From Magallana gigas (lineage: Eukaryota), in the NCBI RefSeq assembly GCF_963853765.1, contig NC_088861.1:32550001-32614000 (forward strand): a stretch of DNA of 64,000 nucleotides, written 5' to 3'. Made by a program: the position numbers and the translations under genes. Below, one piece after another: positions 1 through 64,000 of this stretch (position 1 is its first letter; the number at the start of each line of letters is the position of its first letter). The notes beneath the pieces were generated by a model, which was not told where the DNA came from, ran no database searches, and saw only the letters and a program-made list of their open reading frames with translations.

Positions 1-492
1 TTAGTTTACTATTAAAGGGAAAACATTAAGACTTTGTAATTGAATGTCATGATTCAAAAACAGTTCTAATACATGTAGTTATTTTAAATTTTGATAGTAA
101 TCAGAAACAGAAATATTGTTTTTTGGTTTTTTTTAAGTCGTGTACGATGTTATACGGCGTCAAGGCGCAAATTTGAAAATGATAGTTGAGATTGCAATAT
201 GCCTCGATCTATGAATATGATTCTAAACATTTCATCCAGTGGTCTTACTTTTGGTTTATTGCCCGAAATGTTTTTCACTGATTGACTGCGCAATAATCAG
301 CATCATCGATGTCACATATTTGTGACCTCAAACACTCAGAGTTTTAATAGGGAAAAGAAAAATGTTTGCTGTGTGCTTTTTTTTTATTTTTTTTTTTAAG
401 AATTAAATGTGATATTTTAACATTTTTAATTTTTGATCTTAAAATGATGTGTAGGCACGTGCCTTAAGTGCCTAACGGCAGCTACGCCACTG
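1..492. mobile_element. Right end of a probable insertion in an intron of transposase A
   Basis: Ends in GCTACGCCACTG (reverse complement CAGTGGCGTAGC, a CAG-type terminus) just before an intron acceptor. The partner end is not in the window. Confidence 0.3.
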
Positions 493-1468
493 ATTACATA
501 TCAATTACAGATTTTTAGGTGGTTCCAAAAGTTGGGATGGTGTAAGGGTGTTAAGGGAACAAGAACAGCAGTCGATAAATTGTGCACAGAGTTTGATGAC
601 AGCATTAACTCCTGGAAGAATGCTATTCAGGTGAATATTTTTTTTTCTTCTGAATATTGACATGAGTTAATCTGCTTTATAATGGACCAACCAGAATCAA
701 ATTTAGTTTTCATATTGAATAATAATGTGATATTTATTAAATTTACACATTTTGATAAATCATCACATTTCATGTCCAGATAAATCTGCAAGGACCCCAA
801 CCTGATGAGCATCAGTCATCAGTAGAGGACTCGGAATCGTACAGCTCTGATGACTCAGTCAACTCCATCATTTCAGAGAGTTCAGAGAACCAAGACTCAT
901 CTGATGTGGAAGTTACACAGGGCGAAAAACCATCTTTAAGCAAGTCCTTAAAGGTGGCTTAAAGGAGCTTAAAGGCTATAAAACCTTTAAGCCGCCTTAA
1001 AGTCACCTTTAAGCAAGTGCTTATAGGTCCTTAATATCCAAACTTCTTTAAGCCACCTTTAAGCCACATTTAAGCATCTTTAAGTGGCATTTACGCTCTC
1101 TTTACACTGCCTTTACACTGTCTTTAAGTGGCCTTAAGTCAATATTGATCAAGCTGAACAATAAAAACATATATTAAATGCAAAAGCTCTTTTATAGAGA
1201 TAGGAGGGGGCCATCCGAGCGATAATATAATTTCCAAGGAAGGGGGGGGGGTGTTCCAGGCGGTTTTAATCGTCGCTCCATTAAACACAGATCGCTATCA
1301 TCAGCACCGCTCCGATGGACACAGATTGCCGTTATAAAATTCTTTATAATTTTTGGGGGGTTTCAAAATTATTGTAGGGATGAGCGCAGTCTCTGTATCT
1401 TAATATGTGCATAAAACTAATTAAAGTATGTTTGTTTCCTATTATAAATTAATCGGTGAAAAAAATCT

Positions 1469-1472
<4 letters not shown>

Positions 1473-1520
<48 letters not shown>
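1473..1520. repeat. (CT)n microsatellite
   Basis: Direct reading. Confidence 0.97.
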
Positions 1521-1524
<4 letters not shown>

Positions 1525-1734
1525 CATCCGGTTATTAAACAAAATAAAGATAATGTACCAAAAATGCATGATTTAATTTGTTAATCGGTTTAAGGTTTGT
1601 ATTTTTTTTTTCAATTTTCATTATTTCTAACTCTAGACCTGCTAGATACATGTTAAAGATGAAAAGACTCTCAACTGCCTTTGTTATATCGGGCAGGATA
1701 TTACTGCTTTGTTTGTCTAGACATAGTTTTGTTC

Positions 1735-1958
1735 GTTTGTGTATATCTAATTAGAGTCTATTGTTTGTCCAACTTAAGAAAACCCCTGGAACTAACACAG
1801 AATATACAAGATATACACAACAGTTATGTCGTGTGCCCAGGTGCATGTTTGTGTATATCTAATTAAAGTCTATTGTTTGTCCAACTTAAGAAAACCCCTG
1901 GAACTAACACAGAATATACAAGATATACACAACAGGTGTGTCGTGTGCCCAGGTGCAC
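1735..1958. repeat. 112-bp tandem duplication
   Basis: Units start at 1735 and 1847 (GTTTGTGTATATCTAATT...CCCAGGTGCA) and differ at only a few positions. Confidence 0.92.
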
Positions 1959-2762
1959 CTCAGGGTTTCTAAAGGCGTTGAATCTTAGTATGTACGAGTA
2001 TACGATAAGCCTAGTGAATAAAAGTTAATTTACATTTGTAATTCATTTTCAAAGTATTATTTCCTAGCTCTGGGTTTCAAAGATGTTACGTCTACAAATT
2101 AACGATACATGTATGTAAGAGTAAAATCTTGAGGCTAATTAATTAATGTACCGGTGATCATAAATAGGGGTTGATTATTTAAATATATGTATAAGGGTAA
2201 ATATGTCAAATATACCCGGCCTGGCACATCATACAATTGTATGTACAAGTCATTTGCAATGCAGTAAATACGTCACCGGTAATTGGTAATTTTGTTTGTT
2301 ATAGAATTGATAGTTTATAAATCATGTACATACAAGTACATGTAAATATTTAAACATATTGGAACGGCGCCGCGATCAGGAAAACCGGGAAATTGCGGGA
2401 AATTGAACAAATACCCTAATAGTATCAATGCATTTAATAAAAGAAATGATTTTATTTTCTTTCTTACATTTTTATAGCTATAAATAAGATGAACGTATAT
2501 CTACTCGGTTTAAATTTATTAACTACATGTAAGAAAGCCTACTATAGTGAACCTAACGGTTTCCATTTAGGTATAATATATTTTTGTTCACTGAAGACCA
2601 AGTTCCGTATTTCATTCTAAATACATGCATGCATGTAATTTATAAATTGGATATAATTGATTGTTACAAACTGAATGGTTTGTCAAAATCTTTTCAAGTA
2701 AACACATTCAATACAGTGATACAATATCCACTGATATATATAAAAACAATATTTTCTATGTA

Positions 2763-2840
2763 AGTTGCCGTGGCGCAGAGGATGTGTGGTGATGTTAGTA
2801 AACTAAGGGTCCCGGCTTCAATTCTCGCCGTGGCCGGTTT
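2763..2840 (+). repeat. Degenerate tRNA-derived (SINE-head-like) sequence
   Basis: A-box-like TGGCGCAG and B-box-like GGCTTCAATTC at tRNA-like spacing. No full cloverleaf. Confidence 0.35.
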
Positions 2841-4005
2841 ATTTATTGTGGTTTTTTTTTTCATTTTTCTTTCTAGAACAAAAACCGTTTTAATACCTTT
2901 TCTTTCATAAAGTTAATACATTTTGTTGGAAATTAAGCACAATATTGAATTAAATTTTTTTAAATGGCTTAAAGGTGGCTTAAAGGTAGCTTAAAGGTGG
3001 CTTAAAGAAGTTTGGACATTAAAGACCTATAAGTTTTCCTTAAAGGTGGCTTAAAGGTGGCTTAAAGATAGTCTTTAAGCTGCCTTTAAGCCATCTTTAC
3101 GCTTTCTTTAAGCCACCTTTAAGCAATACATATAGCTTAAAGATCGTCTTTAAGCTACCTTTAAACACCTTTAAGCTATCTTTAAGGAGGACTTAAAGAT
3201 GGTCATTTATCCTGTGTTAGTAGTGAAGATGAAGTAGATGCCATTCCTCTTCCACAAGACAATTCTTTCGATCCTAAATGATCAAATTGAGAATGGAAAT
3301 CAGAGTATGTGACAACAATTTGTAATTCAATTTTACAAACATTTTTCTTTAGTGTCATAGTGATAATTGTCCATTGCCACAACTTTTAACAAAAGGAATA
3401 AATGTGATTTAGTTTACATTTGTAATATCTAATCATAACTTGAGTTTTTTGACTTGCCTTTAACAGATCCAGGTTATAGTGTGTGCTGGGATAATGTCCA
3501 GAAGTTGAGCGTGACACGGCATCATCTTCGACAAGACAATAAAATGATGCTGTTGGCCCTGTGTTTTGCAGCTAAGAACAGGATATCCTTCCGTCATCTG
3601 GATGATGTTGACGACAAGTGTTCTATAAGTGACATACAACTGAAGGTTAGTGATGAACATACACTGTCTAATTATTACGTGAGTAAATTAACCAATTAGC
3701 TGTTGTACAAATTTATGCTGTACATTATTTTAATTATTACTGCATGTGTTTTTTTAAGAATTACCTACCATCCATCCAGGATTGGAGAAATCCTCAGAAA
3801 CGAATGGAATGTGTTGTCCAGAATATAGTTCAGAAAAACTTCCCTCAGTTCAGTGAAGCTCATGTTGCAACTATCCAGCATCAGTACTCTGATATTTCTG
3901 AAACAAAGTCAGAAATTGTGGGTTACTTATGTATCTGCATGATTTTTTTTGACACAGATTATGCTATTAGGAAAAAGAAACAAAAAATGATTATTGAAAA
4001 TGTTT

Positions 4006-4007
<2 letters not shown>

Positions 4008-4082
<75 letters not shown>
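4008..4082. repeat. (TA)n microsatellite in intron
   Basis: Direct reading; lies just before a TTGCAG acceptor. Confidence 0.97.
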
Positions 4083-4085
<3 letters not shown>

Positions 4086-5994
4086 GCAGGCTTTCTTGAT
4101 TACAATAAGTAACTATTTTGATCAGGTAAATCTTGGAGTTATTCAAGAGAATCCATCCTCCGCTCGTGGAACACTTGAAATATTAAATAAGCATGTACCA
4201 ATTGGACAGAATGGACTTCCATATCCAATCCTTTGTCATGGAGACCAGCTAAGTGTTGAAAGAATGGTAGAAACAAAGCTGTCAATGGCCTTCAGTGAGG
4301 ATGAAACAGATCAGCTTACTGGACTTATTCCAAGACCACAAGGATTTCATAAAAGATGCATAATACTTCAAGATTTAATGAACATGTTGTTTAGTGGGAG
4401 CACAGTGGGATATAAGGGTTCTCTGTTTCATATCAAGAACAGATTTGACTTCCGTACAGTGAAGAAAAATATCTCTGACTGTATTAACTCTGCTGTGGAT
4501 TTTTTCAATTTTGTTACAGAAGGAAGTGTTTGCATGATTGTCTGTAATATTTTGAACATTGATAACATTGATGTGAACTCTGATGTCATACCTGAGGATG
4601 GCACTGAAAGACAGGAAATGTTCGAAGACATCTGTAAAAGAGTAGTTCAACTCGTTTGGCCCCAGATAGATATGAAGTCTATACAGCAGGCTGCAGAGGG
4701 TGATGTAGTACAAGACTCTGATGATGACCCTCAATACCTTGATGACACCATCCTCTACTGGAATGATCAGAAACAAGATGAGTTGGAGGGGACTTTACCC
4801 TACAATGAAGATTCTGATGATGAGTTTGGTATGAATTAAACATGACATGAAAACTATTGATTTACAGTCAAACCTCATGATCTCGAAATAGATGAAACTG
4901 GTTAAAAAGTCTAGATACCCAAGTATTTGAGATATCAAATGTAAATTACTTAACGTAAAAGCGGTTGGGCTTAGGTACAAATCACTTCGACATATCCATT
5001 GTATTCGAGATATGGGTTTTCGAGATATTGAAGCTCAACTGTATTTGCATATTTATGTTTTTGATAAATAAAAATTCTAAATTTGTGCATATATTAGCTG
5101 TGTCTGAAAATGTCTTTACTTCTGATTTTAGATTTACCTGAAGTAGTAGACCAAAACAGTGGTGACTCTGTGTTTCAGTATAGTTGTTGCATGCTGTGGC
5201 GTGGTCTTCTGCACATGGTACAAACGAATGCAGAACGCTACAACACTGGGGAACAGCTCATAGAGGCTAAACATAGTGGACTTCTGGAATAACAACCACA
5301 ATAAGTATCTTATTCTGGGACACATAATCTTAGCAGGTAATGAATTAATAAAATAAATCTGTAAGTTACCACGAAAGAAAGCATTTTTAGGAAGAAAGTT
5401 AAAATATGTGTCTCATACTTGCAAAATATCTGTCAGGTATCAATGGATTGTTGCTTGCGAGAATTCGGAGTGAAGTTGTGTGGAACAGCACAGCGAATCT
5501 ATTTGGGAAAACCAGGCCATAATATTGCTTTGGATCTGGTTAATGAGTTCCTGAATAATGAGTTTAAGGGTAGGCGTCCTTTAATAAAGAAGTAATTCCG
5601 TTCATTATATGAATTAAATCTTTGAAAGATCTTTTACAGAGCACCTTTTATATATTTCATACTTACAGCTAACCTGAAAAACTCTCATGGGCAATACACA
5701 GAAACACAGGTCTCAAGATGTAGTAAAATTGTTGGGAGTGTAGGGAAAGCCATTGAGGAGATCATCCACGTTAATGTCATCCAAGATTATATTCCACTCT
5801 CGCCATCATCAGATGGCTCTTCAAAGGCAAAGTTAAAGAAATTAATTGAAGAGTATGGAATGGAAGATTTGTTTGTTGACAAAGGAGATGAAAGACATCA
5901 CAGTGGATTTAATGATTTCAGACATAACATTTCTGTAAAACATCCAGAGAAATTAAATGCCAGGTTAAATAAATATGTTAAAGTGTTGGAAAAT

Positions 5995-6143
5995 CACAGG
6001 ATGATTCTCTGCCATTCAGTCAACTGAAATGTGACTGAATGATTACTGAAAGGTGACTGTATACATTAGCTATGCCATTCAGTCACCTTTCCAGACCATT
6101 CAGTTAACATTCAGTTGACTGAATGGCAGAGGTTCATCCTGTG
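5995..6143. mobile_element. 149-bp CACTA-like MITE
   Basis: 34-bp TIR CACAGGATGAxxCTCTGCCATTCAGTCAACTGAA; AAT TSD at 5992-5994 and 6144-6146; internal CATTCAGT repeats. Removal restores KVLEN|EEFLYN*. Confidence 0.9.
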
Positions 6144-6231
6144 AATGAAGAATTCCTTTATAATTAATCAAATATTATAAATATGAAAGGAGCTTGATTT
6201 TGAAATATATACCTGTCTTTCCTAATGTTTC

Positions 6232-8160
6232 CTAATTCTTGTGTTTGGCCTTCATCCTGCACGAACAAGCTTCTTGACATAGATAACAACAACTGCACTG
6301 AGAACACTCACATTCAATACAGTTTAGTTTACAAAGAAATTGTGATATAGAGGAGTATCCAATGAAATATGAGAGCAAAGAGTCCCTAAAACACTTTGTC
6401 CTGCATTCGTCCAATGAACTACATAACTCCTTCATTTCATCTGAAGCATGAAGTAATGATATAGGGGTTACAAAGTACATGGCCTTTGTCTTGCGTCCAT
6501 CTCGCCCTGCCCTACCAACCTCCTGCCAATAGTCCATTACAGAGCTACATGCACCCCGGTGAATAACAAGGTCAATGTCTGGGATGTTGATCCCCATACC
6601 AAAGGCGATAGTGCAGTCGTATCACACTGTCTGGCTTTGAAATATCATGCAGTATGTACTCAAGATCTTTGGTAGCCATTCCAGCATGATACAAAGCAAT
6701 GTGGCTGTTGCGCTGAACCTTTTTTTGTTCAAAATATGCACCTTCTTTTAAATGGCCCAATATATCCCCGTAAAGGCGGTCACCTTGACTCAAGCTCCTA
6801 CAATTTTGAAGAGTATACCCAGTAAATACTTTTAAATATAAATTGAAGTATGAACCCCAATTTTTTTTTATCTTGCAAACAATAGCTTTTTATAGATTAA
6901 TTAACAATTAACCTAACATATACTAAAGTCCTCCTGGTTTTGATACCATTTTCTTTAATATCATTAAACAGCCATCCAAGTTCTTAAAAAATATCTTTTG
7001 ACCTCTTGTATTCCAGGTAAATGTTAGGTCTGTTGAGTTTCAAAATTAAAACATATCATAACAAAACATTTCAAAACACATTGAGAGTACAAGAATATTT
7101 TGGCAATGAAATTTTCAGTTGTGGTCATTCGCTATACATGTGTACTTTGATCCTTCATTCCACAAAAGTTACCTGTCAGGATATGCAGTGAACAGTTTTA
7201 GACCAGGTAGGTGAATTCCGCTCGTGATGTGCTTCAGAATCTGCTGTGTGCAGGTTGCAGTAAGCATAAGGAATGGCGTTCTTGGAAAATGGGAGCGAAA
7301 GTCTTCGAGTCTTGCAAAGGTTGGACGAAACGTATCACCCCTTTAACATTTCATCAAATGTGCTCTCATCAGATATATGTATATTCTAGAACCATAAGAG
7401 TTTCTTATATTGTTGACATTATATATGTAATGGTAAAATATAAAGAAGGATGAACAAATATGAAGAAGTCACTATGTATGTCACTTCATATGAACATACA
7501 ACGTTCATATATAATTAACAAGAATCAGAACACCTTAAAATTACCTCAAAATTAAATTGAAACTCCTACCAGGACTCCAAAATGTGTGCCTCATCTATGG
7601 CAATCAGTGCAACTCTGTCACGATACAAACTGGAATTGAGTATTATGTTTCCCCATGACTCGAAATTTAGAAGTGTCACTGGTGACATATATAGAATTGA
7701 ATATTCACCTGTCTTTATGGCTATATAAATATTAATATATACCCTTTTAGTTCAACTAACCAGAGTTATTTTTTTTTCAAGCACGCTGAACAATTTATTC
7801 AAAGATAAACACAAAATTATATCATACCTTCAATAACCTAATGACTCATTTCATCCATGCCTTTCATGACGGCAGCAGAAATACCATGATCAAATTTCTG
7901 CTTGCACTGATCTATCATAAGACTCTTTAAGGGAGATATGACAATGCAATCATGTCTAACGTCTGACTTCTGTTGATCAAGAATCAAAGGGGGCAATAAA
8001 AAACATACACTTTTGCCAAACTCGGTAGGGAAAACACCCACAGTATGCTTTTTTCCAAAATACTCTCTATCACAGATATCTGTTCGTCTTTAAGTTCGAA
8101 TTCAAAATTATATAGTGGTCTAACCTCTTCGAATATCTTCTTAACATTAAATGCAGCCAT
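6232..8160 (-). pseudogene. RecQ-like SF2 helicase of AcademH-A, multi-exon, disrupted
   Basis: ATG at 8160. Motif I FPTEFGKS, Ia [46 protein letters not shown], and a Cys-rich C-terminus. Contains a frameshift and a premature stop. Confidence 0.85.
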
Positions 8161-8849
8161 AATTATTATTTACAGTGTGAAATTTGTGCATTACGTCATA
8201 AATTCTGCTTTCACGTGAGACAGTTCAAGGGTGTATATTTTCAGACAAACAAAGAACCATAAAGTTGAGAGAAAGTATGCGTGATTAAACGCCTGCATCA
8301 TCGATAATGTCTAAACTAATAAGTAAACTCATAAAAATAGTTGTCAGTGTTTATTTGTTAAGATATAGATCGAAATCAAATCAAATGCCGGTTGTTGTGA
8401 AGGTAAACACGTGAAACGCGAGTTAGAGTTATGCCCCTTTATCACGTGACCAAATAACGAGATCTCACTACTAGGTAAACATGGCTGTCATAAGGCGAGT
8501 TTTTTAAAACGATGACACTCCAAGGCGGAGGATGGCCGTTCGAAACCACTGAAAGGAAAACAAAGTTACCAGAGTTGGGGTAAACTATATGTTTAATTAA
8601 TAAATCCAATTGTTTAGGCGGTTGAATGCTTTTAAAGTCAGATATAATTCCCGAAGCGATCCACAAAAAACGGCGGCGTAAATCGGAGGTTTTTAAAACG
8701 CTTGGATCTGTGACTCTCTGGTTTGTCTATCCGAATTTTTTCAACCAGAGAGCTACAGATCAGCAGCTAGCACATGCGCTACATACTAATTGGCATTGAT
8801 GTTAAAATTCTCCCTTTCAGTTACGTTTTATCAACGTAACTGACAAGAT

Positions 8850-10330
8850 GGGTAGAAGATTTAGAAGAGAACAGAAATCTAAAAAGGCTCTTTTTCGAGT
8901 ACGATCTACATGTATCTCTGCTCGTAACTTGCAGCCAAATAATGCTCTTTCACGAGTACGATCTATCTCGCTCGCAACTTGCAGCTAAATAGTTTAAAGA
9001 AAACTGAGATGCAAGTTTTAAACTTGTCAAAACATTGTTTGACACTTGCTGAACAATCTCTTTGAAGTAAAGGACTAAAATCTATACCAAGTCCTAAGTC
9101 GTACAATGCCAAAAACATTGTACTAAGAGATTTTGACGAATTTGCACGAAAATTAAGATGCAAATATATGTGCAGCAATCCCGATGACAACTTCCTGCGT
9201 CCCTTTAGACAGCGCCCAGGTTACAAACCAGAGCACACGTGTGATGCATTAGAAAAGTATATCGATAAGACTAAACTCGAATTAGCATCAATGACATTCA
9301 AACGGTTTGAAGACAATCTCACTAAACATGAGATGGAAGCATTTGTCTCATTAACAAACAATCTTGGGATTGTAATGAAAAGGCGGACAAAAGCAACACA
9401 ATTGTTGTAATGGACAGCGATCAATATATCTCAGAAAATATAAGACAGCTCATGTCTGCCTATTATGTTCAGATAGAAAAACCTGACTCAGAAGCTCTAC
9501 ATCAGAGCATCCAATCTAAAGTTTTTGAGATGTATCAAAACCAAACTTTAGACAAGGAAACCTATAGGTTTTTAAGCAGAAATAAAAATGTTAATTTTAA
9601 ATGTTGGAGTCTGTATTTGCTCCCTAAAAACATAAAATAAACAAACAAGTGATTGATGCACTTTTAAAAGGCCAATGCAGCCTCCGAAAAATTCCACCTG
9701 GTCGACAAATCATCTCTCAATGCGCACTAACGGACATTATAGGTCACTACTGTGATCATTTCCTTGTGCCTATTGTTCAGAAACAGAATTCTTACATCAA
9801 AGACACGTCTGATTTTATACTAAAAATCGAATCTCTGATTGTACCTGAAAATGTCATCATGGTTACTTATGACGTGACCAGCATGTACAACAACATGGAA
9901 TTTGATGAATTACTTCATTCTATCGAGAAAGCATATTTAGCAGACAATTCTAGTCTAGTATTACTAAATATTTTCATAGATTTCAAATCTCACCTCGAAA
10001 AAAGAGGTTACATGTACAAACAATCATACTGTTTACCCTATTATGCAAGAAACTATTTCTGCAAATAGAATGGATCTTCTAAATAAACAATATAAGAAAA
10101 ACACTAAAAAGGCTGTACCGAAAGTTTTAGTGTCCAAATTTAACCCATGTAATAAAGGGTTATAGAAACGACTTATGAAATACTTGGATATCATACAACA
10201 TGACGAAGTATGCAAAATATTATTCACAACACTTCCTATGGTTTCATACAGTAAACACAAAAATATGAATGATCTAATCATTAGATCCAAATTAAAACCA
10301 AATGAAGTTCAAAGAGATTAATTGGTTTAT
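8850..10330 (+). mobile_element. Penelope-like element, degenerate, internally deleted
   Basis: Fragments LSKGLKSIP, NLTKHEMEAF, VMKR(ADK), PPGRQIIS, VTYDVTSMYNNM, then a jump to the C-terminal LEKRGY and LPMVSYSKHKNMNDLIIRSKL. Frameshifts throughout. Confidence 0.8.
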
Positions 10331-10499
10331 GCATAAGGTGAACTCCTGACGAGGCGGGCCTTATTACAATTCAAAAAACATAGGTAATCACAGATTACAA
10401 AGCTCACCGAGACGAGGCATCATCCTCATTAGACATCAATTTTATGAGACCGCCTTTATCATATTATATGAAAATCATACTTTATGATCTTGGATATTG

Positions 10500-12490
10500 A
10501 AAGATTCTGTTTTGACACAGAATCATATGTCATGTATAATACCATATTGTATTATATGATACAATATCATATTACATGATACATCATAACATTAAAACAT
10601 ATGATATTATATTGTATAATATAGTATGATATTGTATTGTATGATATTGTATAATATTTGATACATAAGATGATATTGTATCATATGATACAATATAATT
10701 TGAAACATTATTTTATCATATCAAATGATACGATATCATGTGATAAAGTAAAATATTATATAATACAATATTGTATTATACATATTGTATCATATGAAAC
10801 AATAATATATCATATAAACCAATATCATATTATACAATATCGTATGATACGATAATATATAACAATATCATATAATACAATTTCACATGATATAATTGTA
10901 TATTACAGAAACCATTATCATATTATAAAATATCGTATTATACAATATTATAGATACAATTTTATATTATATAATATTGTATCATAATATACAATACTTC
11001 ACAGAACCATATCATGATACAATATCATATCATAAAATATCAAAATATTGATACAATATCATATCGTATCATGTAACTTTTTACAATATAGCATATGATA
11101 TTATATTGTATCATATTAAACAATAGTGTATCATATCATACAATACTTTATCATAGGAATTATGTTATATCATTTACCAACAACTACATCTTTCTATTAA
11201 GCAGGTTTAAGTGAGGTAGGAGATTTCTTTAGCATCCTTGATAATGGAGATCAGGCTCTGCATCTGAAGCAACCTCTGCGTTTCATTTATAATATAGTTA
11301 AATCAACTTTGCAAGCTATCGTATACAAAACATGTGACCTGTTCCCAAAAAAAACTAAACCTCATCCAGCATCCGTAACATATGGCTCAGATTCAGCATT
11401 CAAGCCTGTCAGGTGCATCAGTATCATAAGACGCATCACCCATGCAAGTTTGGTGAAGATAGGACCAGTAATAACTAAGATATCATCATCAGAGGGCACC
11501 AGCAATTAAAACCTTAACCTTATCCAGCATCCGAAACCTATGGCTCAGATTCAGCATCCATGCCTATCATGTGCATCTGTATTATAAGACACACCACACA
11601 TTCAAGTTTAGTGAAGTTAGGACCTGTAATAACTAAGATATATTTTTAGCATCCTTGATAATGGAGATCAAACTCTGCATCTGAAGCTTCCTCTGCGATT
11701 CATTCATAATACAGTTTAATCAACTATGCAAGTTTGAAATAGTATTATTATGTATGTAACATGTGACCTGTTAAAAAATCTTAACCTTATCCAGCATCGA
11801 AACCTATGGCTCAGACTCAGCATTCAATCCTGTCAGGTGCATCAGTATCATAAAAAGCACCATCCATGGAAGTCTGGTGTAGTTAAGACAAGTAATAACT
11901 AAGATATTATCATTTGTTTCAAAAACTTTAACCAGCTCTTAAGACCTTAACCTCCTCCAGCATCCGAAACCTATGGCTCAGATTCAGCAGTGAAGCCGTT
12001 CATCACGCGCCAACCATAAAAGTTTGGTGAAGTAAGGATCAGTAGTAACTAAGATATTATCATCAGATGTCATCTGCAACAAAAACTTTAACCAGCTCTT
12101 AAAACGTTAACCACCTCCAGCATCCGAAACCTATAGCTCAGATTCAGCATTCAAGCCTGTCTGGTGCATAAGTATCATCCATGCAAGTTTGGTGAAGTAC
12201 GGACCAGTAATAACTTAGATATTGCTATCAAAGGGCACCTGCAACAACAACCTTAACCTGTTCCAAAAACCTTAGCCTCCTTCAGCATCTGAAATTTAGG
12301 ACCCAGATCCAGCATCCAGGTCTTTCAAGTCCATAAGTACGTCCAGATGCATCATCCATGCAAGTGTGGTGAACACAGGACAAGTAATAACTTAGACATA
12401 GGACCTGCAACAAAAACTTTAACCAGGTCCGGACGCCGACGCCGGGGGTATAGCATAAGCTCCCCTTGACTTCGTCTCGATGAGCTAATG
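10500..12490 (-). mobile_element. Helentron-type non-autonomous repeat with ~170-bp tandem array and AT-rich minisatellite tail
   Basis: The - strand begins TTAGCTCATCGAGACGAAGTC...GGCGTCGGCGTCCG. Repeated CAGCATCCGAAACCTATGGCTCAGATTCAGCA units at 11350-12400; degenerate ATACAATATC array at 10520-11170. Same family as 57425-60170. Confidence 0.65.
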
Positions 12491-12699
12491 ACATGTGCTA
12501 TTAATACCGCCGAAACACTCTTAACTATGACAAATAAGCAATTGACCAATTGCTTCATTAAGAGTGTCGGGTTCTATTTTTTTTCCTCTTTTATTAAAAC
12601 AATTATCATAATAAAGAAACATGTACATAATATATTCAATATATTCATTTACACAGTTCATACAGATAATAATAATATAATGAAATGCCTATATACTTT

Positions 12700-15600
12700 T
12701 TACATTTCGTTATATGCTAGTAAGCATATTCCTGATATTGATATTCATACCTATCTGTCCGATATTCAATGTCAAACGTTAACAACCGAAAAACAGGAAA
12801 ATTGTGATAAAACAATTGTGAAAAAAAGAATGTCAAAAAGCTCTGAATAATATGAAAGAAAATAAATCTCCTTGACAAGATGGTCTACCAAGAGAATTTT
12901 ATAAATATTTTTGTGAAGAAATAAAACATACATACTATGCCTCTCTAATAAACAATATTGAGAAAGGCACACTGCCATTTTCAAAGAGTAATGCTATTAT
13001 CTCGTAAATTCATAAAAAGGATGATAAAGATCGTTTAAAAAATTATAGAACTATAAGTCTTACAAATGTTGACTACAAAATATTTACGTTCTGGCTAATC
13101 GTTTACAAAAAGTTGCAAACAGAGTTATCTGCCGTGAACGAAGTGCATATATAAAGGGAAGATATATTGGCGAAAATGCGCGCTTTATATTAGACATATT
13201 TGAGTAGTACATAGATAATAATTTAGATGGCATTTTGCTCTTCCTTGATTTTGAGAAAGCGTTTGACTCTGTGGAGTATAATTTTATGTTTAAAACATTA
13301 GAACAATTCAAGTTTGGTGATAAATTCATTGATATGATTAAACTACTATACAATTAACCTATCTTTAAAATAAAAAAATAATGGATGGATTTCAAAATCT
13401 TGTGAAATGAAAAGAGGAATAAGACAAGGTTGTACTGTGTCTGCTTTATTGTTTATATTCGTAGTGGAAATTCTAGCAATTCAAATAAGGAAAAATCATG
13501 AAATACAAGGACTTAAATTCAATGAAAATTTTGATAGGGAATACAAAATAGTACAACATGTGGATGATTGTACAGATATGGTAAAAGAACCAAATTCTTC
13601 AAAGAATGCACTAGAGACTATACAACAATTCATTAGTAGCTGGTCAAAATTTAAATATTGAAAAAACTGAGTGTATATTAACTGGCAAATTTATAAAAAC
13701 ATATGAAACCGAAACTGTTATTGAAGGCGTCAAAATAAATCGTAAGAGTATTAAATCCCTTGGAATCTATCTTGGTCATAATAAAGATGAATGCTATAAC
13801 AGAAACTGGACGAGTAAACCAGAAAAATTATCTAGAATCTTAAGTGTATGGAAAAAACGAATTTTAACAATCTTCGGAAAATGTACGATTATAAATACAC
13901 TAGCAATTTCAAAATTGGTATATTATGCATTTATTCTTCAAAACCCAAAGAATATTTTAAAGGGTACCTGCAGTGTCGGTCAATTTTTGATATAATGGAG
14001 ATCTATGTGTAAAAACATCATCCTGAAATTTTACAGAGATTGCATAAGTAGTTTTCGAGATATTTGGGGAAAACCCGATTTTGCACCTGAACGAGTTCTG
14101 AATCAAGCCGATTTGGCGCGAGATGAACTGTGACGTCACAGGGTCAACGCCGCTGTGTGAGAAACAGGGATATCGTATGAAAACTGTTCGTTTTCTTGCA
14201 TTGATTTATTAATATATGAGCATTTTTTTCACTGTTATTATTTCCTTATAAACCCTGAATGACAAAATATACTGTTTTTTTTAGTTTAACCCGTATTTTA
14301 TCACACAAAAATGCCGAATTCGGAAAATTGTTTGCTTCATGAATTTAGTCAAATGTGTAACACATTTTACGTATAAATGCACACCATATGGCAAAATAAC
14401 AATTAATCAAAGAACTTTTGTTATAAGAAACATATTTTGTTAATAGTGTCATTCTTTCGAATGATTTTTCCGTGACATTATTAACTGATTAATAATATTG
14501 ATAATACATATTTCGTAAAAGGTAACGCGGGGTCTATTCCTCGTATAAGGCATAAAATTACAAATGATGTCGGCCGAGTATTCAATGATATTGATATCGA
14601 ACCAATAACAATGAAAATAGTATGCATTCTTTAACATTGAAAGAAACAAACACGGGATTATAAACGGATCAAGGCGAAAGTCCAAGATGGCTTCATGATT
14701 AAGTCTGTCTCGAATTCATTTTAAAATTCGATAATGGAATTTCATTTTACATTTATTTACATCCTTTGTTAAAATGTTCAAGTCTATTCAGACTTCATAA
14801 TGATTCGTTGTCAGTATAACAATTTAAACTATATGGAGTTAAAGCGTTAAATTGCTGAACAAAGCGCTCGAAAGAAAGTTGCACTTTATTAAATAAGAAA
14901 TTATAAAGACCAACGTAATTACTTCCGAAATAATTACTTGATCATATAAAAAAAGGTTTGAATTGCTGATTTGTAAATTTGGTCATTATTTAAGTGATTA
15001 GATAAGTAACAATAAAGGCATTTACTTCGAACATTAGCTTTCCTATTTGATAGTCTCATGCATGATTCTTTAATCACTGGTTGACGGACTATACACATGT
15101 ATTAGCTTACGAATGCTTGCTTTTACACAGTGTAATTTATTTTTCTGTTTTATTTTTTAACAATTGAGTAGCAAATTATACACAAATCAGTTCACCAGTC
15201 TAGAGGTGTGAAACCCTCTCTTTGTTCACCAGACTTGTGTACCATGTGTATACATACCCCAGATACACATGTGTCTGGAGCATTGGCTTCGTTAGTTTAC
15301 CTGTTTACCTGTGTCATTGACTCGGATCACTCGTGTGTGAAAGGATATTATGTAATCAAAAAATGAATAATGAACATAAATCTGCCCATGCAAGCGTTTC
15401 ATCGATGAAAAGGCGACGAGAGTAGCAAATTTTAAAATCCTTTAAAAGGAAATCTAACTGTAATAAAATAATTACGGATACAAATTTCTAAATCTATAAT
15501 ACCTAAAATAACTAGATACGTTAAAAAAATCAGACCTATATCAATCATATTGGCTGAAAAATCGAATTTAATTTGTATAGCTCTGTAAAGAAATTTCCCT

Positions 15601-17100
15601 CCTGTTGACCTCGTGACGTCACTTCTGCTGAAGCCTCGTTATCGCCTAATTGTGTTTTCTCTTGATTAGATTTCCCAAAGCAGGTAAAAATAGCCACTTT
15701 GAAGCGGCGTAACTCCGTTATTTTTGCACCGATTTCGATGCAGTTTTTTGCATTAAATTTTGGTAAATAAACTCTTTGACATATGTTTCACATCGGCTGG
15801 GCTGCAGGTTCCCATTAAAAATGTTTCAAAGACTTTATTTGAAAAAAAAAGATATAGAATAAAAAGAAATACACCGATTGGGAAAATTGAAAAAGGAGGA
15901 ATCAATATTGTGGAAAACGAAAGTAAATTTTTAGCCCGGCTAAAGCGTCAGGGATTAAAAGAATAACAAATAAATGTAGTATAACATATTATAGCTTGAA
16001 TGGCATGTTACACCAAATGAAAATATCCGTATTTGAAATTATCAAAATGACAGATACCAAAATTTGTAAAATACTACGTTTGCCTATTTTTTTATTATGA
16101 AGTCTTCTCTACTCTTTTTATTTATTTAAAAACGAGAAGAAATATTGTAATTTAAAAAGATATGAAATTCTGACAGAATGTATATGGTGTAATTCATTGT
16201 TTAAATATAAAGGACGAACTATTTGTTTTGTAAATTGGAAAAAAAAGATGGTTTTCTTTATACCAAAGACATTTTTGATAAGAATGGAGAGATCTATGAT
16301 ATTTCTTATTTTATGAATTTATTGAGAATGAGAAATAACATTCTTTGTGAATATGTAATGCTTAAGCAAGGAATGAAGGAATGTATAAAACTATTTAACT
16401 TTTCAAATGCAAAACATGTAAAAAAAATACTTGTAATTATATTTTTTTGTTTAAAAACAATGTACAGTTGTCAATTCATTCTTTGAAAAGCAATTTTTGT
16501 TATTCTATACTAGTAAATTCAAATCTTCTGTACCCATTGTATGAATCTATGTGGGAAAATCTGTTTGATCTTGAAACAACAGATTTCAACTGGGGAAATA
16601 TGTATTTTTCTAAAATTAAACAAATGTATCAAAATAATATTGCAGAATTTAACTATAAGTCACTGCATTGTATTGTATACAATAATTTGGCAGTAAGCAA
16701 GTGGAATGAAAATGTATCTCCACTATGTGATGTATGTAAATTAGTCGAAGATGCACAGCATTTGTTACTTAGTTGTGAAATGGTAAACAAAATATGGAAA
16801 CGAGTAGGGACATTTTTTGCGTCTCACAATAACATAGAAAACTATAGTCCTAGGTTTTTATAAAGATAATAATATTCATACCGTTATGTTTAACAATCTT
16901 AGATCTTTTGTATGTTTTACAATCTACAAATATAAAATGAAATGTAGATTTGATAATGAAATTATGTCAGAAAGAAACCTTATACAAAAACTAAAATATA
17001 ATCTTTGTTTACAAAATGATATTTTGAAATATGTGAAGAAATTTAGATCTAATAATAATATGTTTACTAACTTAGGAAATTATTTGTGAATGAATACATT
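12700..17100 (+). mobile_element. L1/Tx1-like LINE, 5'-truncated, degenerate ORF2
   Basis: NKSP*QDG, NYRTISLTNVDYKI, LDFEKAFDSV, GIRQGCTVSALLF, QHVDDCT, KRNLTIFGK, and C-terminal CDVC...HLLLSC zinc knuckle. Many stops and frameshifts. Confidence 0.9.
13961..15814. mobile_element. Kolobok-like non-autonomous element inside the LINE
   Basis: TTAA at 13957-13960 and 15815-15818. Termini AGGGTACCTGCAG / CTGCAGGTTCCCA. Removal restores KEYF|KNVSKTLFE. Confidence 0.8.
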
Positions 17101-17141
17101 GAATATATGGGGTTTTAATAAGTTTAAGACATGTCTGGATG

Positions 17142-18300
17142 TTAGGATGCCGTCGTTTTTATACATTCATGAAGAGCTCGCTTCTTTCCGGTTCCATCCT
17201 CTCTCTGTACTGGTACTTCTTTGTTTGGCTGGCGCAATACGATGTATGCTTCCTCCTCACACTTATCTGCAATCGTGTGCTTACCATCGAAAGCAACAAC
17301 CTTGACAAGAACTATATCTCCTTCATGAATTGTTAAACCTCTTACCTTTAAATCATAATACTTACCCTGTTTCGCTCTTGACCAATCAGCTGATTTTCTC
17401 GTCAGATGGTACGCTGTCTTCTTTCTTGTTCTGAGGTCTTCTATGTACTTGGTTAGTGATTTTTTCTCTTGATTGTTGATTCCGAAGGCAACATCAATCG
17501 GCAAAAGTGGTTCACGGCCAAACATCAATCTGTACGGTGATTGTCCTGTACTCTCATGCCTGGTACTGTTGTATGCCTGCACCTGGGGAAAAAAGTACTT
17601 CTTAAAGTTGGTCTTTTGGGTCGGTTGGAGAGTTCCAAGCATGTTGAGTAGCGTCCTGTTGAATCTCTCACACATCTCAGTGCCAATGGGATGATAGGGA
17701 GTGGTCCTTGATTTCTTCATCCTTGTAAGCAGACATAGTTCCTTGATGATATTTCCATCAAAATTTGCCCCCTGATCACTATGTAATCTGACTGGAATGC
17801 CATAATTGGTAATGAAATTGTTGTAGAAGGTCTCTGATGTGGTTTTAGCTGTAAAGTTCTTTGTGGGCACAGCCACAGCAAACCTAGAAAAATGATCTGT
17901 AATGAGCAGTATATGCTGGAATCCTCCTTTAGATGGTTCAAGTGTCAGGAAATCCATGCACACCAATTTAAGGGGGTATGATGTCTGGATTGGCATGAGA
18001 GGGGCTCGCTGGGTAGTTGGAACATTCCTACGTAAAAACATATGGCAATTCTTGATCCATCTATCAATATCACAATTCATACCATTCCAGTAGAATCTGT
18101 CGCGGACCAAGGGTGTTACACGGTCACGTCCTTGATGTCCGAAATCATTGTGCAGATTTTGCCACCAGTAGAATCGTATCGCTTGGAACTACTATATGTT
18201 TTCTGCATGTATCAACTATGGTAACTTTCCTCTTTAAGATTCCTTCTTCCATAATTAATAGATGAAAATTCCTAAAAAGTGCTAGAGAATGAGAACAGGT
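17142..18300 (-). pseudogene. Gypsy integrase
   Basis: CMDFLTLE, TDHFSRFA, HSDQGANF, ERFNRTL. The C-terminus breaks off after KKRALH. Confidence 0.92.
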
Positions 18301-18311
18301 TGGTAGATCAC

Positions 18312-18985
18312 TCATTCGGGGTCTCTTACCTGATTTGACATAATGCATTCCTTTCTGTAATACTGGGTCTTTGTGTTGTGTTGAGCTTCTTTCCAGTCAA
18401 CCTGTTGAAATTGAGAAATTTCAGAATTTAACTGATTAACTAATTCTGAATCGACAAATACATTTTCTACAAAAGGAATCTCTAACTGAATAGATTGACA
18501 TAATGCTTTCATACATTCATCTGAAATAGAAGACATGTCATTAGTTTGTTCAGTTAGTCTAGATAGTCCGTCTGTGTCCGAGTTCTTAAATCCAGGTCTG
18601 TATTGAATATCTAAATCATAATTAGCTAAAGAAGCCAACCATCGATGACCTGCAGAGTCCAACTTTGCTGAGGTCAAGACATAAGTAAGTGGGTTATTAT
18701 CCGTCAAGACTTTAGTCTTACTCCCTAGTAAATAAAAAATAAAATCCTTAAATTTGTCGCATACTGCCCACATCAGTCCTAAAAATTCAATGTTTTGGGC
18801 AGGATAGTTTTGTTCTGGTTTAGTGAGACTCCTACTGGCATAGCTGATCACTCTCTTCCCATCTCCTTGTTTCTGATATAGAACTGTGCCAAAAGCAATC
18901 TTACTTACATCTATGTGAAGTTCGAATGGCAGACTGTAATCAGCATACAAATGTAACAGAGTATAAGTGGAATTGCTAATGCTTC
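18312..18985 (-). pseudogene. Gypsy RNase H
   Basis: YADYSLPFELHIDVS, YASRSLTKPEQNYP, TDNNPL, TDGLSR. Confidence 0.92.
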
Positions 18986-18990
18986 CTTAA

Positions 18991-20195
18991 AGGAAGTGAA
19001 CTTCAAAAAAAAAAATTAATTGTTGCTTAATAAATTTTAAAAGCCTTTTGAAACTTAAAAATGAGGTATGTTACCTTTTTGTTTATTTCTATCAAGAGAT
19101 TATATCAATTTACACTCTCAGTGAAAAGTTTATGGAGGTAATCCATTATTCCCCAGCATGCATCTGTTCTCTGACGTAGATAAGCCACATTGCTGCTGGT
19201 GACTGGGTCAATGTTTGAACTAGGCCAGTGTTTATGTACAGAGTTGATAAAAGTTACAAAGAAAAATATGCCTTGATGTGAAGAAAAATAATGTGTGTAC
19301 TGTCATGAGAAGACAAGGATTTAATACATTTCTATAAATGAAGCTCAAATAACTATTTATTTATTTATTTATTTATTTATTTATTTGTAAAATATCAGAC
19401 CATCACATTCCAGATGTTTGTACGGAGATGTGGCAGTCAGTGTTTACATAAATAAAATGCTTTTTATAGATTTCAATTTAAATTAATATGAAATTGTAAT
19501 TTCATTTTCTTTGTGGGATTTCTTACCGTTACCTTTTATTTAAATGCCCTGGAAATATTTCTGATTTTTTTTTTGATACATAAGATCTTGATGATATATA
19601 CGCCGGTTCTGTTTATGCTGTCAGAAGAATAACAGAACTACTTAAGCCACTTTTTAAAAGTCAGGATGCTGTGCAATGCACCTTGTGTGCTCATTTATGT
19701 AGCACATATAATGTTCAAACTCATAAACAAGAAATTCCCGAGTGCAAGAAAAAAAAGGTCACAATAACACTGATCCACGGACATTCCATTCTAGTTACAT
19801 GTCACATTAACTGCTGGTGGGAAAGCATCATTCTGAGATCCAAAATCTTCCTCCATAAACACTGTTTAAAATGACAATTTTTTTACATCCCTTTCAAGAT
19901 TCCATTCACATTTTGATGATGGCATTTTATCTCTGTTACTAAACGTGTGTAAAAATGCAATGTGTATCACTGACGGCAACATCAGTGCTGCCCTCTCTTA
20001 GATGCTTAGAGATAATCCAGCAGGGAGGTAATGATTTTAACAATATGGCAGCGCTCATGGATTGCAAGAATTAGTTATTCTAAGTGATATATCTTTTTAC
20101 TGAGGAAAGCTCTGTCTAAACGGTTTTCAGATATCATTGTACACATCAAACAGACAAATTTGAGCCCTTGATAATTTTTTTCATGTTCACGTTCT
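18991..20195. mobile_element. Kolobok-like non-autonomous element inside the Gypsy RT-RH junction
   Basis: TTAA at 18987-18990 and 20196-20199. Imperfect TIRs AGGAAGTGAACTTCAAAA / rc AGAACGTGAACATGAAAA. Removal gives FDRL|KEALAIP...YADYSLPF. Confidence 0.75.
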
Positions 20196-20199
20196 TTAA

Positions 20200-21082
20200 G
20201 TCTGTCAAAAGCATTCTGTTCCTCACTTCCAGACTTTTCCTTTCTTCTTGCTTGATCTCTTACTCTTTGTTGAAGTATATCTAGATGTTCTTGATATGTT
20301 CTTGAGAAGATGATAATGTCATTAAGAAAAATAATACAGATGTAAAGGTTCAATTCTCCAAGACGGTCTTCCATAAGTCTCTGGTATGTAACCAGGCTGT
20401 TCGAAAGGCCAAATGGCATCCTATTATACTCAAAGAAGCCTAAGGAGCCAACAGTAAAAGCTGTGCGCTCTTTGTGGCTCTCCTCAATTTCTATTTGATG
20501 GTATCCAGATTTGGTATCTAGAACTGTGAAGTAGGAATAGTCCGATAAACTGTCTAGGATCTCCTCAATTCTTGGAAGGGCATAGGCATCTTTCTTGGTC
20601 TTGTTGTTCAACTGTCGGTAATCCACACACATCCCTAAATCTCCGTGTTTCTTCCTCAACAAGACAACGTTGCTGGAAACTGGCGACTTGGATTTCATGA
20701 TGATTCCTGGTGTCAGTAGTCGTTGTATGTGATCTCTGATTTCCATAAACATGGATGGGGGTATTCGCCTGTGACGCTGTCTAAAAGGTGTATGATCCGT
20801 CATCTCTATTCTGTGTTTGACTGTGGAGACGTGGCCAATATATGTTTCACCCCAGGAGAAAATGTCTTTATTTCTTGCTATCACCTCTTTGGCCTTGGCA
20901 AATTCCTCCTTTGTCAGGTTGTCTTGGGCAATATTAAAGTCTACTACCTGGGACGTGTTGTATCCTGCAGGAAATTCTGGTATGTCCTCCACAGTGACTG
21001 GCTGGATTTCTGCAATAATCGCTCTAGGTGGTACCCTGACAGTCATTGTTACAAATGTATCACATTGCTTACAGTCACCCAC
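20200..21082 (-). pseudogene. Gypsy reverse transcriptase (internal deletion after the catalytic motif)
   Basis: LGMCVDYRQLN, DAYALPRIEE, LDTKSGYHQ, RMPFGLSNS, degenerate FLNDIIIFS (YLDD position). Confidence 0.92.
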
Positions 21083-21359
21083 ACTGTCTCTCTCTTCTGG
21101 GGATTATAGTCCACTAAGTTTGGGATGATGTCTAAATCTGCAGGAATTGCTGATTTCTCTGTTGTCTGAATAATTGGTATGGTATGCTTATCCTTTTATT
21201 GTCACTTCGGAATTTGGCTGGATAGTAATGGGATTTCTTTCCGCGGACTTGATTACTGCTAGTCGGTATTTATTCTTTAGCAGCTCTTATTCCCTTGTAG
21301 CTAAACATCTAAATGTCCAAAACCAGGGTTCATGTAGTTTTGTTATTAGCATATATCTG

Positions 21360-21710
21360 TCACCGTGATATTTCTTTTATTCCCCCTATAATGGAATTAA
21401 GAATATTAGTCCCTAATAAAACTGGAGTATTCTTGTGATAATCTGTCTCATTCACAACTAGGAACAGACATCTATATTCTCTCTCATCTCCGAGTCCATC
21501 AGATACAACTTCTAGCTCTACTGCTCCTTTGTAAGGTAAATTACTGCCATCTGCACACTTCAAATCGAATACATCTTCAATGTCCCCAATTTCTTTATCT
21601 GGAACATTTTCATAGTAAAAGTATTCACGTATAGTGGAAACTGTAGATCCTGTGTCTAGTAAAGCAGGTGTAGTTATTCCATTTATTTTAATTTCTACTT
21701 CAATAGTGTC
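21360..21710 (-). pseudogene. Gypsy aspartic protease fragment
   Basis: ALLDTGSTVS on the - strand (~21640-21665); KCADGSNLPYKG...PVLLGTNIL. Confidence 0.8.
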
Positions 21711-21766
21711 TCAAATGATTCCTGGTAATTGACGCTGTTCATATCTCTGTCGACCTAGCGTCCGCG

Positions 21767-22809
21767 TCAAGAAGCAGGTAGCTGTGAGTTTAAATCTCGT
21801 TTGTGGCCCAAGCACACAACTTCTCTCTCACCTCTTCTCTCTTGTGTGTCATCTTTTCCTCGGTTTCTATAATTTTCTTGATACTGTTGATTCTGAAAAT
21901 ATTCTCCTTGACCTTGAAATCTTGAATTATGTGGTTTCTCAGTTTGATATTTCTGACGTACAACACCAATATCCTCTTTCATCTGATTCACCTTAGTGTC
22001 CATCTTTTGGATCATTGCTTTACATTCATCCATTTTTGAATCACTTGTAACAGTCTGATGGAAAGTGGCTTTTTTACTGGCATCTTTATGTCTGATCTTA
22101 TCTTGATCTACCTTCCTAATTGCCTTTCTTAATTCATCAAAGTCAATGCACTCTTTAAATATATGGCCAGTTATGTCCTTTAGGTTTTCTGCAAGTCTAT
22201 TCCAGAACATGTTTCGCAACATCTGATCTGTATTTGTTGGAAGAATTTCACCATTTTGTATCACCTTATTCAACAGATCCTCTAATCGACAGCTCCATTC
22301 TGAAACATCTTCATTTTCTTTTTGAGATGTACTATAAAACTGGGACAAAAGATTCTCATACAATCAACAATTCCATAGACGCTGTCAAATCTCTGCAAAA
22401 TTTCACCAATGTATGCTTCTGTTCCGAGTCGCATCAGGACTCTTGCTGCATTTCCTCGAAGTGATCTTCTGATGCTCTGCAGAACTGTTGATGTCTTAAC
22501 ACCATCTCTAATCAAACGCTCAACTTAATAACGTCACAAATCATATGACGTTTCGCCTTTCTTATCTCCAGAAAAGAATGGCAGTTTCGGAGTGTTAGTG
22601 GTATATGATGTTGTTTCTTTCGAACTAATTGATGCATCATTATCCTGAGGTATGCCCATCTGCAATGTCCTTGGTGCCGCCCAATCAACATAACTAATCA
22701 ACCAGGATTTAGGTTCTTCTCCAGATTTTAGTTTTGGTTTCACTCCAAGTTCCTTGAAAGATTTAGCTAACTTTTGCAGTTCCTCCTGTGTAAAGTCCTC
22801 TTCTGACAT
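21767..22809 (-). pseudogene. Gypsy Gag (PNMA-like capsid), frameshifted
   Basis: PKLPFFSGDKKGETSYDL, IRRSLRGNAARVL, SCRLEDLLNK; degenerate zinc knuckle VVCLGH. Confidence 0.8.
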
Positions 22810-22941
22810 GATGATTCAACACCTTATATAACTAAACTAACTACTTAAATAAGTTTCTATTCTAACTAAATTCTAAGCTAATAAACCTAAATAAACTGAT
22901 GAATTAGCTTAATTGAATAAATAAAAGTTTCTGAAATAAAT

Positions 22942-23069
22942 NNNNNNNNNNNNNNNNNNNNNNNNNNNNNNNNNNNNNNNNNNNNNNNNNNNNNNNNNNN
23001 NNNNNNNNNNNNNNNNNNNNNNNNNNNNNNNNNNNNNNNNNNNNNNNNNNNNNNNNNNNNNNNNNNNNN
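22942..23069. other. Assembly gap (128 N)
   Basis: Run of N. Confidence 1.
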
Positions 23070-24081
23070 TTAATTAGATCAATTAATAAATCTACATCAA
23101 TTAATCTACAGTTAAGAGTAGTAAGTCAAATTCAATCAATAAGTTCAAAAAGAAATTAACTAAATCTAAGTAAGTTTAAACCAGATAACTAAGTTCTAAA
23201 TAAATAACTAAGTTATATCAGTACTGATTATTACTAATTACTCAAAAATAAATCCTTGATATGTGGAAAAAAAATAGCGGAATGAAATAGACACGAAATA
23301 GAAGAAACCGACACGAGTTGGTTGATATAAAGAAACCGACGCGATTACCTAAATATTGAAGTCCAATAACCTGAATATCAAAACACAATATACACAATAA
23401 ATCTGTAAATATCTTACACCAATTGCATGTATACTTTATTCCAGGCATGAGAGGCACTACCTTCCATGAAGTCAAACAGACAGATTCGAGGAACTTCTAT
23501 CATGTCTATGGAGAATGTCAAATAAACCGTTACTCTATAAAACCCTAATAGTCAATGATAAATGATTAAATACTCTAATAATCAATTATAAATGAGAGAG
23601 CTGAAATGAAGTGCAATGTTAGTAAACACTCTTTTCACACAGGGTATAGGGAGTAATACTAAGTTTAAGCTGCTGTAAAACAAGATATACTATTTATTGT
23701 GATATATTCAAATCAACCTGATTAATTCTTATCTGAAGAAGAAGAACAGACCAGCCAGAACTTCAATACCAATGACTGATTACCAAATATACACCAGACT
23801 TGCACCAAGAGTTGTAAACTTTGTTTTCACCGGATGTTATTACAAAGTGTAAAGGTCGAATGTCAAAGTATAATTTTTATAAAAATTAGGATTTCGGATA
23901 TTTCCGAATTTTAGTTTGAGTAAAGTTTGTTTTTTTAATTTGCTATTTCGTACGTCTTTCTTTTTTTTTACAATAGCCGCGTTTCGAGTTCATCCGTAAC
24001 AACGTTTTTATTCGTTTTTTAATCACGCCAGGTCAAAAATGTGCAGCAAGTAAACTTCCGGTTTTACGGCGTCTCATAACT

Positions 24082-26493
24082 ATGACCGAACGAATTCATT
24101 TTTACGGGTTTCAAGTACCGGATCTAAATAAGTATCTGCAAGACAGAGGTATAAGTTGCAGTATATGCAAGAAAATAGACCTTGTGCGCTTGTGAGAGCT
24201 TGCAGCGGAACTTCGTCTTGAGGTAATCGTTCGTTCACTGAAGCCTGATTAAAAGCTAATTTTGACATTCGAAGTCAGAGCGACGAAAATAATAGTACCT
24301 ATCATACATTTTATAAATAATTCAAATTCATATTTTTCATGGATGTTTTGTGTGTAGTATAACCGGGTTAAACACATAATCATTCTGTGCAATGATGGCT
24401 TAAGGTTTTGACATCTTCAAATGACGAAGAAGAGTACTCTGTGTTTGATGCAAGGCGCAGGACGGTGGCAGTAGGGAACGACAAAATTATTTTAGACCCT
24501 GTAATTGCCGTGACCGAGTAATAAGACTTTCATTTCCACACTTTTTATAAAATTGTTTCTATTGACCATGTTGACAAAGCTTTTTAGTATTTCAAACTAA
24601 ACAATATGGGGTTAACACACACTATACCCACTTTAGTTTTCACAAAGTGAACTGAGCATTTTCATAGCATTGGAAATTTAAATACTATCTATAAAGTGTA
24701 TACTACTTTTGCAGGAGTAAGGATTTGGCCAGTGTACCAGACTTTGAATCGTGTGATGTGCTGGTATACTTAATGAGATGGTGTGGGTGGACTCACGAAC
24801 GACTAAGACTTTATAAGCAGGATAATGGGTATCGTTTACACATGGCTTGCCATATTGATGACGTCAAGGCTGCCTATCATCTTCATCAGGAATATATATA
24901 CTTGAGGGCAACCTGCATGCCTGAGACCAGACTTATGATGTCTGGATCTTGGCAAACAAGACAACTGGGGAAATTTTGTCAGGCGGATACACTTGTGTGG
25001 CGTAAGTATATTCCAGATTGAGGTAACCTTATGTTACAGGGTTGTCTCTAAGACCCATGGATTTTCCTTCCTTATACTGACATAATACCCCAATTATTCT
25101 GGTATTCCCATTCACCCTCCTGCTAGGTGAGGAGCCCCAGACACCCTTCTACTTTTTTAAATGTTCCCTGCCATTTCAATTGTAAAGGGACAACCCTGCA
25201 TTTCATTCATGGTATTCTCTGTTTCCATGAAAGCATAATCTCACAAAACTGATACGTATAGAGAAGAATTTGTAGTCACATTCTTATTATTGAATAATTC
25301 AGGTTCATATTGCATGTATTAGTAATAATTTACAAATGAAAAATAATTGAATTCTTATATATTTTTTTCAGGGACAATGGAACTTGCAAGCACTGTGTTG
25401 CTTTTATATTCTCCCTATCAAGTTTTTGTGAGAGACACAGAGACCGAGGAACAGAATTAGGTACCGACATGCAGTGTATCTAGGATAAACCTAGGAAAAA
25501 ATCCAATCCCCAGAAGATCTCGGACATTGATATGAGGGTGGACCAGACGCATCCCCAAACAACATCCGCAACTACTGACTCATACAACCCGATCGTTCCC
25601 GTTCAAGGTCCAATGGCCAACCATGAAAGGGACTTCTATGAATTATGTAGAGGTACAGGGGCGCTTCTGTTACAGACACTGTATGATGAGTCTTATGTAA
25701 GTGATGATGATGATGATGATAATGTTGTACTTCCATCAATGTCAGATGCCTGCAAGAATATGCTACCACCTTATGACATTTTTTCTGTAACTGAAAAATT
25801 GAAGAATATTTTTGATAAGAAAATAATTACTGAAATTGAAGATCAAACTAAAGGACAGGATGAAAATCAAGAATGGTATGAACAAAGAATTGGTAGAATT
25901 ACTGCATCACATATTTCATCAGTTTTAAATTTTAGATTTACTGAAAATGAAGAGAACTTTATTTCAAAAATGATTATGAGGAAAACTTCTAAAGCATCTA
26001 TACCTTCTATGGCATTTGGCAAGCTACATGAACCAGTTGCTAGACAGCTATATTTTGATAATTATTTAAAACAGCACAAACACGCAGAGACTAAGTTATG
26101 TGGTTTATATGTAGACTCAGATTATCCATTTTTAGGGGCTTCCCCAGATGGTGTTATTAAGTGCAAGTGTTGTGGTGAATGATTACTTGAGATAAAATGT
26201 TCCTTCTTGTATCAAAATAAAATGCCCAAAGATGCTTGTATTGATGACCATTATCATGTTGTCTTCGATGAAAATGAAAATATAAGACTGAGATTTGATT
26301 CTCCATGGTATGTACAAATTCAAGGCCAGCTAGGTGTGTGCCTAAAACAGTGGTGTGATTTTGTATTTTACACAAAAAAGGGCTTTATAGTTGATCGTAT
26401 ATATTTTGATGAACTCGTCTTTCAGAGAATTGTTGACAAATCTCAGATGTTTTTTTTGAGAAATACCTCTTCAGAGCACTAAGAAAATTGTAA
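24082..26493 (+). pseudogene. SAP-like / SWIM / YqaJ (lambda-exonuclease-like) protein, multi-exon
   Basis: N-terminal LNKYLQDRGISC (SAP-like); TC.A|GTCKHC (SWIM); WYEQRIGRITAS, GASPDG, LEIKC, QIQGQL (YqaJ). In-frame stops at 25481 and 26180. Confidence 0.85.
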
Positions 26494-38171: not shown

Positions 38172-40710
38172 TAAACAGAAGTATGAGTTAATTGGAGATA
38201 ACTGGGATAAGAACATTGTGCCATCATATAGAACCAGTCAGTGTAAGACCTTATCTCTGCATTTGTTTCATATCATAGCAGTTGTTGATAGGATTATCCC
38301 TACACCTAGACATGAAGCAGGAAAAAGACTTTCTATCAGTGATTACATACCATCCCTGAAAGAACAAGAAATCTTAATCCAGGAATTAACTTTTCTGGTT
38401 GCAACATCAGTTGTCCTGAATTTAGAACAGATCAAAAAAGCCATGGCTGACCTATATCCAATGCATTTGCAGCATGATCACAGCGATAAAGTTGGCATGA
38501 AAACTCAACAGGTAAGAGAGTATATATGAATCTTTCAGATTAAGCGTACTCTGTTAGTTGAGGTCAAATAGAATTTTCCACTCTAAAATGTCTAAGGTAA
38601 TTTCAGTGATTTTTAAATATTTGAAAACTTCTTATAACACAAAACTGGGTACCAGTAATTTAAAATATAGTCAAACATAATTAAAGCCTTCTCATATTCA
38701 GTATGCACATTTAACATATAATGTTAATGTCTGTTATAGTTTCCTTTGGGTCTTTTTGACTGCAATGAGACAAAGAATCAAGAGGTGATCAAGCTGTTGA
38801 AGTTTTTGACAGAGAAATATGTACCCCTTGATGGTGATGAAGTAATTGATGAAGTCTTCTTTGGAGAATTGTGTAGTAAAATTTTCAATGCAATTTACAT
38901 ATCTTGAGAAAAACGCAGTGTGACCTATACATGTATAAGTTTCTATTGACTTATAATTTCTAGGAGACAGGTAACAAATGAGCGTGTTCAAGGAGCGCAA
39001 CGAGCAATGGAAAATGCAGAAACTTCCAAGGGAAAACTACAAGGTTTTATATCAAAGATTGAGGATTGGCATCGCATGATGAATTTTCTTGAGGAACGTT
39101 TATGGGAATTTGATTTGTTTTGAAGTACGATTGTCATTTTTTATCATGCTGATTTCCTGTGAAATTTTTTAAAGTTAAATTGACCTCAATAAAAAACAGA
39201 TTGCATTTATTTCTTGTGTGAAATCATACCTGTAATTAATAATAATGCTCAAATAATTTTATTATGATTATGCCCCTAAAATATTTCTTGCTCTCATTTA
39301 TTTTATGTACATGACCGGAGTAAGACAGCTTTAATTGCAGTAAACTATATAAAATTCTTTTCTTTTTAGGCTATTTGCAAGTCAACGTTTAAGCAGGAAT
39401 CGTCAGCAGAAAGAGGAACTATGTACTATTTTAAACTATTTTAAAATCCTGTTGAACGCAAAGAATGTAAAAGGAAAAGTGAAAAATTCATTCCGTGCGC
39501 ACAAACTACTCTATTATGTAGTATTTGATGCATTATGTTGCTCCTTGTTCATGCAGGAAATGAATGTAGAGGATGAAGATCAATTGTTACAAAGTGATTT
39601 TCAAGAGAAGACTGATGAAGACAAAATCAGTTGGCTGAATGAAATCTGCTGCAGGATTGTGAAGAAGTACATGTTTGAAAACAAAGAAGACATGTTCGAA
39701 CAACTTAGGAGTGTGCTTGATGATCCAGACCACATTGAGAACTACTTTGTAGCAAGTGATAACGATGATCGCTTTCAATGTCACTTCTGCCCAAAATCCT
39801 TTGTACAACTAAACAGCGTAAAATTGCATGAGAAACTTCTTCATCAACATACTGTGACAAGTAAGACATCTAGGAAAAGTAATCCAGAAAATGAGGATCA
39901 GCTCTACAACCACATTATGCTGATCTTCAAATTTGTGTGCTTACTGAAAAACCTGGATACTTCAATAGATATGGGAGATGGGGCAAGATCAGTTCGCTCT
40001 GCAAAGTATGAATTGCCAATCTTCAATAAAACTAACAAAACAAAATACGCCATAGGATGTGTTCATCTAACAACTCTAACAAAAGAAACGTTATCGAGTG
40101 AACAATGCCAGAGGTTAATTTACAACAGAAGCATTAATATTCAGGGAGGCAAGAACAACAATATGGCTCTAGACGAGTACCTAGAAATGCTGAACAGAGA
40201 CAGCAAAGAACTTGTGAAGGGTCATCAAACCAAAACAAGCATTATATCTCAATGTTAAGAATTTCCACATCTCATTAATTTTGCAAACCAGTTTGACATT
40301 ATTTCTCAAATTAATAGACGAAAATGCTTTCATCGTCTCCCAGAATACAAAGCCGACGTACGCAAAGTAATGAAGGAATTCAAGGATATTAAAGCATTTG
40401 AATATATGTTTACATTTATTAAAAACTATAAAGACGAGTCGAAAATTGGACTGCAAGGGTTTGGCGAGCAATATGGACCCTTCTTATGAAACCTATCACA
40501 ATCTTCCTACCTTGATCAGGAGATATAAGCAATTGATTCCATTCAGTAGACTTAGAAATCCGAATTACTAATCCCACAATTTTTTGAGAACATACCATTT
40601 TTTCTTTCATATTTTACATTTCCTTTAAATATATATTAAATAATTGCAGCTTTACATTTTCTTGTCGGTAATTATTTTGAAAATCTGTAGTGTATTCTTT
40701 CTTTATTATA

Positions 40711-40926
40711 CCTGAACTGTGTTTTACAAAAGAACTTACGACAAAGCCGTAAATATTTTAAGTCGCATGGAATGATCTTTGATGAGTAAGATTCATATAA
40801 AAAACATTAATTTACAATTATTTGATTTCTATAATTAACAGCCATTAAAATGACCATTGATTAGTTTGTGATTACTGAGCATTCAGTTATTTGTAGGATA
40901 AGTTCTTTTGTAAAACACAGCCCAGG
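40711..40926. mobile_element. Small MITE
   Basis: Inverted repeat CTGTGTTTTACAAAAGAACTTA at both ends; TSD not clear. Confidence 0.7.
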
Positions 40927-41496
40927 CACCCAAAGACTTTTGACACAAGATGTAATCCAGTATTTCAAAATGGCAACAAAAGCATTTGAATATATGTTTA
41001 CATTTATTAAAAACTATAAAGAAATCTGATTTATGACAAAATAAGATTGGAACATTTCCATTATCAAAGTTGAAAAACGATTACATATCTGAAAAATTCT
41101 TTACTTTCAATGTATCGATGAAAGTAAAAACTCAAAAGAGGCTTAGACATTTAAAAATTGTCTGTTGTTCCTTTCACAGCTAAATCATGTTTACCTATTC
41201 ACATTTAATGCATTGTCAAAGTACATGTATCATGTGAACAATCCAATACAGTTAAGTCCACAGCAACAGATCATACAACATATGTATAAATGCATGAGTG
41301 AGTTAATAACACAAATGAAGTCAATTAAGACTGCATGGAACAACCAAGAAAGTTTATATTTTACAAATAAAAAAATAAATGCATGCATTCTACACAAAAG
41401 TAACATATATATGAAGTAACAAAATGGCCAAATACATTATCATAAATACCCGTATCATCTAATGAAGCATAAAAACCATCATCTGATAATTCATCT

Positions 41497-43624
41497 TCAT
41501 TGTAATACAAAAGTATCAGTGTCACTATCTTCCACCACATCCTCACATTTAACACATTCATTAATCTCAAGTAAGGTTTCTAGCTCGATCTTTTCACACC
41601 TACCACAATTGCACTTAACCTCACATATATCGCAACAAACATGAGACTCATTTTGAATACAGTTGGTTAACTCTTCTAAAAAATGAGACAATAGATTCCT
41701 CCTTCTACAATCTTTATTATCTAAAAATTGTCTAACATCTTTGTCAACATGTCTTTTATGTTGGGAACTATACAAAATGATGGCAGATAATGGCTGACCA
41801 TCTCTCCCAACCCTACCTAATTCTTGTACAAAGTCAACAATGCTTGTAGGAGGACAATACAAAATAACTGAATGACAATATGCAATATCAATACCCATTC
41901 CTAATGCTGATGTAGCGACAATTATATTCACTTCACTATCAGACCTTGAAAGTTGTTCTATAATAAATTTCTTTTTTTCAGATGGAGTCTCAGAGTGTAA
42001 CATTTCTATTTGACTTTTGTTATCAAACTCAGAATGCAAATAATGAAACACATTAGCAACATCTGCAATGGATTTGCAATATATAAAATTTTTTGGTAAA
42101 ATAATTGAATTAGCAGCAGATACTAACCAATACATGACAGATGCAATATCATGATCTATCTTCTTAACACATAATTTGATGTTAGGTTTGTCCGGAGACA
42201 CCGAAACAAAGTTAATATCACTTGACTTCAGGCACATTACTTTCATGACCCTGTTCTTGATCTGTGTAGTGCATGTAGCACTCAACGCCAAAACGGTGGC
42301 AGATGGGTGTAAGGTGCGAAATTCCCCAACATGGCGAAACCATCTTCGGAAAACAACTTCTTCTTCATCGGTTTCATCACCACCCCTAATTTAAAGAAAA
42401 GCTATTAACAGCAATAATTCAATCATTTACTGTAACAGTTATGAAGATATGAAAGAGTTAAAAAGTTTCCTTATGAAACTATAATTTTTGTATCATCAAG
42501 ATCTATTTGAATGTAACAAGCATGTTTAACTACATTTATAGGTATACACGCATTATGGTGCCTAAAGAATAGGTGCCCCATTAATTTTGTTTATGTTAAA
42601 TGATTAACACAATTTACCATGGTAAGATATTATAGTTCTGGCTACAACTTAGGCATGGAAAAAAGAGCGTGATGAAATGTCTAATTTTTGTAAAAGTGTA
42701 GAGTTGTAAAAACAGGGAGTGGAAAATAATTACCACGTAGCAATTGTATGAAATTCATCTATAACCAGGAGGCCAACATTCAGCTTCTGTATATGAGAAC
42801 GCCACTGGAGATCTCCAACAAGCGCTTCAGGCGAGGCAAAGATGATGTCAACGTCCCCTGCTTTTATTCTCTCATCTCCCTCTGCGGAATTACCTATTCA
42901 ATAATTTATATTCAATAAGTCAAATATGTCAAATGTGTAAAAATACTACAACAACCTGTAAATCATTGCAGTGCGATTGTGAAATAAGTCAACGCTGTAC
43001 ATACCAAAGTATGATAGCATTTTCAGCATGTCAATGTAAAGATTTGTTACAGAGTGGGTAGAATTACCCCATGATCAGTTTTTAAAGATCTGCTATAATC
43101 AGCAAGTTTCTTCAAATTTGACAAAGAAGGACTAAAACGTTTTATTAAGTAGATGTATTGTTTTTAATGAAAAAAGTAGGGGCGAAATCTAAATTCACAT
43201 ACTTTTTGGCACGCAAATATCATATGTACACCATCTTAAAACTCTTGATGTACCGTCTATTGCTATCGCAAATCTACATGCTTAAATTTATGTTTGTTTT
43301 GTTTTTATAATCGGCTAATGAATGAAATCTCTCTTAAATACCTTTGTACTCTACTATGAGGCCTGCAACACCGTTCAGACGGTTGACTTGATCCTCCATC
43401 AAAGCCACAAGAGGACAGCAAACTACCACCTTCGGCGTCTCTTCGCGTTCACCAAGTCGCTCTCTCATCGCAGGAATGAACATCTGGTAGGGAAGAGACT
43501 TCCCATATCCAGTAGGAAGGACAGCTAACGTATGTCGCTTACCAAGAATCGAGTCTAGTATCTCTTTCTGCTTATCTTTTAATTCTACTTTAAACAACTG
43601 AACCACTTTCTCGTACGACGCCAT
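41497..43624 (-). CDS. RecQ-like SF2 helicase of AcademH-B (3 exons: 43624-43342, 42893-42734, 42385-41497; 443 aa)
   Basis: GT-AG joins keep the frame. Motifs LPTGYGKS, PLVALMEDQ, IDEFH, LSAT, ATSALGMGID, QELGRVGRDG, and an RQC-like CRR...CCDIC. The acidic tail may be frameshifted. Confidence 0.88.
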
Positions 43625-44106
43625 TTTGGATTGATATATCGAACTGGATAAAGAAACAAGCATTTTCATTGGTCATTTTTTTATTAAGTAAGGTCATGAC
43701 ACGGGGTCACCAGAACGTGACCTGAACGGGGTTGCGTTAGATCCTTTCACGAGCGGTATCCATATATAACAGAGAGCGAGATGAAAGGTCTAATTTTAAT
43801 TACATTGCGTAATCCCTTAATTGAAGTAACTCTCTATATTTACTTTTCTATTATTCTCTATTGTTAAAAATGTTTTGTTATCTATATGTAATTGATGGCC
43901 ATGTTTAATTATACTCATAACAATCAGAAATTACTTTATTTATTATCATTTTTGACGACTTGTTGTTTTGTATGATGCCACAGTTAACATTTCCCGTGCT
44001 TTCTGGTCGGCGCGACCACGCTGCGAGGGTGACTTTTCAATTCCCACTAGAGCTATAATGAGTTCTTTAGTTTAATTTATAATCTTTTTTTTTGTGTCCG
44101 GTTTTT

Positions 44107-46680
44107 TATAAGGAATAAGGAATCATTCTTTGAGTATTATGAGGTGATAATTTCGGTCGGGGCGTGGTCAAATCAATTAAAGCCCGAAGGGCTTTATGAT
44201 AGATTTGACCACGCTCCGACCGAAATTATCACCTCATAATATTCAAAGAATGATTCCTTATTACTTATATTTATATTATTTCTAATGTGCACGATTAAAG
44301 ATCTAATAATTATAACATTTTTACCGTTGTTTTCTTTCGTATAATTATGCAAACCCCACTGGCGCCCCAGGAATACGTCATTTGACACTTGCATCACACG
44401 TGTGTTGTACATGAAAACTCACAGACATGTATTGAAGAGTCAAATTTGCAAATTTATTAAGTCGATACAACAAAATATCAAATCAAATATCATTTGATTT
44501 TTAAAAACAAATGTGTGTAGTTGCAAAATAGTAAATAACTAGAGTGTTTATTTCGTGATAGCGGAAGGTACTTTCCTCCTGCGCGGTAAGGCGGTCGATC
44601 TACACCTCAGTCGAGATTGTACTTGATGGTAATTGAACAGTTCTCAAAGCGGGAGTTATTCAAAACTCCAGATTTAATGCTCGAGTCGGACATGGTGGAA
44701 CAATTAAGTTCATTTTTGACAGGTAAGTTGGAATTTTCAGAATTATAGGGAACGATTTGAAGATTCTGTGATTGTTGGCCGGAAATTACACATGAATCTT
44801 CAGATGGATCATTTATTTTGACACTTGCGGTGGTTATTGTAGATAAAGTTGCACTCGCACTTTTTTTTGGGGTAGAAGACAGTTCACGATTATAGCTACG
44901 TATGGAAGCTTCGTTGCGATGCCCGGAGAAGTACATGATGTGTCTTGCTTCAAATCCAGCGTCGTTCATGGCCTGAATTGCTGTCGCTCTTAGACAGTGA
45001 GCTGTGTAACCTTTGCACCCGGCGGCCTTGCAAATATCCGGAAGGAAATTAACATATGATCGCTTTTTCATGGGATCGGCTGTGTACCATATGTTGCAAT
45101 CTTTCGGGTAAGAAATGGCATCTTTCACGCATTTATTGAAAAGATGAGACGCATTTGGGTCCGTTTTAGACAAGAAGAACTTCAACATCTTCACAGGACA
45201 AGTTTCGTTTCCAGTTTCATACATTCTTTTGTCGTTCAGTGCTTCAAGTTTGTGAATGCCCCCTTGATAGTTTTTTTGTTTTGTTTCATGCTTCAAACAA
45301 GCATATATGGAGCCTTCTTCGTCAACTTTGAAATCGAAGGAATCTACCCGAAGCTGATGATGGAATTCAAGACCACGAGACACAAAATGTATCGCGATGA
45401 TGTACCACATTGCAAGTCGCAGATTGACTGGAGAAGAATATGCACTCTCCAGGTAAGCAGAAATTTTCTGTAAATCTGATTTGTGAATGATCTCCTTATG
45501 AGTTGTAGGGCGAGAAGTTCCAGTGACCATTCTATGCTTCATGAGACCGGTCAAACTTTTATTTGCAGTTTTGAATGCTTTATCGTTTACAATGTCTATA
45601 TTTCGACCGATGTCGGATAAATGCCTGTTTATGGCGGCTCTGATTGCTTTCATGGTATTTTTATGATATTCGGAGGTATGCTCCTTTTTCGGGTTTTGGG
45701 GTTTTGCTTCACAGTAAAAGCGACTGAGTTTTTTCGCCAGATCCTCCTCGCAAATCTCAGCCATATCTAGAGGGACTCCAAACGTTTCAATATGCCAATC
45801 TGTAATAGAAAACGCACAATGATATCCATGTTTTGACAGTCATTTGAGAAAGAACTGTAACTGCATAATATGGGCTGTTTTTGTTTGCGTTTAATTGCTG
45901 CTTACTAATATTCACTTTTTAAAAAAAAAAGAAGCGTACCTGTAAGAATCTTTAAACCCCATTTGGTGCTTTGTTTTGTAGCCTTTGATTGTGTGAGTTC
46001 CTGAAATCCTTTAATTTCGTCGTCGGAAAGCTTGGCAAAACGAGTACTTGTTGGCGTTTCTGGGGCTGGCAACCCGGGATCATCGGATTTTTTCAAATCG
46101 GCAAATGCCTGTTGGGTTAATGTTATATCGAAGTCCGAATCGATTATTTCGGATAGAAAATTGTCAAAATCAGAATCAAAACCTTCTAATTTTAATTCTG
46201 GCAGGAGGGCTTCATAATTATCCCCACTAAATACTTCAAAATCGCCATATTTTAATGCATCTGATATATCGTCGTTCATGGTGGCTGCATTCGATCGAAA
46301 TAAAAAATGAAGTGATCAGCAGACGATCATTATAAGAAATCTATTCATCAGCAGACGAGCCGTTTATATAAAATATTTAAATTGCATATTAAGATATTTT
46401 TCTATAAATTTTATTTTAAATGGTAACCTTTACATGCTCATTTTAATATTCAATCATTTTGTGTGCGAAAAGAAAACATTTCAAAACCACTACTTTTTTT
46501 ATTTAGCACATGCAATGTATTACTACGCGCGCCGTGCAGCCATTACCGTTTTTCGGTTTTGCTATAAGACACGCCCATTTTGTGTCACTCATATTTTTTG
46601 ATGTTATTCGGTTTTAGGGTTCAAAATTGATTTGTAATGTTATCACAGACAAAGACAGGTGAAAATGAAAATATTTTTAA
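44107..46680 (-). mobile_element. Crypton-type tyrosine-recombinase element (right boundary approximate)
   Basis: YR gene flanked by a long palindrome (44107-44269) and by a conserved block (46480-46605). Both also occur in the mini copy at 51080-51315. Confidence 0.8.
44607..46279 (-). CDS. Tyrosine recombinase, Crypton/DUF3504-like (2 exons: 46279-45940, 45799-44607; 510 aa)
   Basis: Phase-1 GT-AG intron gives ...KILT D WHIE.... Catalytic pattern SRG.E, K, HCLRAT, SGHRNEASIRSY. No stops seen. Confidence 0.9.
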
Positions 46681-46851
46681 ATATTCAATGCACAAATTTC
46701 CAAGTACACGCCCCGCGCTTGTTTATTTCATTTGTTGATAAAAGAAGCCTTTTGAGAGAGACTTTTAGAATAACTTTTCAAAGCTGTACAGATTGACAGA
46801 CATATGGCTTCACAGGTATGGAAGTTGAAAGATAAGTATTGCTAATATATA

Positions 46852-47077
46852 CTGTGGAATCATTAGATTTCGTGGTGGCTCAATTGTCATGGATTTCGTG
46901 GGTACCTCTCATCCACGAATTAACATCCTCCACGAATTATATATTAGGGCTATAAAGTCATACAATTGTACTTCGTTTTGTAGGTATAAGAAAATACACG
47001 AAATTACGTCCCCACGAACCTATAAAATTTCAGGAATCCACGAAAATTGGCCCCCACGAAAATTGATTATTCCACAG
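46852..47077. mobile_element. 226-bp TA-flanked MITE
   Basis: TA|CTGTGGAAT...ATTCCACAG|TA with internal CCACGAA repeats. Confidence 0.85.
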
Positions 47078-49904
47078 TACACCCTTGAATAGATAATAAT
47101 AAAAGTAGGGCTGAAAACCAGACTACGGGAGTTCTGTAATTGATAGCCGTTCGATATCAGGAAAGTTCATATTCAATTGTTTGGCTAGGATTGCACATAA
47201 AAAAAGGACAAATATGAAAAGGAATGGATCTTATATACGGAGGTAAGATATGAACATTGTAACAAAAAATCAATCAGCTTTTTACATTTTAGGGGTTTCT
47301 TTAAATGCGTGATATACAATCTAGGCCGATCGATTGGCAATCCGGACAAACATGTTTTTCACCACCATAGTGTCCTTTCTGATATATTTCATTTTATCAA
47401 ATCAAATATACAACATGACTACCAAATCAAATGAAATATATCAGAAAGGACAATAGGAACAAAAATTATCATAAATTTGTATATCATGAGATCTATACCT
47501 TCATATCTATATATTTCGTCCATGCAAAAAGACTTTATCAAAATATCCATTCCAAAGGTTGTAAAATGCATATTTATGATACATAGGTAAATATCAAATC
47601 TCTGTAAATTACACAATACATGTACTTGTACTACTGATTTACAGCTGTCTGCCAAGGCCGGGTCAATGAACGTATCGTTTCCTGATAAGAATGTGCCGGT
47701 CTCAAATAGCTTAACTTACTTATAATGCTAGCTTGGGATAGGCAATATTTTTTAATGAATGCACACGGACATATATTATGGAAAGTTTAAAAGTCTATTG
47801 CGCATATTTATATATGTCGGTCATACAGCAATGCAAGATGACACGTTTAACCTTGAAAAGTTTAACTTCGCCACGATTGCCTTCTCTGGAATTTTGGAAT
47901 TTAACAATACAACATCTGTATTTAGGCTGTCATCAACAAATCTCACGTACGTGTATTCATTGTGACATAAGGTTTGAAGAAGCACATGTATATGCTGGAA
48001 AAAAACCCCGCAGATTTACAGACCTTCCTGAATTAGGTAAAAACGTATTGATCATTGACAATATATTAAAACTTTTCTATAACCTAAGTATAATTGATCA
48101 ATGTGCAAGATTTTGTTGATGAGGCAGAATTCAGGATTTAGAAAATTTTTAGAACGTCGGATGCATAAGTTGAAAATGTACTTATTTTTCTTAGTTTTGA
48201 CATTAATTCCACGTGCGCGTTAAAATCAATGATCGAGATGATAGAAAATCGAAAGTCAATTTTGCAGAGTTTTGTGACAAAAGCTACATTATTTATCGAG
48301 TAAAAACTGTATGAAAGTTCTAGGTAGGCGGAATGCAAATGTATATATTTAACACCAGCATCATGAATTGAAATTATATATCTAGTTTATTTAACAGGGA
48401 ATGCGATTTGACTGAACTGGTACGTATATTATATATAAAATCCTATAGCTTGCAATGTCATTTTATCAAGGAAAATTCTCAAGGACTTGTCATACTGTTT
48501 ATTCTGCAAAAATACGCCGGAAAATCACACATAATTGGGTATGTATGAAACAGTTACAGTTAGTAATTGCGAACTCGGAAGACAAAAATGCATTTCATAT
48601 ACAGGTTGGGCACAGTAACCATATTGAGGAATGAATCCGAATGATTACGCCAAACGGGAACTATATATTCCCCTTTTCAGTACAAAAAAAAAATAAAAAT
48701 AAGAAATAGATAAAGTATAACTTCCGATACTGCACCAATACCGTCCCAAGAAGTTTTAGATATACTAAGGGATACATCTCCGTAACAGTACGGTTCAAGA
48801 AAAAGTTGTTTGCCAAAAGTTGTTGCATTACATGTATTCTAATGCGGATTTATATTAAAAAAATATTTTTTGCACTTAAAATTTGTATCCTATTTAAACT
48901 ATTATATCCCAAAAAGGATATTACATCCCATTTGGGCGATTGGTCCCAACCTGTTAAACTTTGTTTATGAAAATATTTGGGCTTATTTGATTTGCACGAA
49001 CACCAGTGTACATTTTTGTATTGTATATCATGTACACTTGCATGTACATTTTAATGGTGCTGTTTAAGGAAGTACATGTATAATATGGCAGAAGAAGCAA
49101 AATTTAGTAAAGGATCTAATATTCAGCGACGACATGAGGCTTTTTTCTCAATATAAATGTTAATACAATATATAAAAGACAACTTGTATGTTACTCAGTC
49201 TTTACCCTTATTAATATTACCTAAAATTATTTGTCAAGTTACTCATCCACCATTTTGGTGTCCGTGCTACATCTGCAGCACACGCCCCTCGCTTAATATA
49301 GAAATATACCTGATGTACACCAAAAAAAACCGCTACACTAGTGTAATTGAGTTTCAAAGTGTAGACACGGTGTAAACTTATTTGAAAAATCAAGCGCGCC
49401 TATCATGAATGCGTGCACATACGAAACCGAAACTAACACTTGTACGTCACAACGGTAGTAGAGTGAATTTTCTCCACACTATTCCGCCCTATCATGGATG
49501 TTGTTTCATTGAACTCAAGTAGACGTTTGCGTCGTATAAAAATTTGCTGTAGTCACTGGTCAAAAAATTTAATAATTCATTATGTAAAAAGAGTTCATCG
49601 GTTAAGGTTCAGGTACATATGTAACATTTTTTTCTATTTTTGAGCTCAAACAACTACTGCATCTTGTGGAGGGGGTGGCAGGGGATGCAGCAGGTTCAGG
49701 AAAAATTGTTTAGAAACACCCTTGCCTGGCTCTCACCGTTGGTTGAATGATCTTGGAACTCATAAGCAACTGTTTACAGTTACACATCTTTGTCGCACCA
49801 TCACAACTTTAAGGTGGTATGGGACACGTTGTGACGTACCATTTATCAAAATGAAATAAAGTGTAGTTTTACAAAACGTTTCTTTCCTAAAGTTTTCACC
49901 TAAC

Positions 49905-49972
49905 AGCGTGGCGCTGTGGGTTAGCGGGTTCATCACGAATATGTAAGTCATGATTACGAATCCCGCTGGTAA
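49905..49972 (+). repeat. Degenerate tRNA-derived sequence
   Basis: AGCGTGGCGCTGTGGGTTAG (A-box-like)...GATTACGAATCCCGCT (B-box-like). Confidence 0.35.
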
Positions 49973-51079
49973 TTTTAACATTTTTACCCTTTTAAACGTA
50001 TTTAGTTAATTATTATAAAATTTAAAATTCTTATCCAGTGAAAATATTTTTTAAATGCACGTTAATTCACATTTATATCGACAGATGTCCCATATCACCT
50101 TAAACAACTCACATTAGGCGAAAGCACGAAATCGCGAAAACACAAATTCCTACTTCCCTCCTTTGCATTACCATACACATCATCGTCAGCTTTCGTAACT
50201 CCAAATAATGTTATTCAATCATGAATTAGGACAGCTTTTGAAGATATTCTATCTTACAAATTCAGATACTTTTTCAGATACATATATCATTTCAAGACTT
50301 GCTTATATTCATACATGTACATTAAAATTTTGTATACCTGACAGTGTTGAAATCAGTAGGAGAGGCAATGTTGTCAAAAAACTCTTTATATAATTTTATT
50401 TCACTGATATTAATTTTTCTCGATAAAAAAATGTAAATGTGTTTGGTAATAAAAAACACCTATTTTAAGTAAACAAATATGCTACAATCTTAACACAAAC
50501 TTTATTAAAATTGTCAGATTTTTGTCGATTTCAATTTTCGCATAGTAAAACACAAATGCAATTTTCTAAGTAAAATACTAAAATAAAAAACAAGTCACAA
50601 ATCCTGAGTAACTCCATTTGATTAGTCAATTTTAAGGCCTTCACAAAATGTTTTACTGTGCCAAGGTTTATATAAAGTTATTGTTATTTTATATACAGGA
50701 AAACTATGGATGTATGTAGAAAGATGTTTTGATGGATCCCGCTATGTTATTCTCTGGGAAAACTAACTTCACTGCTTTTGAGGCTTGAAGAAACTCCGTT
50801 TAAGGAGCTGCAGAATCGTGTACAGGTAGCGCCACAGCAAGGTTGACAGATAGTTTATGTACATGCATGTACATAAAACCACAAAAAAAAAATACTTTTA
50901 ATTTACGGAGCACAAAATATTGCTCAACTTTCGGATAACTATAACTAACTATCTAAAGGTTGTTAAAGTAAATACTGTGTACTGTTGAAATATTTGACAT
51001 AAATTTTAATAGTTTTGCATATGATGATCGTCACTGTTTTTTTGCTTAAAGCTTTCTAAAAAAACTGTGCTAATTGTAA

Positions 51080-64000: not shown

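Follow-up and report, generated by a model that had tools for sequence, protein, structure and literature searches.

A young, transcribed Crypton of the Pacific oyster carries a long palindrome, a candidate recombination site, at its 3' end

An intact recombinase gene in a multi-copy transposon

The window, the whole 64-kb stretch of DNA that we analysed from the Pacific oyster Magallana (Crassostrea) gigas, contains a tyrosine recombinase (YR) gene on its minus strand and, downstream of this gene, a long palindrome. It also includes a run of Ns at 22942-23069. The initial annotation had presented the gene as one uninterrupted frame. Its product is indeed an intact protein of 510 amino acids, but it is encoded by two exons (46279-45940 and 45799-44607) that are separated by a GT..AG intron of 140 nt (45800-45939). 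Exon 1 comprises 113 codons and one nucleotide, whereas exon 2 encodes the core-binding and catalytic domains of the recombinase and contains the stop codon. Both exons are 100% identical to the M. gigas RefSeq protein XP_034320215.2. Logan contig L001 lacks exactly the 140-nt intron, joining position 45940 to 45799-45805, and is thus spliced and transcript-like. A polyadenylation signal, AATAAA, is found on the same strand at 44547-44552, near the ends of the family contigs at 44540 (the spliced L001) and 44520 (the unspliced L002).

Exon 2 matched the Pfam families DUF3504, Phage_integrase and QRICH1, of which DUF3504 and Phage_integrase were above their cut-offs. A profile search recovered integrases and XerA with the motif HxLR..GH..Y in register. 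The catalytic pattern R..K..HxxR..H..Y that had been noticed initially corresponds to R141, K175, H267, R270, H293 and Y302 (exon-2 numbering), all in invariant or nearly invariant columns of an alignment of 27 proteins. The AlphaFold model of the recombinase was matched by the QRICH1 and Cre-loxP structures in a fold search. A search of the PDB with the single sequence yielded a chance match only, and it was the profile and fold searches that were informative. Judged by its sequence and modelled fold, the recombinase is an intact, Cre-like YR of the DUF3504/CryptonA type, in agreement with the Crypton-type assignment made at the outset.

Four further genomic copies were present at different loci, three in M. 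gigas (L008, L009 and L011) and one in M. angulata (L010). Aligned to the window, they extended from 46674-46681 to 44095-44108 at 97.1-98.7% identity, and their flanks were unrelated. What the five loci have in common is a unit of 2.57 kb that is 97-99% identical. Based on the four other copies, the window holds a whole autonomous Crypton of about 2,566 bp on the minus strand (44108-46673), with each end known to about 3 nt. The flanks of the five copies share at most TA or TAT, and there are neither long terminal repeats nor a true target-site duplication. The YR is the sole protein of the unit. Unlike DIRS, Ngaro and PAT elements, the unit has no gene for a reverse transcriptase, RNase H or methyltransferase. 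The only other ORF of at least 80 amino acids, 109 amino acids long, overlaps the two-exon gene in antisense. No further YR fragments were found in the 64-kb window. With a catalytic YR, no other protein and dispersed copies that have common ends, 44108-46673 is a multi-copy DNA transposon of the CryptonA type, and one that is young and transcribed.

Known Cryptons, including the CryptonA group (Goodwin 2003; Kojima and Jurka 2011, PMC3212892), are likewise multi-copy elements with a single DUF3504-type YR gene. Like the oyster element, they lack both a reverse transcriptase and long terminal repeats and share no more than 2-3 nt between their two junctions; a circle-and-integrate mechanism has been proposed for them.

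The palindrome is the 3' terminus of the element

The inner base of the palindrome lies 338 nt from the end of the gene (stop at 44607), close to the 340 bp that had been estimated. Its outer arm (44107-44177) and its inner, gene-proximal arm (44199-44269) are 71 nt long, 94% complementary and 21 nt apart, for a total of 163 bp. Arms of 68 nt with three mismatches, as first reported, describe the same palindrome. Folded as single-stranded DNA, it reached -79 kcal/mol versus -15.5 +/- 3.6 kcal/mol in 200 shuffles (z -17.8). The c(GAA)g mini-hairpin of the initial description is present at the apex (44177-44197), where the plus strand reads AAAGCCC-GAA-GGGCTTT. It has a stem of 8-9 bp closed by a C-G pair, and its GAA loop (44186-44188) is antisense to the gene. 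The apical stem is one pair shorter in the window copy than in the four other copies, and beside it is an asymmetric internal loop with 2 nt on one side and 4 nt on the other. Loops of the d(GNA) type closed by a C-G pair are very stable in DNA (PMC3201870, PMC13037366). At the base of the inner arm, the sense strand reads TAAGTAATAAGGAAT (44267-44253). The adjoining inner flank, ATAATATAAATA (44268-44279, minus strand), includes the GTAAATA part of a conserved box. The outer arm closes the element with ...ATTCCTTATTCCTTAT at 44108, and the terminal TCCTTA resembles what we take to be the poxvirus topoisomerase IB site, (C/T)CCTT.

In all four other copies, the match to the window ends where the palindrome does, at its outer base. 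This makes the palindrome the 3' terminus of the approximately 2.57-kb Crypton and no mere neighbour, so that its suspected link to the ends of a YR family was found in five of five copies. This bears directly on the idea that it is an independent foldback element or MITE adjoining the gene by chance. Solo hairpins of the same kind do exist (L007, 440-603; L005, 12910-13066), and one arm recurs without the gene 7 kb away. Yet gene, spacer and hairpin form one unit with common ends in five copies at five loci, and in the M. gigas family the hairpin is flanked by no target-site duplication of its own. We rejected this explanation, which we consider extremely improbable.

The recurring arm belongs to an old truncated relative (51080-51323, minus strand), in which the inner arm and inner flank (51080-51163, 92% identical to 44192-44271) are followed after 27 nt by the 5' region (51191-51323, 85% identical to 46478-46616). 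This relative has neither gene nor outer arm, and its 5' end stops about 55 nt short. An empty target site was considered for this fragment and rejected; like the solo hairpins, it is better read as a deletion derivative.

Long palindromes are also associated with the YR-fold telomere resolvases and with the mobile genomes of parvoviruses. The analogy to telomere resolvases, drawn initially, did not survive closer comparison. Their sites have dyad symmetry around the cleavage axis and give rise to hairpin ends on linear replicons, whereas the oyster hairpin has an odd loop and an unequal internal loop at its centre, never varies in orientation between copies or families, and is part of a chromosomally integrated element. 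A parvovirus-like rolling-hairpin terminus was also rejected. Parvoviral hairpins occur as flip/flop isomers and need an HUH Rep protein, unlike the oyster hairpin, which has a single orientation in five of five copies, without flip/flop isomers, as in all families, and is accompanied by no Rep gene.

Lying downstream of the polyadenylation signal, the hairpin might also regulate or silence expression, for example by stopping transcription, acting as an insulator or giving rise to hairpin small RNAs, and have no part in the chemistry of transposition. Long hairpins can indeed feed small-RNA pathways. Against such a role, the family contigs end about 250 nt short of the hairpin, and no Rfam family scored above its threshold. 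It would also leave unexplained the terminal position, the split box and the complementarity to the 5' end, and we regard it as very unlikely.

Conservation of the hairpin and complementarity of the element ends

The layout of a gene followed by a hairpin recurred in Saccostrea cucullata (L003), Argopecten (L007) and Mytilus (L012), as well as in the metagenome families L013, L024/L025, L026 and L035. The hairpins measure 140-200 bp and lie 0.2-0.4 kb past the stop codon in the families where this codon is known. Their arm sequences are unrelated between families. Some 130 bp of perfectly paired, non-conserved arm is retained in every one of them. An exact scan of metagenome contigs with a 22-nt arm pattern found nothing. 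At the apex, a stem of 8-11 bp closed by C-G carries a GAA (or GCTA) loop that is always antisense, the loop of the sense strand being TTC or TAGC in every family with a mini-hairpin apex. In each case the internal loop has 2-3 nt more on one side, and this is always the same side. At the inner base of the hairpins is the conserved box GTAAATA-TAAGGAWT. Allowing up to two mismatches, GTAAATATAAGGAAT had 20 matches in 408 kb, about 15 of which were at hairpin bases on the sense strand.

Across the eight sequences of the apex module, 92.5% of the cells were paired and 10 of the 15 pairs had changed on both sides, which none of 500 shuffles reached; the closing C-G pair was invariant. Conservation of the apex, which the initial annotation had proposed to check, was thus found, with c(GAA)g kept across families while the arms change. 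The complementarity of the palindrome by itself is no proof of selection on a folded form, because any inverted duplication would show it. Mismatches on the GAA strand were of the G.T rather than the A.C kind by 5 to 1, numbers too small for significance. A hairpin was not found beside the relatives L004, L006, L014, L015, L023 and others. These may be dead or collapsed copies, but the hairpin may not be universal.

The 5' terminal box (46656-46673, minus strand), where similarity among the five copies begins, reads TATTTTCATTTTCACCTG in the window copy and TAT(T/C)TACATTTTCAACTG in the four others (L008-L011), relative to which the window copy carries substitutions. Direct reading of the sequences shows that this box and the inner flank of the hairpin are reverse complements. 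The 5' terminus agrees with the reverse-complemented inner flank at 9 of 10 positions in M. gigas, 9 of 10 in Saccostrea and 10 of 10 in family F2, and two positions have changed on both sides between families. In the Saccostrea element L003, the 5' box motif is located 371 nt upstream of the ATG, and contig L025 begins and terminates exactly at ends of this kind. For the Argopecten, Mytilus, L013 and L026 elements, the predicted 5' end could not be picked out from many AT-rich near-matches.

One relative contains the two ends joined. The first 127 nt of metagenome contig L035 recur at its end (126 of 127 identical), and the contig connects the outer base of the hairpin to TATTTACAT. This is a head-to-tail junction of a deleted derivative of 1,315 bp. 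It is an indirect hint of excision as a circle but could also come from copies arrayed in tandem. When the two ends of the window copy were joined and folded, the stem grew little longer, because the 5' box of this copy is mutated. In the other copies, adding the 5' end to the stem gave -17.7 kcal/mol versus -14.2 +/- 1.6 kcal/mol, a value reached by 10 of 300 shuffles, so that the gain is real but small.

A candidate attachment site for the recombinase

The initial annotation had offered the palindrome either as a substrate of the recombinase or as a single-stranded or cruciform origin. Since the 5' end is complementary to the inner flank, the crossover would fall inside the completed hairpin, which makes a recombinase substrate the best reading. 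We therefore propose, with a probability of about 0.6, that the element is an autonomous CryptonA whose palindrome is a 3' cis-acting site, most likely an attachment (recombination) site, used by its own YR at the base of the stem.

In this model, integration would have split the outer copy of the conserved box, leaving ...AWTCCTTA as the 3' end of the element and TATTTAC... as its 5' end. The box would be reunited when the element is excised as a circle or joined head to tail, and about ten more base pairs would then complete the hairpin. Strand exchange is predicted to take place inside the stem, at about TTA|TAT, although the crossover can be placed only to about 3 nt in this AT-rich sequence. 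The predicted circle junction is ...ATTCCTTA(T) joined to (TA)TATTTACATTTTC. The GC-rich apical stem, the c(GAA)g mini-hairpin and the internal loop on its fixed side would mark one strand, antisense to the gene, and these marks may serve as starting points from which that strand folds or a cruciform extrudes. The YR would then recognise the paired box at the base of the stem and exchange strands with AT-rich targets of the TAT type, perhaps as happens at the attC sites of integrons or at CTX-phage sites. Binding by the YR, the position of cleavage and the folded state of the site are inferred. We put forward tentatively, as a possibility, that bivalve Cryptons in general recombine through a folded single-stranded or cruciform hairpin, with the YR acting on the c(GAA)g strand at a box formed by the paired ends of the element.

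Classical YR sites act as duplex DNA, and the oyster site may do the same, its arms and boxes binding several YR protomers or host factors while the DNA never folds and the apex is incidental or bound as duplex. The 5' end and the inner flank could then be short terminal inverted repeats bound by one protein, and the weak energy gain of the completed stem also fits an ordinary duplex attachment site. A duplex core site, however, needs mutual inverted copies, which AWTCCTTA and TATTTAC at the junction are not. It would also not account for the long paired arm kept in every family, nor for the fixed orientation of the loop and side of the bulge, and we think it unlikely that the site works in this way.

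Alternatively, the main role of the hairpin might be to direct replication or priming once the element has been excised as a single strand or a circle, either as an origin for the complementary strand or as a primer that folds back; recombination would then need no more than the short terminal sequences. Motifs of GC-clamped GAA mini-hairpins occur at phage origins, and the oyster hairpin is strand-specific. Such mini-hairpins are also very stable in single-stranded DNA (PMC13037366). A replication signal would nevertheless not predict that the boundary of the element coincides with the base of the hairpin and is spanned by the conserved box. The element encodes no replication protein, and the five copies include no flip/flop isomers. 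We consider this role quite improbable.

The preferred reading, an attachment site used at the stem base, finds its closest parallel in integrons. In attC cassettes the R' box is split. The attC sites used by IntI (PMC5027507, PMC4792948) are, like the oyster site, imperfect palindromes at the 3' end of a mobile unit, conserved in primary sequence only at the base, with unpaired features that fix the strand, a tyrosine recombinase as the enzyme and a crossover inside the stem, so that the linear unit begins with nucleotides complementary to the inner base. The oyster site differs in its eukaryotic host, in a recombinase that the unit itself carries, in a much longer stem with a conserved mini-hairpin tip, and in an unpaired feature near the apex in place of extrahelical bases near the boxes. 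The attC R and L box sequences with their extrahelical bases are absent, and the box is GTAAATA-TAAGGAWT instead. Given this different box and an internal loop that lies beside the apical stem, the likeness to attC is one of working principle, not of membership. At attC sites only the folded bottom strand recombines, with replication resolving the product, and the oyster site may act similarly.

Strand-specific folded sites for recognition or recombination are known from other mobile elements, such as the attP(+) of CTX phage, which XerCD uses as folded single-stranded DNA, and the subterminal hairpins of IS200/IS605. In the Crypton hairpins, the strand is marked by the orientation of the loop, the side of the bulge and the non-significant 5 to 1 bias of the wobble mismatches. 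Unlike Cryptons, CTX phages have single-stranded genomes and IS200/IS605 elements use HUH transposases; to our knowledge, a single-stranded stage has not been described for Cryptons. DIRS retrotransposons, which encode a YR, have an internal complementary region (ICR) next to the 3' repeat that is complementary to the joined termini. The ICR (mentioned in PMC13465315) thus resembles the oyster arrangement, in which an internal sequence is also complementary to the joined termini. DIRS elements, however, are retroelements whose inverted terminal repeats lie one at each end, whereas the two arms of the oyster element are adjacent and its junction is off-centre.

Cryptons are, as far as we know, the least understood class of eukaryotic DNA transposons, and we know of no transposition assay, defined ends or substrate for them. 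The ZMYM, QRICH1, KCTD1 and KIAA1958 domains of vertebrates derive from them. Published descriptions of animal Cryptons found no terminal repeats and make no mention of hairpins or palindromes, and reviews as late as 2026 still present these elements as devoid of terminal structures (PMC3212892, PMC13465315). The oyster lineage departs from them by ending in a hairpin of 140-200 bp whose apex and base box are conserved, and by a 5' end that complements the inner flank. The conserved terminal hairpin with its split base box is therefore a candidate recombination site for the Crypton class. Because hairpin and split box provide exact oligonucleotide substrates, a predicted cleavage point and a predicted circle junction, the mechanism is directly testable. 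Should the site act in folded form, recombination of single strands by YRs would extend from bacteria to animals. Eukaryotes would then have an equivalent of the recombination seen at integron attC and in CTX phage, and Cryptons their first defined substrate; the oyster element could also offer a compact, self-contained eukaryotic pair of recombinase and site. In a population study of C. ariakensis, no other DNA transposon superfamily that was named had as many polymorphic insertions as Crypton-A (bioRxiv 10.64898/2026.02.10.705023), which makes the hairpin relevant to genome variation in oysters.

The recombinase gene and its transcript

The sole gene of the Crypton encodes a tyrosine recombinase (YR) on the minus strand. 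Exon 1 (46279-45940) and exon 2 (45799-44607), searched separately and unjoined, each matched the 510-aa RefSeq protein XP_034320215.2 from Magallana gigas at 100% identity, so our 510-aa gene model is the annotated one. The initial annotation of this gene holds for its length and for its YR identity, but not for its being uninterrupted, as the two exons are separated by a 140-nt GT..AG intron. L001, a Logan contig belonging to the family (46361 to 44540), lacks precisely this intron, and an unspliced contig (L002) spans 46419-44520. Together with an AATAAA signal at 44552-44547 (minus strand), the contig ends indicate that the mRNA ends about 250 nt short of the palindrome at the far end of the element; that this palindrome is a regulatory hairpin is very improbable. 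A 109-aa ORF antisense to exon 2 (45144-45473, plus strand) is probably spurious.

Exon 2 matched the Pfam families DUF3504 and Phage_integrase, and more weakly QRICH1. In a profile of 27 relatives, HxLR...GH...Y was in register with the integrase 3nkh and XerA 5hxy, and the best match of the AlphaFold model (pLDDT 74) was QRICH1 (9hjt), along with many Cre-loxP structures (E ~1e-6). Residues R141, K175, H267, R270, H293 and Y302 (exon-2 numbering) occupy invariant or nearly invariant alignment columns, which bears out the full R..K..HxxR..H..Y pattern first recognized from the sequence alone. Considering the Pfam, profile, fold and catalytic-column evidence, the protein is an intact CryptonA/DUF3504-type tyrosine recombinase. 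No further YR fragment was found within the window. Next to the Crypton, a 105-bp inverted pair with 98% identity (33161-33265 and 43705-43809) brackets RecQ-like helicase ORFs at 41497-42291 and 43334-43669 (minus strand).

The palindrome and the boundaries of the element

A repeat search of the window placed the palindrome arms at 44107-44177 and 44199-44269, 71 nt each and 94% complementary, around a plus-strand centre of AAAGCCC-GAA-GGGCTTT. The long palindrome with a c(GAA)g tip is thus real, and as single-stranded DNA it folded at -79 kcal/mol, versus -15.5 +/- 3.6 for shuffles.

Paralogues from M. gigas and M. angulata were numerous in the protein clusters at 90%. We compared four genomic copies with the window, three from M. 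gigas (L008, L009 and L011) and one from M. angulata (L010). They aligned from 46674-46681 down to 44095-44108 with 97.1-98.7% identity, and the flanks outside were unrelated. Because these alignments stop there, the unit is about 2.57 kb long, with similarity ending at the outer palindrome base. Judging from these sequence comparisons, the Crypton has its 3' end in the palindrome, which in all five copies, the window included, coincides with an end of the YR element; that it is an unrelated MITE is hardly credible. The sense-strand ends read (TA)TATTTACATTTTCAACTG... and ...GATTCCTTATTCCTTAT, and the junctions have TAT at most in common, within AT-rich flanks.

The three arm mismatches are identical in these five copies, and the asymmetric centre has a single orientation in all five. 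The window copy has an intact gene, but its 5' box is altered and one apical pair is lost. In L009 (7877-8040), one arm pair is changed on both sides from A-T to C.C, a non-compensating and unexplained change.

Elsewhere in the window, a second arm copy (51080-51163) is followed after 27 nt by a stretch (51191-51323) homologous to the 5' region, with 85-92% identity. Missing from this fragment are the gene, the outer arm and, at the 5' end, the last ~55 nt; it was rejected as an empty site, and it reads as an old, truncated and internally deleted relative. Two MITE-like inverted repeats with 30-nt arms (46850-47079 and 47368-47455) lie just outside the Crypton 5' end. The first starts with TACTGTGGAATCATT and resembles an inverted repeat of Saccostrea echinata (L004, 5496-5735).

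Hairpins in related families

Relatives with 41-59% protein identity (best aligned segment) keep the gene-hairpin layout with unrelated arms. The hairpin lies 305 nt past the stop in Saccostrea cucullata (L003, 8221-8392) and 171 nt past it in Mytilus californianus (L012, 6971-7129); Argopecten irradians (L007) has one at 11351-11572 and a solo hairpin at 440-603. Metagenome carriers are L013, L026, L035 and L024/L025, the latter two belonging to family F2 with L022, L027, L029, L034 and L037. No terminal hairpin was found near L004, L006, L014, L015, L023 and some others. Among the relatives examined the terminal hairpin is thus common, though perhaps not universal.

The outer arm is partly tandem-duplicated in the scallop (L007, 11446-11572) and in metagenome contig L026 (2288-2488). 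Two F2 copies (L027, 2045-2140; L037, 2632-2740) carry central or one-arm hairpin deletions, as expected of long-palindrome instability or assembly collapse. A second TTC-capped palindrome of 143 bp (L012, 7420-7561) lies 290 nt past the Mytilus Crypton hairpin; its arms differ from those of that hairpin and contain GTAACA/TGTTAC.

In every hairpin with a mini-hairpin tip, the sense-strand loop reads TTC, TAGC or TAC, and the antisense loop hence GAA, GCTA or GTA. GNA and GNNA DNA mini-hairpins are very stable when closed by C-G (PMC3201870, PMC13037366). Apical stems measure 8-11 bp and are often of the form ATAA-N5 / N5-TTAT, and the internal loop or bulge is longer by 2 nt (once 3 nt) on the sense-strand 5' side. 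When eight tips were aligned over 41 columns, 92.5% of the cells were paired, 10 of 15 pairs had changed on both sides and the closing C-G was invariant; the pairing and covariation values were reached by none of 500 shuffles. The apex is conserved and its paired positions co-vary; apex conservation was among the properties that an alignment of family copies had been proposed to reveal. Pairing alone is expected of any palindrome, and the fixed non-palindromic features are the informative part.

Pairing of the two ends and a putative attachment site

Across the inner base of each hairpin type runs a 15-nt box, GTAAATA-TAAGGAWT. When at most two mismatches were allowed, 408 kb contained 20 matches, of which about 15 lie on the sense strand at a hairpin base. 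The outer arm terminates in the complement of the second half of the box (AWTCCTTA), and the first half sits outside the palindrome, its reverse complement being the 5' terminus of the element. The ends pair at 9/10 positions in M. gigas (TATTTACATT vs TATTTATATT) and in Saccostrea L003 (TATTTCCATT vs TATTTTCATT, the former within a match starting at 5630 that was located because it resembles the 5' end in M. gigas), and at 10/10 in F2 (TATTTACACC vs the reverse complement of GGTGTAAATA). Between families, two positions are changed on both sides. L025 starts and stops exactly at the F2 termini. The fifth base of the box is mismatched alike in the M. gigas copies (window 44263/44113) and F2 (L024, 1684-1843), with TAAGTAAT on the inner arm vs TAAGGAAT on the outer, which may be a conserved asymmetry of two distant families.

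In metagenome contig L035 (NSIT01000692.1), the first 127 nt (1-127) recur at the end (1316-1442) with 126/127 identical. Its outer hairpin base is directly joined to TATTTACAT, the predicted 5' end, and therefore forms a head-to-tail junction. This indicates a Crypton derivative of 1,315 bp that has lost its gene and is either circular or arranged in tandem.

Once the ends are joined, the 5' end would lengthen the hairpin by about 10 bp (stem extension, -17.7 vs -14.2 +/- 1.6 kcal/mol). The completed hairpin would be a putative attachment site, where the YR would bind the paired box and exchange strands near the TTA/TAT boundary, and the GAA-capped tip and one-sided internal loop may select and nucleate one strand. 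Weak hints that the site acts in folded form come from the stem extension, from the M. gigas hairpin, in which the GAA strand folds 2.6-4.9 kcal/mol more stably than the sense strand, and from wobble mismatches, which favour the GAA strand 5 to 1. A site used only as duplex is unlikely, and a replication signal more unlikely still.

In integron attC sites, the 5' end of the mobile unit pairs with the inner base, strands are exchanged within the stem, and the choice of strand depends on unpaired features (PMC5027507, PMC4792948). Our Crypton hairpin would share all three properties, including the proposed crossover position and strand-marking unpaired features. Since its box sequences and the position of its unpaired feature differ, however, we suggest that it is attC-like in its working but not a member of that family.

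Kojima and Jurka found no terminal repeats in animal Cryptons, and the words 'hairpin' and 'stem-loop' are absent from their text (PMC3212892). A 2026 paper on DUF3504 CryptonA again describes Cryptons without inverted repeats, with element boundaries that could not be defined, and literature searches on Cryptons and hairpins or palindromes turned up no account of such a terminal hairpin. The above results show that this Crypton is an autonomous, multi-copy and transcribed element that terminates on its 3' side in a conserved structured hairpin.
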